Part shown: in pieces, positions 1 through 64,000 of the stretch
How positions within the stretch are numbered: the first letter of the stretch is position 1
Layout of the letters: each line of letters starts with the position of its first letter
Source of the DNA: a virus
Lineage: Duplodnaviria; Caudoviricetes
Reading direction: 5' to 3' (one strand)
IMG/VR virus record: IMGVR_UViG_3300032030_000062
Span: 1 to 64,000 of that record
Length of the DNA: 64,000 nucleotides
Program-made: the position numbers and the translations under genes
The notes under the pieces: generated by a model
Told to the model about the DNA's origin: nothing
The model's input: only the letters and a program-made list of their open reading frames with translations
Databases searched by the model: none

Positions 1-77
1 AAACTAACTGGACAGCACCTGTTCACATCTGCTAACTGTCGTTAGATCAGGCTAACAGGAAGATGCAGCTGGACGGT

Positions 78-186
78 GACAGACAGCACGTCTGCAGATC
101 GACAGACAGCACGTCTGCAGATCGACAGACAGCACGTCTGCACGCATTATATAGAAGCAATACAGACAGCACGTCTGCAGATCGAC
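78..186. repeat. 23-bp direct repeat GACAGACAGCACGTCTGCAGATC (2 full tandem copies, 1 partial, and 1 more after a ~20-bp gap)
   Basis: Copies read at 78-100, 101-123, 124-142 (partial) and ~163-186. Confidence 0.9.
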
Positions 187-255
187 CGGAGGCCGTAGGA
201 GAAAGAGCTGATTTTAACTTAATACTTTTGTAACAAAATGTTAAAAGTATTGTAA

Positions 256-284
256 TTGACTTATGGGAGAACGTGTAGTATAAT
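256..284 (+). promoter_or_regulatory. sigma-A/70-type promoter
   Basis: TTGACT-17 bp-TATAAT, with TGTAG just before the -10 as in the other phage promoters. Confidence 0.75.
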
Positions 285-433
285 GAAGTCAGTTCAAAAG
301 AACAGATATAGCTCGCCCCCCTCCCCTGTTGCGTGCCCGCCACGCCGGGGAGTGAGGGAGGGGGTATGACCTAGCACAGGACCTTGATAACTGAATACAT
401 CACACACATTTCTATTTTAAGGAGGATATTACC

Positions 434-1033
434 ATGACAAAAACAAACCTCAAATCCATGAAAAAAGCCGATCTGTTAGCTCTTCTTAATCAGTGTGGAG
501 CGGATGCTGAAATGCTGAAAAAAGCCCAGTCCATGAAGGTGAAAGACCTTCGTGATGTGATCTGGGACGTTGTGAAAGAGCAGGCCGCAAGCGAGACAGC
601 AAGCGAGACAGCAAGCGAGACAGCAAGCGAGACAGCAAGCGAGACAGCAAGCGAGACAGCAAGCGAGACAGCAAGCGAGACAGCAAGCGAGACAGCAAGC
701 GAGACAGCAAAGAAGCGGGGGCGTAAAAAGATTGAATATACATATGACCCCGGAGCTATTGAAGCTATAGAATCTGTCGGAGCACTTTTTAAGAGTAAGT
801 ACATTATGAGTGGCAATGGCTATATTTGCAAGCTTGCCAATCATAATGTAATCGAGTTTTACAAGGTGAAAGGAATGTTCACCGCACTGTTTAACGACAG
901 TTGGGCAGAAGCTTTTCGACCGTATATTAAAGAAGTCGGAGCAGAATATCAGTTCCATGGGAACTGGAAGATGAAACATGAGTTTATATTCACCGCTAAT
1001 CAGATGACCAGCTTCCTGAATACAGTAGCATAA
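434..1033 (+). CDS. hypothetical protein with 10 tandem ASET repeats
   Basis: AAGGAGG RBS at ~419-425, 199 aa, followed by a hairpin. Confidence 0.75.
   Translation: MTKTNLKSMKKADLLALLNQCGADAEMLKKAQSMKVKDLRDVIWDVVKEQAASETASETASETASETASETASETASETASETASETASETAKKRGRKKIEYTYDPGAIEAIESVGALFKSKYIMSGNGYICKLANHNVIEFYKVKGMFTALFNDSWAEAFRPYIKEVGAEYQFHGNWKMKHEFIFTANQMTSFLNTVA
587..710 (+). repeat. perfect 12-bp tandem repeat GCAAGCGAGACA x10
   Basis: Identical units at 587-706, in frame (ASET). Confidence 0.97.
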
Positions 1034-1040
1034 ACGACAG

Positions 1041-1066
1041 ACCCCCTTCCCGTTTGGGAAGGGGGT
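1041..1066 (+). terminator. GC-rich hairpin after the first gene
   Basis: ACCCCCTTCCC-gttt-GGGAAGGGGGT, 11-bp stem with no clear U tract. Confidence 0.5.
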
Positions 1067-1091
1067 GTTATCAGCACTATAAACAGTATAC

Positions 1092-1277
1092 ATGGAGGAT
1101 AGAACAATGAAAGGAAGATTTTACATAGCATATGAAAACTGTTTTCCAGTTTCAACTGGAACATTAACAAAAGTTGAACAAGCTATAAAGCTTGCAAAAC
1201 GTGTATGGAAACGAGATAACAGCCTAGCATATAAACGTAGCTTTTCTGTCACATACAGGAAAGTCAAGGTTAAGTAA
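1092..1277 (+). CDS. small hypothetical protein
   Basis: ORF on the coding strand followed by a terminator; the true start may be the ATG at ~1107 behind GGAGG. Confidence 0.55.
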   Translation: MEDRTMKGRFYIAYENCFPVSTGTLTKVEQAIKLAKRVWKRDNSLAYKRSFSVTYRKVKVK

Positions 1278-1285
1278 ACGTTTAG

Positions 1286-1320
1286 AGCGGATGCATTAGA
1301 TACGATGCATCCGCTTTTTT
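1286..1320 (+). terminator. Rho-independent terminator
   Basis: AGCGGATGCAT/ATGCATCCGCT stem followed by a T-run. Confidence 0.85.
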
Positions 1321-1597
1321 GTGAGCTGCTTCTGTTAAAATTTTAACAATCCCGATCGCAGCTGACCTGTGCTATATGTTATATAACACGTTAAATACTT
1401 ATCGCTGTCGCTCAACGACAGGGGCGGGGCGGGAGAGAAAAAGACTGAAAATACTGAATTGTATATATAGTATAAACAATATAAATATTATAACAAATAA
1501 CAATAATACAAGATAGATAGAAAAACAAAATAAGCACGTCCTCCTCCCTCGGAAAATCAAGCAACCCCAGAATGACTCCGGAGAAGGTGGCGAAAAT

Positions 1598-2045
1598 GCT
1601 TCAACACACTACTACTGCGCTACTTTAGTGTGTTGAAGTGTCGCACAGCAATGCGTTAATACTTTAGTGTGCGAAAGCGTCACACACTACTACGTTAATA
1701 CTTTAGTGTGTTGAAGTGATCGGACGCAACACTTTAGCACTGTGATACTTTAGTGTGCTACAGTGTCGCACACTACTACTTTAGTGTGCTAAAGCGTGCT
1801 GCCTGTTGCTGTCACACACTACTACTGCATCACTTTAGTGTGCTAAAGCGGTCAGGCTGTTGCTGACTGTCACACACTAACGCTTTAGTGTGTTGAAGTG
1901 CTGGCAGGGGGACGGGGGTCACTGTCGCACACTAAAGCGTTGACGCGCTGTCGCGTTAGCACTTCACTGCGCTAAAGCGTGGGCAGGGGACGCTTTAGTA
2001 CGCTGAAGCGTCAGTGCGTTAGCACTTCAGCGCGGTGAAGCACCC
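1598..2045. repeat. array of ~12 quasi-palindromic sites YRCTTYA-N6-TRAAGYG interspersed with CACACTACTAC
   Basis: Examples: 1621 TACTTTAGTGTGTTGAAGTG, 1777 TACTTTAGTGTGCTAAAGCG, 1831, 1881, 1960, 1991, 2023. Confidence 0.9.
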
Positions 2046-2092
2046 CCGCTGAAATCGAAGGCAGCTCTCGCAACTCGTCCCGTGTCTACCTA

Positions 2093-2230
2093 AAAAATGA
2101 AGCTATTGTAGCCGTGATTTTTTTAGGTATAAGATAAAGCTATTGTAGCCATGATTTTTTATATACGAAAATGAAGCTATTGTGGGGATCTCGTAATTTT
2201 TTATGTAAGGGGATCACAATATTGTAGTCG
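2093..2230. repeat. three ~38-bp direct repeats AAGCTATTGTAGCCRTGATTTTTT plus a decayed fourth
   Basis: Copies near 2100, 2138 and 2175; ATTGTAGTCG remnant at ~2221. Confidence 0.8.
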
Positions 2231-2288
2231 TAAAATTTTCGAGTAACGAAAAAATACGGGGTAAGTATTCTGAATATTTTACATATAC

Positions 2289-2317
2289 TTGATTTATTGT
2301 AAAACGTGTAGTATAAT
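2289..2317 (+). promoter_or_regulatory. sigma-A-type promoter (a second at 2384-2412, TTTACA-17-TATACT)
   Basis: TTGATT-17-TATAAT with TGTAG; lies upstream of the packaging/lysis operon. Confidence 0.65.
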
Positions 2318-2442
2318 ATTAGATGTAACGAGTGATCTTGGGGTCTCGAAGGGGTGATGATACATATGATTGAGTAAAAACGCTTTACAAAAGGTGAAAT
2401 TATCGTTATACTAATAATGTATTATAAAGAAAGGAGTATATC

Positions 2443-2718
2443 GTGTATATGGATAAAGAAGGGCAGACCTTAGCCACCGAGATGCTGAAAGAAGTACAAA
2501 GAAGCGCAAAGAGATGGTTTATTGCGTTTATTATTATGATTGTACTTGAAACGGCTACTGTAGCGGGTTTTCTCTGGTATATTTCTTTGCCCGTTGAGGA
2601 AACTGTAACTGTTGAAAACGATGACGGAAATGCAAACTATATTGGCGGAGATGTAGGAGGTGATGTAACCAATGGCGAAAATAACAGTCAGAAAGAGAAG
2701 GGGCAGACGGAGGCGTAG
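2443..2718 (+). CDS. hypothetical membrane protein
   Basis: AAGGAG RBS; one hydrophobic segment (WFIAFIIMIVL...GFLWYI). Confidence 0.7.
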   Translation: MYMDKEGQTLATEMLKEVQRSAKRWFIAFIIMIVLETATVAGFLWYISLPVEETVTVENDDGNANYIGGDVGGDVTNGENNSQKEKGQTEA

Positions 2719-2721
2719 ATA

Positions 2722-3066
2722 ATGGCTCGATTTAGCGGAATTGCTAAAAAGCTCCAGGCGGCTATCAATAGCCGTCCTGGGGCTAAGATTTCAATCAATA
2801 CATCCCAATGGTATAGTAAAGAGAAGAATAGACCAATAACTGTATTCACTATACGACAATCTTTTGAAGCTGATGGTTATAAGAAAAGCACTGAATTATT
2901 TAAGACTTATTCACAAGTCCAGATGGTTCTTTTTTTACGTGACTATTGGTATGAATTAAACGGATGGGAATTACCACACGATAATGAAGTATGGGAGGAG
3001 ATGAAAAAGAAGTATGAGCAAAGCGGAATATCGGCCTGGGACTCTGTACGGAAGGATTCAACCTGA
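2722..3066 (+). CDS. hypothetical protein
   Basis: GGAGG RBS; tightly packed in the operon. Confidence 0.7.
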   Translation: MARFSGIAKKLQAAINSRPGAKISINTSQWYSKEKNRPITVFTIRQSFEADGYKKSTELFKTYSQVQMVLFLRDYWYELNGWELPHDNEVWEEMKKKYEQSGISAWDSVRKDST

Positions 3067-3463
3067 TACTCCTCTTACTCCCAAAGAGCAGAAATTTATT
3101 ATAGAATATGTTAAGTGCGGTTCTGGTACAGAAGCGGCAAAGAAAGCTGGCATGGAGCATGTGTCAGCTAATACTATTTTGAAACGTCCTAATGTCCAGA
3201 AGGAGATACAGAGACTTATGGAAGAAATAAGAAAAGAAAACATTGCAACGGCAGATGAAGTAATGGGATATTTTACATCTGTCATGAGAGGTGAAATAAA
3301 AGATCAATTCGGACTTGATGCCCCGCTTTCTGAAAGAACAAGAGCGGCGCAGGAATTGGCGAAACGTACTGTAGATATTGAAAACAGAAAAGCAGGTCTT
3401 GCTGATCAAGTTACATCTATTACACTTAACTGGGAAAGGAGCGATGATGATGTTAGTAAATAA
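3014..3463 (+). CDS. terS: terminase small subunit
   Basis: LTPKEQKFIIEYVKCGSGTEAAKKAG N-terminal HTH and IATADEVMGYFTSVMRGE, typical of Terminase_2-type TerS. Confidence 0.85.
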   Translation: MSKAEYRPGTLYGRIQPDTPLTPKEQKFIIEYVKCGSGTEAAKKAGMEHVSANTILKRPNVQKEIQRLMEEIRKENIATADEVMGYFTSVMRGEIKDQFGLDAPLSERTRAAQELAKRTVDIENRKAGLADQVTSITLNWERSDDDVSK

Positions 3464-3647
3464 AGCATGGTGGAAAGCGGCTGGTATTAGAGCCATTAAA
3501 ACTATCGCTCAATCTGCGGTTTCTTTAATTCCCGCTTCTGTTATGATTACTGAAGTGGATTGGAAAGTAGTTGTCGGTACCTCTATTCTTGCAGGCGTAG
3601 TTTCTTTACTAACGAGTGTTGCCGGATTACCGGAGGTTGACGCATGA
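3447..3647 (+). CDS. holin (r1t-like)
   Basis: WWKAAGIRAIKTIAQSAV...AGLPEV pattern, two TM segments, directly before the endolysin; ATG-ATG-ATG start cluster at 3444-3452. Confidence 0.85.
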   Translation: MMLVNKAWWKAAGIRAIKTIAQSAVSLIPASVMITEVDWKVVVGTSILAGVVSLLTSVAGLPEVDA

Positions 3648-4804
3648 GTAAAACTTATCAATTATCCAATGAAGAACTTTTAGGAATTGCACGGCTCTGT
3701 CAACAGGAACAAGGATCTGCAATCGGTGCGGCGGCAGAAGCCAGTTTAATGTGTAATAAGTTTGAACAACAATCAAAATATACATCTTTATATAAGTATG
3801 TAAGAGACTGCGGTTGGTGGGCTAATTCTGCTTATTATATGGAAAACGGTGCATGTAGAGGTGATACACTTCAATCTGTCGCAAGTGTTATTATAGAAGG
3901 TGAACGTACATTACCTGATTACATTGACGAACATGATTATCCGGGTGATATTGTTTCTATCAGTACAGGAGACGATCCTTGGGATAAAAGTCAGTATATA
4001 CCTAATATTACTATTATTCATAATAGTATGGGTTCTGTATATACTTTCTATTGTTTCCCGGACACTGGATGTGATCCGTTTGGATATATTCATCGACCAG
4101 AAAAAATGAAGAATCAGACAGAATCAGCTGTATCTTGGATGATAAATCTTGCACAAGATGACTCACATGGATATAGTCAAGAAAACAGATGGGGACCTGA
4201 CTATGATTGTAGTTCTGCAATTATTCAATCTTGGCGACAAGCTGGTGTTCCATTATCTTGCACGTATACTGGTAATATGCGGGCTGATATGATAATTAAC
4301 GGATTTAGGGATGTTACTGATTCTGTTAATTTATCTACCGGCGAAGGTCTTTTAAGAAGTGATGTATTACTGAATGAAGTACACCACACGGCTATGTATA
4401 TCGGTGAAGGAATGGAAGTAGAAGCAAGCATTTCTGAAACTGGTGGTATTACTGGTAAGATTGGAGATCAAACTGGCAAAGAAATTCTTATCAGACCGTA
4501 TCGTAATTATCCATGGGATTGTGTATTGCGATATAAAGAGGATTATATGGAACCGAAACGTGAGAAAATAAATATCACCTTTGAAGAAGTTAAAAAAGGT
4601 GATGAATGTCAATCTGTCTGGATATTACGAACAATACTGCGTGGTAGATCATATAAAACACAGAATGGTAAATTACTTCTGCGTGGTAAAAAGTTTGATG
4701 ACGATACAGATTATTGTGTAAGAGCATTTCAAGCTAAAGCTAAGTTGGTTGTTGACGGTATTGTAGGAAAAAATACGTGGTCTAAATTAACAGGTTTACA
4801 CTAA
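3644..4804 (+). CDS. modular endolysin: N-terminal domain, NlpC/P60 peptidase, C-terminal peptidoglycan-binding domain
   Basis: GPDYDCSS (catalytic Cys) and HHTAMYIG (His); VRAFQAKAKLVVDGIVGKNTW is PG_binding_1-like. Confidence 0.85.
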   Translation: MSKTYQLSNEELLGIARLCQQEQGSAIGAAAEASLMCNKFEQQSKYTSLYKYVRDCGWWANSAYYMENGACRGDTLQSVASVIIEGERTLPDYIDEHDYPGDIVSISTGDDPWDKSQYIPNITIIHNSMGSVYTFYCFPDTGCDPFGYIHRPEKMKNQTESAVSWMINLAQDDSHGYSQENRWGPDYDCSSAIIQSWRQAGVPLSCTYTGNMRADMIINGFRDVTDSVNLSTGEGLLRSDVLLNEVHHTAMYIGEGMEVEASISETGGITGKIGDQTGKEILIRPYRNYPWDCVLRYKEDYMEPKREKINITFEEVKKGDECQSVWILRTILRGRSYKTQNGKLLLRGKKFDDDTDYCVRAFQAKAKLVVDGIVGKNTWSKLTGLH

Positions 4805-4920
4805 TGATTGATAAATTAAAAGGTATATTCGGCATTATCATAGCTTTAATTATTCTATGGGTAATTAAAGCTATTGCCGATTGGGACGGAATAGTGAGAA
4901 ATTTTGATGATGACGATTAG
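4804..4920 (+). CDS. 38-aa small membrane protein (not in ORF track)
   Basis: TAATG overlap with the endolysin stop; MIDKLKGIFGIIIALIILWVIKAIADWDGIVRNFDDDD. Confidence 0.45.
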   Translation: MIDKLKGIFGIIIALIILWVIKAIADWDGIVRNFDDDD

Positions 4921-4939
4921 GAAAATTTAATAAAGTATA

Positions 4940-6253
4940 ATGAGCGGCTTAAATATATCATTACAAAACTGTATTATACCGCGGTATGACGATGTGTTGA
5001 AAGATATTCTTGACCATCGTCATACCCATTATGTTTTTTCAGGTGGTCGAGGTAGTACAAAATCATCTTTTGTAGGCGGCATCGTAATACCGCTACTGAT
5101 AATTCAAAATCCAAGATGCCACGCCATTTGTTTTCGTAAAGTAGCAAATACAATTCAAAACAGTATATTTTCTCAGGTTGTCTGGGGAATATACCAAATG
5201 GGCTTAGATCATCTCTTTAACATTCCAAAAACGTATAGCACTCCTATCACATACTTACCCACAGGACAGAAAATATATTTTATGGGTCTTGATGATCCTA
5301 TGAAAGTCAAATCAGTTAAACCTCAGTTTGGATATATTGGTATAACATGGTTTGAGGAATTAGATCAATTTGCAGGTCAAAATGAACTACGTGTTGTTAC
5401 CCAGTCCACAATGCGTGGCGGTGATAAGTTTTGGGATTTCAGAACATTCAACCCTCCGATTAGTAAAAATAATTGGGCAAATGAGTATGAGGATGAATGT
5501 GAAGCATTTAGGCGGAATAATACATTAGTCGTAAAAAATTCATATCTTGATGTGCCGAAAGATTGGTTAGGACAAGAATTTTTAGATGAAGCAGAAGATT
5601 TAAAAACAATCAATCCGAGAGCATATGAACATGAATATTTAGGAATACCAGTCGGTACTGGTGGCGATGTATTTCAAAATGTTCAAGATATGGATATGAA
5701 TGAACCTGTACCAAGATTTGATGTATATGGTAATACTGTCGAAGTAATACCTAAATGGAAAACATTTGATCGTATTTATTGCGGTCTTGACTGGGGCTTT
5801 GCAAAAGACCCATTTCAATTTGTACGCTGTCATTTTGATAGAAGTCATCTTGATTTATATGTATTCGATGAGTATAGAACCGTACACTGTCGGAATAAAA
5901 CAGTATTTGACGCATTATACAATGAGGAAAAGAAAATTTCAAAAGATGAGTTATTGATTGCCGATAGTGCAGAACCGAAATCTATAATGGACTTTAAAGC
6001 ATATGGAGCATATATTAGGGGTGCTGAAAAAGGTCCTGATAGTGTACGTTACGGTATTAAGTGGTTACAAGGATTAAGACATATTTATATAGATAAAAGA
6101 AGATGCCCATATACGTTTAAAGAATTTGTCCAATATGAATATGAAACAGATAAAGATGGTAATTTTATTTCTGCTTATCCTGATGAAAATAACCACAGTA
6201 TTGATGCTGTTAGATATGCTATGGAAAAATATGCAAATAGGAGAGGAAACTAA
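4940..6253 (+). CDS. terL: terminase large subunit (PBSX/SPP1-like)
   Basis: Walker A GGRGSTKS, Walker B WFEE, nuclease GLDWGF and NHSIDAVRYA. Confidence 0.95.
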   Translation: MSGLNISLQNCIIPRYDDVLKDILDHRHTHYVFSGGRGSTKSSFVGGIVIPLLIIQNPRCHAICFRKVANTIQNSIFSQVVWGIYQMGLDHLFNIPKTYSTPITYLPTGQKIYFMGLDDPMKVKSVKPQFGYIGITWFEELDQFAGQNELRVVTQSTMRGGDKFWDFRTFNPPISKNNWANEYEDECEAFRRNNTLVVKNSYLDVPKDWLGQEFLDEAEDLKTINPRAYEHEYLGIPVGTGGDVFQNVQDMDMNEPVPRFDVYGNTVEVIPKWKTFDRIYCGLDWGFAKDPFQFVRCHFDRSHLDLYVFDEYRTVHCRNKTVFDALYNEEKKISKDELLIADSAEPKSIMDFKAYGAYIRGAEKGPDSVRYGIKWLQGLRHIYIDKRRCPYTFKEFVQYEYETDKDGNFISAYPDENNHSIDAVRYAMEKYANRRGN

Positions 6254-6607
6254 ATGGGAAAAGTTTTATCTGATATTGATATATTAGGTGTAAATTATAG
6301 TGTACGTGTACAAGATGCAAAAGAAAATCCTAAATTAGATAATGCCGATGGATTATGTGAAATTTATGCTAAACAGCTAATAATTGATGATAGTAATAGA
6401 CACGATAAAGGTGCCTTTATGAATGTAGATGAATACTATCAACAGACTTTAAGGCATGAAGTCTTTCACGCAATTTTCGCTGAATGTGGCGCCACAGATT
6501 ATTGCAGAGATGAAAAACTTATTGATATGTTAGCATTTCTTTATCCGAAAATTGAAAAAATAATGCAAGAAACCAAAAAGATTGGGGATGAATTAAATGC
6601 ATTATGA
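6254..6607 (+). CDS. small HExxH (zincin-like) protein
   Basis: LRHEVFHA motif. Confidence 0.6.
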   Translation: MGKVLSDIDILGVNYSVRVQDAKENPKLDNADGLCEIYAKQLIIDDSNRHDKGAFMNVDEYYQQTLRHEVFHAIFAECGATDYCRDEKLIDMLAFLYPKIEKIMQETKKIGDELNAL

Positions 6608-7247
6608 TAAAGGTAAAAATCAAACACGAATATTGGAACAAAATATATTAAACTTATCTTATGCTCAGTTTGAAGGAGTTGGTGAGTATGATCTACCTGC
6701 TATGTATCCAGTCAGAGTTGATAATTTAAAAGATATTCCCTTACAAGGGTTTAATTTTGCGTTAAAAGAAAAACATCCAGAAAAAGTTGGTGTTCATTTC
6801 TTTTTACATGATTATCAGTTTGAAAGGGTGTGGAATTATCCTGATAGATATATAGAGGTATTAAAGAAATTCGCCTATGTTTTATCGCCCGATTTTTCTC
6901 CTTATGCAGATATGCCAAAAGCATTGCAGATATATAATGTATATAGAAATCGTTGGTGTGGTAGATACTGGCAAGAACACGGCATAAAAGTAATTCCCAC
7001 ATTTACTATGGGCAATACTGATTTATTCAAAGTATTCTGTACTGGTATTCCAAAACATAGTACAATAGCAATATCTACGATGGGCGAAGGTAGATGGGGT
7101 AATTTTGATGGTATTCGTGCGTGGTGGAATACTATAATGTTTGAATTACAGCCTGAAACTATATTATTGTACGGAAAAGATTTATCAAAAGAATTATCTG
7201 GCAATATTGTATTTAAACAGATGATTAGTTCAAAGGTGGCGATGTAA
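6597..7247 (+). CDS. DUF4417-like protein
   Basis: GVHFFLHDYQFERVWN, SPDFS, YNVYRNRW motifs. Confidence 0.75.
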   Translation: MHYDKGKNQTRILEQNILNLSYAQFEGVGEYDLPAMYPVRVDNLKDIPLQGFNFALKEKHPEKVGVHFFLHDYQFERVWNYPDRYIEVLKKFAYVLSPDFSPYADMPKALQIYNVYRNRWCGRYWQEHGIKVIPTFTMGNTDLFKVFCTGIPKHSTIAISTMGEGRWGNFDGIRAWWNTIMFELQPETILLYGKDLSKELSGNIVFKQMISSKVAM

Positions 7248-7513
7248 TGGCTATTAAAACACACAGGGGTGGTAAATTTCCAGTTCTCGATACCGGCGGG
7301 TATTATGGTAGAAATGAAGCCGGTATACCACAAGACTTCACAAGTAATACAGCTGGTGTAAAACGTGAATTTATAGGTTCTGGTACTGAAGAATATAACT
7401 TTTATTCTGATACAAAAGGTATATTAACCGTTAGGGCAGATTCTTATGAAGATGCATGGAGAATAGCAAAAGCAAGAGGATATAAGCGTAGACGGCCCAA
7501 GAGTTGGATATAA
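7247..7513 (+). CDS. hypothetical protein
   Basis: Translationally coupled to the previous gene. Confidence 0.65.
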   Translation: MAIKTHRGGKFPVLDTGGYYGRNEAGIPQDFTSNTAGVKREFIGSGTEEYNFYSDTKGILTVRADSYEDAWRIAKARGYKRRRPKSWI

Positions 7514-7540
7514 GCGTAGAAGATTTAAGAGGTAATCAAT

Positions 7541-9286
7541 ATGTCTATGTGGCGTAACATAGTATCAAAGCTAAAGGAGTTAATACGAACTATGATAGGT
7601 GGTAAAATAATTCAGAATGAATTACATATTTCTCATGCTATTTCGCCTAAGATGGAAACAGCAATACAGAAATGGACAAATCTGTATTTGAATCAAGCGG
7701 ACTGGTTACATGAACCAGATGATGAAAATCCAGTCAGAATTGTTTCTTTAGGATTGCCCAGTTTGATAGCAAGTGAAAAAGCACGAATGGCATTACTGGA
7801 ATTTGATTCTGAAATAACTACACCATTAAAAGAGGTAGAAATCGAAAATCCTGATTATCCCGGTGAAACTCGTTATATGACAAATAGTGAGGGAATCAGA
7901 ATACCGTTACCGAAAACTGAACCTCCTAAAATGATTAAGAAAGAACTTCCTGTTGGAAGTACCAAAAGGGCAGAATATTTAGAGAGTCAGTATAAAAAGC
8001 TTAAAAAACAATTAAGGCGACAGATTGAATATGGTATTGCAAAAGGCGGTCTTGTAATTAAACCTTATGTAGTAACTACCAGTAATTTGTCAGATTCAGA
8101 TATTGTTCCTACTATTGAAATAGAATATGATTTTATTCAAGCAGATGCATACTATCCTCTTTCTTTTGATGCCGCCGGCAAGATAACAGAAGCCGCATTT
8201 ATTCAATCAAAAACTGAACGAGATATTATTTATAGGAGACTTGAATATCACAAGTGGGAAAATAATACTGTTACTGTTATCAATAAAGCGTATAAATCTA
8301 ATAACATAAGCGGTGTAACCGATTTAAACGGAAGTTTGGGAGAAGAAATATCATTGACTGAAGTTCCAGAATGGAAAGACCTGGAAGAAAAGGTAGTTAT
8401 TAAAAATGTAGTAAGACCATTGTTTGCTTACTTCAAAATGCCGGAAGCAAACACTATTGATCCAACAAGTCCTCTTGGTGTATCTGGATTTAGTCGTGCT
8501 GTAAGCTTAATAAAAGATGCTGATATACAGTATTCTCGATTATTATGGGAATATGAAGCCGGTGAAATGGCTATTGATATTGATAGAGATGCATTAAAAG
8601 TTGATGAGGATGAACGAGGTAATGAACATTCACGTCCAAATCATTTACAGGAAAGATTATTCAGAAAAATGGATTTAGGTTCTAGTTCTGATACTTATCA
8701 ACCCTTTGCTCCGTCATTACGTGATGATCATTATATTGAAGGATTAAATACTATTCTTATGAGAATAGAAGATACTTGTGGTATAAGTAGAGGTTCGTTA
8801 TCAGATAGTGCGGATGTAGCAAGAACTGCAACAGAATTAAAAATCCTTAAACAGAGATCATATCAGACCAATGCCGAAATTCAGCAAGCTATTGAGGAAG
8901 CATTACGTGATACTATTTATGTGATGAATGTATATGCTACATTGTATGAAATAACACCAGAAGGTGAATACGATGTTAATTTTGAATGGGATGATAGTAT
9001 CATTGTTGATATTGATACAGAGATTGAAAAACGTATTACCTTAATGAATAATGGTCTTATTTCTAAGCTTGAAAATCGTATGTGGTATTTCGGTGAAACA
9101 GAACAACAGGCTATGGAAGCCTTATCTAAAATTGATGAAGAAACCAAACAAGCGCAAGTAAATGATTTAATGAGTATGGGTAATATAGATTCGTTTAATA
9201 ATGCTGGTAACAATTCCGGTAATAAAACTAAGGAAGATGATGAAGAAGATTCTAAAAAGAATAAAAATTCTGACAATTTCTCATAA
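7541..9286 (+). CDS. portal protein (SPP1 gp6/A118-like)
   Basis: Position after terL, 581 aa, RTATE and FEWDDSI motifs. Confidence 0.9.
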   Translation: MSMWRNIVSKLKELIRTMIGGKIIQNELHISHAISPKMETAIQKWTNLYLNQADWLHEPDDENPVRIVSLGLPSLIASEKARMALLEFDSEITTPLKEVEIENPDYPGETRYMTNSEGIRIPLPKTEPPKMIKKELPVGSTKRAEYLESQYKKLKKQLRRQIEYGIAKGGLVIKPYVVTTSNLSDSDIVPTIEIEYDFIQADAYYPLSFDAAGKITEAAFIQSKTERDIIYRRLEYHKWENNTVTVINKAYKSNNISGVTDLNGSLGEEISLTEVPEWKDLEEKVVIKNVVRPLFAYFKMPEANTIDPTSPLGVSGFSRAVSLIKDADIQYSRLLWEYEAGEMAIDIDRDALKVDEDERGNEHSRPNHLQERLFRKMDLGSSSDTYQPFAPSLRDDHYIEGLNTILMRIEDTCGISRGSLSDSADVARTATELKILKQRSYQTNAEIQQAIEEALRDTIYVMNVYATLYEITPEGEYDVNFEWDDSIIVDIDTEIEKRITLMNNGLISKLENRMWYFGETEQQAMEALSKIDEETKQAQVNDLMSMGNIDSFNNAGNNSGNKTKEDDEEDSKKNKNSDNFS

Positions 9287-9300
9287 TAGTGGTGATAATA

Positions 9301-10515
9301 ATGTTAAGTGAAAACACTATTGAAAATCTTGTCAAACCTATGGTTATAAGACAAGAAGCAATTAACACTTATGTTATTTCAAAGATAGCGGAAAGTGTAA
9401 GAAAAATAGGTTCTATATCTGCCTCCCAAATCAATCGTATGAAATTATTGATTGAATACGGGGCAGATATTAGAGAAATGAATACTGAACTTGCAAGACA
9501 ATCCAATTTGCAAGTTCGGGATATTAAAGCGATGATAAAAAATGTAGCAGTTAAAGTTAATCTTGATGCTAAACCATTGTATGATTATCGCCATAAGTCG
9601 TTTATTCCGTATGATAGAAATACTAAACTAAAACAACTTGTTGCAAATGTTGGTAATAGAACCGCAGGCACTTATGAAAATTTATCACATTCTAAAGCAA
9701 CAGGATTTTTAATTAGGGATTTAAAGAATCCGACAAGTCTAAGATTTCAATCCATTGATGATACATATAAATCTATATTAGATGAAGCTATACAAGCAAG
9801 CGCAAGCGGTGTTATAGATTATAAAACAGCCATGCGAAGAACATTAAAACAATTATCTGATAGCGGTATTCGTAGATTAACTTGGGACAGCGGTTATACT
9901 CAAAGATTAGATACGGCTGTAAGAAGAAATCTATTGGAAGGTGTTCGTGCAATTAACCAAGCTGTAGAAGATGCAATAGGAGAAGAAATCGGTGCGGATG
10001 GAAAAGAATTAAGTGCCCATAGATTTTGTGCGTTAGATCATGAACCATTTCAAGGTCATATATTTACCAATGAAGAATATGAAAAATTACAGAGTAATAT
10101 GGATTTCATAGACATTGATAATAATCATTTTATGGCCGTTGATCGTATTATAGGTATATGGAACTGTAGACATATTGCGAGAAGTGTTATTATAGGCGTT
10201 ACTAAACCAACGTATACTAAAGAACAATTAGAACAATTTATAGCAGATAATCATGAAGGATTTACATTACCGAACGGTAAACATTTAACTATGTATGAAT
10301 GTACACAGATGCAAAGAAAAATGGAAACCAGAATACGCTATGCAAAAGACGAACAAATTGTAATGCAAAAAGCTGGTAATTTAGATGCCGCTAAAATGGC
10401 AAGACAAAAAGTTATAACTTTAACAGAAGAGTATAAACAATTTAGTAAAGCTTGTAATTTACGTGTAGATATGGAAAGGGCATCTGTTATTGGTTACAGA
10501 TCAATCAAAACTTAA
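9301..10515 (+). CDS. minor capsid protein (A118 gp4 / Phage_min_cap2-like)
   Basis: RLDTAVRRN, HEPFQG, WNCRH motifs; follows the portal. Confidence 0.85.
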   Translation: MLSENTIENLVKPMVIRQEAINTYVISKIAESVRKIGSISASQINRMKLLIEYGADIREMNTELARQSNLQVRDIKAMIKNVAVKVNLDAKPLYDYRHKSFIPYDRNTKLKQLVANVGNRTAGTYENLSHSKATGFLIRDLKNPTSLRFQSIDDTYKSILDEAIQASASGVIDYKTAMRRTLKQLSDSGIRRLTWDSGYTQRLDTAVRRNLLEGVRAINQAVEDAIGEEIGADGKELSAHRFCALDHEPFQGHIFTNEEYEKLQSNMDFIDIDNNHFMAVDRIIGIWNCRHIARSVIIGVTKPTYTKEQLEQFIADNHEGFTLPNGKHLTMYECTQMQRKMETRIRYAKDEQIVMQKAGNLDAAKMARQKVITLTEEYKQFSKACNLRVDMERASVIGYRSIKT

Positions 10516-10588
10516 TTAAAGAACTTTTATAAAATACTTTATTAAAGTCTTTTACTAATTACTTCATTAAAGTGTTTATTAAAAGTTC

Positions 10589-10617
10589 TTTACAAACAAT
10601 TAAACTTGTTATATAAT
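10589..10617 (+). promoter_or_regulatory. promoter for the scaffold/capsid/tail genes
   Basis: TTTACA-17-TATAAT, preceded by an AT-rich inverted repeat. Confidence 0.6.
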
Positions 10618-10816
10618 GATTTTTGAAGAAAGGAAATCTTTCTTTTCATTCGTTTCCTCCCTGTGGTGCGTAGCACTTCAAACCAGTGAAGTGTTACGCA
10701 TTTGAGGAAAAGTCTTGCATAGGACGTTTAAATATATGCATACATTCAACCACCAAACTGCAAGGCGGATATATAAATTAGCAGATATAAATAGAATGTA
10801 AAGGAGATATTGTAAC

Positions 10817-11452
10817 ATGACGGTAAAAGAACTTTTTGATAAGGCAGAAAACGGTACTCTTACATGGGAACAATTTCAGACAGCGGCTGGAGATGCAAAA
10901 TTTGTTGATCTGAAAGAAGGCAATTATGTTTCCAAACAGAAACATGAAAGTGAAGTGGCTTCTTTAAATTCCAGAATCACTGAATTGAATACAACTATTG
11001 AAACAAGAGATACTGATTTAGCTACACTCCAACAGAAACTAAAAGATGCTGGTGACATAGAAGCACTAAAAACAGCTTCCCAAGAATTAGCAAACCTGCA
11101 AACAAAATATGATGCGGAAACAAAGGAATATCAAGCCAAGTTATCCAAACAGGCATATGAATTTGCAGTAAAAGATTTTGCGAATGGAAAAACCTTTAGT
11201 AGCAAAGCCGCAAAAAGGGATTTTATTCAGTCCATGATTGCAAAGAATCTTAGCTTAGAAAATGGTAAAATTATCGGTGCTGAGGATTTCGTAGATATTT
11301 ACTCAAAGGATAATGCAGATGCATTTGTAGTAAAGTCTGATCCTAAACCTAAATTTAGCACAGGTACTGACGATAATAAGCCAAAGAAACTTTCATTATC
11401 TGAAATGATGAAAATGAAAAATGAAAACCCAGATGTTAAATTTGATATTTAA
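10817..11452 (+). CDS. capsid scaffolding protein (GP20-like)
   Basis: AAGGAG RBS, coiled-coil character, immediately upstream of the major capsid gene. Confidence 0.85.
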   Translation: MTVKELFDKAENGTLTWEQFQTAAGDAKFVDLKEGNYVSKQKHESEVASLNSRITELNTTIETRDTDLATLQQKLKDAGDIEALKTASQELANLQTKYDAETKEYQAKLSKQAYEFAVKDFANGKTFSSKAAKRDFIQSMIAKNLSLENGKIIGAEDFVDIYSKDNADAFVVKSDPKPKFSTGTDDNKPKKLSLSEMMKMKNENPDVKFDI

Positions 11453-11468
11453 GTTGTGGAGGTAAACT

Positions 11469-12677
11469 ATGCCGTATTTTGACAGTAAACTTTTTAACGG
11501 TGAGGTATTCCAAAGCTATGTTGATAGGGTACCTAATCTAAAACTTAATGAACTGCTTAAATCCCGTGCTATTGTAAGCAGACAGGATTTAGCAGGTGCT
11601 ATGGCTGATCAGGTAGGTGGTAACTATATTACTACGCCGCTGAAAGGTCTTATTAGTGGAACTATTCCGCTTAACTATGACGGTGTTACTAATATTACTG
11701 CTCAGACCACGCAGACTTTCAGCCATTCTCGTGTTGTTGTCGGTCGTGCGCAGGCATGGACAGAGAAAGACTTCTCCTATGATATTACTGGTGGTGTTGA
11801 TTTCATGGAGAATGTTGCCCAGCAGGTAGCAGAATATTGGGACGAAATTGATCAGGCTACGATTGTATCTATTCTTACTGGTGTATTCAGTATGAGTGAT
11901 GCCGAAGGTCAGAGATTCGTTACTGAACATACCCATGATATTCGTGCTGTCCAGAATAGCGAAGGTAAAACTGGATTTATGGATGCTACTTCTCTGAATA
12001 CTGCTATTCAGAAAGCATCTGGCGATCATAAAAATAGATTTTCTCTTGCCATTATGCACTCTGTTGTAGCAACCAATCTTGAAAATATGAAGGTACTTGT
12101 GTATCTGAAATATAACGATGCAAACGGTATGGAGAGGGAAACTGGTCTTGCTACTCTTAATGGTAGACTGGTTATCATTGATGATAGTATGCCTGTTCTT
12201 GAAGATACTGGTACTGCTACGTTCTCCAAAACTTCTGATACATCTGTTCAGGCGGGCAAGACATATTACACTCGTACCGGTTCTTCTGGTAATTATACAT
12301 ACACTGCGGTAGTTAATCCTGTTGATGCTTCTATTGGCAGTTACTATGAAAAAACTGGTGCTGGTGATCCGCTGTATGTTACTTATCTGTTTGGTGACGG
12401 TGCTATTGAGTATACAAACTGCGGTGCTAAAGTTCCGGCTGAAATGAGTCGTGATCCCAAGACCAACGGTGGTCAGGATACTCTGTATAACAGACAGAGA
12501 AAATGTTTCTCCCCGTATGGTATCAGCTTTACTAAAGCTAACATGGCTACTCTTTCTCCGACAGATGCAGAACTGTCTGATGGCGCCAACTGGGAACTTG
12601 TAAACACCGGTGGTACTAATAAGAAGTATATCAATATTAAAGCTATCCCGATTGCCCGGATTATTTCCAAGGGTTGA
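11469..12677 (+). CDS. major capsid protein
   Basis: GGAGG RBS, strongly biased codons, FDSKLFNGEVF and LNYDG motifs, position in the module. Confidence 0.88.
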   Translation: MPYFDSKLFNGEVFQSYVDRVPNLKLNELLKSRAIVSRQDLAGAMADQVGGNYITTPLKGLISGTIPLNYDGVTNITAQTTQTFSHSRVVVGRAQAWTEKDFSYDITGGVDFMENVAQQVAEYWDEIDQATIVSILTGVFSMSDAEGQRFVTEHTHDIRAVQNSEGKTGFMDATSLNTAIQKASGDHKNRFSLAIMHSVVATNLENMKVLVYLKYNDANGMERETGLATLNGRLVIIDDSMPVLEDTGTATFSKTSDTSVQAGKTYYTRTGSSGNYTYTAVVNPVDASIGSYYEKTGAGDPLYVTYLFGDGAIEYTNCGAKVPAEMSRDPKTNGGQDTLYNRQRKCFSPYGISFTKANMATLSPTDAELSDGANWELVNTGGTNKKYINIKAIPIARIISKG

Positions 12678-12702
12678 TAATTTATGAAAGGTGGTTGCTT
12701 CT

Positions 12703-13122
12703 ATGTATCTAACATATGATGAATATATAAATATGGGTGGTGCAGAAATAGAAGAAACCACCTTTCAACAGTTGGAATTTGAGGCTCGTGCTGTAATAGA
12801 TTGGTGGACTTTCAATAGATTGAAGAATGAAACCAGCTTTCCGGAGGCTGTAAAACGATGCATGTTGAAAATTATTCAGCTTATGAAAGCCAAACAAGAT
12901 GTTATGGTAACGAGTCCAAGAGATTCTAACGGTAATGTAGTTGCGGGTCTGTCCAGTGAATCTAACGACGGTGTATCTGCGAGTTATAACATACTATCTG
13001 CTAAAGATATGATTGATACATCTGATAAAGCAATGGCTAATTGTATAAGAATGTATCTAACTGGTGTTAAAAATTCATTGGGACATCGTTTATTATATAG
13101 AGGATTATATCCAAATGAATAA
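12703..13122 (+). CDS. head-tail connector
   Basis: YLTYDEY N-terminus and SESNDGVSASY; position after the capsid gene. Confidence 0.75.
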   Translation: MYLTYDEYINMGGAEIEETTFQQLEFEARAVIDWWTFNRLKNETSFPEAVKRCMLKIIQLMKAKQDVMVTSPRDSNGNVVAGLSSESNDGVSASYNILSAKDMIDTSDKAMANCIRMYLTGVKNSLGHRLLYRGLYPNE

Positions 13123-13561
13123 CTATTCTTCATGGTGGAATACTACTGTTACTATATACAATAAATATACAGACCCACAAACACAGCTTGTTAAATGGTA
13201 TAGATATGTTATCAAAGACTGTTTTTGGAAATACAGTGGCGATAAAGTAACTATCAATAATGTGGTGCTTGATACAAAAAGCATTATCTGCCGTATTCGT
13301 GTTAATGATCAATTCTTGGAAAAGTATCAATGGGTGAATATTCCAAATGATGAAATGGGCAATTATTTTACTTTAAGTCAAGGTGATATAATAGTTAAAG
13401 GAGAGGTTGACGATGAAATAAACGAATATCAATCTGGTAAACGATCATCTGATCTGAAGAAAAAATACAAAGCATTACAAGGCTGTATGGAAATACAAGA
13501 GTGGTCAAATAACACTGGTGGCGGTAGAGGTAATGAACATTACTATGCAAAAGGTATTTAA
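13115..13561 (+). CDS. head-closure protein
   Basis: Synteny in an A118-like neck module. Confidence 0.6.
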   Translation: MNNYSSWWNTTVTIYNKYTDPQTQLVKWYRYVIKDCFWKYSGDKVTINNVVLDTKSIICRIRVNDQFLEKYQWVNIPNDEMGNYFTLSQGDIIVKGEVDDEINEYQSGKRSSDLKKKYKALQGCMEIQEWSNNTGGGRGNEHYYAKGI

Positions 13562-13563
13562 TT

Positions 13564-14049
13564 ATGCCGAAATACACAGGATACATAAAAGTAACGGCAC
13601 CATTAAAGCCAACTAAATTACAGCAAGAATTGATGGATATAATCGGTTCTGAAAAAGCTATGCGTGGAGTCCATCGATTATTAGGTGAATTTTGTGAACC
13701 TTATGTTCCAAAAAAGACAGGCGGATTACGTGCTGCTATGAAAGCTTATCCTGGTTCTGTAAAATGGGAAACTCCATATGCTCATTATCAATATACCGGT
13801 GTTGTGTATGCACCTAATTATCGCATAGAACGAAATGGTGAAATAATTGGTTGGTATTCTCCAGCAGGTAAGAAAAAGAGAAAAACTGATAGAGAACTTG
13901 GTGTACCCGGTGAATGGAAGGGCTGGAAATTTGGTTATTCAGAACCTGGAACAGCACACCATTGGCTTGATAAAGCAATGGAAGGCAGAGGTAAAAATAA
14001 TTACAGTATTGCTGTAACAAAAATGTTAAAACAGTTGGCGCATAAATAA
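13564..14049 (+). CDS. neck/tail-completion protein (minor capsid 2-like)
   Basis: PYVPKKTGGLR and TPYAHYQY motifs. Confidence 0.75.
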   Translation: MPKYTGYIKVTAPLKPTKLQQELMDIIGSEKAMRGVHRLLGEFCEPYVPKKTGGLRAAMKAYPGSVKWETPYAHYQYTGVVYAPNYRIERNGEIIGWYSPAGKKKRKTDRELGVPGEWKGWKFGYSEPGTAHHWLDKAMEGRGKNNYSIAVTKMLKQLAHK

Positions 14050-14062
14050 ATGGTGTTTAACA

Positions 14063-14542
14063 ATGATTGACAAAAATCAAGCTGTAATTGATTATTTAAT
14101 ACAATGCCCACAAATATTAAATAGTCCGTTATACTTCAATTTTATTAACGCAGAAGATGGAACTAATCAATTTCTTACTGTTAGTTCCGATAGATATTCG
14201 AGTAAACCTTTTATTGATGGAAGTGTTGAAAGAATTTATACTTTTACAATTATTACGTTTAGGTCTGCAACTGATATAGCAGTAGTAAAAATGGAAGGGT
14301 ACCCAAACGAAAATATGTCAGATATGTCAGATATTCAAACGCTTATTGATTGGGTAAAAGAACAAAACGATTTACATAATTATCCGAATTTCGGAGAAGA
14401 TTGTATTATAGATTCTATCATGCCGACAACAGATAATCCGAACTTTGATGGAATTGATGAACAAGTATCTCCTCCGTTAGCCGTATATAGTACATCAATA
14501 GAGATTCGTTACATAGACAATAGTAAGAAGATATGGAGGTAA
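14063..14542 (+). CDS. tail terminator-like protein
   Basis: Position immediately before the major tail gene. Confidence 0.6.
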   Translation: MIDKNQAVIDYLIQCPQILNSPLYFNFINAEDGTNQFLTVSSDRYSSKPFIDGSVERIYTFTIITFRSATDIAVVKMEGYPNENMSDMSDIQTLIDWVKEQNDLHNYPNFGEDCIIDSIMPTTDNPNFDGIDEQVSPPLAVYSTSIEIRYIDNSKKIWR

Positions 14543-14546
14543 GATA

Positions 14547-15056
14547 ATGGCAGTTGCTACATTTAATCTTGCACAGGGTCAAAGAGCAGAACGTAAACTC
14601 CTCATTACTGTAGCTGAGTGGACTGAGGGTAATGAGCAGGTTCGTGAAATTCTCGGTACCCGTACTGAAGATTCCAGTATTGAATATAATCCTGATATTG
14701 AAACAACTACTGATATTCTGGGTATTAACTATACTGATATGAATAGGACTCAACCGCAACAGGATTTCGATCCATTTCTTATTCTGGGTGGTTCTAAACT
14801 TGGTCCTAAGTTAAATGATATTAGAAGTAGGAATGCACTTTCTGAATTAGGTCAGTTTACGATTTATATTATCACAGCATTTGTTGGTACTGCCGGTTCT
14901 TATGCCGCTGAAAAGCATACTGGTTGCACCATTGCGTATAACAGCATCGGTGGAGATTCCAATGTAAACTTCCCGATCTCTGTATATTACAGTAATAATA
15001 TTACCAACGGTACTGTAGATAAATTAAGCGATGACTTTGAATTTACACCTGCTTAA
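14547..15056 (+). CDS. major tail (tube) protein
   Basis: GGAGG RBS, high-expression codon bias, position before chaperones and TMP. Confidence 0.75.
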   Translation: MAVATFNLAQGQRAERKLLITVAEWTEGNEQVREILGTRTEDSSIEYNPDIETTTDILGINYTDMNRTQPQQDFDPFLILGGSKLGPKLNDIRSRNALSELGQFTIYIITAFVGTAGSYAAEKHTGCTIAYNSIGGDSNVNFPISVYYSNNITNGTVDKLSDDFEFTPA

Positions 15057-15130
15057 GTGATGACTTCACATTCACACCTGCAACTGGTGAATAATTACAC
15101 TAACTAATTTTAAACAGGGAGGATTAACTA

Positions 15131-15604
15131 ATGGCTGAATTATTTGCAAATAACCAAAATACTAATGATGTAATTGATATTAGCTTAGATTCTTCAAAAA
15201 GGAAACGATTCCGTATAGATAAGGATGACAACAGAATTATTGAACTTGATACAACGGATTTAAACATTGTTGATAGATTCCAGAAAAAATATAATGAACT
15301 TGTAACCCTTATAGAAGAATCATTCCGTGATCTGTCAAAATCAGAAGATCCTGATTTTGGTAATGTTGGAGAATCTATTGCTAATGTTGATGCCAAGATG
15401 AGACAGATAATGGATGAAATATTCAATTCTAATATATCAGAAATTTGTGCCCCGTATGGTTCTATGTTAGATCCAATCAATGGTAAGTTTAGATTTGAAT
15501 ATATTTTTGAAACTTTAATTCCTCTTTATGAAAATGATATAAACAGTGAATTAAGGAAACTCAATACAAGGGTACAAAAACATACAAGTAAATACATAAA
15601 ATGA
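15131..15604 (+). CDS. tail assembly chaperone
   Basis: Position between the major tail gene and the gp15-like gene. Confidence 0.65.
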   Translation: MAELFANNQNTNDVIDISLDSSKRKRFRIDKDDNRIIELDTTDLNIVDRFQKKYNELVTLIEESFRDLSKSEDPDFGNVGESIANVDAKMRQIMDEIFNSNISEICAPYGSMLDPINGKFRFEYIFETLIPLYENDINSELRKLNTRVQKHTSKYIK

Positions 15605-15616
15605 AAGGATGATTAA

Positions 15617-16201
15617 ATGTATGAAATTCCAATTTCTATACAATCATCCGATGGAAAAGAATATAAAATAAGAAATCGAGGAGATTATCGTACAATCTTG
15701 GATTGCTTTGATGCATTAGACGATGCCGAATTAGAATCAAGCGAAAGATTGATGGCTAGTCTCCTCATTTTTTATGAGGATTTTAATTGTATAGAAGATT
15801 TATATAAAGTGGACAATTTACAAGAGTTAGTAACTGGCATGTATAACTTCTTTAATTGCAATCAAAAATCCAGCGGTTCAGAATCAAAATATAAATTGAT
15901 AGATTGGGAACAGGATTCACAGTTAATATGTTCTGCAATCAATAAAGTGGCTGGATTTGAAATAAGAAGTGCAAACTATATTCATTGGTGGACATTTATG
16001 GGATATTATACTGCAATCGGTGAATCTCCTATAAATACAATAATCGGCATCAGAGATAAAATAATGCGAGGTAAAAAATTAGAGAAATACGAAAATGAGT
16101 ATAGAAGAAACAATCCTCAATTTTTTACTTGGAATAATAAAACTGTTGATCAACAAGAGGCAGAAGCTTATGTTATGAATATATGGAATAGTGGTGGTTA
16201 A
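15617..16201 (+). CDS. A118 gp15-like tail assembly protein
   Basis: IDWEQDSQLICSAI and IHWWTFMGY motifs. Confidence 0.8.
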   Translation: MYEIPISIQSSDGKEYKIRNRGDYRTILDCFDALDDAELESSERLMASLLIFYEDFNCIEDLYKVDNLQELVTGMYNFFNCNQKSSGSESKYKLIDWEQDSQLICSAINKVAGFEIRSANYIHWWTFMGYYTAIGESPINTIIGIRDKIMRGKKLEKYENEYRRNNPQFFTWNNKTVDQQEAEAYVMNIWNSGG

Positions 16202-16203
16202 TT

Positions 16204-19200
16204 ATGGCAGCTTACGATGATGATATTCAATTAACTGTCGGACTGGAACCCGGTAATGTCGTTGAAACAGCGGAAAAACTAAATGACGAAGTAGAAAAAA
16301 TATTTGAAAGTTCATCTGGCAAAGATCTTTCAGCAAAGTTTAAATCATTATTAGCCAGTATGGATGCAATCAATACAAAATCTCAAAATATACAGGCTCA
16401 TTTAAAAGATTTGGCAAATCAACCGATATATACCAATGATTATAATAAACTATCTGAGGATGTTACTAAATTAGAACATCAATTAAGCAAATTATATGAT
16501 CGCAGAAAAACTCAAGATGAGGGAAAAATAGGTCATATATTAAATGATCCAGAATTAAGTGCTAAATATGCAGATACTACACGACAAATTGAAGAAGTAA
16601 CAACAGAATTAAATAAATTATTAGCGACTCAGGAGCAGATGGAAAACGATGGTACAGCTTTTGTACCTGCAGAAGATAGAGAAGGTTATCAAGATTATAT
16701 TGACAAATTAAGTGAATTAAACAATCAGATGATTGTTTACAAAGATCGAGTGGATGCACTTAATGATGGTGAAAGTTCAACTTTTTTAGATAGACTCTAT
16801 GAAGCCGTTAAAAATACCACTCCGTTAATTGATGAATTAGGTAATACTATTGCAAGAAGTTTTGGTAGCATAATGGAACAAGGTGCTTCTGTAATGGGAA
16901 GTACATTTGTTAAAGAAATGCAACTGGGATTTAATGCAGTTACTACTGGTGCCCAAAAAGTTGCATCATTAGCAGGTTCTGCTTTTGAAGGTTTACGAAC
17001 AGTTATTTCAAGAGTAAGTTCTGGTATTATAACATTAGGTAAATCTGCATTTTCCGGTATGGCTAATGGTGCGAGAAAAGCAGTAGAAGCCATAAACAAC
17101 CTAAGGACAAGTTTATTAAAATTAGCAGGAAATGCAGTAAAATCAGGATTAGATAGAATAAAAAGTTCGTTAAACGGAATTGGTAAGAGCGCAGGGAAAT
17201 CTAATAATGGTTTAAATGTAGGATTTAAAACATTTTTACGATACGGTCTTGGTATTCGTTCAACTTATGCATTAGTAAATAAATTAAGACGGGCATTAGG
17301 AGAAGGATTTGAAAATTTAGCAAAATCCAATTCTGAATTTAATGCCGCTATGTCGCAAATAAAAACATCTGTTGAATGGATAAAAAATAGTTTTGCGGCA
17401 GCAGTTGCACCTTTAATTGAAGCAGTGGCACCTGTTATAGCATCATTGGCAGAAAAGCTTGTAAATCTTATAAGATTAGCAGGTCAGTTTATCGCCGCTA
17501 TTACGGGTAAACAAGTAATACAGGCAGATGAAGTTTATCAAGATTATGCTGAATCACTTGATAAAGGATCAAAATCCACTAAGAAGTTAAACAAAGAATC
17601 TAAAGAACTGGAAAAAACTCTTGCAGGATTTGATGACGTAGAATTGCTTAAGGTTAATAAAGATAAGGAAAAAGAAGAAGATGAGGAGCAAGAAAAAGCA
17701 CCATCTTATTCATTTGTACCAGGATCTATAGATGCCGGTATGTCTGATTTAGCCGAAAAAATTAAGAAGTATTTTAAAGATATATGGGATGTAATAAAAC
17801 AAGCTTGGGCACAAGAGGGTGCTAAACTTATAGAGTCTATAAAAAGAGCATTAGGTGCAGTAAAAGATTTATTAGGTGCAATAGCAAAAACTTTTCATGA
17901 TGTATTCGTGGACGGATATGGCTTTGACTGGTTAGTAAGTCTTTTTCAATTACTCCAAACTATATTTGATATAATAACTGCGATAGCAACAGAGTTTAAA
18001 CGGGCGTGGGAAGAGAATGATAGAGGATATAATTTTATAGCTTCTATATTTACATTATTAACTCAGATCAATAATCTATTAAAAGATATAGGTCAGTCAT
18101 TTATCGATGCTTGGAATAGCGGTTCTGGCTATGCTTTAATCGCCGCTATACTTGAATTATTTACTGAAATCAATAATATGCTTACGGCAATAGCAGTTGC
18201 CCTAAGAATTGCTTGGAATGAAAATAATATAGGTTATACGTTAATCAAATCAATACTTGACCTGTTTACTATAATTGCTGATACATTAGCCGATATTGCA
18301 GACGCATTTGGACGTGCCTTTGTAAGTGATGCAGGAATAACAATGATTTCAAATATTTTGGAATTATTTAATACAATGGTTAATGTATTATATGTAATCA
18401 CTGCCGCTTTTCAAGGTGCTTGGAATGATAATGATGCTGGTTTTAAATATATAACAGAACTGTTTTTAGCATTAGGTGAAATAGCAAGTTTACTGGATTC
18501 TATAGGTCAATCATTCATCAATGCGTGGAACGATGATGATAGAGGTAAAAAATTATTAAGTAATCTCATAGGATTATTTACAGTTTTAAATATCCTCATA
18601 GCCACAGCGTCAAGAACATTTAAACGGGCGTGGGAAGATAACGGACGTGGCGAGGAACTAATTGGAAACATTCTTGAAGTATTTAATGAAATAATACTGG
18701 CGATAAAAAATATAACAAATAATTTTGCAACCGCATTTAATGAAGAAACAGGCTATAATTTAGTTGCAAGTTTATTAGATATGTTTAACAAGATTAGTGG
18801 AACAATTAAAACTATTGCAATTAGATTTAGATTAGCTTGGAATGAAGATGATGCAGGATTAGACCTTATAACCTCTATACTCAATAAATTTACAGAGATA
18901 AATACAACAATAGGTAACATTGCAAATGCATTTAAACGAGTATGGGAAGATAACGGAACTATTGATGAGGTATTTGCAAATATCTTTGATGCATTGACCG
19001 AATGGGAAAAAGCACAAACAAATGTAATCAGCAGTCTTGGTAAATCGTTTGAAAAAGGCGGTACTGGTGAACAAGCTATATCTACTATAACATCTTTGAT
19101 TAGCGATATTATTAAAAATATAGGAGATATAGAAAAAGCATTTAATAACGCTTGGGATAAAGATGGTCAAGGACAAAGAACTGTCAATGGTTTACTGGCA

Positions 19201-22200
19201 AGTGTAAAAGGTATATCTGAAACATTAGATACTATTGCATCAGATTTTAATGATGTGTGGAATGACGGTGGTAACGGTGAAGAATTAGTTGGCAGGGTAT
19301 TACAAGTATTTGAAGATATTGAAGATACTATAGGAAGAGTATCGGAAGCATTCAAAACAGCGTGGAATGATAACGGTAACGGTAAAAAACTAATAGAAGA
19401 TATATTAGACGTATTTAAAGAAACATTAACAATTATAGGCAAGATAACAACAGATTACGGTAAAACATTTGAAGATAGTGGTAAAGGCGTAGAAGCAATA
19501 CGATCTATACTTGGTGCATTCGATGAAGTAGCAAAAGCTATAGAAGCGATCGAATTAGCCTTTGATGAAGCTTGGAATGATAATGAAACTGGTAAAAAAT
19601 ATATTGATTCCATTCATGACGCGGTAATAAAAGTTAATAAGGCGTTAGGACTTACAGTTGATGCATTTACAAAGGCATGGGAAGAAGGCGGTGCTGGTAA
19701 AGAATTATTTAAAACTCTGATGGAATCATTAGCAGAGTTTAATGGTGCTTTAGGTAATATATCATCTTCCTTCGGTTCCGCTTTTTCAAGTACGGCAGGT
19801 ACAGACGCTTTTTCCGCTATAATTGAAGATGCAAACGAGTTAATTAAACTATTAGGTGATATATCTGGTGATTTCTCAGAAGCGTTTGCCGATGGAAGCG
19901 GTAAGCAAATGGTACAGGATATTGTCGGATTATTACGAACAGCATTTACAGGATTAGGTTATATCGAAACTGCGTTTAGAAAAGCTTGGAATGATGATAA
20001 GGCCGGTAAAAAATATATTGATTCCATCAATACAACACTAAGTTCCTTTACTACATTATTTGATGAGATTGGACAATCAGCAATAAGAGCGTGGAATAAG
20101 AATAATATTGGTAAAAGAATTATTCGTGCAATACTTGACTATGTAACCAATATAAATCGAATATTCGGTAACTTAGCTACCTCAATCAAAAATGCTTGGA
20201 CTGAAGGTGGTAAAGGGGAAAGTATATTTGAAACTTTAGATAAACTTATTGCCACCGTAGCTGAAAACAGTGCGTCCATAGCCGAAAGTTTTGCAGATTG
20301 GGCAAGTGAGTTAGATTTTAATCCTCTTATAGAATCCTTTGAGGAATTACTCAAAAAAATTCAACCTATTGCTGATTTAGTTATGGGCAGTTTAAAAGAG
20401 GGATATACAAAAGTATTACAACCACTTGCAAAGTGGACCATAGAAGAAGGACTTCCTGCAACATTAGATGCCTTAGGTGAAGCATTAAAAGTTATAGGAT
20501 CAGCATTAGAAGCCGCTAAACCTGCATTTGAATATATATGGGAAAATATTATAAAACCTTGGGCAGAGAGTATAGGAGTTATAGTTATTGCGGCTATAAA
20601 ATTATTAACAGATGCACTTTCTGGTTTAAGTAATTGGATTAGTAATAATTCAGGACTTGTTTCTAACTTTGTAAAAATCTTTGGCAGTTTTATTACGATG
20701 TGGTTTGTTGGCGAAAAGATTATAACTATAATATCAGGAGTCGCAGGAGCGTTAGGTGCTATTATAGCTTCATTCAATCCGATGATATTAGCTATCGCTG
20801 CAATAGCCGCTGGGGCTGCCATTATAGTTACACACTGGGATGAAATTACAACTGCCGTTAATAATGCATTAGCCGCCATCCGAGAATTTTTAACCGGTGA
20901 ACTTGATTTTACCGTACCGATTGAAAAATTAAGTAAAGATTCCAGAACCGTAGCCAACAATTTAAGAGAGGCACTAGATGCATACATAAGTGAAACAAAT
21001 AATGCATCAACAGCTATTGATGAATTATATGATAAATTAGTAAATTACATGCGGACGGGCGGCGATGTTTCACAAATGTTCGATGAATTTCATCAGGCTT
21101 TAAGTGATGCAAATGTTTCCACAGAAGATTTTCAAAAAGCATTATCAGATACAATAGGTACAAACTCAGATGTACAAGCCGCATTATATGGAATAAGAGA
21201 TGCAACACAGGAAATGTCAGATAAAGTGACCACAGCAAATGATAAACTGGGTGAATCTGGTGGTAAAGCAAGTGAAGCAGAAACCTATTTCAATAATTTA
21301 GCTGAACAATTCCAGTCAGCTGCTGGTTCTTATGATCAGTCAGCGAGTAATTTTGATGCGGCAACACAAAAAATCAGTGAAGGCACAAAATCGGCAACTT
21401 CTGAAGCACAACAAGATTGGGAAACATTTATAGCAGAAACAACCAAAGAAATAGATAATTTACAAAAAGAAATAGACGGTAATAACGGTATTTCAAAGAC
21501 AACAGAAAACTTTGCTGATACCACAAAAGATACAAGTGATGAAACTATAAAAGCATGGGAAGCTATTAACAAAGATGTAAGTTCTGAAATTAAAGAAATG
21601 TCAAAAACTGTAACAGATAAATCCGATACTGTGAAAAAGAATGTAATGAAGGATAATAGTGATGTACAAAAAGATGCAGACAAACAATGGAAACTTGTAA
21701 AGACAGGAACGATTAAATATTTTGACGAACTTGTTAGTAGTATAAAATCAAAATCAACCGAATTGTCAAATGAAGTTCAATCTACATTCCAAGAACTTGC
21801 AGATAGCTTACCGGCTAAATTTGAAGGTATAGGAGATGAAATTGCCAACAAATTTGACGGTGTGAGCGATTTAATAATGGACAAGTTTAGCAATTTACCT
21901 GCGTTAATGTATATACAAGGACAGGAAATGGCACGTTCATTAGCTGAAGGTTTTAAGAGCATTTATATTCCCACTCCTCATATGAGAATTAGTGCTTGGG
22001 ATCAGCACGATAACGGAAATGGTGGAATAATTTCTACTCCTCAATTTACTATTGACTGGTATGCACGAGGTGGATTTCCGAAAAAGGGACAGTTATTTGT
22101 CGGTAATGAAAACGGCATAGAAGCCATGGGTAAAATGGGCAATAAGAATGTTGTTGCAAATAACCGACAGATTATAGAAGGTATCAAAAACGGTGTACTT

Positions 22201-22581
22201 GATGCGATGCAAACTGTTTTAAGATCATTAAATAGTATGGGAACAAAGTTTAATTTCTCCGCTGAATCTTTATCAAAGTTTACGGAATTAAACAGCAATC
22301 TTAATAGATTAGCCCAGTATGCAGTTCCGCTTGTTGCACAAGGAAGATTATTACCGTCAACAGCTACAATGACAAATAACATGACAAACAGTTTAAGCCA
22401 GATACTTGACGAACTACAGTACCAATCAAACGATTCAATAACGATAGATGAATTAAGACCGGTATTGATTGACATATGCAGAAACTATATATCCAGTACA
22501 ATGTACATTGGTGATGAACAGATTGCAAGAAGCGCAAATAGAGGTAACTTACAGTTAAATAGAATTTTAGGGCAGGCATAA
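16204..22581 (+). CDS. tape measure protein (2125 aa)
   Basis: Length, helical repeats with periodic AW(N/E)xxxxG, hydrophobic segment near aa 1490-1540, IDWYARGG C-terminus. Confidence 0.93.
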   Translation: MAAYDDDIQLTVGLEPGNVVETAEKLNDEVEKIFESSSGKDLSAKFKSLLASMDAINTKSQNIQAHLKDLANQPIYTNDYNKLSEDVTKLEHQLSKLYDRRKTQDEGKIGHILNDPELSAKYADTTRQIEEVTTELNKLLATQEQMENDGTAFVPAEDREGYQDYIDKLSELNNQMIVYKDRVDALNDGESSTFLDRLYEAVKNTTPLIDELGNTIARSFGSIMEQGASVMGSTFVKEMQLGFNAVTTGAQKVASLAGSAFEGLRTVISRVSSGIITLGKSAFSGMANGARKAVEAINNLRTSLLKLAGNAVKSGLDRIKSSLNGIGKSAGKSNNGLNVGFKTFLRYGLGIRSTYALVNKLRRALGEGFENLAKSNSEFNAAMSQIKTSVEWIKNSFAAAVAPLIEAVAPVIASLAEKLVNLIRLAGQFIAAITGKQVIQADEVYQDYAESLDKGSKSTKKLNKESKELEKTLAGFDDVELLKVNKDKEKEEDEEQEKAPSYSFVPGSIDAGMSDLAEKIKKYFKDIWDVIKQAWAQEGAKLIESIKRALGAVKDLLGAIAKTFHDVFVDGYGFDWLVSLFQLLQTIFDIITAIATEFKRAWEENDRGYNFIASIFTLLTQINNLLKDIGQSFIDAWNSGSGYALIAAILELFTEINNMLTAIAVALRIAWNENNIGYTLIKSILDLFTIIADTLADIADAFGRAFVSDAGITMISNILELFNTMVNVLYVITAAFQGAWNDNDAGFKYITELFLALGEIASLLDSIGQSFINAWNDDDRGKKLLSNLIGLFTVLNILIATASRTFKRAWEDNGRGEELIGNILEVFNEIILAIKNITNNFATAFNEETGYNLVASLLDMFNKISGTIKTIAIRFRLAWNEDDAGLDLITSILNKFTEINTTIGNIANAFKRVWEDNGTIDEVFANIFDALTEWEKAQTNVISSLGKSFEKGGTGEQAISTITSLISDIIKNIGDIEKAFNNAWDKDGQGQRTVNGLLASVKGISETLDTIASDFNDVWNDGGNGEELVGRVLQVFEDIEDTIGRVSEAFKTAWNDNGNGKKLIEDILDVFKETLTIIGKITTDYGKTFEDSGKGVEAIRSILGAFDEVAKAIEAIELAFDEAWNDNETGKKYIDSIHDAVIKVNKALGLTVDAFTKAWEEGGAGKELFKTLMESLAEFNGALGNISSSFGSAFSSTAGTDAFSAIIEDANELIKLLGDISGDFSEAFADGSGKQMVQDIVGLLRTAFTGLGYIETAFRKAWNDDKAGKKYIDSINTTLSSFTTLFDEIGQSAIRAWNKNNIGKRIIRAILDYVTNINRIFGNLATSIKNAWTEGGKGESIFETLDKLIATVAENSASIAESFADWASELDFNPLIESFEELLKKIQPIADLVMGSLKEGYTKVLQPLAKWTIEEGLPATLDALGEALKVIGSALEAAKPAFEYIWENIIKPWAESIGVIVIAAIKLLTDALSGLSNWISNNSGLVSNFVKIFGSFITMWFVGEKIITIISGVAGALGAIIASFNPMILAIAAIAAGAAIIVTHWDEITTAVNNALAAIREFLTGELDFTVPIEKLSKDSRTVANNLREALDAYISETNNASTAIDELYDKLVNYMRTGGDVSQMFDEFHQALSDANVSTEDFQKALSDTIGTNSDVQAALYGIRDATQEMSDKVTTANDKLGESGGKASEAETYFNNLAEQFQSAAGSYDQSASNFDAATQKISEGTKSATSEAQQDWETFIAETTKEIDNLQKEIDGNNGISKTTENFADTTKDTSDETIKAWEAINKDVSSEIKEMSKTVTDKSDTVKKNVMKDNSDVQKDADKQWKLVKTGTIKYFDELVSSIKSKSTELSNEVQSTFQELADSLPAKFEGIGDEIANKFDGVSDLIMDKFSNLPALMYIQGQEMARSLAEGFKSIYIPTPHMRISAWDQHDNGNGGIISTPQFTIDWYARGGFPKKGQLFVGNENGIEAMGKMGNKNVVANNRQIIEGIKNGVLDAMQTVLRSLNSMGTKFNFSAESLSKFTELNSNLNRLAQYAVPLVAQGRLLPSTATMTNNMTNSLSQILDELQYQSNDSITIDELRPVLIDICRNYISSTMYIGDEQIARSANRGNLQLNRILGQA

Positions 22582-22583
22582 AA

Positions 22584-22958
22584 ATGTATAATTACGGTCC
22601 AATAAGGATTGACGGGGTGTTAGTTCCCACCCCGTCAACCTATAATTTTGATATTGAGGATTTATCCACAGAAGGTGTAACTGGTAGAACACTTGACGGT
22701 ATCATGCATAAAGATGTGGTTGACGTTAAAGATTATTATACAGTAACGTGGAAACATCTTTCATGGGAACAGATGTCATTGATACTGACCTTAGTAAATG
22801 GAAAAGAACAAATGGAGGTAACTATTATTGATCCGATGAGGCCTAATACTTATGTAACGAAATCATTCTATGTGGGAAAAAGAAGTGGCAAATTACAGAA
22901 TCTTAATAATCCAGTAAGTATGTGGGCTGATTTATCATTACAGTTTATAAGGATTTGA
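22584..22958 (+). CDS. distal tail protein
   Basis: Follows TMP; GRTLDGIMH motif. Confidence 0.65.
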   Translation: MYNYGPIRIDGVLVPTPSTYNFDIEDLSTEGVTGRTLDGIMHKDVVDVKDYYTVTWKHLSWEQMSLILTLVNGKEQMEVTIIDPMRPNTYVTKSFYVGKRSGKLQNLNNPVSMWADLSLQFIRI

Positions 22959-22962
22959 TGCA

Positions 22963-25809
22963 ATGAAAAATTTATCGACTGATTTTAAACGTGCTTTAGC
23001 ACGAAATCATAGAAATTATCTCGCCTATGCGGACATAACATGGCCTCAGAATCAACAAGGTCAGCGTCAGACATTAGCATTAAATAATACTAATTTATGG
23101 GCAGGTGGGTTCTCATATGAGGAACTTGTATCAGAAGATGAAGAATTTACAGCATTAGGTTCTGTATATATGGGAACTGCCAAACTCATAATAAATAACA
23201 TAGATGAAAGTTATACGCCATATGTATTTGAAGATGCTGAAAGCATGGTACTTCAAATAGGAATGGAATTTCCTGATACTTCACAGCAATCAGGAAAAAG
23301 AATAGAGAAACATAAAATAGGAACATATCATGCGGCAGAAGTTAAATATGATGGAACAATAGTATCATTATCTTTGCAGGATAATATTGCAAAATTTGAT
23401 AAACCATATTCTGCAAGTAAATTAACTTATCCTGCTACTTTAATTGATATTGTAAATAATTGTTGTACCATTTGTAATGTTCAATTGGCGAACAATTCAT
23501 TACAATTTCCTCATTATAATTATGTGATTAAATCAAGACCAGATGATGATGCCATAACATGTAGGGATGTAATTAGTTGGGTAGCTACTATAGCAGGATG
23601 TTTTGTAAAGTGTAATCCAGACGGTCAGATAGAATTTAAGTGGTTTAATCAGCAAGCTATTGAACAGGAAATGACAATACTCGATGGCGGTACCGTAACT
23701 CCGTGGAGTACAGGTCAAAATGTAAACGGCGGTACAGTAACTCCTTGGAGTACTGGTGAAGTTATAAACGGTGGTACAGGAGAAGGTACATATAATTTTC
23801 ATACAATAACCAGTTTATATTCTCAAACTATTGCCCTCGATGATATAGTAATAACAGGACTAACAGTACAAATAGATAAAGATGTTAAATCATCTGAGGA
23901 AACTGAAGATTCTACTATATATTCTGTAGGAACTACTGGTTATATAATTTCGATCACGAATAATAAATTTTTTAATGCGGAAAATGCACAAGAAATATTA
24001 ACATGGCTTGGAAATCAGTTAATAGGATTTCGATTCAGAAAATTAAATATAACTATTCCTAATACTCCCGCCATTGAATCTGGTGATGTTATGCTTGTAT
24101 ATGACAGAAAAGGAAGAGGATATGCAAGCTTAGTAACAAGAACAAGTTTTTCAGTGGGAGGTACACAAGAGATAGTATCCGGTGGAAGCACACCAACGAG
24201 AAATAAAGCCACACAGTATTCCGCATATGCACGTAGTATAGTAGAAGCCAGAAGATTAGCACAGGCAAATAGAACAGCTTTTGATTCAGCTTTGGAAGAT
24301 TTGGGTCGGGCATTAGACGCAAAAACTGGATTATATCCCACTGAAAAAACGACAGAATCAGGCAGTATTTACTATCTACATGATAGACCTAAACTTGAAG
24401 ATTCTTCAACGGTAATACAAGTAACAAGTGAAGCTATAGGTATTACAACTAATTATAATAGAGGTGTTGATACTGAGTGGAATTGGGGCGTTACAGTAGA
24501 CGGTACAACTATAACAAAAATATTAGTTGCAATCGGAGTAAACGCTAATTGGATAAGATCGGGTAATATAAAGATTGTAAATACAGTAAGTGGACAAGAT
24601 GAAAAAGAAATTTTTTATGCAAGTATAGATTCCAAACTTGTTAGAATAGCAAAAGATGTAATAGTTGCTTCAAGTGATGGTATTGTCGTTATTCAAGCAA
24701 AAGATACAAATGGTAATGAAACATTTTATCTTAATTCTGGCACAGGTGTTGTTAGAATCAATGCGACAAGTTTTTCCTTAAGCGGTCGATCTGTAAATCA
24801 AATTGCATCTAATGCAGGTGCAACAGCAGGTGCGGATGCGGCGAATACAGCATTGGCTAATTATGATCCTGCCGATGAATTAACACAAGCTGAAATATTT
24901 AATCTATTAACTGGAGGAACGAAAACTACTCCGGGTTCTACACAAGGTATATGGTTAAACAATGGAAAAGTATATCTTAATTTTTCTTATGCGCGAGGTG
25001 GAGCATTAACACTTGGTGGAGCAAATAATGGAAATGGTACTTTTAATGTACTTAATGCGGACAACAATCAAATAATCGCAATCGATAATAACGGAACAAT
25101 TTTCAGAAGTACAACCGCTGACGAATACATTAAAATCAATGAAAACATAATTCAAGGATATGCAGGTACACCGGCACGTTTACATAGTTGGATTGATTTA
25201 TGTGCTGATTATGCTGGTACTGGTAGTTCAACCGTAAAATGGATGGTTTTTGAAACCTCGTCATACTCCAAAGGTATAAAGTTGATAGCGGGTGGAAACG
25301 GTTCTATTGAATTAGACGCTGGTTCAAGATCAGTTAAGTTTTTATCAAAAATTGATGCTGGACAAATAAATTCATCAACCTATATAGAAGCCGCAGATCA
25401 TTTTTATACACCTGGATATGTGGAAGCAAAAGATCATATCAATACTTCAGGCAATGTAGAATGCTATAGTTTAACTGTAAACGGAACACCTCCGTGGACA
25501 ACTTCATCCGATAGACGATTAAAGAAAAATATTGAAGATGCCGAAGAACAAACAGAAAATATCAAAAAGCTGAAAGTTCATCAATTCGATTGGAAAGATG
25601 ATAGTGGTCATGTTCCTGTCGGACTTGTCGCCCAGGAATTACAAGAAGTTTATCCAGAACTTGTTAAAGAATCAGATAACGGATTGAGAATTGATTATAT
25701 CAATATGGTTCCTTATCTAGTTAAAACAATTCAGGAACAGAATGATAGAATCAATTTATTGGAGCAGAAATTAAATATGCTTGAAAAGAAATTGGAGAAA
25801 CTTATATGA
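22963..25809 (+). CDS. tail tip/hub-spike protein with C-terminal intramolecular chaperone (Peptidase_S74-like)
   Basis: TSSDRRLKKNI...GLVAQELQEVYPELV...IDYINMVPYLVKTIQE followed by a coiled coil. Confidence 0.85.
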   Translation: MKNLSTDFKRALARNHRNYLAYADITWPQNQQGQRQTLALNNTNLWAGGFSYEELVSEDEEFTALGSVYMGTAKLIINNIDESYTPYVFEDAESMVLQIGMEFPDTSQQSGKRIEKHKIGTYHAAEVKYDGTIVSLSLQDNIAKFDKPYSASKLTYPATLIDIVNNCCTICNVQLANNSLQFPHYNYVIKSRPDDDAITCRDVISWVATIAGCFVKCNPDGQIEFKWFNQQAIEQEMTILDGGTVTPWSTGQNVNGGTVTPWSTGEVINGGTGEGTYNFHTITSLYSQTIALDDIVITGLTVQIDKDVKSSEETEDSTIYSVGTTGYIISITNNKFFNAENAQEILTWLGNQLIGFRFRKLNITIPNTPAIESGDVMLVYDRKGRGYASLVTRTSFSVGGTQEIVSGGSTPTRNKATQYSAYARSIVEARRLAQANRTAFDSALEDLGRALDAKTGLYPTEKTTESGSIYYLHDRPKLEDSSTVIQVTSEAIGITTNYNRGVDTEWNWGVTVDGTTITKILVAIGVNANWIRSGNIKIVNTVSGQDEKEIFYASIDSKLVRIAKDVIVASSDGIVVIQAKDTNGNETFYLNSGTGVVRINATSFSLSGRSVNQIASNAGATAGADAANTALANYDPADELTQAEIFNLLTGGTKTTPGSTQGIWLNNGKVYLNFSYARGGALTLGGANNGNGTFNVLNADNNQIIAIDNNGTIFRSTTADEYIKINENIIQGYAGTPARLHSWIDLCADYAGTGSSTVKWMVFETSSYSKGIKLIAGGNGSIELDAGSRSVKFLSKIDAGQINSSTYIEAADHFYTPGYVEAKDHINTSGNVECYSLTVNGTPPWTTSSDRRLKKNIEDAEEQTENIKKLKVHQFDWKDDSGHVPVGLVAQELQEVYPELVKESDNGLRIDYINMVPYLVKTIQEQNDRINLLEQKLNMLEKKLEKLI

Positions 25810-26282
25810 TAAGGTTAGAATTTGAGGTAAGCAATCAATTTATAAATAGGACAGATCAACAAAAGCCAGTTTCTGATAGTAAGAACTATTTATATTCCCA
25901 TTTCACTTTTTTAACAGAAGAGTGGCAGAATAAAACGGTCACTGCATTATTTACAAAAGGCGACAAATCGTTTATAATATTAGTAGATACAAATGGTGAT
26001 TGTCCTGTACCTTGGGAACTTATTCAGAATGGGGGCGATGTATATGTCTCAGTTTATAGCGGAGACTTATCTACCACGAATAACTCAAGAGTAACTATTT
26101 ATGAAAGTGGTTATATAGAAAATGCAGAAAATTCTCAACCACCTACTCCTAATATTTATGCCCAAATATTAGATGATGTAGATGGATTAAGAGGCGAGGT
26201 TGCAGAATTAAAAGATTTAATTGATGGCGGCGATGTATTGATAATAGACGGTGGCAATACAAGCGACTGGATAAAGGAGTGA
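25806..26282 (+). CDS. baseplate protein (BppU N-terminal-like)
   Basis: Position; CPVPWE and C-terminal PPTPNIYAQIL motifs. Confidence 0.55.
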   Translation: MIRLEFEVSNQFINRTDQQKPVSDSKNYLYSHFTFLTEEWQNKTVTALFTKGDKSFIILVDTNGDCPVPWELIQNGGDVYVSVYSGDLSTTNNSRVTIYESGYIENAENSQPPTPNIYAQILDDVDGLRGEVAELKDLIDGGDVLIIDGGNTSDWIKE

Positions 26283-26286
26283 TAAA

Positions 26287-27486
26287 TTGGATGCCATAAT
26301 TCAAAACAGGCGAGGTGACTATTCGGAAGTTATTCCCGAAAACTTACGACCTGGTGAATATGTTGTTGTACAACAGAATGATCCTAATTCAGATAGTGGT
26401 CAATCTGTTTATGTAGGAATTAAACAGGGTGTTGTAAAAAGACTTGCTTTTTCTAATGAAGTGGGTGATTATCAGATTCAAGCACAAGAAGCGGCAGAAC
26501 AAGCTAAGTCCGCTCAATCAGCAACAGCAACAATGGTTGGGCAAGTAAATACAAAGTATAATGAAATAAATACATTAGCTGGACAGGTAGCTACAAACGC
26601 ACAAACAGCACAAACAGCGGCACAAACAGCAACAACTAAAGCAAATGAAGCATCCCAATCAAAAACAGATGCCCAAACAGCTTCACAAACATCTGTTAAG
26701 GTATTAGGAAGTATGGCTCCTGCTTATGATGCAACAAAGACATATGCAGTAGGAGATTTAGTTATATATGATAATGCATTAAAACAATGTAACACAGCTA
26801 TAACTACTCCTGAAGCATGGAATGATGCTCATTGGATAAATGCTACTGTAGAAAACGAATTAACTAATTTAAAGGAAGATTTAAGTAATACAGACGCTTT
26901 GCAAAAATTGCTTTGTGATGATGTTCCGAATACCATTCAGACATACACGTTTACGGATGGAGCCGTATCGCAGGTAACTCACAGTGCAGACAATGTAGCG
27001 GTCAGAACGGATGTTTTTACTTATTCATCGTCATCAATAACAGAAACACGGACGCTAAACAGTGGCGAATCTCTCGCAATTGTGACAAACCTTACAACAC
27101 TGGAAACTACAGTGACTTACAACGAAGCCGAACCTTATGAAGTAGTGTATAGCGTTACGGATGCTGTTCAAGGTGCTTGGGTATATAGTAATGGCTCTTA
27201 TTCAAATAATGGTAGAACAGATAGGGCTGGTTCAAAGATGCTCGGATATACGCCGCAAATCGGTGACATTATCAGGGTTGAGGACTCACAAAGACGATAT
27301 AAATTTACCACTGGAACTGGCATAGATAACTACAGGATTACCAGCACAGATGATTTAGTTGTTGACCAGACAGCAATGGCTACATTGAAAACGATTTTGT
27401 TTGTAAAAGCCGATAACTCTGACTTTACAAGCAATGACCTTGCTTTTTTGAATCAAAATACTCATGTTTATAGACAATCGGTATAA
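26287..27486 (+). CDS. tail fibre/receptor-binding protein
   Basis: Ala/Gln-rich coiled coil; YDATKTYAVGDLVIY...WNDAHW carbohydrate-binding-like module; distinct C-terminal half after ELTNLKEDL. Confidence 0.65.
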   Translation: MDAIIQNRRGDYSEVIPENLRPGEYVVVQQNDPNSDSGQSVYVGIKQGVVKRLAFSNEVGDYQIQAQEAAEQAKSAQSATATMVGQVNTKYNEINTLAGQVATNAQTAQTAAQTATTKANEASQSKTDAQTASQTSVKVLGSMAPAYDATKTYAVGDLVIYDNALKQCNTAITTPEAWNDAHWINATVENELTNLKEDLSNTDALQKLLCDDVPNTIQTYTFTDGAVSQVTHSADNVAVRTDVFTYSSSSITETRTLNSGESLAIVTNLTTLETTVTYNEAEPYEVVYSVTDAVQGAWVYSNGSYSNNGRTDRAGSKMLGYTPQIGDIIRVEDSQRRYKFTTGTGIDNYRITSTDDLVVDQTAMATLKTILFVKADNSDFTSNDLAFLNQNTHVYRQSV

Positions 27487-27504
27487 CAGAAAGAAGGTGT
27501 AAGA

Positions 27505-28410
27505 ATGGCAGTTAGTATTTGGGAAGGAAGTAAGGCGCAGGAACTTATAGATGCAGTAAAAAAAATCTCATCCAGTAGTGGCTTGTCTAATGAGGTTAAA
27601 ATAGCATTATTGACTTGTTTTAGACACGTGGCATGGGACGATGATCAATATCAAGTGTATTATGATGCGTTAGAAAATGCATTAAACCGTACAGACCCAG
27701 ACCCAGGTTACCCTAAAATTATCGCAAGTTTTAATCAAGATTATCGAACAATTTATACTGACGATCCTATCAATTCATTAAAAAATAACATTATTGTTAA
27801 AAAATACGAGAATATAGATGACACAGATGGAACAATTATATCAGATTATACAATACTTGGTACATTAAAGGAAGGAAATAGTATAGTTAATATTTCGTCA
27901 GAAGGGCTTAATGCAAGTCTTACCATTCCGTGTGTTTTACCTAAATATACATATACTTTTACAGCTAACGATCTAATCCTTTATAAGGGTGGTGTCCAAA
28001 GTTGGGACCCGGATGGAAAAGTATATGTACCGTTTTTGGAGGCTAATAATACACGAAGAGGGTTCATTACTCCAAATGGGACTTATCCTTTAAGAATCAA
28101 ACCGGGAAATACAATAGTGGAAGGGCATTATCCAATTCATATACCATCTGACGCAACGTCTGTTACTATTTCTGTGTCGCCTAATACAATGCAAGTTGCT
28201 TGTAACGGTTGGGAAATGGATTTTTCAGAAAAACGTTATAGATATATTAGTGATAGTGATTCTGGTTTTTCAACCGGAGGAGTATCGAAAGCTATACCTT
28301 TATCAAATAAATATTCTGGCGTACGAGCGTTGGGCATTATTCTTAAATTTAATAGTTCCGGCTCTACATTCACAACGGAGCCGACTCAATGCACTGTTAC
28401 ATTTTCATGA
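27505..28410 (+). CDS. virion accessory protein with Ig-like domain
   Basis: ALLTCFRHVAW...YYDALENAL followed by beta-rich IIASFNQ...YTILGTLKEGNSIVNIS. Confidence 0.55.
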   Translation: MAVSIWEGSKAQELIDAVKKISSSSGLSNEVKIALLTCFRHVAWDDDQYQVYYDALENALNRTDPDPGYPKIIASFNQDYRTIYTDDPINSLKNNIIVKKYENIDDTDGTIISDYTILGTLKEGNSIVNISSEGLNASLTIPCVLPKYTYTFTANDLILYKGGVQSWDPDGKVYVPFLEANNTRRGFITPNGTYPLRIKPGNTIVEGHYPIHIPSDATSVTISVSPNTMQVACNGWEMDFSEKRYRYISDSDSGFSTGGVSKAIPLSNKYSGVRALGIILKFNSSGSTFTTEPTQCTVTFS

Positions 28411-28436
28411 ATATTATTTATGGATGGTGATATAAA

Positions 28437-29252
28437 ATGGCAATATATAGTCTTAGTAAGGGCAGACTTTACGATGAATCAGAAAGTGATAGTTTTTTTA
28501 AAAATGTGCTAATTACTCGTGGGCGAGTACATAATGCAAATTATTATATTTTACATATAAATAAACAACGAAATGATGGTAAATTTCAATATCCATTCGT
28601 ATATTGTCCTAATGGAAGCAGTGCAAGAAATCAGTCAGCCTTGTCAATGAACATACAAAAAGGATATTATATTGCAATAAATGCCGGTATATTTGACGTT
28701 GATGGTCAATATGACAAAACTGATGGGCAAAGAAGAAACGCTCCTCTTGGAATAACCATACAAAATTCTACAGTTATTACAGGAAGTGACGGATACTATC
28801 ATGATGCACTAACCATAAATCAAAACGGAGATCTGAGTCACACACCTCGTGGTATAGACACAGATGCACAAAGTTTAATAACGAATGGCATTGTATCGGC
28901 TGTGACTGGGTTTGGAGCATTTATTGAAAATTATGAGGTCAATGATTCAGCACAAGGAATTATTGGTAGTTATGATGCGCAAAGACAGATAATAGGACAA
29001 TATGGAAATGGAGATTACGCCATTATAACCATAGAAGGCCGTTCGTTTGATAATTCAACGGGTTTATCAGTTGCCAACATAACTGACTTTTGTGTGAATT
29101 TGGGATTAAAGTTCGCGTATTTACTTGACGGTGGCGGAAGTACCGAAACGGTTATAGGCAGAAAACAATTAAATACCATATACGAAGGTACGCAAGGTAG
29201 GTTAGTGCCTACATTTATAGTATTTAATGGCATGAATGTTTTTACCGCATAA
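28437..29252 (+). CDS. phosphodiester glycosidase (NAGPA-family) protein
   Basis: AINAGIF, RQIIG...IITIEGR, AYLLDGGGST motifs. Confidence 0.85.
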   Translation: MAIYSLSKGRLYDESESDSFFKNVLITRGRVHNANYYILHINKQRNDGKFQYPFVYCPNGSSARNQSALSMNIQKGYYIAINAGIFDVDGQYDKTDGQRRNAPLGITIQNSTVITGSDGYYHDALTINQNGDLSHTPRGIDTDAQSLITNGIVSAVTGFGAFIENYEVNDSAQGIIGSYDAQRQIIGQYGNGDYAIITIEGRSFDNSTGLSVANITDFCVNLGLKFAYLLDGGGSTETVIGRKQLNTIYEGTQGRLVPTFIVFNGMNVFTA

Positions 29253-29326
29253 TTGAGGATATTGAATTAACTTAAAGCAGGCTTTTAAACACATAAAAAA
29301 TACTGTTTTGGCAAAGGATAATAACA

Positions 29327-29584
29327 ATGCTGTTTAATGATATTAACATTGGTGACGTATTTGTAAAAATACATGGATCAAAAGCGCACTACCTTTGCGT
29401 TGGTAAAAGTATAAATATAGAAGAAGGTCAAGTGATAAATATTGTACATTTATTAAATATCAAGTATCCGCAGTTACCGAAAGCTATACGTTTTGAAGAT
29501 TTTAAAGAATTTACTAAAGCTGGTCATGAGGATTTAAGCGGAATCAAACAGATTTTAGATGTAATTAAAGAGAAGTATGTTTAA
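29327..29584 (+). CDS. hypothetical protein (cassette 1)
   Basis: AAGGA RBS; the stop abuts a repeat. Confidence 0.65.
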   Translation: MLFNDINIGDVFVKIHGSKAHYLCVGKSINIEEGQVINIVHLLNIKYPQLPKAIRFEDFKEFTKAGHEDLSGIKQILDVIKEKYV

Positions 29585-29620
29585 TAACTAACTTAAAGCA
29601 GGCAGTATGGAGATTATTAC

Positions 29621-29743
29621 ATGATAATTCTTATAGCGGTATTAACATTACTCGGCATAATAAGTTCGATTTATGAAATCCGAAACGAAACCGAGGATGA
29701 TAAAAAGAAAAAGAAATGGCTGTTTGAACACGGTCTTTACTAA
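29621..29743 (+). CDS. 40-aa membrane peptide (cassette 2, not in ORF track)
   Basis: GGAG RBS; MIILIAVLTLLGIISSIYEIR...; the TAA stop lies inside the repeat. Confidence 0.5.
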   Translation: MIILIAVLTLLGIISSIYEIRNETEDDKKKKKWLFEHGLY

Positions 29744-29774
29744 CTTAAAGCAGACGGTATAAAGGATAATACAA

Positions 29775-29858
29775 ATGGTATATTTAATAGGTGGTTTAGT
29801 TATAGGTTTTGCAGGCGGGATGATGTTTGCAACTATGATATTCGATAAGGAGAGATGA
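29775..29858 (+). CDS. 27-aa hydrophobic peptide (cassette 3, not in ORF track)
   Basis: AAGGA RBS; MVYLIGGLVIGFAGGMMFATMIFDKER; ATGA overlap with the next gene. Confidence 0.45.
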   Translation: MVYLIGGLVIGFAGGMMFATMIFDKER

Positions 29859-30115
29859 ATATGACATTTGGAGAAGCACTTGAAAAAGTAAAAGAAGGTA
29901 AACGTATTTCAAGAAAAGGATGGAATGGTAAAGAACAATATGTAGAACTTGCTACCCATGTTTCGTATCAAAACTCTAAAGGTGAAATTATAAATCCACA
30001 ACACGATGCATTTGCAGGAAGTATTGCCCTTGCTTTTGTAGGTACTTCTGGAATACAGATTGGATGGCTTGCTTCACAAGCAGATATGTTAGCTAACGAC
30101 TGGGAGGTTAAATAA
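29855..30115 (+). CDS. DUF2829/Thoeris anti-defence Tad2-like family protein
   Basis: MTFGEALE..K.GKRISRKGWNGK...GWLASQADMLANDW is the DUF2829 signature. Confidence 0.8.
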   Translation: MNMTFGEALEKVKEGKRISRKGWNGKEQYVELATHVSYQNSKGEIINPQHDAFAGSIALAFVGTSGIQIGWLASQADMLANDWEVK

Positions 30116-30387
30116 TGAACTATACACTGGTTATATCGGTATGTTCTTTACTCTTAGCCGGGTATACTTTTCTCAGTAAGAATAATAAGGAAAATACAAC
30201 AGAACTAACAACCGTCATTGTGAAGTTGGAAAATATAGGTAATGGAATAAGGGACATTAAGACTGAATTAGCTACATTAAAGAATGATCAGAAAGAAGAT
30301 CATGATAAGATTATAAAGTTGGAAGCTTCTATAGCAACTGCCTGGAAACGCATTGATGAGATAAAGAAGGAAGATGCAAATTTATGA
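30115..30387 (+). CDS. N-terminal TM plus coiled-coil protein (holin/XhlA-like)
   Basis: Hydrophobic N-terminus; IIKLEASIATAWKRIDE. Confidence 0.5.
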   Translation: MNYTLVISVCSLLLAGYTFLSKNNKENTTELTTVIVKLENIGNGIRDIKTELATLKNDQKEDHDKIIKLEASIATAWKRIDEIKKEDANL

Positions 30388-30583
30388 TTTTACAGTTCCA
30401 GAATTAAATAAGTTTAGGGAATTATGTAACTTTGATGAACAGGAATTAACTTATTTTAATTTCCGCGCCCGTCATAAATCAAATACATTTATCTCTATGG
30501 AGATGCATGTATCAGAAGCACAAGTATCAAAGTTGGCAAAACGTGTAAAGAGTAAGATTTTAAGAGTAACTCCTTATTTATAA
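30374..30583 (+). CDS. small HTH regulator (LuxR/sigma region 4-like)
   Basis: SNTFISMEMHVSEAQVSKLAKRVKSKI HTH pattern. Confidence 0.6.
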   Translation: MQIYDFTVPELNKFRELCNFDEQELTYFNFRARHKSNTFISMEMHVSEAQVSKLAKRVKSKILRVTPYL

Positions 30584-30601
30584 AAAACGTATAATTTTTG
30601 T

Positions 30602-30634
30602 AAGAGTACCGTATAAGTGCGGTACTCTTTTTTT
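30602..30634 (+). terminator. Rho-independent terminator
   Basis: AAGAGTACCG/CGGTACTCTT stem followed by a T-run. Confidence 0.85.
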
Positions 30635-30776
30635 GTCTATAATTACAATCAAATAAAGGAGGTGTAAGCGATGCAAGATATTGGTGAGGCATTAAATACG
30701 ATAATGCAGGAAAAACAATGTTCGCCCGTTTATGCCTTCTTTTTATTATCTGAAAGTCAGAGAGAAGGTGGTAAAG

Positions 30777-31154
30777 ATGGGCTACGTGAATTACAATCCA
30801 AATCCGACAAGAAAATTAGTAGGAGATTGCGTTATAAGGGCGATTTCTAAAACAATGGACAGAGATTGGGAAGATGTATATTTGGATGTAATGATACAAG
30901 GTTTTACTATGCATGATATGCCATCTTCCAATGACGTATGGGGAACTTATTTAGCAGATCATGGTTTTAGAAGATATGTTATTCCTGATACTTGTCCCTA
31001 TTGTTATACAGTAAATCAGTTTGTAATGGATAATCCAGATTTAACTGGAATACTCGCTACTGGTACTCATGTAATAGCAGTAAGCGATGGAAATTATTAT
31101 GATACATGGGATAGTGGAAATGAAGTTCCCATTTATTATTGGAGGAAAGAATGA
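30777..31154 (+). CDS. hypothetical protein, possibly a papain-like Cys/His enzyme
   Basis: GDCVIRAI and THVIAV...YYDTWDS motifs. Confidence 0.5.
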   Translation: MGYVNYNPNPTRKLVGDCVIRAISKTMDRDWEDVYLDVMIQGFTMHDMPSSNDVWGTYLADHGFRRYVIPDTCPYCYTVNQFVMDNPDLTGILATGTHVIAVSDGNYYDTWDSGNEVPIYYWRKE

Positions 31155-31612
31155 TGGCATATAACAACGGTTTTCCAGTAGGTTATCAACCTATGTATCC
31201 TCAGTATAATTTTGTTCCTCAACAGCAACAGTATACTCCCTCAACTATACCTCAACAGAATTATACTCCATCAACTGTATCTCAACAGCAACCCGTTAAT
31301 GATACTGGTATTTTATGGGTACAAGGTGAAGCAGGAGCAAAGTCGTGGGCAGTAGCACCGGGAAAAAGTGTAATGCTTATGGACAGTGAATCAAATACTT
31401 TTTATATTAAATCATCCGATCAAAGTGGTATGCCAATGCCATTAAGAATATTTGATTATCAAGAGAGAACATCCCAAACTAATCAATCCCAATTAGCACA
31501 ACACCAAGAATTTGATACATCACAATTTGTTACTTGGGATAAATTAGATGAACGTATAACACAAAAATTGGATGAATTTACAAGACCATCGGGAGGTAAT
31601 AATAATGGGTAA
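31151..31612 (+). CDS. Gln/Pro/Tyr-rich conserved hypothetical protein
   Basis: GGAGG RBS; ILWVQGEAGAKS...LMDSESNTFYIKS. Confidence 0.75.
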   Translation: MMAYNNGFPVGYQPMYPQYNFVPQQQQYTPSTIPQQNYTPSTVSQQQPVNDTGILWVQGEAGAKSWAVAPGKSVMLMDSESNTFYIKSSDQSGMPMPLRIFDYQERTSQTNQSQLAQHQEFDTSQFVTWDKLDERITQKLDEFTRPSGGNNNG

Positions 31613-31826
31613 TTCTTTATATAGTTCAATAGGAAATAGTTCTCAGAATATGCCGTTTAATATGCAGGAAATAACAAATAGATTAAATCAGTTTAGACAA
31701 TCTTTTTCTGGTGACCCTAAAGCACAGGTTCAACAGCTTCTTAATTCTGGAAGAATGACGCAGAGTCAATATAATCAATTATCCCAAATGGCAACACAGA
31801 TTCAAAAAATGCTTACCAAACAGTGA
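31605..31826 (+). CDS. Gln/Met-rich small helical protein
   Basis: GGAGG RBS; DPKAQVQQLLNSGRMTQSQYNQL. Confidence 0.7.
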   Translation: MGNSLYSSIGNSSQNMPFNMQEITNRLNQFRQSFSGDPKAQVQQLLNSGRMTQSQYNQLSQMATQIQKMLTKQ

Positions 31827-31880
31827 TACAAATACCATGGCCAAGGTTAATGTATAAATTTATTAAGGAGGTTAAAGACG

Positions 31881-32810
31881 ATGGCTTTAACAGAAGGTGG
31901 AAATGGAGGTAATGAAATGGTTATGCCTGTAGCACCTATGTATGGTGGCGGTGGTTCCGGCTTTGGTGGCTGGGGCGGCGATAACGGTTGGTGGATTATT
32001 CTTCTGTTCCTGTTTGCTCTTGGCGGTTGGGGCAACGGCTTCGGTGGAGGCTATGGTGGAGGCGGTGCAATGCCTTACATCATGAGCAATACTACCAATG
32101 CAGATGTTCAGCGTGGTTTTGACCAGCAGGCAGTAATGAGTGGGATTTCCGGCATACAGTCTGGTATTTCTGGATTATCTACTCAACTGTGTGGATGCTG
32201 TGCAGATGTGCAACAGTCCTTATGCAATGGTTTCGCAGGAGTTAATGCAACAGTTAATAGTGGATTCGCTAATGCTGAAACAGCGGCAAATGCCCGTCAG
32301 ATGGCGAACATGAATCAGGCATTCAATGCCCAGACAGCTATGATGCAAGGATTCAACAACATCGGTTCTCAGTTTGCCGATTGTTGCTGTGAGAACAGAC
32401 TTGGACTTGCCGATCTGAAATACACGGTGGCGACAGAGAATTGTGCTGATAGAACTGCGGCGGCTCAGAATACAAGGGACATTATTGATTCTCAGACTCG
32501 TGGCACTCAGGCTATTCTTGATAAACTTTGCCAGCTTGAACTTGACGGAGTTAAGGCTCAGGTTGAAGCTAAGAATGATAGAATTTCTGAACTTCAGACC
32601 CAGCTTAACATGGCTAATCTTGCGGCTTCTCAGACCGCTCAGAATGCCCTTATTCAGAATGGTTTTGCTAACGAGGTTGATGCTCTGTATAACAGACTTA
32701 ACTCCTGTCCTGTCCCGACTACTCCGGTTTATGGTCGTACTCCTATTTTTACTTGTTCGCAGAATCCGTACGATGGGTGCAGATGCGGCGGTAACGGATT
32801 CGCAAATTGA
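31881..32810 (+). CDS. Gly-rich membrane-anchored protein with CC/CCC motifs and coiled coil
   Basis: AAGGAGG RBS; GWWIILLFLFALGGWG; LCGCC, DCCCENR. Confidence 0.8.
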   Translation: MALTEGGNGGNEMVMPVAPMYGGGGSGFGGWGGDNGWWIILLFLFALGGWGNGFGGGYGGGGAMPYIMSNTTNADVQRGFDQQAVMSGISGIQSGISGLSTQLCGCCADVQQSLCNGFAGVNATVNSGFANAETAANARQMANMNQAFNAQTAMMQGFNNIGSQFADCCCENRLGLADLKYTVATENCADRTAAAQNTRDIIDSQTRGTQAILDKLCQLELDGVKAQVEAKNDRISELQTQLNMANLAASQTAQNALIQNGFANEVDALYNRLNSCPVPTTPVYGRTPIFTCSQNPYDGCRCGGNGFAN

Positions 32811-32822
32811 TGAGGTGATACT

Positions 32823-33278
32823 ATGGCAAAGTATATTACATCAACGGATCAAAACGTTGCTCTGAACGGTACCTTTCCGTTTAACATTGTATCTATCCCG
32901 TGTAATAAAGGATGTGTAATCCCTATCACAACTGGGGTTCTTACTTTACAAGGTAGCAGAACTAATAGATTTGCGAGATATGAGGTTGAACTTCAGGCAA
33001 ATATTGCGATTCCAGAAGGTGGAACTGTTACGCCAATAGCAGTCGCAATCACACTTAATGGTGTAGCTATTCCTGATAGTGTAGCAATTATTACTCCCGC
33101 GGCGGCAGAAGATGTGTGGCATATTAGCACATCCGCGACAATCACAGTACCGTGTGATTGTTGTGTATCAGTTTCGGCCGCTTACGTGGATGCCACAGAA
33201 GATGATGCAACAGTGACTCCTACTCCGTCAATTTTTGTACGGAGAAACGCCTCGCTGACCGTATCCAGAACAGCATAA
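32823..33278 (+). CDS. beta-rich protein (BclA-CTD/TNF-like fold suspected)
   Basis: GAGGTG RBS; alternating beta pattern; VPCDCC. Confidence 0.6.
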   Translation: MAKYITSTDQNVALNGTFPFNIVSIPCNKGCVIPITTGVLTLQGSRTNRFARYEVELQANIAIPEGGTVTPIAVAITLNGVAIPDSVAIITPAAAEDVWHISTSATITVPCDCCVSVSAAYVDATEDDATVTPTPSIFVRRNASLTVSRTA

Positions 33279-33295
33279 GAAAGGAGGTATGTCAA

Positions 33296-34030
33296 ATGGA
33301 TAAGAATTATGAAGCTATAAAAGAAATTCTGGAAGATCAGATTAAAAAGATCGTCAAAAAAGGAGACATATCTCCTCAGGAACTTGATAATCTCTATAAA
33401 GCCTCTGCTATTTGTTTAGACTTTGAAACAAAAGATGCCATGAAGAAAGCTGAGGAACAGCAAAAACAAGGCGGTCAGTCTATGAACAGCTATAATATGG
33501 GTAACCGTAGAGGTTCTTATAATATGGGCGGTTCTAATGAAGGTGGAAATTCTACTCATTATCCGTGGTTTATGTACGCAGGTGATGGAACATATGATTT
33601 CGGAAATAGTGGTAACTCTTATGGACCTATCTGGAATCAGGATATGGAAAATAAGTCTCTGCATGAATTACACTCTCAGGACGGCAATAGCAATAGAAGA
33701 GGCGTAAAAGGAACCGGACGTGGCAATTCTTATGATCGTTCCTATGAAGGTGCGTATGACGGTGCTTATGATGGAGCATACGACGGTAGTTATGATGGAA
33801 GTTATAACGGTAGCTATGACGGGTCTATGGATGCTTCTGGTGATAATTCCTATCGCCGGGGCAGAGATCAAAGAACTGGCAGATATGTAAGTCGTGATAA
33901 TAGAGGATATAGTCGTGCGATGGATAAACAGCGCATGATCGGTAAACTCGAAGATATGATGGACGATGCTCCGTCAGAAAAAGAACGGCGTACATTACAG
34001 CAATGCGTTGACAAACTGGAAAGACAGTAA
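33296..34030 (+). CDS. Gly/Ser/Tyr/Asn-rich low-complexity protein with Y(D/E/N)G(A/S) repeats
   Basis: AAGGAGG RBS; 8 tetrapeptide units encoded at 33731-33826. Confidence 0.8.
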   Translation: MDKNYEAIKEILEDQIKKIVKKGDISPQELDNLYKASAICLDFETKDAMKKAEEQQKQGGQSMNSYNMGNRRGSYNMGGSNEGGNSTHYPWFMYAGDGTYDFGNSGNSYGPIWNQDMENKSLHELHSQDGNSNRRGVKGTGRGNSYDRSYEGAYDGAYDGAYDGSYDGSYNGSYDGSMDASGDNSYRRGRDQRTGRYVSRDNRGYSRAMDKQRMIGKLEDMMDDAPSEKERRTLQQCVDKLERQ

Positions 34031-34040
34031 TCAATTACAG

Positions 34041-34071
34041 AAGAGGGAGAGATAATTCTCCCTCTTTTTTT
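34041..34071 (+). terminator. Rho-independent terminator
   Basis: AAGAGGGAGA/TCTCCCTCTT stem followed by a T-run. Confidence 0.85.
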
Positions 34072-34086
34072 ATTAGGAGAATCAGA

Positions 34087-34437
34087 ATGAATTTAGCAGT
34101 TATAAATAATATGATAACAGAATTGGAAAAGAATGATGATACATCATTATCTAATATAAGGAACTTATCAGCTTTATACATTGTTAGAGATCATTTATCT
34201 ATAGAGGAATCAAACGATAAAACAGTATCAGAATTAAATGATATATTGCCGTCATATATACAATATAAAGCAATAAAGCGCAAATATCAGTTAGGGGAGG
34301 CATCAAAAGAACGTGTTCTTTCTTATTTAAAGAGCGTGTGCAAAGAGATCAAAGAATTTATGCAAACACTATATAGTGGAACAGATATGCAGGAAGAACG
34401 TGATATATTAAAACAACTTGTAAAAGATATGCAGTGA
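34087..34437 (+). CDS. hypothetical protein
   Basis: AGGAG RBS, 116 aa. Confidence 0.7.
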   Translation: MNLAVINNMITELEKNDDTSLSNIRNLSALYIVRDHLSIEESNDKTVSELNDILPSYIQYKAIKRKYQLGEASKERVLSYLKSVCKEIKEFMQTLYSGTDMQEERDILKQLVKDMQ

Positions 34438-34453
34438 CGCATATCTTTTTTTA

Positions 34454-34482
34454 TTGACTTTCTTTTAAATATGTAGTACAAT
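34454..34482 (+). promoter_or_regulatory. sigma-A-type promoter
   Basis: TTGACT-17-TACAAT with TGTAG. Confidence 0.7.
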
Positions 34483-34522
34483 ATTTCTGTAAGCAAGTAA
34501 ACGCATTCATAAAGGAGGAATT

Positions 34523-35035
34523 ATGAAAAGTATTACTCTTTTGTTACAGGACGCACTTGATGTTATGGAAGACCTCGATATTGAAGTTGAGCCTATTTCT
34601 AAGATTACGTGGAACTACAGATTGAAATCTGTATGGGGTAAATGTATCAGACAGAATAATATGTACAGGATCGAATTGAATCCGATTTTAGATGATGACG
34701 ATGTATCTTGGGAAGATGCATTGAATACCGTTATTCATGAGGTACTGCATTGTCATCCAGATAGATTCTGTCATACAGGCGAATGGAAAAGATGCGCTGA
34801 TTTAGTTAATAGAGAATATCCTATTTATCATATTGAAAGAACTACTTCCGCTGAAGAGAAAGGTGTTGAAAACAAAATTCAGAGGAGTTATAAATACGAA
34901 ACCGTTTGTTTAGATTGTGGTCATACAGAAAGATGGCAGAGAGAATCACGGGTGATAAAAGCTTTAAAAAGAAATTCTCATTCCTGCCGTTGCTCATGCG
35001 GTTCTACTAATATACAGTTGATTGTTTTAAAATAA
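34523..35035 (+). CDS. SprT-like zinc metalloprotease
   Basis: WGKC, IELN, HEVLH, HTGEWK and C-terminal CxxC...CxC. Confidence 0.85.
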   Translation: MKSITLLLQDALDVMEDLDIEVEPISKITWNYRLKSVWGKCIRQNNMYRIELNPILDDDDVSWEDALNTVIHEVLHCHPDRFCHTGEWKRCADLVNREYPIYHIERTTSAEEKGVENKIQRSYKYETVCLDCGHTERWQRESRVIKALKRNSHSCRCSCGSTNIQLIVLK

Positions 35036-35038
35036 TCG

Positions 35039-35067
35039 TTGACAGCTATATAAATGTGTAGTATAAT
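35039..35067 (+). promoter_or_regulatory. sigma-A-type promoter
   Basis: TTGACA-17-TATAAT. Confidence 0.85.
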
Positions 35068-35111
35068 ATTTACAGTTACAAGATAACACGATTCAAGAGA
35101 GGAGAAAAATT

Positions 35112-35366
35112 ATGGTAAAAGAATTTGAAAAAGTGATGGCAATGGTTAGTTTAACGGAAAGTTTTGATGATGCATATGATGCATTGGCAGCAATTGGGAT
35201 GAGTATTGACTCCATTGCTTTAAAGCATAACATTCCGATTAACAAGTTACTGGCTCAGTTGATAACTGTCGTTAAAGAAGTGAATGAACAGGACGGACCG
35301 CTTACTGAATTGTCTGGAACAAAGTGTACTGTTAAGATTGTTAGAAAGGAGCAGAAAAATGATTGA
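35112..35366 (+). CDS. hypothetical protein
   Basis: GAGGAG RBS, downstream of a promoter. Confidence 0.7.
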   Translation: MVKEFEKVMAMVSLTESFDDAYDALAAIGMSIDSIALKHNIPINKLLAQLITVVKEVNEQDGPLTELSGTKCTVKIVRKEQKND

Positions 35367-37035
35367 CGTTAGATTGGCAGAAGCTACTAAGGTCAACGGG
35401 GATTGGTCACTTTATGTGACCTTTCCCTACGATCAGAAAATCGTTGATGTAATTAGGGGATTTTCAAGTCGTTCTTGGGATAAAGATAAGAAAGAATGGG
35501 AACTTCCCATTAAATGTTTTAAGTCTTTTATTGATTCCCTTCCGGATTTTGATTTTGATATTCATGGGAAATGGGAAGCATTAGCAGAGAAAAAAGAAGT
35601 TGCTATTCCTGCCGGATTTCAGTTTAAGACTAATCCTTTTCAGCATCAGATTGAAGGATTTCAGTACGGACTTAATAACGATAGATGGTTATTAGGGGAT
35701 GAACAGGGGTTAGGAAAGACAAAGCAAGTTATTGACATTGCAGTGGCAAAGAAACTTGTTAAAGGTTATAAACATTGTCTCATTGTTTGTGGTGTGAATG
35801 GACTTAAATGGAATTGGGTAAATGAAGTTCGTACCCATTCAAATGAAGATGCTTGGATTCTTGGACAGAGATATAAAGCCGGTCATAGAGTTATTGGGAG
35901 TCTTATCGATAGAATTGAAGATGTAAAACGCATTAAGGAAATTGAAAGTTATTTTCTTATTACCAATGTAGAAACATTGAGAAATGAGGAGATTACAAAA
36001 GAAATTCAGAAACTCTGTAAAGATGGAACTATTGGTCTTGTTGCTATTGACGAGATTCATAAATGCAAGAATCCTACATCACAGCAAGGAAAAGCAATTC
36101 TGAAAATTCAGCCTGAATGTAGAATTGCTATGACGGGTACTCCGCTCATGAATAATCCTTTTGATTTGTATATCATTCTCAAATGGTTGGGATATGAGAA
36201 ACATCCTTTCTATGCTTTCAAAAAGCATTACGGATTGTTCGGTGGATACGGTGGATATGAAGTCGTTGGTTATCGTTATCTTGACGAACTTCAGGCACAG
36301 TTAGAAGAAATCATGCTTAGGAGATTAAAGAAAGATGTTCTTGATCTGCCTGAAAAGACTCGTATTACAGAATATGTGGAAATGACTCCAAAGCAGAGAC
36401 AGATTTATAATGAGGTAACTGCTGATATTAAGATGAACATTGACCAGATTAAAATGCAGAATAATCCTCTTGCGGAACTTATCAGAATGAGACAGGCAAC
36501 CGGATATACAGGTATTCTTTCTTCTACAGTTAAAGAGAGTGCTAAACTTGACAGAATGGAAGAACTTGTGGAAGAAGCTGTAGAAAACGGTAAAAAAGTT
36601 GTTATCTTTTCTAACTGGACACAGATGACCGATGTAATTTGTAACAGACTTATAAAATATTCCCCGGCTGTTATTACGGGCGATATTAGCGATAATATGC
36701 GCCAAACAATGGTAAATGAGTTTCAGAATAACGATAGCTGTAAAGTTATTATCGGTACTATCGGTGCTATGGGTACAGGACTTACTCTTACAGCCGGTAC
36801 AGTTGAAATCTTTATGGATGAACCGTGGAATCGTGCTAATAAAGAACAGGCAGAAGATAGATGTCATCGTGTAGGTACTACTGAAAATGTAACTATTTAC
36901 ACACTTGTCTGTAAAGATACCATCGATGAAAGAATCAATGAACTTGTTGAAAAGAAAGGTGCTATGGCAGATGCATTAGTTGACGGACAAGTTAAAATAG
37001 ATAAAGGACAGTTACTTGATTTTCTCATTAACTAA
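35359..37035 (+). CDS. SNF2-family helicase/ATPase with N-terminal HARP-like domain
   Basis: DEQGLGKT, DEIH, MTGTP, QAEDRCHRVG. Confidence 0.92.
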   Translation: MIDVRLAEATKVNGDWSLYVTFPYDQKIVDVIRGFSSRSWDKDKKEWELPIKCFKSFIDSLPDFDFDIHGKWEALAEKKEVAIPAGFQFKTNPFQHQIEGFQYGLNNDRWLLGDEQGLGKTKQVIDIAVAKKLVKGYKHCLIVCGVNGLKWNWVNEVRTHSNEDAWILGQRYKAGHRVIGSLIDRIEDVKRIKEIESYFLITNVETLRNEEITKEIQKLCKDGTIGLVAIDEIHKCKNPTSQQGKAILKIQPECRIAMTGTPLMNNPFDLYIILKWLGYEKHPFYAFKKHYGLFGGYGGYEVVGYRYLDELQAQLEEIMLRRLKKDVLDLPEKTRITEYVEMTPKQRQIYNEVTADIKMNIDQIKMQNNPLAELIRMRQATGYTGILSSTVKESAKLDRMEELVEEAVENGKKVVIFSNWTQMTDVICNRLIKYSPAVITGDISDNMRQTMVNEFQNNDSCKVIIGTIGAMGTGLTLTAGTVEIFMDEPWNRANKEQAEDRCHRVGTTENVTIYTLVCKDTIDERINELVEKKGAMADALVDGQVKIDKGQLLDFLIN

Positions 37036-37049
37036 ATATTGAAAAATAG

Positions 37050-37079
37050 GTTGACAAGCTAAGTTATTAGCTTGTCAAC
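37050..37079. terminator. perfect 13-bp inverted repeat (terminator/operator) next to a promoter
   Basis: GTTGACAAGCTAA-gtta-TTAGCTTGTCAAC. Confidence 0.6.
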
Positions 37080-37082
37080 TTG

Positions 37083-37111
37083 TTGACAAATTTACTATTA
37101 TGTTATATAAT
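37083..37111 (+). promoter_or_regulatory. sigma-A-type promoter
   Basis: TTGACA-17-TATAAT. Confidence 0.85.
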
Positions 37112-37181
37112 ATTGTAAATGAAAACTATGAGCAGATGATAGAAAAGGATGTGATGATTATGTGAATGGAGGTAATTTTAT

Positions 37182-37505
37182 ATGGCAGAAATAGTAAATG
37201 ATGTGCTAACAAATAATACAGAACGACTACTAAAAATTGAAGAAGTAGCAGTTATAATAGGTAGTTCTTCTAAATCAATAAATAATTGGTATTGGTTTAA
37301 AAGAGAAAATCCTGACAATGAATATTCTCAAATGTTGCCCGACTATATTCAAGACGGAGAACGACAGACAAGATATTGGAAAGAATCCGATATTTGGAAA
37401 CTGATTGAATTTAAACAAACAATTCCTCGTGGTAGAAGTGGAATATTAGGTAGCGTTACTCAAAAGTATTATCATAAACGGAGGGAAAAGAATGAATCTA
37501 ACTGA
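37182..37505 (+). CDS. putative DNA-binding protein (AlpA/excisionase-like HTH)
   Basis: RLLKIEEVAVIIG and RYWKESDI patterns. Confidence 0.55.
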   Translation: MAEIVNDVLTNNTERLLKIEEVAVIIGSSSKSINNWYWFKRENPDNEYSQMLPDYIQDGERQTRYWKESDIWKLIEFKQTIPRGRSGILGSVTQKYYHKRREKNESN

Positions 37506-37893
37506 TTTGGAAAAACTAATTCCGCAATATGCGGCTAATAAAAATGAACTTGACAGCTATAAAAAGATTTGCGAAAAGGAAAATGCCAAGATTAAAGAGA
37601 TCATGAAAAGCTTTGCGCTGGAGCATTTTGAATCCGGCGGATATAAAGTGACTTATTCTATATCTCCGAGAGAATCTATAGATGAAGAAATGCTTTTGGA
37701 AATTATACGAAGAAATCATATCAAAGGAATTATAAAGACAAAGGAATATATTGATTTTGACGCATTAGAAAAAGCTATGTATGACGGTAATATTTCAATG
37801 GATGTACTGTTAGAAATGGATAAAGCAAAAGAAACAAAGAATGTGGAAACATTAAGAATAAGTAAAATTAAAGTAGCTAAGGAGGAAAAATAA
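37492..37893 (+). CDS. hypothetical protein (Gam/Gp157-like coiled coil)
   Basis: Charged helical protein in the replication region. Confidence 0.45.
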   Translation: MNLTDLEKLIPQYAANKNELDSYKKICEKENAKIKEIMKSFALEHFESGGYKVTYSISPRESIDEEMLLEIIRRNHIKGIIKTKEYIDFDALEKAMYDGNISMDVLLEMDKAKETKNVETLRISKIKVAKEEK

Positions 37894-37990
37894 TGTATAT
37901 CAATCCGGTTCTTGTAGGTGTTGTTGCTACACTGTTAGTGGAAATTTGTGTTGCTGTAGTTTATACATATTTTAATGATAGGAGATAATT

Positions 37991-38191
37991 ATGCAGATTA
38001 CATCTATTCGTGCCACAAGTCGTGCGTCTATTAAAGTACATGATTCATTTTATACCATCGAGTATTGTGAGGAAAGAAGTATTGCTCCTGAAGATAGCAT
38101 TGAAGAGGAAAGAACAAAACTTTGGGATACATGTAACAATGAAGTAGATGGTCAGATTGAAGATATTTTAAAATCTTTCGGAAAGAAATAA
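37991..38191 (+). CDS. hypothetical protein
   Basis: AGGAG RBS. Confidence 0.65.
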   Translation: MQITSIRATSRASIKVHDSFYTIEYCEERSIAPEDSIEEERTKLWDTCNNEVDGQIEDILKSFGKK

Positions 38192-38207
38192 AATCTTAAA
38201 ATATTTG

Positions 38208-38236
38208 TTGACAAATAGACTATTATGTTATATAAT
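38208..38236 (+). promoter_or_regulatory. promoter of the replication operon
   Basis: TTGACA-17-TATAAT. Confidence 0.85.
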
Positions 38237-38266
38237 AATGAAGTCGTAAGAAAGCGACAACAAATA

Positions 38267-38385
38267 GGTTAGCTTGCACCTCCGCCACGGTGCTTGCAAT
38301 AGTACCTCATATCGGAGTACAGGCTAACAAGAAGTCTATACATTTACAGAGTGGCGGCTGTATTTGTATAGACTTATTTGTTTTT
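38267..38385 (+). promoter_or_regulatory. structured 5' leader with kissing-loop complementarity
   Basis: Hairpin GCACC-TCCGCCAC-GGTGC and a long hairpin with loop AGTGGCGG followed by a U-rich tract. Confidence 0.65.
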
Positions 38386-38398
38386 ATAGGAGAATTTT

Positions 38399-39271
38399 AT
38401 GAATGGTATATCAAAGCTTCTTAGTACAGATGGATTCATACAGGTGAATAAAACATTGATTAAACAAATAGGATTACATGAAGCTATTATTATTGGTGAG
38501 TTATGTTCAGAATATAATTATTGGGAAGAACATAATAAATTAGAAGATGGTAAATTTTATTCTACCCGTGAAAATATAGAAAATAACACTGGACTAAATG
38601 ATCATTATCAAAGAAAAGCATTTGCCGTACTTAAAGATTTGGGAATCATTGAAATAACTAAAAAGGGATTACCAGCAGTAAATTACTATAAAATAAATTT
38701 TGACAAGTTATTAACCACATTAAATTCAAGTAGTTCACGAGATGAAGAACAAGACATTCAGGAAATGAACTTAAATAATAATAAACAAACAAAAATAGAA
38801 AAACAAGAAAAAGTAGTATCTAAAGATACTACTACAGAATTTCAATTTGGCAGTAAACAGAAACAGAAAAAAGAATCTTTATATACCAAATGTCTTAATT
38901 TAATTGACAGCTATGATTTTAGTACATGGGGCAATATTAGAAAGTTACTAATTGATTATCTTAATTATAGATTATCTGTCAAAGAGAAACCGTTATATAG
39001 TAATATGTGGAAAGGTATGCTTTCTAAATTAGCAAATTTATGTGATAATGATATAGACATGTATGAGTCGGTTATTATGCAGAGTATAGAAAGAGGTTAT
39101 CTTTCATTTTATCCCGTTTCAAATTCTTCTTATAGTAAAGATTATGATGTAACAAGAGGAAAAGCTTGGGAAGAACATGTAAGTTGTAGACAAGCTACTC
39201 CTGAGGAATTAGTTGAACTTGAAAGATTGGATAAAGAGCGTGAAGCTATGGGATTGAGGACAAGATTTTGA
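38399..39271 (+). CDS. replication initiator/replisome organiser (wHTH)
   Basis: GFIQVNKTLIKQIGLHEAIIIGEL wHTH N-terminus; directly upstream of the DnaC-like and DnaB-like genes. Confidence 0.75.
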   Translation: MNGISKLLSTDGFIQVNKTLIKQIGLHEAIIIGELCSEYNYWEEHNKLEDGKFYSTRENIENNTGLNDHYQRKAFAVLKDLGIIEITKKGLPAVNYYKINFDKLLTTLNSSSSRDEEQDIQEMNLNNNKQTKIEKQEKVVSKDTTTEFQFGSKQKQKKESLYTKCLNLIDSYDFSTWGNIRKLLIDYLNYRLSVKEKPLYSNMWKGMLSKLANLCDNDIDMYESVIMQSIERGYLSFYPVSNSSYSKDYDVTRGKAWEEHVSCRQATPEELVELERLDKEREAMGLRTRF

Positions 39272-39945
39272 AAAATGAAAATTGTTGGTATAAAAGTGTA
39301 TGTACATATGATTATTGTACAAACTGTATACGATATGCCGAAATGAAATATTTAATGGATTCAAGTGGTATTCCGAAAAACAGACAGAAGCCCAAAGAAC
39401 TAATTGCCGGTTCTGATTATGATGCATTTTATAAATTAAATGATGTTAAGGAAAAAATAGATGAATATGTCAATATAGGCGGATTTAATTTATATATATG
39501 CAGTGAAAATACCGGTAACGGTAAAACAAGTTGGGCTATAAAGATTCTGTTGAAATACTTTGATAAGATTTGGGCAGGTAATGGATTTAGAGTTAGAGGA
39601 ATGTTCGTTCATGTTCCCACATTACTTGCAAAATTAAAAGATTTTGATCATCCAGATCCTTCACTCAAGACATATCGTGAAAATTTAAACAATGCAGATT
39701 TAGTTGTATGGGATGATATAGCAGGAGCAAAATTATCTGATTATGATATTTCGCAGTTGCTTATGATTATAGATAGTCGTATTATAGATGATAAGACAAA
39801 TATATATACAAGCAATGTAATAACACAAACTGACTTATCTAAAGCTGTCGGACCAAGATTAGCAAGCCGTATTTTTAATTGTAGTGCCATAATCGAATTG
39901 AAAGGAACTGATAGGCGTCATGGTAGCTTTACAGATATTAAATAA
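39268..39945 (+). CDS. DnaC/IstB-like helicase loader ATPase
   Basis: NTGNGKT Walker A, VVWDD Walker B, YTSN, RLASRI. Confidence 0.88.
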   Translation: MKNENCWYKSVCTYDYCTNCIRYAEMKYLMDSSGIPKNRQKPKELIAGSDYDAFYKLNDVKEKIDEYVNIGGFNLYICSENTGNGKTSWAIKILLKYFDKIWAGNGFRVRGMFVHVPTLLAKLKDFDHPDPSLKTYRENLNNADLVVWDDIAGAKLSDYDISQLLMIIDSRIIDDKTNIYTSNVITQTDLSKAVGPRLASRIFNCSAIIELKGTDRRHGSFTDIK

Positions 39946-41221
39946 AATCTTATCCACAAAAGATTATTCTTTGATAGAGAATAATTTATTAACAGTGGAT
40001 TATTTTGTCGGGTACGAACAGGAATTTGATTTTATTCAAAATCATGTTAAGCAGTATGGTTCAGTTCCTGATAAAGAAACATTTCTTTCTAAGTTTGACC
40101 AATTTGTATTAGTAGATACGACAGAATCGGATAGGTATCTAATCGATAAAATTAGGGAAGAATATCTATATTACAAGTCTGTTCCTGTTATACAGAAGGC
40201 CGCAGAATTGTTGAAAACAGATTCTAATGAAGCGGCTGAATATATGATTCATGCGTTGAAAGATTTACAACCTAATTATGCTTTAGGCGGTGTAAATATC
40301 ATAGCAGATGCGGATGAAAGATATAAGCAATTTCTGGAACGTAAAGATCACCAAGATTCATGGTTTTTTACCTGTGGCTTTGAGGAGTTAGATGATTTAA
40401 TTCATGGCATACAGAGAGAGGAAGAATTATTCGTTATATTCGCCCGAACTAATCAGGGTAAATCATGGGTACTTGAAAAGATGTGTACTCATGTTTGGCA
40501 GTTAGGATATAATGTAGGATATATTAGTCCTGAAATGGGAGCGAATAGTGTAGGCTATAGATTCGATACTCTATATAAAAATTTCAGCAATACTGGACTT
40601 ATGTGGGGTAAAGATGATATAGATGAAAAAGAGTATGCGGATTATCTAAAAAGTCTAAAAGATACTAAAAATTCCTTTATTGTAGCTACTCCTAATGACT
40701 TTGATAGAAAAATAACAATATCAAAACTAAAGAATTGGATAACTCAATATAAACTTGATTTGGTAGCTGTTGACGGAATAACCTATATGACAGATGAAAG
40801 ATATAAAAGAGGTGATAATAAAACTATTACATTGACAAATATTAGTGAGGATCTAATGTCATTGTCTATGGAAATGAGAGTGCCAATTCTTATAGTAGTA
40901 CAAGCTAACAGAGGAGGTGTTGTGCAAGACGATAGTGAAGGTACACCGGAACTTGAAACGATAAGAGATAGTGATGGTATATCTCACAATGCAAGCAAGG
41001 TTATTTCTATACGACAGACAAAAGATGGCATATTAAAAATGGAAGTAAAGAAACAAAGATTCGGATCAGTAGGTGGTAAATTAAATTATTCCTGGGATAT
41101 AAATACAGGATCGTTTGTATTCGTACCTTCAGATGATGATGCAGAACCGCAGGAAAGAACCGAGAGAAAAGTTAGGGAAGTAAAGAAGAAATTTAGCGGA
41201 GATAAATCAGATGTTTTCTAA
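39920..41221 (+). CDS. dnaB: replicative DnaB-like helicase
   Basis: ARTNQGKS, VAVDG, VQANR, IRDSDGI motifs. Confidence 0.9.
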   Translation: MVALQILNKILSTKDYSLIENNLLTVDYFVGYEQEFDFIQNHVKQYGSVPDKETFLSKFDQFVLVDTTESDRYLIDKIREEYLYYKSVPVIQKAAELLKTDSNEAAEYMIHALKDLQPNYALGGVNIIADADERYKQFLERKDHQDSWFFTCGFEELDDLIHGIQREEELFVIFARTNQGKSWVLEKMCTHVWQLGYNVGYISPEMGANSVGYRFDTLYKNFSNTGLMWGKDDIDEKEYADYLKSLKDTKNSFIVATPNDFDRKITISKLKNWITQYKLDLVAVDGITYMTDERYKRGDNKTITLTNISEDLMSLSMEMRVPILIVVQANRGGVVQDDSEGTPELETIRDSDGISHNASKVISIRQTKDGILKMEVKKQRFGSVGGKLNYSWDINTGSFVFVPSDDDAEPQERTERKVREVKKKFSGDKSDVF

Positions 41222-41432
41222 TGAGATTTGTATGTGGCTTTGTGCAGTTGATGCTAATAGTAAATTGATTTATGAATGTTCAGATTGTGGAAATATAGTG
41301 AGCGATCCTTATAATGAAAATGGTAAAATTAAAATATGTGAAAAGTGTGGTTTTCCAAAAGTGGGAATATCATATGGTGCTTATTCGGGCGATAATGGAA
41401 AAATACACATCGGTCCGTATAAAAATGAATAG
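41211..41432 (+). CDS. small zinc-ribbon protein
   Basis: CSDC...CEKC. Confidence 0.6.
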   Translation: MFSNEICMWLCAVDANSKLIYECSDCGNIVSDPYNENGKIKICEKCGFPKVGISYGAYSGDNGKIHIGPYKNE

Positions 41433-41680
41433 GAGGATGTATTTTGATACTAACAATAGATGATTTAAAACAGATACAGGAAGAAATGGAAGAAGCTGAA
41501 ATGATGAGGAACTTGCTATGGTCTTATAATTGGGAACATGAAGATGCAGGAGATAGAGATTGAAAATTTATATATGGCATAATACAAGAGGAAGTGCAGA
41601 TCAATATTTTGTTTGTGTTGATGATAGGGTGTTATTTCAAATTCCAAACTTTATAGGCAGATCAATATTAAGGAGAAAGA

Positions 41681-41863
41681 ATGACTGTTAAAGAACTTAT
41701 TACTGTATTACTTGATATGGACATGAATAAAGAAATTTACATTGAATATCCGACAGATAAAGGATTGATTGTTGGCAACTATTCAAGATTTAATGAATCT
41801 GAAAATTTCAATGTTAATGAATATGAACATGGAGTTATCATAGGGGTAACAAATGATGTTTAA
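41681..41863 (+). CDS. hypothetical protein
   Basis: AAGGAG RBS; MTVKELI N-terminus. Confidence 0.55.
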   Translation: MTVKELITVLLDMDMNKEIYIEYPTDKGLIVGNYSRFNESENFNVNEYEHGVIIGVTNDV

Positions 41864-42003
41864 TAAATTAAAACGTAAATATAATAAATGGTTAGCATAT
41901 AAGCATCCATTTCATAGACGTATTTTTGAGATAATACCATTATATAATTCTTCATTGTTCTGGTTTTACATGAGTTGGAAAGATAAAAAGTGGAAGTGGG
42001 AGA

Positions 42004-43065
42004 ATGATAATTAACGAGGTTCAATTTAATGTTGAGTTAAATGATATTTTAATTGAACTAAAACATGAGTTAAACGCAAATGGAATTGAGTTACTTTCTA
42101 AGATGAAAGAAGGTCCTACTCATATACAGATTCAATGTCCTTATCATTCTAATGGTCACGAAAGAAAACCTTCTGCCGGAATAAGAAAAGAAGATGGGTT
42201 ATTCCATTGTTTTGCCTGCGGAGAAGTTCATAATTTACAGGAAGTAATATCATATTGTTTTGGATATACAGATGATATTGTAGGATCATTTGGATGGCAG
42301 TGGTTATTAAAGAACTTTGTAACGATACAAGTGGAGGAGAGAAAAGATGTTTATTTGGACTTTGCGAGACATAATTGGTATAATAATGCTAGGAGCACTT
42401 GTGGTTTGTATACTGATATTAGGAATTGCAATAGTAGTGGAGAAGATAAAAGATATATTTCAGAAGAAGAATTAAATAAATATAGATATATACATCCATA
42501 TATGTACAAGAGAGGATTGACAGATGATGTTATTGAGTTATTTGATATTGGCTTTGATCGTGATAATCAGTGCCTCACTTTTCCTGTCCGTGATATTAGC
42601 GGGAATTGTTTATTTGTTGCTCGGCGCTCTGTCAAGACTAAATTTTTTAATTACCCGGAAGGAGTAGAAAAACCACTATATGGATTGTATGAGTTATATA
42701 CATACGGAATGGCTTATGCAGTAAATGGACGAGGTTCTACTAAACGAGGCCCTTTATTTACAGAGGTTATTGTATGTGAATCTATGTTAGACGCATTATC
42801 ATTCTGGACAATAGGTAGATATGCGGTAGCGTTGAACGGACTTGGAAATGAATTGCAATTTAAGCAGTTAAGAGAATTACCTTGTAGAAAGATAATACTT
42901 GCAACAGATATGGATGAAAGAGGATTAGCGGCGAGAAAAAGAATAAAAGCGAATTTACATAATACAAAGATTATAACAGAATATATATTTCCAAAAGGAA
43001 GAAAAGATGCAAATGAATGTACAAAAGAAGAACTGATGAATTTAGAGGAGGTGTTAGTTTATTGA
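42004..43065 (+). CDS. dnaG: DNA primase (CHC2 zinc finger plus TOPRIM)
   Basis: CPYH...HCFAC; IVCESMLDALS; ATDMDERG; KDANE. Confidence 0.92.
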   Translation: MIINEVQFNVELNDILIELKHELNANGIELLSKMKEGPTHIQIQCPYHSNGHERKPSAGIRKEDGLFHCFACGEVHNLQEVISYCFGYTDDIVGSFGWQWLLKNFVTIQVEERKDVYLDFARHNWYNNARSTCGLYTDIRNCNSSGEDKRYISEEELNKYRYIHPYMYKRGLTDDVIELFDIGFDRDNQCLTFPVRDISGNCLFVARRSVKTKFFNYPEGVEKPLYGLYELYTYGMAYAVNGRGSTKRGPLFTEVIVCESMLDALSFWTIGRYAVALNGLGNELQFKQLRELPCRKIILATDMDERGLAARKRIKANLHNTKIITEYIFPKGRKDANECTKEELMNLEEVLVY

Positions 43066-43891
43066 TATTCCTAGATGTTAATATGCCAGAAAATACGTTT
43101 GAGTGCCAATTTTTAGAGGAAGATTGCGAAACCAATGAGTTGTATTGTTATTTCAAGTCAGCTAGTGGTGAATCTGGACACTGTGTCGGCTTATGTGCGA
43201 AAGGATGTCCTATAATACCTTCTGTGAAAGGAGAGATTTTCTAAATTCAGATTTTCATGATACTGATGAAGTGGATAGAGGTTATGTTGATGCAGTTAAA
43301 ATATCATTAAAAAATGGTAGGACCTACAATGTAAAAGAATCGTATACGGAAATTATGCGTATGATAACGAGAGGAGAATATTAAAAAAATGTCATTAGAT
43401 GATTATTTTGATTTACTGGAAGAACAGCATAATCATGATGTAATTTTATCGCCATCAAGAATTGAAGTTATTATTGAGGATAGTAAGTAATGAAAAAAGA
43501 TTGTTATTTTTATGACGAATTATCAGGAATATCAACGTGTAAGTATTATTGTGGACTCGGATATTGTCCGTGTATTGATTGTAAAAAATATGTCAGTGAA
43601 TCGGATGTATATGAATTGATTAAAACTATTGTTGAAACGGCAGAACGATGTGAGGAAGAATCAGATGAAAGTGAGTGATTTTTATGACTGGTCTCCATGT
43701 TTAGTCATTGCAAGCAGATCAATAAAAAATAGATTGCATATGATTAAAGTGTATGCGGATTTTGAAAAAGATAGTTTAAAATACAAGGTCGTTTCTTATA
43801 ATATAGCAGATAGTAAACACATATTATATGCAGAGGTATTTTATACGCTTGATCAGGCATTGAAATGCTATGAAAAATTATAAAAAATAAG

Positions 43892-43920
43892 TTGACATAT
43901 ATAGTATTATGTACTATAAT
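43892..43920 (+). promoter_or_regulatory. sigma-A-type promoter
   Basis: TTGACA-17-TATAAT. Confidence 0.85.
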
Positions 43921-43962
43921 AAAAGAGTCGAGATAACGACAGTATAAAAAGAAAGGAGATAT

Positions 43963-44157
43963 ATGCAGAAAAGACGAATAACTTTGCCAGAGGCAAAAAA
44001 AATGGTAGCCGACAACAAAGAGAATACCAGATTCTTTGATGGATCATTTAAGGTTGACAAGTTGTATAATATTTTCATCAAAGATTTTACCGATGAGGAA
44101 TGTAAAGTAATAATTGCTTCCCTTCGATTAGCTGGTGCAAAATTTAACTACAGTTGA
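43963..44157 (+). CDS. hypothetical protein
   Basis: AAGGAG RBS after a promoter. Confidence 0.6.
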   Translation: MQKRRITLPEAKKMVADNKENTRFFDGSFKVDKLYNIFIKDFTDEECKVIIASLRLAGAKFNYS

Positions 44158-44170
44158 AAAGGAGAAAAAT

Positions 44171-44842
44171 ATGGCACGATTTAACACTGAAACCGCTGAT
44201 AAGTATGGTGGACAGGGAGGAACAGGATATTTCTCACTGAAGAACGATAAAGATACAGCACAGGTCAGATTTATGTATAACTCCATTGATGATGTAGAAG
44301 GTTATGCAGTTCACACTGTCGATATTGATGACAAGAAACGGTATGTGAACTGTCTTAGGGAATATAATCAGCCAGTAGACGTTTGTCCTTTCTGTAGAGA
44401 AAAGAAACAGACTGCCGCAAAGCTGTTCATTCCTATTTATAATATTGATGAGCAGAGAGTGCAGTTTTGGGAGAGGGGGAAGAAATTTGTTTCTAAAATT
44501 TCTTCTATTTGTTCTCGTTATCCAAATGTTGTTTCTCATGTATTTGAGATTGAGCGAAACGGTAAAAAGGGAGAACAGACTACTACTTATGAGATTTATG
44601 AAATAAAACAGGATGATACAAAGCTTGAGGATCTTCCTGAAGTAAGTGATCCGCTCGGTTCAGTTATTTTAGATAAGTCGGCAGACGATATGGAATTTTT
44701 CCTCGATAACGGATATTTTCCACCAGATGATGAAGATATGCCTGTTAGACGCAGATCAAGTCGTAATGAGACTGAGGATGATAGAGAAGAGGAACATGTG
44801 TCAAGAAGAACACCAGCAGGTACGAGAAGAGATAGATTTTAA
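44171..44842 (+). CDS. single-stranded DNA-binding protein (gp32-like)
   Basis: FSLKNDKDTAQVRF, H...C...CPFC zinc motif, acidic C-terminus, upstream of polA. Confidence 0.75.
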   Translation: MARFNTETADKYGGQGGTGYFSLKNDKDTAQVRFMYNSIDDVEGYAVHTVDIDDKKRYVNCLREYNQPVDVCPFCREKKQTAAKLFIPIYNIDEQRVQFWERGKKFVSKISSICSRYPNVVSHVFEIERNGKKGEQTTTYEIYEIKQDDTKLEDLPEVSDPLGSVILDKSADDMEFFLDNGYFPPDDEDMPVRRRSSRNETEDDREEEHVSRRTPAGTRRDRF

Positions 44843-44854
44843 TAACGGAGAAAA

Positions 44855-47158
44855 GTGATGGCGCTATTTAATGTTCCAAAACGTCCGGGAAGAGAACAAG
44901 ATACAGCTATTGCAACAAAATCAAAGTCCAAAGTAAAAGCACCCACTACTGTAAAAGGTAGTGGTCTGCTTGGACAGATAAATCAGATTAAAGCAATGGT
45001 TGAAAAATATCTTGGCAAATATAAAGATGATTATATAGTTATACAAGATGTTGTATCATTAGATGAATATTTTGCCAAATGTATACAGAATCGAGTTATA
45101 TCCGTAGATACAGAAACGACTGGTCTTGATCCTATATTAGATAAGATTGTTGGTTTATGTATTTATACTCCAGGTCAGCCAGCCGCATACGTTCCAATAA
45201 ATCATGTGTCGTATGTGACTGGTGTGAGAGTTGATAATCAGTTGACAGAGCAGGAAGTTGCGACTAGTTTAAAAATTCTATTAGATTTTCATCCAGATAT
45301 TATTATGTTTAACGCCAAATTTGATATGAGAGTTATTCGTAATCAATTAGGTGTTAAAGATATATATTGTACATGGGATGCTTATTTAGCTGGTAGACTC
45401 CTTAATGAAAATGAAGAATCAAAAGGACTTAAAGCATTACATCAGAAATATGTACTTGATGGAAAAGAAGATGAATTTAAGTTTGATGCTTTATTTAAGG
45501 GCATAACAGCAGATAAAATTCCCATCAATACATTCTATCTTTATGCGGCTCATGATGCTATTATCACATATGAACTGTATCAATATCAGAAGCAGTATTT
45601 GTATTATGATCCTACAGTAACGCCAGAAGCAAGAAATGGAATGAACGGTGTGTCGTGGGTATTCTTCAATATAGAAATGCCTTGCATTAAAGTAGTTTGC
45701 GATATGGAAGATAACGGAGTAAAGTTTGATTTTGATTATCAGCAAAAGTTATCGGAGAAGTATAACAGACTATTAGAAGAAAAAACACAGGAGTTTTATA
45801 ACGTATGTTCTGCTTATGATGAGGAGATAGAGGAGTATAAAAAGAAAAATCCGAATCATAAACTTGATACTCCTATCAATATCGGAAGTCCTACACAGAT
45901 TGCAATTCTTCTTTATGATATTATGCAGATTGAACCACCTGATCCTAAGAGTCCGAGAGGAACAGGAGAAGCAATATTACAGAAGATCGATAGTCCAATA
46001 GCAAAAGCAATATTAGATTATCGTGAAATGTCCAAACTTGTTTCTACTTATATTGATAAACTTCCTAATTGTGTAAATCCGAAAGATGGAAGAATACATT
46101 GTAGTTTTAATCAGTATGGAGCAGATACGGGAAGATTCAGTAGTTCAGACCCCAATCTTCAAAATATTCCATCACATAATAAAGACATTAGAAAAATGTT
46201 TGTAGCATCTGATGGATATGTTTTAATGTCCTCTGATTACAGTCAGCAGGAACCGAAGGTCATGACACAGATGTGCGGTGATCCTAAGATGATTAAAGCA
46301 TATCAAGAAGGGAAAGATTTATATGCAGAAATTGCCGCTTTGTCTTTTAACACAACCTATGAGAATTGCCTCGAATTTAGACCGGACGGTACAACTAACC
46401 CTGACGGTAAATCTCGCAGAAGTCAAGCAAAATCAATTTTGCTCGGAGTGCTTTATGGAAGAGGTGTGCCAAGCATTGCAGAACAGCTTGGAACCACTAC
46501 CAAAAAAGCACAAGCAATAAAAGATTCCGTATTTAAAGGATTTCCGGCAATACCGAAGTTTGAAGAAGATAGTTTGGATATGGCTTATGAAAAAGGATAT
46601 GTTACTACCCTGTGGGGTAGAAAAAGAAGATTGCCCGATTTACAGTTGCCCGAGTATGAATTTAAATGGAAAGACGGAACAAGACCTGATGCAGATTTGC
46701 TTGACTTTAGCGAGGAAGAATCTGAGAGTGAAGTTTACGTGCCAGATGAATTACAGCAGAAGTATATCAGAAGATTAAGACAAGCATATTTTGGACAGAA
46801 AAGAAAAATCTTTGAAGAAGCTAACAAAGAAGGAATTTGGGTTATTGATAATACAATGAAGATTGCAGATGCCCAAAGACAATGTGTAAATGCAAGAATC
46901 CAAGGATCAGCCGCAGATATGAGTAAGTTAGCAATGATTTTAGTCGGAAATGATGAAAGATTAAAAGAATTAGGATTTAGACTTCTTATACCTGTACACG
47001 ATGAATTGATAGCAGAATGTCCAGAAGAGAATGTAAAAGAATGTTCTGAAAGATTTGCTATGCTTATGGCAAAAGCGGCAGAGAGTAGATTAACAATTCC
47101 CATTAAATGTGATGTAGAAGTCACAAGAGAATGGTATGGAGAATCTATTTATGAATAA
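44855..47158 (+). CDS. polA: family A DNA polymerase (3'-5' exonuclease plus polymerase, no 5' nuclease)
   Basis: DTETTG (ExoI), YAAHDA (ExoIII), DYSQQE (motif A), RSQAKSILLGVLYG (B), PVHDE (C). Confidence 0.96.
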   Translation: MMALFNVPKRPGREQDTAIATKSKSKVKAPTTVKGSGLLGQINQIKAMVEKYLGKYKDDYIVIQDVVSLDEYFAKCIQNRVISVDTETTGLDPILDKIVGLCIYTPGQPAAYVPINHVSYVTGVRVDNQLTEQEVATSLKILLDFHPDIIMFNAKFDMRVIRNQLGVKDIYCTWDAYLAGRLLNENEESKGLKALHQKYVLDGKEDEFKFDALFKGITADKIPINTFYLYAAHDAIITYELYQYQKQYLYYDPTVTPEARNGMNGVSWVFFNIEMPCIKVVCDMEDNGVKFDFDYQQKLSEKYNRLLEEKTQEFYNVCSAYDEEIEEYKKKNPNHKLDTPINIGSPTQIAILLYDIMQIEPPDPKSPRGTGEAILQKIDSPIAKAILDYREMSKLVSTYIDKLPNCVNPKDGRIHCSFNQYGADTGRFSSSDPNLQNIPSHNKDIRKMFVASDGYVLMSSDYSQQEPKVMTQMCGDPKMIKAYQEGKDLYAEIAALSFNTTYENCLEFRPDGTTNPDGKSRRSQAKSILLGVLYGRGVPSIAEQLGTTTKKAQAIKDSVFKGFPAIPKFEEDSLDMAYEKGYVTTLWGRKRRLPDLQLPEYEFKWKDGTRPDADLLDFSEEESESEVYVPDELQQKYIRRLRQAYFGQKRKIFEEANKEGIWVIDNTMKIADAQRQCVNARIQGSAADMSKLAMILVGNDERLKELGFRLLIPVHDELIAECPEENVKECSERFAMLMAKAAESRLTIPIKCDVEVTREWYGESIYE

Positions 47159-48347
47159 GCGAATAGCTGTAATAAATCCAGTAGGATTTGAGCCTGGAGG
47201 AGCGACTACCTTGTGTGTACAATATGCAAAGTTGGGCATTGATTGTTGGTTGAAAGATTCGACAATAGATAGAACTTTGAATGCCAATATGTATATTTAC
47301 ACGAATACGGACGAACTGATAAGGGCGATAGATGAAAATGAATATGAACGACTACTGTTTTTAAATATGTGGTATGGGAAGATGCCACCAGAAACAGCAT
47401 TGAATGAGGTTGTGAAAATACGAAATGCACATCCATCATTAGAGATATGTCACATAAATTGTAATAGAACACCTCATCATCTTTATAATTTACAAGAGGC
47501 ATGTAAAAAATGTAATTTTATGTTTGATCATATATTTTCAATATGTAAAGATATTGATAAGTTTGATTTATGTAATTGGACATATATGAATATAAATGCT
47601 TTTGTGCCATTTGCTTATGAACCGGTATCATTAAAAGATCGTAAAAACATAATATTTACAGCAGGTAGAATAGAAGGATTTAAGGGTATAATTAAATTTT
47701 TAAGTTCGATAGACGATGATTTTATAAAATCATCCGATGATTTTACATACTTACATGAAGGTGCAAAGTATAATTGGAATAAGAATGGAACAGGTGTTAG
47801 TTGTCCACCACAATTATTGACTATATTTAATACTACAGTATCTCCTAAAGTTTTGAAATCACAATTTGCATTAAGAAGTTATAGTGAAGAACCAATTAGA
47901 AATAAATTTAATATATATCCATTTTATGATGTACGTGATATACGAGATAGATGGCGTTATTATTATGCAGGAATTTGTTGTATAGGTGGTACACGATATG
48001 GATATAATAAAGTTAGTTCATTATTTGGTAATAAGTTTGTAATGAAAGATGCCAGAGAACGGACACAATTAGAGAAACAAGTAACAAGATGGAACGATGC
48101 ATTAGAATATGCTGATATAGAGAAGATAATGTTCGGCATTCCAATGTTTATTTCAAGACAATATTCAGAAATTGTTGAATTTAATGATGAAAGATTGATT
48201 TATAATTCTTTTTCGGAAATTACAGATAAAGCAAGACTTTTAAGGGATTGCTATGATGAAGTTAGGCAAAATCAATATGAATGGTTTGTTACTAAAAATA
48301 AGGAAACAAATAATAATATAATAAAAGAATTTACAAAGGAATTATAA
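47151..48347 (+). CDS. GT-B glycosyltransferase resembling T4 DNA alpha-glucosyltransferase
   Basis: ~400 aa; RIAVINPVGFEPGGAT, AGRIEGFKG and ALEYADIE align by eye with recalled T4 Agt motifs (RICIFMARGLEGCGVT, GRTTTWKG, SLEYTHLE). Confidence 0.65.
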   Translation: MNKRIAVINPVGFEPGGATTLCVQYAKLGIDCWLKDSTIDRTLNANMYIYTNTDELIRAIDENEYERLLFLNMWYGKMPPETALNEVVKIRNAHPSLEICHINCNRTPHHLYNLQEACKKCNFMFDHIFSICKDIDKFDLCNWTYMNINAFVPFAYEPVSLKDRKNIIFTAGRIEGFKGIIKFLSSIDDDFIKSSDDFTYLHEGAKYNWNKNGTGVSCPPQLLTIFNTTVSPKVLKSQFALRSYSEEPIRNKFNIYPFYDVRDIRDRWRYYYAGICCIGGTRYGYNKVSSLFGNKFVMKDARERTQLEKQVTRWNDALEYADIEKIMFGIPMFISRQYSEIVEFNDERLIYNSFSEITDKARLLRDCYDEVRQNQYEWFVTKNKETNNNIIKEFTKEL

Positions 48348-48351
48348 TATT

Positions 48352-49212
48352 ATGCGAAAAGATTTTGCCCTTTTTATATGTACTCATGGTAGACCTGATA
48401 AACAATTAACATTAAAAACTTTTAAATATCATGGATATACCGGAAAATATTTTTTAATTGTTGATGATACAGATGAAACTATTCAAAAGTATATAGATAA
48501 TTATGGTGCTGAAAATATAATAGTTTTTAATAAAAATTATTATATCAATTCCGATAAATTTGATAACGGTGATAACAAGTTACATGATAAGTGTATTTTA
48601 TACGCAAAGAGAGCCGCGGAAGATATAGCAAAAGAATATGGATATAAATTTTTTATAATTGCAGATGATGATATAACTAATTTAAGTGTGCGTTATCCAA
48701 AAGATGGTAAGGCAAAAAGAGTTAGCATAACTAATTTAGATGACATTCTGAATACTCATATAGAATTTATAGAGGAGACAAATATAGTTTGTTTAGGATT
48801 TGGTAATGTTACGCATTATTTTTCTGGTGTTAGCGCATTTAACTGGAATAACTCAAAACATAGATTATTACCTTATCAGTTATTGTTGAGAAATGGTAAA
48901 TTTAGTGTTAATTGGTTATCATGGTTTGCCGAAGATGATGTTACAGAGTATCAAAGCTGTATGCTCGGTAATTTATGGTTAGTTTCGTTATTCGTGATGT
49001 ACGATATTGAACCTGTTGGCGATATAAACGTAACTGGTGGTATGGTTGATGTATATAAACAAAATGATCTATTTAGTTTGCAGTTTAATGCGGTTAAATA
49101 TTGTCCTCAAAGAATAACATTACGCAATCATAGAAAAAACGGTAAGATTGTTATGGACAGACATAATGAGATTTGTTTTCCAAAAATATTAAGTTGGAGG
49201 TATCAGAAGTGA
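48352..49212 (+). CDS. GT-A glycosyltransferase (TAGT/GREB1-like, T2/T6 second-sugar transferase-like), paralog 1
   Basis: FALFICTHGR N-terminus, ADDD (DxD), EDD, TGGM. Confidence 0.7.
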   Translation: MRKDFALFICTHGRPDKQLTLKTFKYHGYTGKYFLIVDDTDETIQKYIDNYGAENIIVFNKNYYINSDKFDNGDNKLHDKCILYAKRAAEDIAKEYGYKFFIIADDDITNLSVRYPKDGKAKRVSITNLDDILNTHIEFIEETNIVCLGFGNVTHYFSGVSAFNWNNSKHRLLPYQLLLRNGKFSVNWLSWFAEDDVTEYQSCMLGNLWLVSLFVMYDIEPVGDINVTGGMVDVYKQNDLFSLQFNAVKYCPQRITLRNHRKNGKIVMDRHNEICFPKILSWRYQK

Positions 49213-49610
49213 GTGCCTTATTTACTGTTGCATCAAAGTTAGTGGATGAAAATAATAAGTATACTAAAAAAGTTCAAATTCCACAATACGTTCCAGATAA
49301 AGTTTGCCCAAAACTGGATGAATTGAGTAATATTCAAAAATATGGTAAACTAATCGCACATATAAATAATTCCAATGTGTCAGATGATGAGAAAAAGTTT
49401 TTGCGATTCGCGGCAAGTAGACATATAATATTTAATTATGCAAAGATAGCGGATTATTATGCTCATGCAAGCAAAGAAATGCAGGAGTTAATGGAAGAAT
49501 CCGCACTTGTTATAATTGATATTGATGATGCAATAGCAAATGGTTATGTTAAACTAAGCAAGGAAATTATGGACATAGTAGAAACTTCTGGTAGAAATAC
49601 AAAAACTTGA
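49209..49610 (+). CDS. conserved partner protein of the GT-A genes
   Basis: KYTKKVQIPQY and FNYAKIADYYAHA...EESALVIID; GTG start overlapping the upstream stop. Confidence 0.65.
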   Translation: MSALFTVASKLVDENNKYTKKVQIPQYVPDKVCPKLDELSNIQKYGKLIAHINNSNVSDDEKKFLRFAASRHIIFNYAKIADYYAHASKEMQELMEESALVIIDIDDAIANGYVKLSKEIMDIVETSGRNTKT

Positions 49611-49620
49611 GGACATATAC

Positions 49621-50478
49621 ATGCGAAACGATTTTGCCGTTTTTATATTAAGTCATGGTAGGGGAAATAATGTAAAAACAGTAATTACATTATTGAAGTA
49701 TGGATATACTGGCAACTGGTATATTATTATTGATGATGAAGATAATCAATCGGATAAATATTATAGAAACTACGGAAAAGATCATGTAATTATGTTCAGT
49801 AAACAAGAGATGGACAATAAGTTTGACATAATGGATAATTTTACTGGACGATCAGTTCCAACATTTGCCAGAAATGCTGTATATGAAATAGCCAATCGAT
49901 TGAATTTAAAATATTTTCTGGAAGCTGATGATGATTTAACATGTTTTAGGCATAGATATTTAGATAGCAAGGGAAAGTTATGTACTAAATATATAACAGA
50001 TATGGATTCTGTTATAGAAAGATATTTAGAGTACATGGATAATACAAATATAACGGTTCTTGCATTCGCACAAACTGGAGATTTGATCGGTGGAAAAGAA
50101 TCTAAAATGTATTCAGATGTATATAGACGAAAAGCAATGCAAGGATTTATTGTGAGAGTTTCAGATCCTATAGAATATGTAGGAAGATTTAACGATGATG
50201 TTAATGCCTACGTAGATCATGGAAAGCGTGGAAAATTATTTTTAACTTTTCGTGATATTGTTATGGACACTGCCGAAACACAAGTACAGAGTGGAGGAAT
50301 TTCACAAATGTATTTAACATATGGCACTTATGTTAAATCATTTTATTCTGTTATGTTATGTCCAAGTTCTGTTTTTATTGATATGATGGGAATGAATCAT
50401 AGACGCATTCATCATATGATAAATTGGGAAACTTGTGTACCAAAAATTATAAGTAGTGATTTCAGAAAGGAGAATTAA
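49621..50478 (+). CDS. GT-A glycosyltransferase, paralog 2
   Basis: FAVFILSHGR, EADDD, GRFNDDV, QSGGI; visibly homologous to 48352-49212. Confidence 0.72.
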   Translation: MRNDFAVFILSHGRGNNVKTVITLLKYGYTGNWYIIIDDEDNQSDKYYRNYGKDHVIMFSKQEMDNKFDIMDNFTGRSVPTFARNAVYEIANRLNLKYFLEADDDLTCFRHRYLDSKGKLCTKYITDMDSVIERYLEYMDNTNITVLAFAQTGDLIGGKESKMYSDVYRRKAMQGFIVRVSDPIEYVGRFNDDVNAYVDHGKRGKLFLTFRDIVMDTAETQVQSGGISQMYLTYGTYVKSFYSVMLCPSSVFIDMMGMNHRRIHHMINWETCVPKIISSDFRKEN

Positions 50479-50653
50479 CATGATTATTCCAGTAGAATTG
50501 AATATTACAGAACAGGATTTAGGTAAGTTGAAAAAGAAAATTTTGTATGATAACAAGTTCGGTGATATTAAATTTGTTTTAGATGGTGCTGTTATATGTG
50601 AATCTCCTGTTGTGCTTGAAAAGTTGTTAGTTCATTTGGAGGAAATAAAATGA
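50456..50653 (+). CDS. small hypothetical protein
   Basis: AAGGAG RBS before the ATG at ~50480. Confidence 0.5.
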   Translation: MISERRINMIIPVELNITEQDLGKLKKKILYDNKFGDIKFVLDGAVICESPVVLEKLLVHLEEIK

Positions 50654-51378
50654 AAATAGGTTATTTTCCTATGGTAGCTGATGTTCTACACGCTGGTCAT
50701 ATATTAGCAATAAAGGAAGCAAGATCAAAATGTGATTATTTAATAGTTGGATTATACTGTAAACCAGAACGTAAACCAAATATTGTTCAAAGTATATTTG
50801 AACGGTATGTTCAATTATCTGCGATTAGTTATGTGGATGAAGTAATACCATATGAAAATTCGGAAGATGCGTGTCGTGTAATATTATCATTAAAATTTGA
50901 TGTATATTTTCTTGGAGCAGATTATAAAAATAAAAGTTTTGAAGGACAAGATTTATTAAAAAATTTGAATAAGGAAATTTGTTATATATCAAGAAATCAT
51001 ACTATGAGCAGTTCCGAATTAAAATCTAATATTGTAGCTACTTCCAAAGAAGCAAAATCTGGTAAGATAATTGCTGTAGACTTTGATGGATGTATATGCA
51101 GTTTAAATTGGCCAAATATAGGTGATCCAAATTGGGAAGTAATCAACGCTCTTAAAAAAGAAAAAGAATGTGGAGCAAAATTGATTTTATGGACTTGTAG
51201 ATCTGGTAACTTATTGCAATCGGCTTTAGATGCGTGTAATGAATGGGGAATACAGTTTGATGCAGTTAATGAAAATTTACCGGAGCGTCTTTTAAAATAT
51301 GGATATTCTGAATCCAGAAAAATAAGTGCCGATGAATACTGGGATGATTTAGCCGTTTTAAAAGGAAATAATAATTAA
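50650..51378 (+). CDS. cytidylyltransferase (TagD/RfaE-like HxGH) fused to a HAD-family phosphatase
   Basis: DVLHAGH, SIFERY, GADY, SSSELK; then IAVDFDGC, LWTCR, YWDD. Confidence 0.85.
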   Translation: MKIGYFPMVADVLHAGHILAIKEARSKCDYLIVGLYCKPERKPNIVQSIFERYVQLSAISYVDEVIPYENSEDACRVILSLKFDVYFLGADYKNKSFEGQDLLKNLNKEICYISRNHTMSSSELKSNIVATSKEAKSGKIIAVDFDGCICSLNWPNIGDPNWEVINALKKEKECGAKLILWTCRSGNLLQSALDACNEWGIQFDAVNENLPERLLKYGYSESRKISADEYWDDLAVLKGNNN

Positions 51379-51384
51379 CATAAA

Positions 51385-51651
51385 ATGGGAGGAATTGTTA
51401 TGCAAGTCATTAAAAGAGTATTTACACAGATTCATACCAGAAAACTTGATCGGTCAGTAGCACATAGAAATATGGAACGGTCACATATACGTCATGTTAA
51501 TAGACATGATTATAGTACCTATAAAACTATGTCAGGAATGACAGTACAGGAATATATTCCGAGTTATTTTGCAAGACATTGGAGAGATTATGTTGATATA
51601 CCTACTGTAGATTTAAGGAGGAGTAAGCATGAAGAACTTGAAATTCGGTAA
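51385..51651 (+). CDS. hypothetical basic protein
   Basis: GGAGG before the ATG at ~51400. Confidence 0.55.
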   Translation: MGGIVMQVIKRVFTQIHTRKLDRSVAHRNMERSHIRHVNRHDYSTYKTMSGMTVQEYIPSYFARHWRDYVDIPTVDLRRSKHEELEIR

Positions 51652-52028
51652 GATTAAGATTTATTTTCGTGATGGAAAAGTTGATGTTATTCCAAAAAAG
51701 TTATGGGATGATTATGAATACAATGGATCTTTATTTATTGTAAAACGCTGTGGCGCATGGGTATATACTTATAATATTGGTGATATTTCTTGTATCATTG
51801 TAAATAATAAGAAAGTAAAATGATAACAAATGTTTATGTTCAGGATTTACCAGGACAGGAGTTAAAATTATGGTGTTCTTGTATTTCTTGTGGAAAATCA
51901 TATGAGCAGGATCATAAAATGATACAACTAACCTTTAAAAGTGATAGCGGAACAGGAACAGTTATCAATCTTTGTGATAAGTGCCGCAAAGAATTATATG
52001 AGATTTTGTAATTTCGGAGGAATAGTAT

Positions 52029-53126
52029 ATGAAACTTACAATTAAAACTGAAAAGCTGAAAGAAATGGTATCTCGTGCAGTAAAGGGAGTAGGTAATAAT
52101 AAACTTATTCCGCTTACAAGTCTTATGTGTATTGAATTAAAGGATAATAAACTTACTCTTATTACCACGGATGCTACAAATTATTTGTATATAACAGAGG
52201 ACAAGGTTATCGCAGATGATTTTTATGCCGTAGTAGATGCTAACATGTTTTCTAAATTGATTTCAAAAATGACCTGTGATAATATTACATTAGAAATAAA
52301 GACAGGTATTCTCAGTGTGAAGGGAAACGGAAATTATAAGATTGAACTTCCGCTGGATGAAAACGGTGAACCTATTAAATATCCTGATCCTTATGAAAAG
52401 TTGTGTGATGTATCGTCAGATGTAGGAACAATCAATAGAACAACTATTCAGGTTATTCTTGAAACAATTAAACCAGCACTCGCAACAACACTTGAAAATC
52501 CTTGTTATACAGGATATTATGTCGGAGATAATATTGTTGCAACAGATACATATAAAATTGCAAGTATGGGAGTTAAATTGTTTGAGTCTGATCCTAAGCT
52601 TGTTAGTGCTGAATTGTTAGATTTACTGGCTGTAATGAATGCAGAAAAGATCAGAGTGGAAACATCTGATAACGATGTAATATTTATTACGCCCGATTGC
52701 ATTGTATGCGGTAAGTTTATGGAAGGCATCGATGATTATGCTATTGATGCAATCACTGATTTAGTAAATACTGAAATTGATAGCTTTTGTTCCGTGCCTA
52801 AGAGCGCATTGTTACAGTTATTGGATAGACTTTCATTGTTTGTCGGTACTTATGATAAAAATGCAGTACATCTTACATTTACAAATGAAGGATTGCAAGT
52901 ATCATCTAAAGCGGCGAACGGTATTGAATTGATAAAGTATGTTGTAAGCGATAACTTTAAGGACTTCACCTGTTCTATTGATATTCAGATGTTGACGCAG
53001 GAAGTAAAGGCAATTCAGAGTGATGTTATCGAAATGTATTATGGCGAAGATAATGCTATTAAGATGACAGATGGTAATATAACAATAATTGTCGCATTAT
53101 TAGAGGATGATGATATGGAAGAATAA
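52029..53126 (+). CDS. dnaN: DNA sliding clamp (beta-clamp-like)
   Basis: 365 aa; LTLITTD and VATDTYKIA motifs; three-domain length. Confidence 0.85.
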   Translation: MKLTIKTEKLKEMVSRAVKGVGNNKLIPLTSLMCIELKDNKLTLITTDATNYLYITEDKVIADDFYAVVDANMFSKLISKMTCDNITLEIKTGILSVKGNGNYKIELPLDENGEPIKYPDPYEKLCDVSSDVGTINRTTIQVILETIKPALATTLENPCYTGYYVGDNIVATDTYKIASMGVKLFESDPKLVSAELLDLLAVMNAEKIRVETSDNDVIFITPDCIVCGKFMEGIDDYAIDAITDLVNTEIDSFCSVPKSALLQLLDRLSLFVGTYDKNAVHLTFTNEGLQVSSKAANGIELIKYVVSDNFKDFTCSIDIQMLTQEVKAIQSDVIEMYYGEDNAIKMTDGNITIIVALLEDDDMEE

Positions 53127-53133
53127 GTAATAG

Positions 53134-53184
53134 ATAAAGCTACTGATGGTAAAGCGTTTTATTTGCTGTCAGTAGCTTTATTTT
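53134..53184 (+). terminator. long-stem terminator
   Basis: ATAAAGCTACTGA/TCAGTAGCTTTAT 13-bp stem followed by Ts. Confidence 0.7.
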
Positions 53185-53186
53185 GC

Positions 53187-53215
53187 TTGTAATTTAGTCG
53201 TATATGTTATATAAT
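53187..53215 (+). promoter_or_regulatory. sigma-A-type promoter
   Basis: TTGTAA-17-TATAAT with TGTTA. Confidence 0.65.
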
Positions 53216-53258
53216 ATTTATGTAACATATAAACAAACTCAAAAAAGGAGAATAGTAT

Positions 53259-54050
53259 ATGGCAAGACAATCGTTAAAAAATGTGTGCAGGTTAATAAAT
53301 GCGGCTAAAGAAGTATTATCACCAGAACAGGAGTTTTTAAATGATCTGAAGAGGTCTATTGAATTAAATGCTGATAAAGGACAAAGATTACCAAGTAAGA
53401 CATATAAACCATCTGGTATGAATTGTATTCGTGCAAGTTATTATCAAGTATCTGGTATTGAACCTGATCTGTCAAGTTCAAATTATACGTTAGTTGGTAT
53501 ATGTAATAGTGGAACAGATATTCACGTTCGGATTCAGACTGCTGTTGAGCAAATGAAGGAGAATAACATTGATTGTGAATATATAGATGTGGCAGAATTT
53601 GTAAAACAAAGAAATTTGGATTATCTCACTATTGTTTCTAAGAATGGTATGGAAACAAAGTTGTATTACGAAAAATTAAATCTGTCGTTTATGTGTGACG
53701 GTATTATAAGATACAAAGGACATTATTATATTCTTGAATTAAAAACAGAGAATAGTTATAAATTTACGAATAGGCATGAAGTTGATCCATCACATTACAA
53801 TCAGGGAACAGCTTATTCAATAGCATTCAATATTCCTGAGGTATTATTTATATATATTAGTAGAGATGTGTTAGACATGAAAGCTTTTATGTTTGTGCCT
53901 ACAGATGAGATGAAACAGAATCTTATAGGCTATATAGAGGAATGCAACGGGTATGTATCAAGAATGATAGCACCTCCGAAACCAGAAAATGTAAGTAAAA
54001 AAGCGTGTTCTTATTGCGGATATAAAAATCAATGTAAGAAGGATGGCTAA
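53259..54050 (+). CDS. Cas4-like PD-(D/E)xK exonuclease
   Basis: PSGMNC, GTDIH, CDG...ILELKT, Q..AY, terminal CSYC...C. Confidence 0.85.
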   Translation: MARQSLKNVCRLINAAKEVLSPEQEFLNDLKRSIELNADKGQRLPSKTYKPSGMNCIRASYYQVSGIEPDLSSSNYTLVGICNSGTDIHVRIQTAVEQMKENNIDCEYIDVAEFVKQRNLDYLTIVSKNGMETKLYYEKLNLSFMCDGIIRYKGHYYILELKTENSYKFTNRHEVDPSHYNQGTAYSIAFNIPEVLFIYISRDVLDMKAFMFVPTDEMKQNLIGYIEECNGYVSRMIAPPKPENVSKKACSYCGYKNQCKKDG

Positions 54051-54236
54051 TATGAAAGTGCAGGTTATATTTAATGACTTGAAAACAGATGGTGCTATGC
54101 CAGCTACATGTGAATTAACTGTTGGATATGGAGAACAATCAGAATTTTTAAATTTAAGGTTCGATGATCTTGATTTAGAAGTAGCTATTCCATTGTATTA
54201 TATAGGATTAGTGTTAGGAGGTGAAGAACACGGATA

Positions 54237-54782
54237 ATGGCTGTTAATAGAGGGAAACGGTTTGAAGATGTTATACGCAAATCTTTTGAGCGTGTCGAAG
54301 GTGTTTCTATTGACCGTCTAAATGATAATACCGCTGGATTTAAGGGGATCGCGGGTATTTGTGATTTCATAGTATATAAAGAGCCGTATGAATATTATAT
54401 AGAATGTAAATCCGTACATGGAAATACATTGAGTATTCATAGTAACGATCCTAAACATAAATATGGAAATATAACAAATACTCAATGGGAAGGACTTTTA
54501 GAGAAATCAAAAATAGAAGGTGTATTTGCAGGAATTATTTGTTGGTGGATAGATAAAGATGTTACCGCATTTATACCGATTTGGTATCTCGATTATTTAA
54601 AACAAAATCAAAAGGTAAAAAGTATCAATGTAAATTCAATGTTAAAAGAAAGCGAAGAATTGGAAAAATATTTTGATTTTAAAAATCCACACTTTATACA
54701 GATAAAAGGAAAAAAGAAAAGAGTTTTCTTTGATTATGACATGGAGGAATTTTTTAATGTCTTTACAGACTGTGTTAGATAA
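54237..54782 (+). CDS. recU: Holliday junction resolvase RecU-like
   Basis: NRGKRFE, CDFIVY, YIECKS. Confidence 0.85.
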   Translation: MAVNRGKRFEDVIRKSFERVEGVSIDRLNDNTAGFKGIAGICDFIVYKEPYEYYIECKSVHGNTLSIHSNDPKHKYGNITNTQWEGLLEKSKIEGVFAGIICWWIDKDVTAFIPIWYLDYLKQNQKVKSINVNSMLKESEELEKYFDFKNPHFIQIKGKKKRVFFDYDMEEFFNVFTDCVR

Positions 54783-55767
54783 TTTACCACAATTTAAAAG
54801 TGATGAGATTATAAAAGCATTTGTTAAAGGATATTCAATTATAAATAATCCAATGTATAAACGTCCTATTTGTTCAATTTCCGGCGGCTCAGATAGTGAT
54901 GTAATGCTTGACATTATTCATAGAATAGACGAACAAAAGAAAGTAACTTATGTTTGGTTTGATACTGGACTTGAGTATAAGGCCACAAAAGAACATCTAA
55001 AATACCTTGAAAATAGATATGACATAAAAATCCATAGAGAGAGAGCAATTAAACCAATTCCTCTTTGTACAAGAAAGTATGGACAGCCGTTTTTGAATAA
55101 GTTTGTATCCGAGCATTTAGGAAGATTGCAGTATCATAATTTCGTTTGGGAAGATGGTACATTTGAAGAATTATGTGAAAAGTATACTAAGTGTGTAGGT
55201 TCAATTAAGTTTTGGTGTAATAAATATCCAGTTAAAGATGGATATACAAAGTCCAAGCTTAATATTAACTATAATAAATGGTTAAAAGAATTTGTTATGA
55301 TGAATCCGCCTACGTTTACAATTTCCAGTAAATGTTGTTACTATGCAAAGAAAAAACCTTCTCATGATTTGATGAAAAAGTTAGGCTGTGATTTAGTTAT
55401 TATAGGTGTTCGCAAAGCAGAAGGTGGTATTCGTGCTTTACAATATAAGAATTGTTATACTCAGGGAGAGAATCAATATCGACCATTATTTTGGTTTAAT
55501 GATAGTGATAAACAGATATATGCAGAAGCATTTGATATAATACATTCAGAGTGTTATGAAAGATGGGGATTCAAAAGAACTGGTTGTGTAGGATGTCCGT
55601 ATGGACTTAATTTGACAGAGGAATTAGCTATTGTACAGAAGTATGAGCCAAATTTATATAAAGCTGCCAATAATGTATTTAAAGAAAGTTATGAGTATAC
55701 AAAACAATATAGACAGTTTGTAAGAGAAATGAAAGATAAAGAAAGAGGAAGGAGAAAGTTATTTTAA
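54757..55767 (+). CDS. PAPS reductase-family (PP-loop) protein
   Basis: SISGGSDS, FDTGLEY, CC...KKKP, GVRKAE, RTGCVGCP. Confidence 0.88.
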   Translation: MSLQTVLDNLPQFKSDEIIKAFVKGYSIINNPMYKRPICSISGGSDSDVMLDIIHRIDEQKKVTYVWFDTGLEYKATKEHLKYLENRYDIKIHRERAIKPIPLCTRKYGQPFLNKFVSEHLGRLQYHNFVWEDGTFEELCEKYTKCVGSIKFWCNKYPVKDGYTKSKLNINYNKWLKEFVMMNPPTFTISSKCCYYAKKKPSHDLMKKLGCDLVIIGVRKAEGGIRALQYKNCYTQGENQYRPLFWFNDSDKQIYAEAFDIIHSECYERWGFKRTGCVGCPYGLNLTEELAIVQKYEPNLYKAANNVFKESYEYTKQYRQFVREMKDKERGRRKLF

Positions 55768-55974
55768 ATGAACTATCTATGTCCTAAATGTGGAAGTTTT
55801 ATGCAAACAATTGTGACAGCATCTATACCAGCTATGGTACGTTATGCGTGTTTTAATTGTGGTTATAAATCTAAGTCAGAAAAAGAACCATTGTATATGA
55901 CTTTACCAAAAGAACTTTGGTCAGATGATGCTAAAATTGAGTAAGTGTAAAAAAATTATTGGGAGGATAAGTTA

Positions 55975-56382
55975 ATGATTATTGTTATTATGTTTTTAGC
56001 TACAGTATTATTAGGTGTAATAACATGGGCCACCTATTGGAAGTTTGAAACTGAAATTATTTGTTGTATATCACTCCTATTGACAGTTATATCAGGTATA
56101 ATAACAACCTTCATGTTGATTAGTTGTATTTTTGTCCACATTCCATTTTGCAAAAATCAGAGGTTAATTGAATATGAACAGAAATATATAACCATTACTC
56201 AGGCGATAAATACTGATGTTAGTAATATAATTATATTGGCAGATCAAATAGCCGAATATAATTCGGATATACTTAAAGGAAGAATGATGCAAGATAGTAA
56301 ATATTTTAATGTGTTAAATTATGATTTTTATTATGATTTGCCCCTTATTGAATTAAATGGAGTTAATAGTGATGCCGAATAG
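55975..56382 (+). CDS. hypothetical membrane protein
   Basis: Two hydrophobic segments; GGAGG RBS. Confidence 0.65.
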   Translation: MIIVIMFLATVLLGVITWATYWKFETEIICCISLLLTVISGIITTFMLISCIFVHIPFCKNQRLIEYEQKYITITQAINTDVSNIIILADQIAEYNSDILKGRMMQDSKYFNVLNYDFYYDLPLIELNGVNSDAE

Positions 56383-56611
56383 ACGTAAAGATTATAAAAA
56401 TATGGATAAGTATCGAAAAACCAAAAAAGAACAAAGTACACGATATAGATTAAGAACAGGAGCATTTTTATATCCTCGTAGACCGTGGGAAGAATGGGAA
56501 GATGAACTTGTGCTGGAACATAGTTATAAGGACACTGAATTAGCAGTTAAATTGGAACGATCAGTACAAGCTATACAGAATCGTAGATGGAGACTTAATC
56601 ATGAAATTTAA
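56372..56611 (+). CDS. small HTH/Myb-like protein
   Basis: WEEWEDEL...LAVKLERSVQAIQNRR. Confidence 0.6.
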   Translation: MPNRRKDYKNMDKYRKTKKEQSTRYRLRTGAFLYPRRPWEEWEDELVLEHSYKDTELAVKLERSVQAIQNRRWRLNHEI

Positions 56612-57131
56612 TTTAACAGATGAAGAACTGGACAAAATTCACGATATAAAAGATGATGTAGAAGGAAAATCTACAGTTATTGATGAGATTGTCAATAGTA
56701 TTATTCAACCGTATTGTAAAGACCTTGATAAGTATGTGCTTTTTATCAAAGATTGTTTAAAAGATGGTGAAAATCCACCAACTACAGATGAACTTGATGA
56801 TTTTTGTCTTAATTTATCTACTTATATTTATTTTGCCGGTGGTATGTGTGAACAGCTTGGAATTAGGGATGATATAGCAAAAGCGGTGTACAAAGAAATG
56901 TATCACACAGCAAGGGCAAGTCAAGATAAGGGTACTGTAGCAGATAAAGATAGTTTGGCAGAGTTGGCAAGTCAGGAACAGTTTATAGTATCATCGTCTT
57001 ATACACGCGCTTATAAGACGATGAGATCAAAGGTAGAAAATGCACAAGAACTTTTAGGAAGTGTTAAGAAAGTTTTATCTAGGCGTATGTCAGAAATGGA
57101 ACTTACGAGAATGGGAGGTAGTGGTAAATGA
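56601..57131 (+). CDS. helical protein, possible UvsY-like recombination mediator
   Basis: Helical; GTVADK motif; recombination neighbourhood. Confidence 0.4.
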   Translation: MKFNLTDEELDKIHDIKDDVEGKSTVIDEIVNSIIQPYCKDLDKYVLFIKDCLKDGENPPTTDELDDFCLNLSTYIYFAGGMCEQLGIRDDIAKAVYKEMYHTARASQDKGTVADKDSLAELASQEQFIVSSSYTRAYKTMRSKVENAQELLGSVKKVLSRRMSEMELTRMGGSGK

Positions 57132-57288
57132 ATAAAGATTATATGGATAAAATTATTAGCATATTGGATGATGCAAGCGAACATGAGTCATTGGATGATT
57201 ATTCGATTTTGCTTGATAATGTGATAACAGAAGCGGCAGGTAGAATGGACACATTAGATTGTGCCAGTTGTTGTGTGGGGGACTAAAG

Positions 57289-57654
57289 ATGACAGGTAGT
57301 GAATATCAAAAGGCAGCTATGAGAACATGTGATGTACCAAATATAAATGTTAGACAGGTACTTGGTCTTTCAGAGAATGATTATTGTAAATTTAAGCATG
57401 GTATGTATGGACTTGTATCAGAAATTGGTGAAGCATCTGGTATTCTTCAGAAAATTTCACAGGGACATGACTGGGATGAAAATCATTTTCTGAAAGAACT
57501 TGGCGATTGCTTATGGTTTATAGCAGAATTATGTGATGCATTCGGAGTAACAATGGATATGATTATGCAGATGAATATTGATAAATTAAAAGCACGTTAT
57601 CCTGACGGATTTGATTCAGAACATAGTTTGCACAGGGAAGAAGGAGATATTTAA
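57289..57654 (+). CDS. MazG-like nucleotide pyrophosphohydrolase
   Basis: YQKAAMRT, EIGE, ELGDCLW, NIDKLKARY. Confidence 0.88.
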   Translation: MTGSEYQKAAMRTCDVPNINVRQVLGLSENDYCKFKHGMYGLVSEIGEASGILQKISQGHDWDENHFLKELGDCLWFIAELCDAFGVTMDMIMQMNIDKLKARYPDGFDSEHSLHREEGDI

Positions 57655-58028
57655 TGTCATATTTAGATCAGGCAATATCACAGGCAGCATCACAATTAGA
57701 ATCTAAATTGAAAAATAATATTATTGAAAAATTAGAAGATAATGTTAATCATCCAAAACACTATGAAGGATCGTGTTCCATGGAATGCATTGATATTATG
57801 CAGATGATATTTGGTCCAGAAATTGTATGCTGGTATTGCTTAGTTAATGCGTTTAAATATATGTGGCGATGGAGAAATAAAAATGGCATAGAAGATTTAG
57901 ATAAAGCTGATTGGTATTTAAACAAATATAGATCAATCGAATTTACTCCATTATCACGTATGTCAGTTATATATAAGGATTTAAGTAAGATGATGCAAAG
58001 ATTTAGGGAGGAAATAAAAGATGATTAA
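57654..58028 (+). CDS. DUF3310 (T7 gp1.7/SaV-like) protein
   Basis: VNHPKHY, ECID, NAFKY.WR..KNG.EDL.KA.WYL. Confidence 0.85.
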   Translation: MSYLDQAISQAASQLESKLKNNIIEKLEDNVNHPKHYEGSCSMECIDIMQMIFGPEIVCWYCLVNAFKYMWRWRNKNGIEDLDKADWYLNKYRSIEFTPLSRMSVIYKDLSKMMQRFREEIKDD

Positions 58029-58707
58029 AGTAGAAAAAATTGATGCGTGGGGATTTGAACATGCTATTAGAGGTATGAGAAATCCTATGAATAGTTGGGA
58101 TAAGAGTGATAGTTTGCTTTGTGGAGATATTGCACATCCTGATTTAATTGTAGGACAAAATGATTTAAACCTTATGAGAAGATTATATAAAGCAGGTACA
58201 GAGCATAGAAAGTATCTTAGGCAGATTTTTGTATCTATGGATATAACAGCACCATTATATTGGTGGAAAGAATTTAGCACATATAAATTCGTTGATCCTG
58301 ATTTACCACATATAGATACAAATTCCTGTTCTACTATGCATAAGATTACTGCCAAAGAATTTGAATTGGATGATTTTAGCCATGAACATCTATTTCATGA
58401 CGGTAAACTGTCGTTAATAGATACTATAAATGTTTTAAATCGTTGGAGAAGAATTTATTTAAATGGTGACGTTTTTGCCCCACACAATTCTAATGTAGTT
58501 GAAAAAGTTGAGCCGAAAGATAAGAGAGTTTGGTGGCAGTTAATACAGTTACTTCCATCTTCTTATAATCAGAAAAGAACTGTAACATTTTCTTACGAAA
58601 CCGCAATATCTATGATTAAACAACGAACGGGACATAAATTAGATGAGTGGAGAAATTTTGTTGAAATACTGAATAAATTACCATACGTGAAAGAAATTAT
58701 GGAGTAA
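58021..58707 (+). CDS. divergent ThyX-like (flavin-dependent thymidylate synthase-like) protein
   Basis: HRKYLRQ, APLYWWKEF, SCSTMH, LLPSSY, R.GHKLDEW; lacks a canonical RHR. Confidence 0.65.
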   Translation: MIKVEKIDAWGFEHAIRGMRNPMNSWDKSDSLLCGDIAHPDLIVGQNDLNLMRRLYKAGTEHRKYLRQIFVSMDITAPLYWWKEFSTYKFVDPDLPHIDTNSCSTMHKITAKEFELDDFSHEHLFHDGKLSLIDTINVLNRWRRIYLNGDVFAPHNSNVVEKVEPKDKRVWWQLIQLLPSSYNQKRTVTFSYETAISMIKQRTGHKLDEWRNFVEILNKLPYVKEIME

Positions 58708-58710
58708 ACT

Positions 58711-58959
58711 ATGAAAAAGCCTATTGATTTTACAACCTTTAAAAAAATTAAAAGCATGTCCTTGAATGATTTTAATAGATGGCTATCAGATTTATGCAGT
58801 ACCGTATACGATGACGGTTTTAATTATGCCATGAAAGATGTAAGTACAGAAATAACTGATGATAGACTATTGGAGATTTTATTATCTGTAAAGGGAATAG
58901 GTAAGAATAGAGCTAAAGAGGTAGTAAGTAAAATTTTAGAAGAAGGAACATTTATGTGA
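58711..58959 (+). CDS. small helix-hairpin-helix protein
   Basis: LLSVKGIGKNRA HhH motif. Confidence 0.65.
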   Translation: MKKPIDFTTFKKIKSMSLNDFNRWLSDLCSTVYDDGFNYAMKDVSTEITDDRLLEILLSVKGIGKNRAKEVVSKILEEGTFM

Positions 58960-58960
58960 A

Positions 58961-59167
58961 ATGTTTATATGTACAAAGTGTGGTTCCAAACAATCCAAAA
59001 TTATTGAAACCAGATTATGCGGTGAGAATGTTATTAGGTTAAGAATTTGTAAAGCCTGTAATAACAGAATGTATACTGAGGAAAGTAAAATAGATTATTT
59101 TGACGGTTGGGATAAATTATCTAAATTTTACCGAAAACAAAGGAGCAATCATGGGATCAAAACTTGA
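58961..59167 (+). CDS. NrdR-N-like zinc ribbon protein
   Basis: CTKC..SKIIETR...RLRICKAC..RMYTEE. Confidence 0.7.
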   Translation: MFICTKCGSKQSKIIETRLCGENVIRLRICKACNNRMYTEESKIDYFDGWDKLSKFYRKQRSNHGIKT

Positions 59168-60176
59168 CGAAATTTTAAAAAATACCAACAAGAAATTTAA
59201 AGAGGAAATTCTTACTCAAGGTTTAAACGAGTTTTCTTACAAACGTATTCCATTTACATCGCCCAGAATGAATTATTGTACATTCGGTGGTATCCCAATC
59301 GGAAAGATTACAGAATTTTATGGAGAAGAGCATGGCGGTAAAACAACGACCGCTTTGGATATTGTAGCTAATTATCAGAAATCAGATGATACAAGAGATG
59401 TATTATACATAGATGCAGAAAATACACTTGACGTAGAGTGGGCGAAGAAAATAGGTGTAGATGTAGCAAAATTATATATATTACAACCTAAGTCTCAGTC
59501 GGCAGAAGAGATATTTCAAATTATTTGTGATAGTGTAGATACAGGCGAAGTTGGATTATGGGTTCTTGATAGTATAGGTGCTTTAATGTCAGCACAGGAA
59601 CTTGAAAAGACTATGGAAGATAAAACGTATGGTGGTATTTCAATGCCTTTAACAAAATTTGGTAAAAGAATTGAAATGCTTATGCAGAGACATAAATGCA
59701 CCGGTATAGGAATAAATCAGATCAGAGAAGATTTAAACAGCACATGGGGAGGTATTTCTACTCCCGGTGGAAAAGCATGGAAACATTTTTGTGCTGTAAG
59801 AATGCAATTTAGTAGAGGTAAGTTTATAGACGAAAAAGGAAATGAACTTACAAGATCAGCAGAGAGTCCTGTTGGTAATATTGTAATGATGAGTATGACA
59901 AAGAATAAAACATGCCCGCCGACAAGAAGAACAGGATTTTATACAATCAATTATGAAAAGGGAATTGATTATTTACGTGACTTAATAGAGGTTGCTATCA
60001 GATATGATATTGTGAGAAAATCTGGCGCATGGTTTGATATAGTAGATATAGAAACAGGCGAGATCATAGAAGGAAAAATTCACGGTCAAGCGGCAGTGAA
60101 TGAATTGTTAGCAAATCATCCTGGTTATCTTCAAAGAGTAGAAGAATTGGTAGATCAAGTCATGCAAAAAAATTAA
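59151..60176 (+). CDS. recA: RecA/UvsX-like recombinase
   Basis: GEEHGGKTT, YIDAEN, LDSIGAL, INQIRE, PGGKA. Confidence 0.95.
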   Translation: MGSKLDEILKNTNKKFKEEILTQGLNEFSYKRIPFTSPRMNYCTFGGIPIGKITEFYGEEHGGKTTTALDIVANYQKSDDTRDVLYIDAENTLDVEWAKKIGVDVAKLYILQPKSQSAEEIFQIICDSVDTGEVGLWVLDSIGALMSAQELEKTMEDKTYGGISMPLTKFGKRIEMLMQRHKCTGIGINQIREDLNSTWGGISTPGGKAWKHFCAVRMQFSRGKFIDEKGNELTRSAESPVGNIVMMSMTKNKTCPPTRRTGFYTINYEKGIDYLRDLIEVAIRYDIVRKSGAWFDIVDIETGEIIEGKIHGQAAVNELLANHPGYLQRVEELVDQVMQKN

Positions 60177-60185
60177 AATTTGTTG

Positions 60186-60214
60186 TTGACTTCTATCTGA
60201 TTATGTAGTATAAT
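60186..60214 (+). promoter_or_regulatory. sigma-A-type promoter
   Basis: TTGACT-17-TATAAT. Confidence 0.85.
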
Positions 60215-60220
60215 AATCTT

Positions 60221-60347
60221 GTTGCAAGAGATAGCATAAAGCGTGAGCGATATAGCGATTCTCAAAAGAGTGGATTGCTTAAAGCGTTTTTGCCCCACTG
60301 CTCCTACGGGATGAAAAAACGTTACGGATGAGATATTCTCTTGCAAC
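60221..60347 (+). ncRNA. candidate 127-nt structured RNA/leader
   Basis: Starts at the predicted TSS; closed by a perfect 10-bp stem GTTGCAAGAG/CTCTTGCAAC. Confidence 0.45.
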
Positions 60348-60377
60348 ACCTATAAAAACTATAGAAAGGATGAAATC

Positions 60378-60608
60378 ATGAAATCTTATTGGCCTATGGC
60401 AATAGCAATGGATAAAGAGAAGCCGTTTATGTTATTTACTTATGATAGTTGCCAGTCGATTGAGGATGCCAAGAAAGTTATGAAGTGTTGGCAAAATGAT
60501 TATAAGTATGTCCTGTTATCTACTTGGATTCATACAGATGATTCAAGTGAGGTTATAGAACATAGATGTCATATTGATTCACTCGGAAATGTGAGGAAGA
60601 TAATATGA
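60378..60608 (+). CDS. hypothetical protein
   Basis: AAGGA RBS. Confidence 0.6.
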   Translation: MKSYWPMAIAMDKEKPFMLFTYDSCQSIEDAKKVMKCWQNDYKYVLLSTWIHTDDSSEVIEHRCHIDSLGNVRKII

Positions 60609-61162
60609 TAGCAGATATATTAAAAGACTGGACCGGAGAAATAGAAATAGCTGATAAACGCTATACAAGCGTAGGCGCATGTAGAAGCGTTTTAAACAGC
60701 GTTTCTGATGATACGCATATAATTCTTCATTCGATCAATAAAACAGTGAATACAAGCGTTTTAAACATTTCAGAAAGCGATGTAAAAGAGTATCGTGTAA
60801 CTGTTAAGAAGTATATGACAGAACATGCAAGCCCGAGTTTCGATTTTATGTCAAAGTTCAATAACGATAATCCAATGCCGTTGAGAACAATGATCGGCAC
60901 GATTGAAAAAGAAACTAAGGGCATGATATATATGAAGCTACACGGACATGCAGAACCTGTTGTAAAGTGCATACGATGTGGACGTACTCTTACAAATCCA
61001 ATATCAATGAAATACGGTATTGGTCCTGAGTGCATTACTAAGATTCCATTTTTAGCATCATTGGATATAAATGATGTAGAAGGAATAAAAAAGAAACTCG
61101 TTGATGTAATTTGGGAAGGGTGGATAATAAAATCTGCAATCACAGAAAAGGAGGAACTATGA
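60605..61162 (+). CDS. DUF6011-like zinc-finger protein
   Basis: CIRCGRTLTNPISMKYGIGPEC. Confidence 0.75.
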   Translation: MIADILKDWTGEIEIADKRYTSVGACRSVLNSVSDDTHIILHSINKTVNTSVLNISESDVKEYRVTVKKYMTEHASPSFDFMSKFNNDNPMPLRTMIGTIEKETKGMIYMKLHGHAEPVVKCIRCGRTLTNPISMKYGIGPECITKIPFLASLDINDVEGIKKKLVDVIWEGWIIKSAITEKEEL

Positions 61163-61341
61163 AAACACAAAACGAAATCTGGATTTATCTTGAAGAGCTT
61201 AGACGAAGTGGAGTTACAAATATGTACGGTGCCGCTCCGTATCTCATGAATGAATTCGGATTGAGCAAAGTAGAAGCACGAAAAGAACTCGCAAACTGGA
61301 TGAAAAATTACGACAGCGATGATTATGAGGAGGAAATGTGA
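61159..61341 (+). CDS. small hypothetical protein
   Basis: AAGGAGG RBS; LEELRRSGVTNMYGAAPYL. Confidence 0.7.
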   Translation: MKTQNEIWIYLEELRRSGVTNMYGAAPYLMNEFGLSKVEARKELANWMKNYDSDDYEEEM

Positions 61342-61592
61342 TGATTAAATGTGATCTTGGTGTTGTAGCTGTCAAGGGTCCTAAAGCTGTGATTGTAGTA
61401 GAACTTACGACTTTATTACATACCTTGTACGAAAAGAATCTGTTGACCAAAGAAGATATTAAGTGGAGTTTTGATACGTCCATGAGAGATACTAAAGAAG
61501 TTGAGGAAGAAGTTAAACAGGATATTGATGAGCATAAGAAAAAGTCGGATGATGATCTTACTATGGATCTGTTGCGTATTCTTTTGAGTTAA
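61338..61592 (+). CDS. hypothetical protein
   Basis: GAGGAGG RBS. Confidence 0.65.
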   Translation: MMIKCDLGVVAVKGPKAVIVVELTTLLHTLYEKNLLTKEDIKWSFDTSMRDTKEVEEEVKQDIDEHKKKSDDDLTMDLLRILLS

Positions 61593-61599
61593 TTGTATA

Positions 61600-61633
61600 G
61601 TGCGGCAAAGTAAAAAAATGTACTTTGCCGCAC
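61600..61633. terminator. 13-bp hairpin before the tRNA cluster
   Basis: GTGCGGCAAAGTA/TACTTTGCCGCAC. Confidence 0.6.
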
Positions 61634-61640
61634 AGATTGA

Positions 61641-61728
61641 GCGGGTATGACGGAATGGGCAGACGTAGCGGACTTAAAATCCGTTGAGAATTAGCTAACT
61701 CGTGTGGGTTCAAGTCCCACTACCCGTA
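61641..61728 (+). tRNA. tRNA-Leu(UAA)
   Basis: Acceptor GCGGGTA/TACCCGT, anticodon arm GCGGA-CT TAA AA-TCCGT, long variable arm, GGTTCAAGTCC. Confidence 0.92.
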
Positions 61729-61866
61729 CTTGCGTTTTGTTGCGGTAGCAACGCACAATTTCCACATGTCCTTGGATGGAAAAATGAATCGCAACAGTGA
61801 GGAATTAAACAGCATAAAAACTCTGATTGCTTCGGTTATGCTGTTTTATCCACAATTCCTCACTCA

Positions 61867-61940
61867 CGGGAATTAGCTCAGTAGGTTAGAGCGGTGGCCT
61901 TATAAGCCATGTGTCCCGGGTTCGAGTCCTGGATTCCCGA
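61867..61940 (+). tRNA. tRNA-Ile(UAU)
   Basis: Acceptor CGGGAAT/ATTCCCG, D arm AGCTCAGTAGGTTAGAGC, anticodon arm GTGGC-CT TAT AA-GCCAT, GTTCGAGTC. Confidence 0.92.
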
Positions 61941-61989
61941 TTCTACGGTAGTTGCAAATACCGTAGACGTACTTTCAAAATCCATTTAT

Positions 61990-62074
61990 GTTTGCGTGTC
62001 CGAGTGGTTTATGGTGCTTCCCTGCTAAGGAAGTGTACGGAAACGTACCGGAGGTTCGAATCCTCCCGCAAACG
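61990..62074 (+). tRNA. tRNA-Ser(GCU)
   Basis: Acceptor GTTTGCG/CGCAAAC, CTTCC-CT GCT AA-GGAAG, variable arm GTACG-GAAA-CGTAC. Confidence 0.92.
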
Positions 62075-62084
62075 TTTTTTATGT

Positions 62085-62266
62085 TATGTGGTGGCGGAAT
62101 AGGTAGACGTTTATAGGGAATTGATGAGTGGTTCAAGTCCACGCAAACGGGGACAATAAAAACGGTGAAAAGCAACGGTAGTTTCATCGTAACCCGTCGT
62201 GCAATCGGAGCGCACAATTTGGAGATCGTGACTCACCATGTAAGGTGCAAATCCTTACCCACATAA
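62085..62266 (+). ncRNA. tRNA-like RNA 1 with a ~120-nt insert in place of the anticodon arm
   Basis: Acceptor TATGTGG/CCACATA, class-II D arm GCGGAATAGGTAGACGT, T arm GTAAGG-TGCAAAT-CCTTAC. Confidence 0.65.
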
Positions 62267-62480
62267 TTGCAAGTGAAATAGTGCGCTATGTGTGAGTACG
62301 TATAAACCACATGAATTAAAGTGGGAACAATAAGCGCCTCCCCGGTAACTTGCATTTTTTGCACAAGTACGAAACTTTCGGATCGGTAATCAGGAGTAAT
62401 TAACCTGTCTTGTGCAAATCGACTGGTTTGTTAATGAGCATTAAAGTGCGGTCGAAGGCCAAGACTGCCGCCAGTTAAGC

Positions 62481-62605
62481 GAAAGCATGATGGAAATTGG
62501 TAGACATGGACGAGGATGTAATTAGTTAATCACTATTCCTGGGAGAGGTTTGAGACGGCTTACAAGTTGATAACTTGATTGAAGGTTCGAGTCCTTCTGC
62601 TTTCG
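62481..62605 (+). ncRNA. tRNA-like RNA 2 with an expanded anticodon region
   Basis: Acceptor GAAAGCA/TGCTTTC, D arm ATGGAAATTGGTAGACAT, variable-arm-like CAAGTT-GAT-AACTTG, T arm GAAGG-TTCGAGT-CCTTC. Confidence 0.68.
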
Positions 62606-62609
62606 TTAT

Positions 62610-62682
62610 TGCCCTATCGCCAAATGGTTAAGGCACTGGTCTTTGACGCCAGTATTTGATGGTTCGAGTCCATCTGGGGCAG
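62610..62682 (+). tRNA. tRNA-Gln(UUG)
   Basis: Acceptor TGCCCTA/TGGGGCA, CTGGT-CT TTG AC-GCCAG, GATGG-TTCGAGT-CCATC. Confidence 0.92.
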
Positions 62683-62721
62683 TTTGTTGCAATAAACAAG
62701 CTAAAGAAAAGGAGAAAAACT

Positions 62722-62862
62722 ATGAAAAACTATAACATCATCGTATCTAAGAAGGCTCAGGAAAGAATCAGAAGAAATAGAAAGAGAACATTTAATACTT
62801 GGAAGAATGTAAATTTTGCAAAATTCTATATTGAAGATCATGAGAGAGTACAGGATAAATAA
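62722..62862 (+). CDS. small basic hypothetical protein
   Basis: AAGGAG RBS. Confidence 0.5.
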   Translation: MKNYNIIVSKKAQERIRRNRKRTFNTWKNVNFAKFYIEDHERVQDK

Positions 62863-63226
62863 TTATGAAATATTTACAGGAGAGGATTTAATAATTGCTG
62901 ATTTAATTCAGAGAAGAAGATACCAATTATTAGTCCACTCCTGTATTTATTATAATAGGCATACAAGTATTGTTGCAGATCAAATTTGGGATAGTTGGGC
63001 AAAGGAATTAGTTGAATTACAAAGAACTTATCCAGATATTTCAAGACAAGTTATATTATATGAATATTTTGAAGATTTTGATGGGTCAACAGGATTTGAT
63101 TTACCTATTGAAGAAGATTGGGTAAATGAAATAGCTGATAGATTATTAGGAAAAACTAATACTATCATAGTATCTGCACCTGTTAAAAAAGAAAAACCTA
63201 AGAATAAGAAAAGGAGATTATTTTAA
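62840..63226 (+). CDS. stand-alone NAD-dependent ligase domain Ia-like protein
   Basis: QLLVHSCIYY...IVADQIWD...ELVELQ resembles the LigA Ia YY-x-ISDxEYD motif; no catalytic domains. Confidence 0.6.
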   Translation: MREYRINNYEIFTGEDLIIADLIQRRRYQLLVHSCIYYNRHTSIVADQIWDSWAKELVELQRTYPDISRQVILYEYFEDFDGSTGFDLPIEEDWVNEIADRLLGKTNTIIVSAPVKKEKPKNKKRRLF

Positions 63227-63393
63227 TGAAAACAGTGCCTTGTAAAGATTGCAAGGATAGGCATGTTAGTTGCCATTCAAGTTGTGTAAAATATATTGAA
63301 TGGAAACAGATGCTTAATGAGCTGAAAACAGAACTTGCCAAACAGCGTATGTATACCGGAATTTCAAATAGAGGTAAATGTATTAGTCGTTGA
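63226..63393 (+). CDS. small Cys-rich protein (not in ORF track)
   Basis: AGGAG RBS; PCKDCKDRHVSCHSSC. Confidence 0.55.
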   Translation: MKTVPCKDCKDRHVSCHSSCVKYIEWKQMLNELKTELAKQRMYTGISNRGKCISR

Positions 63394-63418
63394 CTTTTAT
63401 TATAACATGTAGTATAAT
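63390..63418 (+). promoter_or_regulatory. sigma-A-type promoter
   Basis: TTGACT-17-TATAAT with TGTAG. Confidence 0.8.
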
Positions 63419-63454
63419 AATATTGTAACAATAGAAAGCATAAAGGAGCGTAAA

Positions 63455-63793
63455 ATGTTACCTACAAGATACTATTCAAAGCAACAGGAGAAAAAAGTTG
63501 CAAAAGCGGTAAAAGGTAATAGAACTGCTAATAGCGGAGCAACAGCTTTTCAGAAAGGAGATGTTGTTACACAAGATTGGCTCATTGAGTGCAAGACAAA
63601 AACAAAGGATTGCAATTCTTTTACAATCAAAGAAGATTGGTTGTTAAAGAATGAAGAAGAAGCGTTTGCAATGGGAAAGAATAATTCAGCATTGTGTTTT
63701 GATTTTGGACCCAGTGCAAATAAAAGATACTATGTAATCTCAGAAAGACTATTCAACCTATTAAAAGATTATATGCAGGAGGAAGATTCATGA
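63455..63793 (+). CDS. PD-(D/E)xK nuclease (Hjc-like resolvase)
   Basis: QEKKVAK, NSGA...KGDV...LIECKT. Confidence 0.75.
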   Translation: MLPTRYYSKQQEKKVAKAVKGNRTANSGATAFQKGDVVTQDWLIECKTKTKDCNSFTIKEDWLLKNEEEAFAMGKNNSALCFDFGPSANKRYYVISERLFNLLKDYMQEEDS

Positions 63794-64000
63794 AATCAAC
63801 ACCGACACTTGTAGGAGATCAGATTAAGATTGATGCTTATAAGTTTTTGAATTGCCAGGTTAAAGCCCAGAAACTTATGAGAAAACATTTCAATTCTTTA
63901 CCTGTTAGATCAGCGGCAGAAATGGATAAAAATCCAACACAGTTGTTTGGTCTGAAGGAAATGTGTGATTTAATTGAATTACCGTACAAACGAGAAGATT
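63790..64000 (+). CDS. hypothetical protein, truncated by the window end
   Basis: ATGA overlap; open to the end of the window. Confidence 0.5.
   Translation, partial: MKSTPTLVGDQIKIDAYKFLNCQVKAQKLMRKHFNSLPVRSAAEMDKNPTQLFGLKEMCDLIELPYKRED

Follow-up and report, generated by a model that had tools for sequence, protein, structure and literature searches.

We found that a complete 73-kb phage genome, which has no tyrosine or serine recombinase of its own, carries four copies of a short DNA site that in many related phages sits beside a dedicated recombinase. Comparison with these relatives suggests that the site marks where tail-fibre tips and small extra genes are exchanged. The sites in this phage are thus orphans: either substrates for a recombinase supplied in trans, or scars. 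The first-pass annotation of the window (the 64,000-nucleotide stretch that was analyzed, from IMG/VR record IMGVR_UViG_3300032030_000062) had noted TAAYTTAAAG motifs bracketing the receptor-binding module and delimiting mini-gene cassettes, and had inferred an integron- or shufflon-like system of cassette exchange. Our analysis confirms the motifs and, by comparison only, largely bears out this reading; however, the terms integron and shufflon hold only in the sense of "works like", as defining features of both were tested and did not apply.

Architecture of the sites and the genes around them

The motif TAAYTTAAAG occurs four times in the window, always on the + strand, at 26865, 29268, 29589 and 29741. 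We term the corresponding sites F, A, B and C. The features of this region are:

22963-25809, + strand: tail protein (948 aa) with a C-terminal S74 intramolecular-chaperone domain; upstream backbone, not part of the cassette
26287-27486, + strand: tail-fibre gene (399 aa), with an N-terminal anchor, a coiled coil, a CBM5/12-like domain, a neck and an exchangeable C-terminal part
26863-26890, + strand: site F, in the fibre neck, with spacer GGAAGA and an 11-6-11 layout, read in frame as TNLKEDLSN
26880-29276, + strand: receptor-binding cassette between F and A, comprising the fibre C-terminal half, a 301-aa protein (27505-28410) and a NAGPA phosphodiester glycosidase (28437-29252)
29266-29293, + strand: site A, after the NAGPA gene, with spacer GCAGGC and a weakened right arm
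29327-29584, + strand: mini-cassette 1, an 85-aa gene of unknown function
29587-29614, + strand: site B, a half site with left arm and spacer GCAGGC but no right arm
29621-29743, + strand: mini-cassette 2, a 40-aa single-pass membrane peptide
29739-29766, + strand: site C, a half site with left arm and spacer GCAGAC but no right arm
29775-29858, + strand: 27-aa membrane peptide gene
29855-30115, + strand: Tad2-like (Thoeris anti-defence 2-like) gene, the first gene after the site array

The tail protein was identified by matches to a PHROG tail-protein family (3.5e-127) and to Pfam Peptidase_S74 (2e-15), and the Tad2-like gene by Pfam PF11195 (5.9e-22), whereas the 85-aa gene had no family match. 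The fibre protein is a mosaic with a joint at about residue 188-193, as its homologues match either residues 5-60, 140-200, 186-281 or 188-397. Site F encodes TNLKEDL at residues 193-199, just after the CBM_5_12 match at residues 146-179. The stop codon of the 40-aa gene (29741-29743) is the TAA inside site C, and the 85-aa gene stops at 29582-29584, directly before site B. Sites F and A have the TTAAA-N6-TT(T)TAA dyad, and a shared leader AAAGGATAATA lies at 29313 and 29761. Sites B and C share 35 nt at 80% identity.

The longer core CTAACTTAAAGCAG, allowing up to one mismatch, occurs exactly three times in the whole 73,038-bp genome (29267, 29588 and 29740) and never on the other strand. The simple count of the 10-mer is only weakly significant (four observed against 1.2 expected, with 4 of 100 shuffles reaching four). 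To obtain a statistic independent of the window, we trained a scoring matrix only on 22 recombinase-adjacent sites of other phages. This matrix ranks F (23.7) and A (20.5) as the two best full sites in the whole genome, within the training range of 18.7-36.6, while the best of 30 shuffled genomes reaches 17.6. The left-arm-plus-spacer half of the matrix ranks C (20.6) and B (20.5) as the two best half sites. Of the arm positions in F, 7 of 11 are symmetric; half sites also occur next to recombinase genes elsewhere (e.g., in locus L291; loci are numbered with the prefix L throughout).

The site is associated with a family of Xer-like recombinases in related phages

A 22-nt version of the motif was found in 6 distinct IMG/VR contigs, and about 8 of 14 metagenome hits were of the gene-end type. 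In contrast, 185,579 species genomes yielded only one hit, inside an ORF, which rules against a host repeat element or uptake sequence. Unrelated upstream genes, namely those for GH16, NAGPA, CotH, GDSL and GDPD, stop in or at the motif. In L240 and L242, the next gene codes for a tyrosine recombinase (PF00589, 1e-36), the two being 57% identical. This family has 1661 proteins at E<=1e-40, and its best solved relatives are XerC-like, XerA and XerD. A first integrase profile scan recovered only the query's own contig, and the scan was repeated with a 39-sequence alignment. The gene always lies between the tail genes and holin-endolysin, and a separate integrase is present in three of the four loci looked up through it (L268-L270). 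L267 has the same layout at the tail protein, and has NAGPA in the same slot followed by the site and the recombinase.

In these relatives the 28-bp site, consisting of 11-bp inverted arms around a 6-bp spacer, lies about 200 bp upstream of the recombinase gene (at -179 to -278 in at least 22 loci), and in L305 and L316 it forms perfect palindromes that co-vary between the two arms. A second, direct copy lies in the fibre neck 1-2.6 kb upstream of the recombinase in about 15 recombinase loci. Neck Leu codons are TTA in 9 of 9 cases, against 19% in the same ORFs, and include the only TTA among 33 Leu codons in a 66% GC ORF. The neck and recombinase-proximal spacers differ in 7 of 7 genomes that have both, as they do in the window, where F and A lie 2403 bp apart against 1.0-2.4 kb in relatives.

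The window's phage has the same two-site layout, but lacks the recombinase: no PF00589 or PF00239 match and no tblastn match better than E=1 was found in the complete genome, and small genes and the Tad2-like gene occupy the place about 200 bp downstream of the distal site. The distant cultured homologues in phiCp-D and TPELB_ph1 have the same gene position but no site of this type upstream.

Homology breakpoints coincide with the sites

The synteny breakpoints in relatives coincide with the motif at nucleotide resolution. L269 and L274 are 98.7% identical up to the neck site, unrelated for 1.85 kb, and then 94.9% identical from the spacer of the second site onward. There are 0.43 alignment ends per site against 0.067 per ordinary gene end (odds ratio 10.5, p=3e-10). 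For the window itself, blastn similarity to L099/L100 starts at 26864, in site F. Homologues of the 85-aa gene with 85% identity are found in L351/L352, behind a pectate-lyase-like tail gene and before a holin, and the shared 335-nt block runs from 29268, in site A, to 29602, inside the spacer of site B. Similarity to L353 ends at 29586, one base before site B; there the 85-aa gene is followed directly by the Tad2-like gene, and the block formed by B, the 40-aa gene and the 27-aa gene is absent. The last ~20 nt of the 40-aa gene plus the left arm and spacer of C are 94% identical over 36 nt to L242, where a recombinase gene follows, and this identity stops at 29755, the last base of the spacer.

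Taken together, we consider it likely that the four motifs are core-type sites of a large family of Xer-like, armless tyrosine recombinases encoded by many Clostridia-type and rumen or gut siphophages. In those phages, the DNA between the two sites, i.e., the fibre tip plus accessory surface-acting enzymes, behaves as a replaceable cassette, and extra small genes can sit between further sites. In the window, F and A bracket the fibre tip, the 301-aa protein and NAGPA, whereas A, B and C bracket two mini-genes. That the joints were made by site-specific strand exchange in the spacer is an inference from comparative joints, as is the proposal that the unlike spacers of F and A prevent self-deletion and favor a double exchange with another phage or prophage. 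In this phage, the enzyme would have to come in trans from a co-resident relative, unless the sites are scars of past events. Certain observations temper this interpretation. Sites B and C lack a right arm, and that of A is weak. Three independent assemblies of this phage, which are consensus assemblies without read-level evidence, show a single gene order. The similarity to L099/L100 ends at 27557, inside the next gene and not at a site; therefore, ordinary homologous recombination also reshapes this region. Moreover, the neck joint is also a protein-domain boundary, which alone would favor joints there, and sharp joints at a conserved site could also be inherited and spread by homologous recombination in the flanks.

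Alternative accounts of the motifs

A less likely possibility is that the motifs are conserved module-junction ("linker") sequences, with cassettes being swapped by general homologous recombination that uses the conserved fibre neck and intergenic sequence as short homologies. Under this scenario, the neighboring recombinase of relatives would do something else, such as dimer resolution or secondary integration, and the sites in this phage would be passive relics. The absence of a recombinase here, the break at 27557, the stable gene order, and the lack of an adjacent recombinase in about 12 of 15 distinct motif-bearing contexts are compatible with it. However, it does not explain the 11-6-11 palindrome with co-varying arms at a fixed distance from the recombinase gene, the nucleotide-level TTA constraint in GC-rich fibre genes, the unlike spacers of the two sites, or why the intergenic joints fall within a few bases of the spacer, where no coding constraint acts.

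It is improbable that the motif is instead a regulatory signal at the end of the late operon (an operator, or an mRNA 3'-end, processing, promoter or terminator element) repeated here by local duplication of a leader segment. In its favor, the motif lies between the stop codon of the last tail gene and, in several relatives, an intrinsic terminator; B and C share their 35 nt including the ribosome-binding site; and other phage records searched have a single copy. However, no sigma-70-like promoter or terminator pattern coincides with A, B or C, the first strong terminator being at 30602, and nothing relevant was found in Rfam for 28800-30400. The stem is only 6-7 A/T-rich pairs and is lacking in B and C, and a regulatory role does not explain an in-frame copy in the fibre neck or homology breaks at the sites.

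Chance resemblance in an AT-rich genome is very unlikely: although the 10-mer count is marginal and a collection scan with the 14-mer core gave 93 stretches that were nearly all single, chance-like hits (only L025 proved related), the independent matrix scores of F and A exceed the best shuffle, a consensus derived from other contigs finds three of the four sites (F, A and B) with 0 matches in 100 shuffles, and position and orientation match the architecture of relatives.

An attP of a canonical integrase was also rejected. The phage has terminal repeats and no integrase, and in relatives the site stays intact inside contigs that also hold a separate integrase beside the repressor. A scan with the 17-nt dyad mostly gave coding LKQAFK/LKADFK sequences, GenBank phages yielded only an 81-nt hit in the Tad2-like gene, and the 948-aa tail protein recovered no relatives in IMG/VR.

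Comparison with known recombination systems

Host range is the main barrier to phage spread and to phage use. Mosaic tail fibres are usually attributed to accidental homologous recombination. A dedicated enzyme-and-site system that swaps whole receptor-binding cassettes between phages would be a programmed route to host-range change, far more widespread than the few known inversion switches. It would also explain why unrelated surface-acting enzymes all end at the same 22-28 bases, and the sites and enzymes could serve as natural tools for retargeting phages. Literature searches recovered only unrelated primers for the motif and no description of direct-site fibre cassette exchange. We tentatively speculate that phages of rumen and gut Clostridia share a natural recombinase-mediated cassette-exchange system for host range, in which two sites with unlike spacers make the fibre tip and its enzymes a plug-in unit and further sites collect small accessory genes. 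Virulent phages such as this one would keep only the sites and exploit recombinases expressed by resident prophages or co-infecting relatives to capture receptor-binding cassettes already adapted to the local host. The arrangement would then parallel engineered cassette exchange with heterospecific lox or FRT sites, in which sites with the same arms but different spacers generally do not recombine with each other but can each pair with their like on another molecule.

The closest known system is the Rin shufflon of Bifidobacterium prophages (Mavrich et al. 2018, PMC6109161). There too, an armless XerD-like tyrosine recombinase, separate from the phage's integrase, is encoded at the end of the receptor-binding-protein locus; one short site lies inside the gene at the junction of constant and variable parts, and a second, direct site follows the 3' end, the variable part being the receptor-binding C-terminus. 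However, Rin works by inversion among stored alternative C-termini flanked by inverted 11-bp asymmetric sites. In the system described here, all sites are direct, the full sites in relatives are 28-bp palindromes of a different sequence, and the cassette also carries whole accessory enzyme genes. In this phage, the recombinase is lacking, and there are no site-model hits elsewhere in the genome and no alternative fibre tips. Variant arrangements, as seen among copies of a shufflon, were not observed in the three consensus assemblies.

As in integrons, small genes are each followed by a site that overlaps or abuts the stop codon, the same cassette (e.g., that of the 85-aa gene) occurs in different contexts bounded by the sites, and in relatives the array lies next to a tyrosine recombinase gene. 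In contrast, there is no IntI-type integrase, and IntI4 is only a weak partial match to the relatives' enzyme. The sites are 28-bp double-strand palindromes, or 17-bp half sites, rather than 57-141-nt folded single-strand attC sites; the recombinase points the same way as the cassettes; the mini-genes carry their own ribosome-binding sites; and the array is only 2-3 units long.

The family shares with Xer/dif-type systems (XerC/D, XerA, XerH) the 11-bp arms around a 6-bp spacer and a recombinase with core-binding and catalytic domains only. It differs in having two sites with unlike spacers per genome, one of them inside a coding sequence, in a phage-borne gene in the late region, and in an apparent outcome of cassette replacement rather than dimer resolution. 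In tyrovirus gp50 of Bacillus phages (PMC9703825), no second site in a fibre gene and no cassette replacement were reported, and the gene lies between the neck protein and the tape measure. Nevertheless, it is a tyrosine recombinase of unknown function inside the structural gene block, with an adjacent site of two 11-bp inverted repeats around a 6-bp core, and the authors note the same placement in Psychrobacillus phage Perkons and Lactococcus 949-type phages. Finally, the fibre switches Gin of Mu, Cin of P1 and Min of p15B use serine recombinases, inverted sites and inversion of resident alternatives rather than exchange, but likewise change host range by site-specific recombination at the junction of constant and variable parts of a tail-fibre gene.

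Genomic context of the sites

The 73,038-bp IMG/VR virus record from which the window is taken has 51-bp direct terminal repeats and a G+C content of 34.6%, and is rated 100% complete. Nearly all of its long ORFs are on the + strand. The genes around the region of interest are as follows:

22963-25809: tail protein with a C-terminal S74 chaperone domain
25806-26282: 158-aa protein
26287-27486: 399-aa tail fibre with a CBM5/12-like stretch at residues 146-179
27505-28410: 301-aa protein with no family match
28437-29252: NAGPA phosphodiester glycosidase
29327-29584: 85-aa gene
29621-29743: 40-aa gene encoding a single-pass membrane peptide
29775-29858: 27-aa gene encoding a single-pass membrane peptide
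29855-30115: Tad2-like (Thoeris anti-defence 2-like) gene (Pfam 5.9e-22)

The first-pass annotation had noted four copies of the 10-mer TAAYTTAAAG, one inside the tail-fibre gene and three after the NAGPA gene, and these are confirmed, all on the + strand. They belong to sites F (starting at 26863, in the fibre gene), A (29266), B (29587) and C (29739). As a bare count this is only marginal, with 1.2 copies expected and 4 of 100 shuffled sequences reaching 4; however, the longer core is strict, with three copies in the whole genome and none reversed. The stop codon of the 40-aa gene lies inside site C, whereas site B starts right after the double stop of the 85-aa gene. Sites B and C share 35 nt at 80% identity, running into the ribosome-binding site. 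The 40- and 27-aa membrane peptides have 80%-similar leaders, and could possibly be holin-like, type I toxin-like or exclusion peptides. The Tad2-like gene directly follows the site array, and the first strong intrinsic terminator after the tail module, with 12 pairs followed by a T run, lies at 30602-30629; hence, the cassette array and the Tad2-like gene probably belong to the late transcript.

A mosaic tail fibre and recurrence of the motif at gene ends

Homologues of the fibre match separate pieces of it, namely residues 5-60, about 140-200, 186-281 or 188-397, indicating that the protein is a mosaic with a joint at the motif. Three metagenomic relatives (L097-L100) are 75-78% identical in DNA from window positions 26855-26864 to 27557 and are unrelated before that point. 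The left edge of this block is therefore the site noted in the fibre gene by the first-pass annotation. In contrast, the right edge is not a site and lies about 50 nt into the next gene, which encodes the 301-aa protein. The first 60-100 residues of this protein are conserved in many loci while the rest varies (window 27505-27700); this is a second modular joint, without a site, presumably an anchor domain used by homologous exchange.

The motif also recurs elsewhere at gene ends. In L097 and L099 the last tail gene (GH16) stops in a near-copy of the motif, and L100 is identical to L099 up to the motif but differs from there on. A 22-nt degenerate pattern built from these instances hits 6 distinct IMG/VR contigs and 14 metagenome contigs, about 8 of them of the gene-end type; in one genome each of 185,579 species it hits only one place, inside an ORF. 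The genes upstream of the motif are unrelated to one another, and include GH16, NAGPA, CotH-like proteins, GDSL esterases, GDPD phosphodiesterases and unknowns, with their stop codons placed in or at the motif in different registers. An intrinsic terminator often follows within 10-40 nt.

A late-region tyrosine recombinase and its associated site

In L240 and L242, two of the motif-bearing contigs, the next gene after the motif codes for a 331-339-aa tyrosine recombinase (PF00589 at 1e-36) with a SAM-like core-binding domain and no arm-binding domain; the two proteins are 57% identical. The family is very large, with 1661 proteins recovered at E<=1e-40, and its best solved relatives are XerC-like, XerA and XerD. 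In every context that we retrieved, the gene lies on the late strand between the last tail-fibre or accessory gene and holin-endolysin. In the recombinase locus L267 that last gene codes for a NAGPA protein 51% identical to that of the window. Three of the four loci retrieved through this family (L268-L270) also hold a separate, larger integrase beside the repressor. The cultured Clostridia phages phiCp-D (Clostridium) and TPELB_ph1 (Terrisporobacter) have distant homologues of 28-30% identity in the same position, between the last tail gene and the holin, annotated simply as integrase, although no site of this type was found upstream of them. Of these, phiCp-D also has ParM and TPELB_ph1 has a second, larger integrase.

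To characterize the site, we examined 80 IMG/VR loci with this recombinase and found a 28-bp element 179-278 bp upstream of the start codon in at least 22 distinct loci. It has 11-bp arms (left arm roughly ACTGAYTTAAA) around a 6-bp spacer. In two of these loci, L305 and L316, the elements are perfect palindromes that differ from each other at arm position 6 on both arms; the symmetry is therefore selected. We then trained a position weight matrix on these 22 sites only and scanned the whole genome of the window's phage with it. The two best full-site scores are at 26863 (23.7) and 29266 (20.5), whereas the two best scores for the left arm plus spacer are at 29739 (20.6) and 29587 (20.5). The best full-site score in 30 shuffled genomes is 17.6; for half sites, one shuffle reaches 22.6 and the next best is 17.7. 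The four sites of the first-pass annotation are therefore members of this site family, including the one inside the fibre gene.

The two-site layout

In about 15 recombinase loci a second site lies in direct orientation 1.0-2.6 kb upstream, inside a fibre gene, where it is read in frame as x-D/E/N-L-K-x-x-L. As codon counts on sites chosen by the matrix would be biased, we selected fibre necks by protein pattern alone. In 11 distinct fibres thus obtained, the first Leu is encoded by TTA in 9 of 9 cases and the second in 5 of 6, while TTA makes up 19% of the Leu codons in the same ORFs. One case is a 66% G+C ORF whose only TTA among 33 Leu codons is that of the neck. The neck is thus constrained at the DNA level. 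In all seven genomes with both sites, and in the window, the neck spacer differs from the distal spacer.

Homology breakpoints coincide with the sites

To assess whether homology breaks fall at the sites, we ran an all-against-all comparison of 120 loci (at least 85% identity over at least 150 nt). Of 338 unique internal alignment ends, 18 lie within 20 nt of a site centre, against 0.26% expected for uniform placement. Against a fairer control, there are 0.43 ends per site and 0.067 per ordinary gene end (odds ratio 10.5, p=3e-10). The clearest pair is formed by the recombinase loci L269 and L274, which are 98.7% identical over 4331 nt up to the neck site, with identity running through the left arm, the spacer and three more bases. 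They are then unrelated for 1.85 kb, and are 94.9% identical again from the last three spacer bases of the distal site through the recombinase. L267 and L271 show the same left joint.

Breakpoints are also seen in the window itself. A 335-nt block (29268-29602, 86% identical) holding the 85-aa gene recurs in the loci L351/L352, where it sits behind a pectate-lyase-like tail gene and in front of a holin; it starts in the left arm of A and ends in the spacer of B. In a further locus, L353, the 85-aa gene is followed directly by the Tad2-like gene; thus, the block from B to the 27-aa gene is an indel whose left edge is the first base of B. Identity with L242 covers the end of the 40-aa gene and the left arm and spacer of C, and stops at the last spacer base, 29755. 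Mini-gene arrays between sites also occur next to recombinase genes: a 60-aa Cys/His-rich ORF in L269/L270 (L269:6640-6810 and L270:2525-2707) and a 73-aa ORF in L291, about 450-180 nt upstream of the recombinase.

Absence of a recombinase and a proposed mechanism

The complete genome of the window's phage has no PF00589 and no PF00239 match, and no tblastn match to the recombinase family better than E=1. The same phage, with the same gene order, appears in two other public assemblies, a 72,371-bp ENA contig and a 9,034-bp Logan contig. Such orphan sites are common: about 12 of 15 distinct motif-bearing contexts show no adjacent recombinase, one of these being a 57.7-kb record rated complete that has no PF00589 at all.

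The first-pass annotation had inferred an integron/shufflon-like site-specific exchange system that swaps host-range modules and collects small genes, and had proposed breakpoints in related genomes as one test of it. The inference is supported by this test, although the support remains comparative. While the membership of the sites in the family, the two-site architecture and the joints at the sites are shown by comparison, we infer that a Xer-like enzyme binds the arms and exchanges strands across the spacer. Because the F-type and A-type spacers differ, under this proposal the two sites of one genome do not delete the cassette; instead, each can pair with its like on another phage or prophage, so that a double exchange replaces the fibre tip and its enzymes. 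Single insertions at the distal site would add small cassettes and leave hybrid sites that keep the left arm and spacer, which is what B and C look like. For this phage, either the enzyme would have to come in trans or the array is a record of past events in recombinase-bearing ancestors. The particular interest of this window lies in the orphan state of the sites in a virulent phage and in the clean evidence that a mini-gene travels between the sites.

The nearest described system is the Rin shufflon (PMC6109161), which has the same kind of enzyme, the same placement, one site in the gene and one direct site after it; however, it inverts stored alternatives, which are absent here. Tyrovirus gp50 shows that 11-6-11 sites next to structural-module tyrosine recombinases have been seen before, with their function left open (PMC9703825). 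Neither integron nor shufflon membership holds for the present sites, and we found no paper describing direct-site fibre cassette exchange.

A conserved leader upstream of the recombinase

The recombinase has a conserved leader after an extended -10 promoter, seen at L267:6891-7000 and in the equivalent stretch upstream of the recombinase in 25 other loci (e.g., L240:1447-1534 and L269:6889-7000). It has two hairpins with compensatory changes (7 of 16 pairs) and a CCTCC stretch facing the ribosome-binding site. Rfam gives only a weak countertranscript-like hit (E=0.9), on the opposite strand. The first hairpin is preceded by a run of A, so that on this opposite strand it reads as an intrinsic terminator. 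This suggests antisense or leader control of the recombinase.

Follow-up and report, generated by a model that had tools for sequence, protein, structure and literature searches.

What purpose would a cluster of glycosyltransferase genes serve inside the replication operon of a phage in which no hydroxymethylase is recognised? The locus lies in a 64,000-nucleotide stretch of DNA (the window) from a gut-type phage, whose 73,038-bp genome is classed in IMG/VR as having direct terminal repeats and is rated 100% complete by CheckV. The original prediction was a multi-step DNA hyper-glycosylation system fused to the polA operon. The observation behind it was confirmed, and its interpretation held in part: the gene identities, the operon coupling and the enzyme absence stood up to analysis, but a donor of one class, a single fixed pathway and global modification were not supported.

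The island lies between polA (44855-47158), which encodes a family A DNA polymerase with a 3'-5' exonuclease (PF00476 2e-96, PF01612 8e-15, phrog_17 1e-140), and the gene for a DNA polymerase III beta-like sliding clamp (52029-53126; PF00712 1e-7, phrog_947 1.7e-30). All five island genes, like every other feature described here, are on the + strand. From polA to the gene for a nucleotidyltransferase-HAD fusion, the junction gaps are -8, +4, -4, +10, -23 and -4 nt, the third being measured to a partner start at GTG 49209; the series includes a 65-aa ORF (50456-50653) that overlaps its neighbours on both sides. Three small ORFs (88, 64 and 63 aa; 51385-52011) separate the island from the clamp gene, and the 88-aa ORF had no match in Pfam or PHROG. 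Scanning the operon from the SSB gene, we found no terminator-like site on the + strand before the end of the clamp gene; the sole such site in the SSB-to-clamp stretch is a hairpin with a T run at 53134-53181. Ahead of the SSB gene, a promoter-like site at 43892-43920 (TTGACA-17-TATAAT) possibly marks the start of the operon, as a consensus match only (12/12). With its tight junctions and no terminator-like interruption, the island is coupled to a replication operon of SSB, polA, island and clamp, as had been predicted.

The first island gene (47151-48347), which overlaps the polA stop, encodes a 398-aa GT-B protein that had been likened to T4 Agt. Structural alignments support this likeness at the level of fold. 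The protein has the same fold as T4 DNA alpha-glucosyltransferase (AGT) and is closer to it than to other GT-B families; the AGT match lies 5 Z units above generic GT4 enzymes, and the named viral matches at the top are DNA alpha-glucosyltransferases. Identity in the structural alignments is 13-15%, and the protein matched no Pfam, PHROG or NCBIfam family and no PDB sequence, so that it is AGT-like by fold while falling outside the sequence profile of T4 AGT. Its nearest structural relative that does not act on DNA is TarM, a wall-teichoic-acid glycosyltransferase.

Two diverged GT-A paralogs had been noted on either side of a conserved partner gene, and both belong to the TAGT family. TAGT-A (48352-49212), upstream of the partner, and TAGT-B (49621-50478) score 86.3 and 99.1 bits against PF20691 (3.5e-24 and 4.3e-28; Pfam cut-off 27.5) and match phrog_842 at 2.7e-29 and 3e-52. 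They represent two subfamilies, accessory and core, with 24-30% identity between them and 30% between the two island copies. TAGT-A is 44-53% identical to equally placed genes in two other loci (L006 and L009), and TAGT-B shares 35-48% identity with its ParB-linked counterparts in jlb1, c5, HHTV-2, NTR1 and an E. coli lambdoid phage. Both copies contain the HGR and DDD motifs; for the third GT-A motif, TAGT-A has AEDD and TAGT-B has NDD, with N[DE]D in the orthologues of TAGT-B. Both copies fit the active-site pattern R...DDD...ED(Y/F) drawn from published motifs (bioRxiv 10.1101/2023.12.21.572611). Phage GT-A enzymes with the same R...DDD...ED motifs have been shown to glycosylate DNA (bioRxiv 10.1101/2023.12.21.572611), and a T6-type TAGT adds a second glucose onto glucosyl-hmC (PMC13390438).

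The partner gene itself is real, with its start moved to GTG 49209. This is the better start, preceded at 8 nt by GGAGG and overlapping the TAGT-A stop in the sequence GTGA. The resulting protein (49209-49610) has 133 aa, which is also the form recorded in ESM Atlas. It is 46% identical to residues 123-237 of the ParB of Lactobacillus phage jlb1 (E 2e-32), its phrog_620 match covers positions 151-216 of 217, and it is thus homologous to the C-terminal half of a ParB that, in jlb1, precedes a TAGT. The ParB_N domain is absent from the partner and had no match anywhere in the complete genome. For one phage DNA-modifying enzyme, activation on dsDNA by ParB proteins has been proven (PMC13229309).

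The island had been read as a multi-step system. Among relatives, the constant part is the partner and TAGT-B only, with the AGT-like gene, TAGT-A and the nucleotidyltransferase variably present; the island is modular rather than one fixed pathway. The core pair is widespread. At least 422 IMG/VR contigs contain a partner followed by TAGT-B, 73 adjacent pairs of the two were counted, and TAGT-B is always immediately 3' of the partner or ParB gene. The pair adjoins polA and/or the clamp gene in 53 of 76 non-redundant loci, which carry from one to five TAGT copies each. A version with a full-length ParB adjoins terminase in haloarchaeal phages, in phages of Lactobacillus and Nocardia, and in E. 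coli. Among 5426 complete E. coli genomes, 1580 (29%) have it, in temperate lambdoid prophages; we know of no report of DNA glycosylation for these prophages. The same pair recurs in phages of E. coli, haloarchaea, actinobacteria and Lactobacillus; a substrate that all of these host groups share fits DNA and not teichoic acid.

The last island gene (50650-51378) encodes, as predicted, a cytidylyltransferase-HAD fusion, presumed to make an activated donor. It matches CTP_transf_like (PF01467; 2e-9) at 38 bits against a cut-off of 21, and the superfamily models PF01467 and TIGR00125 alone pass. PDB matches are TagD (1coz, 6e-11) and, for the C-terminal domain, the BT0820 HAD phosphatase (2obb, 1.7e-13); the HAD domain contains a DFDG motif and scores 82.5 bits against NF046079, whose equivalog cut-off is 165. 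The donor had been called an NDP-polyol or NDP-sugar. The N-domain scores about equally for TagD (TIGR01518; 60.2 bits, cut-off 165.4) and RfaE domain II (TIGR02199; 54.9 bits, cut-off 181.5), both far under their cut-offs, so neither class is supported and the donor cannot be called polyol or sugar. There is precedent for a phage-made donor: heptosyl-5hmC was produced by a GT-B working with a HAD/APH enzyme and a cytidylyltransferase (bioRxiv 10.1101/2023.12.21.572611).

If the island glycosylates DNA, then the origin of the acceptor has to be considered. To our knowledge, every characterised DNA glycosyltransferase requires a hydroxyl acceptor. In a six-frame search of the complete 73,038-bp genome, Tet_JBP, Thymidylat_synt, C5 DNA_methylase and Thy1 had no match at E<=10; TGT had none in the genome at E<=1 and DpdA none in the complete genome. 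The predicted lack of a hydroxymethylase thus extends beyond the window, and neither a TET/JBP dioxygenase nor a hydroxymethyl-pyrimidine synthase was found in the same genome as the TAGT genes. Tet_JBP had no match in any of 40 whole related phage records, of which 25 are at least 90% complete, and no ThyA-family match in them exceeded the cut-off of Pfam; PF12851 is reported to pick up 83-95% of phage 5mYOX. The claim that no acceptor-making enzyme is visible therefore stands for recognised enzymes, but it overlooked a ThyX-fold protein (phrog_6721; 58021-58707) outside the coordinates of the predicted feature. Directly upstream are genes for a MazG-like NTP pyrophosphatase (57259-57654; PF03819 1.4e-5, phrog_229 1e-32) and a DUF3310 protein (57654-58028; PF11753 4e-16). 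The ThyX fold is clean; the RHR motif is absent, Thy1 had no match to the protein at E<=10, and its close relatives match Thy1 at sub-threshold values only (7e-4 to 4e-3). As the family lies outside Pfam Thy1 and is without RHR, an altered activity is conceivable, and the protein is a possible source of modified pyrimidines, the sole candidate in the genome. It is more likely an ordinary nucleotide-metabolism enzyme. The acceptor base may, as had been suggested, be new.

The composition of the genome bears on how much of the DNA could be modified. Several restriction-site palindromes are strongly avoided (observed/expected: ATTAAT 0/57, GATATC 0/30, GAATTC 2/30, GTTAAC 1/17), whereas no 6-mer in a T4 control stretch falls under 0.2 of expectation. 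Such avoidance suggests that the DNA is not globally shielded, and it argues against global base replacement or a restriction-proof hypermodification of the T4 type. As the avoided sites include A/T-only (ATTAAT) and G/C-only (GGCC, CGCG) sequences, full replacement of T or of C is likewise disfavoured.

We propose, with confidence that is about evenly balanced, that the locus is a modular, post-replicative and probably partial DNA glycosylation island within the replication operon, with a ParB-derived adaptor and TAGT-B as its core. We infer that DNA is the substrate; the sequence of the steps, what the adaptor does and which donor is used are likewise part of the model. The enzymes would be produced alongside the replisome and act on freshly replicated phage DNA. 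The adaptor would aid contact between TAGT-B and duplex DNA, much as ParB does with some phage thymine dioxygenases, and TAGT-B would add the first sugar. The accessory parts in the source phage are TAGT-A, the AGT-fold GT-B and the nucleotidyltransferase-HAD fusion. TAGT-A and/or the AGT-like enzyme may extend the first sugar or decorate further sites, partly with a phage-made donor, as the fusion would convert a phosphorylated precursor into an NDP-activated form. Bases would be decorated in part, or at selected sequences, and not replaced completely.

Counted against this explanation are the lack of a known acceptor-making enzyme, the palindrome avoidance, the pair in E. coli prophages and the structural kinship with TarM and TarP. 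It is conceivable, though on balance unlikely, that the partner and TAGT-B together make up a DNA glycosyltransferase for which no hydroxymethyl or hydroxy group has to be installed beforehand, and which places sugar directly onto a canonical DNA constituent at selected sequences; the accessory transferases, with the phage-made donor, would then build on that sugar. If true, this would be a new DNA-modification chemistry, carried by hundreds of phages and, in about a quarter of E. coli strains, by the Rac-type prophage. A classical pre-replicative route, which we consider improbable, would instead have MazG and DUF3310 supply a dNMP and the ThyX-fold enzyme convert it to a hydroxymethyl- or hydroxy-pyrimidine nucleotide; polA would incorporate it and the AGT-like enzyme and TAGTs would glycosylate it, resembling T-even phages with a ThyX-type in place of a ThyA-type synthase. 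The clean fold and unusual family of the ThyX-like protein are in keeping with this, as is the position of its gene directly 3' of MazG and DUF3310, and T4 AGT, the nearest fold to the GT-B, acts on 5hmC. The ThyX-fold gene is also present in 4 of 4 non-redundant AGT-like loci with enough flank, compared to 7 of 32 without an AGT-like gene, but this co-occurrence may stem from one related lineage. Moreover, of 26 complete records that contain the partner-TAGT-B pair only 7 have the gene, it is missing from all five cultured ParB-TAGT phages, its family exceeds 8000 members and also occurs in ordinary nucleotide-metabolism clusters that contain no glycosyltransferase (as in locus L007), and avoidance of ATTAAT, GGCC and CGCG speaks against full T or C replacement.

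The enzymes could also act away from phage DNA. Prophage-borne teichoic-acid glycosyltransferases exist, and a TagD-like enzyme might make CDP-glycerol or a similar donor with which teichoic acid or some other glycopolymer is altered by TarM-like and TarP-like transferases, so as to block superinfection or keep progeny from sticking to debris. TarP is the top PDB match of phage GT-A enzymes in the literature (bioRxiv 10.1101/2023.12.21.572611), and the N-domain of the fusion matches TagD structures. Yet the N-domain reaches only 60 of the 165 bits for a TagD equivalog, the AGT fold is clearly above TarM, the partner derives from a DNA-associated protein, 53 of 76 loci have the island within the replication operon, and ParB-paired TAGT-B orthologues are found in phages of E. 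coli and of a haloarchaeon, hosts that have no teichoic acid; we therefore give an envelope target little credence. We give slightly less still to a role in defence or counter-defence, in which the target would be a protein (of the replisome or a host factor), the hydroxymethyl-base DNA of competing phages or the host nucleotide-sugar pool. The lack of an acceptor-making enzyme in cis would suit such a target, the full-length ParB-TAGT pair in temperate prophages could serve the host, and the authors of the glycosyltransferase preprint raised the possibility of prophage enzymes acting on invading DNA. Against it, lytic-type 65-75-kb phages co-transcribe up to five TAGT copies and a donor-making enzyme with polA, which looks like the building of a glycan on the phage's own product, and no protein glycosyltransferase is among the fold matches listed.

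The proposed island resembles several known systems. As in T-even glucosylation (T4 AGT, and the T2/T6 beta-glucosyl-HMC-alpha-glucosyltransferase of the TAGT family), an AGT-fold GT-B and a TAGT GT-A occur in one phage. It differs in having no dCMP hydroxymethylase or dCTPase pathway, in a GT-B with no sequence-level AGT match, in the placement of its genes in a polA-clamp operon with a ParB-derived partner, and in a genome that avoids restriction sites, which that of T4 does not. Base J synthesis (kinetoplastid JBP1/2 and JGT) employs the same broad GT-A family to place glucose on a DNA base (bioRxiv 10.1101/2023.12.21.572611), but requires thymine oxidation by JBP, an oxygenase not found in the island genome. 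With wall teichoic acid glycosylation (TagD, TarM, TarP/TarS), each of the three enzyme types has its fold class in common, whereas the sequence families, the genomic context and the range of hosts in which the core pair occurs are at odds with it. Also similar are the post-replicative metavirome pathways that combine a C5-methyltransferase, 5mYOX (TET-like) and GT-A/GT-B enzymes, including the heptosyl-5hmC cluster (bioRxiv 10.1101/2023.12.21.572611; PMC8256090). These have the same GT-A motif family, a T4-related GT-B and a phage-made, nucleotide-activated donor from a cytidylyltransferase and a HAD enzyme, with ParB, polymerase and clamp genes recorded as neighbours (bioRxiv 10.1101/2023.12.21.572611). 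The methyltransferase and 5mYOX are absent from the island genome and the 40 related records, and as the metavirome survey kept only contigs with 5mYOX or ThyS, orphan islands like this one fell outside it. Finally, as with the ParB-dependent phage thymine dioxygenases (PMC13229309), a ParB-family protein is encoded beside a phage DNA-modifying enzyme. The published ParBs are needed by their enzyme, have no DNA-binding domain and require the C-terminal domain (PMC13229309). The nucleotide-binding N-domain, which is also required in that system (PMC13229309), has been lost from the partner in the island phage group, and the client here is a glycosyltransferase rather than a dioxygenase.

All the elements listed by the original prediction between polA and the clamp gene, in an island at 47151-51378 (+ strand), are present. 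The first gene starts at ATG 47151 on the + strand, overlaps the polA stop by 8 nt and encodes a 398-aa protein with no match in Pfam, PHROGs, NCBIfam or PDB sequences, nor, by tblastn, in 50,697 phage records. This protein's roughly 30 relatives share its length, and phage contigs of 71-74 kb encode several of them. Using these relatives as the alignment, we obtained an AlphaFold2 model with a mean pLDDT of 92.5 and a pTM of 0.90. When the model was searched with Foldseek, T4 DNA alpha-glucosyltransferase took places one to nine (E 7e-13 to 2.5e-11) and T4 beta-glucosyltransferase and GT4 enzymes came next, bearing out the Agt-like identity that had been proposed.

Two diverged GT-A paralogs had also been anticipated, and both proteins do pass the Pfam TAGT model; they share only 30% identity and belong to two subfamilies. 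TAGT-A (48352-49212) is 44-53% identical to equally placed genes in two relatives, and TAGT-B (49621-50478) is 35-48% identical to TAGT genes of very different phages. Both keep the HGR and DDD motifs, which a recent study places in the active site of DNA-modifying phage GT-A enzymes (bioRxiv 10.1101/2023.12.21.572611). The conserved partner gene described between them is real, and proves to be a homologue of the C-terminal half of ParB, matching residues 123-237 of ParB from Lactobacillus phage jlb1 (46% identity, E 2e-32). In jlb1 ParB, the ParB_N domain lies within the first 85 residues; no ParB_N was found in the partner or in any other frame of the genome. Judged from the sequence, the most likely start of the partner is GTG 49209, which has GGAGG upstream and a GTGA stop-start overlap; the recorded form is 133 aa. 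In a DNA-level search against cultured phages, the sole match of the island was a 190-bp stretch of the jlb1 ParB gene.

The last island gene encodes a nucleotidyltransferase-HAD fusion. Its N-terminal domain belongs to the cytidylyltransferase superfamily (TagD structures, 6e-11), scoring 60 bits with the TagD equivalog and 55 bits with RfaE-domain-II, both far below the cut-offs. The C-terminal domain resembles HAD phosphatases of the BT0820 type and carries the DFDG nucleophile motif. The fusion would make the activated donor proposed for this phage; the donor itself cannot be named.

The island appears to be embedded in a replication operon. A perfect sequence match to a sigma-70-like site lies 5' of the SSB gene, the intergenic gaps from SSB to the clamp gene run from -40 to +17 nt as first called (-23 to +17 nt with GTG 49209), and the only terminator-like hairpin on the + strand of this stretch is 3' of the clamp gene. 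The G+C content of the island (0.29-0.31) is lower than that of the clamp gene (0.33) and of polA (0.35). The replication region as a whole encodes an SNF2 helicase, a replication initiator, a DnaB-type helicase, primase, SSB, polA and the clamp, together with a Cas4-like exonuclease, a resolvase, RecA and a three-subunit clamp loader. The source record is 73,038 bp long, is classed by IMG/VR as having direct terminal repeats and is 100% complete by CheckV. A 51-bp direct repeat is common to both genome ends; positions 1-200 of the window carry a unit of ~23 bases four times (ACAGACAGCACGTCTGCAGATCG or nearly so), and the last 200 bases of the genome a different repeat of ~80 bases. All long genes of the window are on the + strand. 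The first 30 kb encode terminase, portal, major head protein and tail proteins, and include a 2125-aa ORF where a tape-measure gene would be expected. No sheath match was found among the ten structural ORFs searched, which, with this long ORF, is compatible with the term 'siphovirus'. Positions 32001-34000 of the window have a G+C content of 0.44, compared to about 0.33 elsewhere, and the ORFs there (31881-32810, 32823-33278 and 33296-34030) have no Pfam family and match only PHROGs of unknown function.

Contigs that encode relatives of the AGT-like protein keep one gene order, namely polA, AGT-like gene, partner and TAGT-B; the nucleotidyltransferase and clamp genes come next in most, and TAGT-A is present in some. 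Scanning IMG/VR with an alignment of the partner returned at least 422 contigs. From these, 80 loci were fetched, 76 of which were left after removal of near-duplicates, and their ORFs were scored with profiles from alignments built in this analysis. The pair of partner and TAGT-B adjoins polA and/or the clamp gene in 53 of the 76 loci, and none of the partners in these 53 has a ParB_N domain. The islands hold one TAGT copy in 23 of the 53 loci, two in 21, three in six and five in one. The AGT-like gene and the nucleotidyltransferase occur together in six, the AGT-like gene only in three, the nucleotidyltransferase only in eight, and neither in 36; strict co-variation of these two genes, suggested by six loci, was dropped on these counts. 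The largest island seen (L022:9971-16000, on a 115-kb IMG/VR contig) has the partner, five TAGT-B-type genes and the nucleotidyltransferase, 3' of the clamp gene. At some loci polA is split by an inserted gene, for an N6/N4 methyltransferase in one relative (L006:1-2495) and a GIY-YIG endonuclease in another (L008:4782-8008); polA is also in two pieces at several IMG/VR loci.

In the remaining 23 loci the pair lies elsewhere, and 10 of these encode the partner as the tail of a full-length ParB. What stays constant is a TAGT-B gene lying within a few bases downstream of the partner gene (73 pairs). In cultured phages, namely Lactobacillus phages jlb1 and c5, haloarchaeal virus HHTV-2, Nocardia phage NTR1 and an E. 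coli lambdoid phage, full-length ParB and TAGT-B adjoin the terminase genes or lie a few genes upstream. The E. coli pair, whose ParB is annotated ynaK, occurs in 1580 of 5426 complete E. coli genomes, and in 889 of these the match spans 80% or more of the query. Both genes (L012:5217-6933) are neighbours of trkG and of terminase genes in a lambdoid prophage, and the only annotation of TAGT-B there is 'hypothetical protein'.

To our knowledge, all characterised DNA glycosylation begins at a pyrimidine hydroxyl supplied by a ThyA-type synthase or a TET/JBP-type dioxygenase, examples being T-even phages, RB69-type arabinosylation, metavirome 5mYOX pathways and base J. The original prediction had recognised no such enzyme in the window, and this now extends to the whole genome, where six-frame searches for Tet_JBP and Thymidylat_synt were empty at E<=10, as were those for C5 DNA_methylase and Thy1. 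Neither Tet_JBP nor the ThyA family was found in the five cultured ParB-TAGT phages, and no Tet_JBP match, nor any ThyA match above the cut-off, came from 40 whole IMG/VR records that carry the pair, of which 25 have a completeness of at least 90%. According to a 2026 study, the Tet_JBP model detects 83-95% of phage 5-methylpyrimidine dioxygenases and is escaped by thousands of candidate contigs. Since the model misses some members and our Tet_JBP searches were run without a positive control, a very divergent oxygenase could still be encoded in the genome.

Other candidates were rejected. As TGT/DpdA gave no match in a six-frame search of the whole genome (E<=1), we discounted a 7-deazaguanine route. 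A PAPS-reductase-like protein in the replication region (54730-55767; PF01507 1.7e-14, phrog_424) was likewise rejected as an island part on that route: among the relatives, its gene is upstream of polA in L029 and missing from the fetched parts of L002 and L006. A radical SAM gene in the remainder of the genome (L001:1089-1757, genome 64089-64757) encodes an NrdG2-type anaerobic ribonucleotide reductase activase (173.6 bits against an equivalog cut-off of 131), which rules it out as a hypermodification enzyme. No ORF of NrdD size or annotation was seen among the genome ORFs, judged by these two features alone, so the activase may serve a host enzyme.

The only candidate for an acceptor-making enzyme is a 228-aa protein of phrog_6721 (58021-58707), encoded 3' of MazG and DUF3310. 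Its sequence reads as ThyX-like and its fold is cleanly that of ThyX. Pfam Thy1 does not match and the RHR motif is absent; at the position of the ThyX substrate loop, members of phrog_6721 carry an invariant SCSTMHK stretch. Close relatives give sub-threshold Thy1 matches within the same ORF, and shorter intermediates match both the profile of this family (1e-16 to 9e-18) and Thy1 (1e-5 to 3.5e-4). As a weak lead, the ESM Atlas shows Thy1 on 10% of the members of one neighbouring cluster. Profile-profile comparison with canonical phage ThyX gave a probability of 0.1%, which we attribute to the low diversity of the alignment, and a profile search of PDB sequences was empty. With both profile searches empty, homology to ThyX rests on the fold and the weak intermediate matches. 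Cultured-phage relatives of the protein come from phages of Clostridium, Enterocloster, Clostridioides and Fusobacterium, which, with the NrdG2-type activase, suggests that the host is anaerobic and probably a Firmicute.

Counts of restriction-site palindromes served to test for modification throughout the phage DNA. Against the expectation of a maximal-order Markov model, seven of 34 six-base palindromes tested fall below 0.2 of the expected count. Over the whole genome ATTAAT is absent (57 expected), as is GATATC (30 expected), and GAATTC occurs twice (30 expected), GTTAAC once (17) and CAATTG four times (23.5); CTAG is seen 12 times compared to 115 expected. In the first 50 kb of the phage, five six-base palindromes are below 0.2 of expectation and four have z < -4, while 50 kb of T4, of similar G+C content, has none that passes either limit. 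As the avoided words include A/T-only and G/C-only sites, the DNA has been exposed over evolutionary time to type II restriction at sites containing T, A, C and G, which is inconsistent with a bulky adduct in place of every T or every C. A mark that is partial or sequence-selective would agree with the avoidance, as would recent acquisition of the island or a substrate other than DNA.

Weighing these data, we put at about even the chance that the island is a post-replicative, probably partial DNA glycosylation system. Both enzyme families are known only from DNA modification, and the place of the island in the replication operon is fixed. The partner has ParB ancestry, and there is a published precedent in which phage ParB activates a DNA-modifying enzyme on duplex DNA (PMC13229309). 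A further precedent is a cluster of HAD/APH, cytidylyltransferase and GT-B genes that leads to heptosyl-5hmC (bioRxiv 10.1101/2023.12.21.572611). The core pair also spans hosts as far apart as E. coli, Lactobacillus, Nocardia and Haloarcula, a range that calls for a universal substrate. Counting against DNA are the missing acceptor, the avoided restriction sites and the fold kinship with teichoic-acid glycosyltransferases. We consider it improbable that the island enzymes modify an envelope polymer, give a slightly smaller chance to their acting on other targets, and leave part of the probability unassigned.

A version of DNA glycosylation that is pre-replicative and fed by ThyX is similarly improbable in our estimate, although the ThyX-fold protein could be the missing synthase. 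In its favor, the ThyX-fold gene accompanies the AGT-like gene in all four informative loci, compared to seven of 32 other loci; however, these four may be one lineage. Moreover, the gene is present in only seven of 26 complete records with the core pair and in none of the five cultured ParB-TAGT phages. Over 8000 relatives make this a very large family (identity of 58-76% for the 120 listed), and in a 152-kb phage a member adjoins NrdD, NrdG, kinase and dUTPase genes with no glycosyltransferase nearby.

Thus, a set of DNA-type glycosyltransferases, above all the core pair of partner and TAGT-B, recurs in complete phage genomes without a ThyA-type or TET/JBP-type enzyme. Either an unrecognised enzyme makes the acceptor, or canonical DNA itself receives the sugar, or the substrate of these 'DNA' transferases is something else, and any of the three answers would alter the annotation of TAGT genes in phage genomes. 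As the full-length pair, ynaK and its downstream gene, resides in a common E. coli prophage, the acceptor question is directly testable. The pairing would also widen the newly described helper role of ParB for DNA-modifying enzymes, adding a second enzyme class and a ParB form without the nucleotide-binding domain. Our literature searches returned no paper on an orphan ParB-glycosyltransferase system, and a 2023 survey of phage glycosyltransferases analysed pathways by their association with 5mYOX or thymidylate synthase (bioRxiv 10.1101/2023.12.21.572611). DNA glycosylation systems of phages are already known; what is new here is a recurrent, modular version that has no recognised acceptor-making enzyme and is centred on an adaptor derived from ParB, minus its nucleotide-binding domain.
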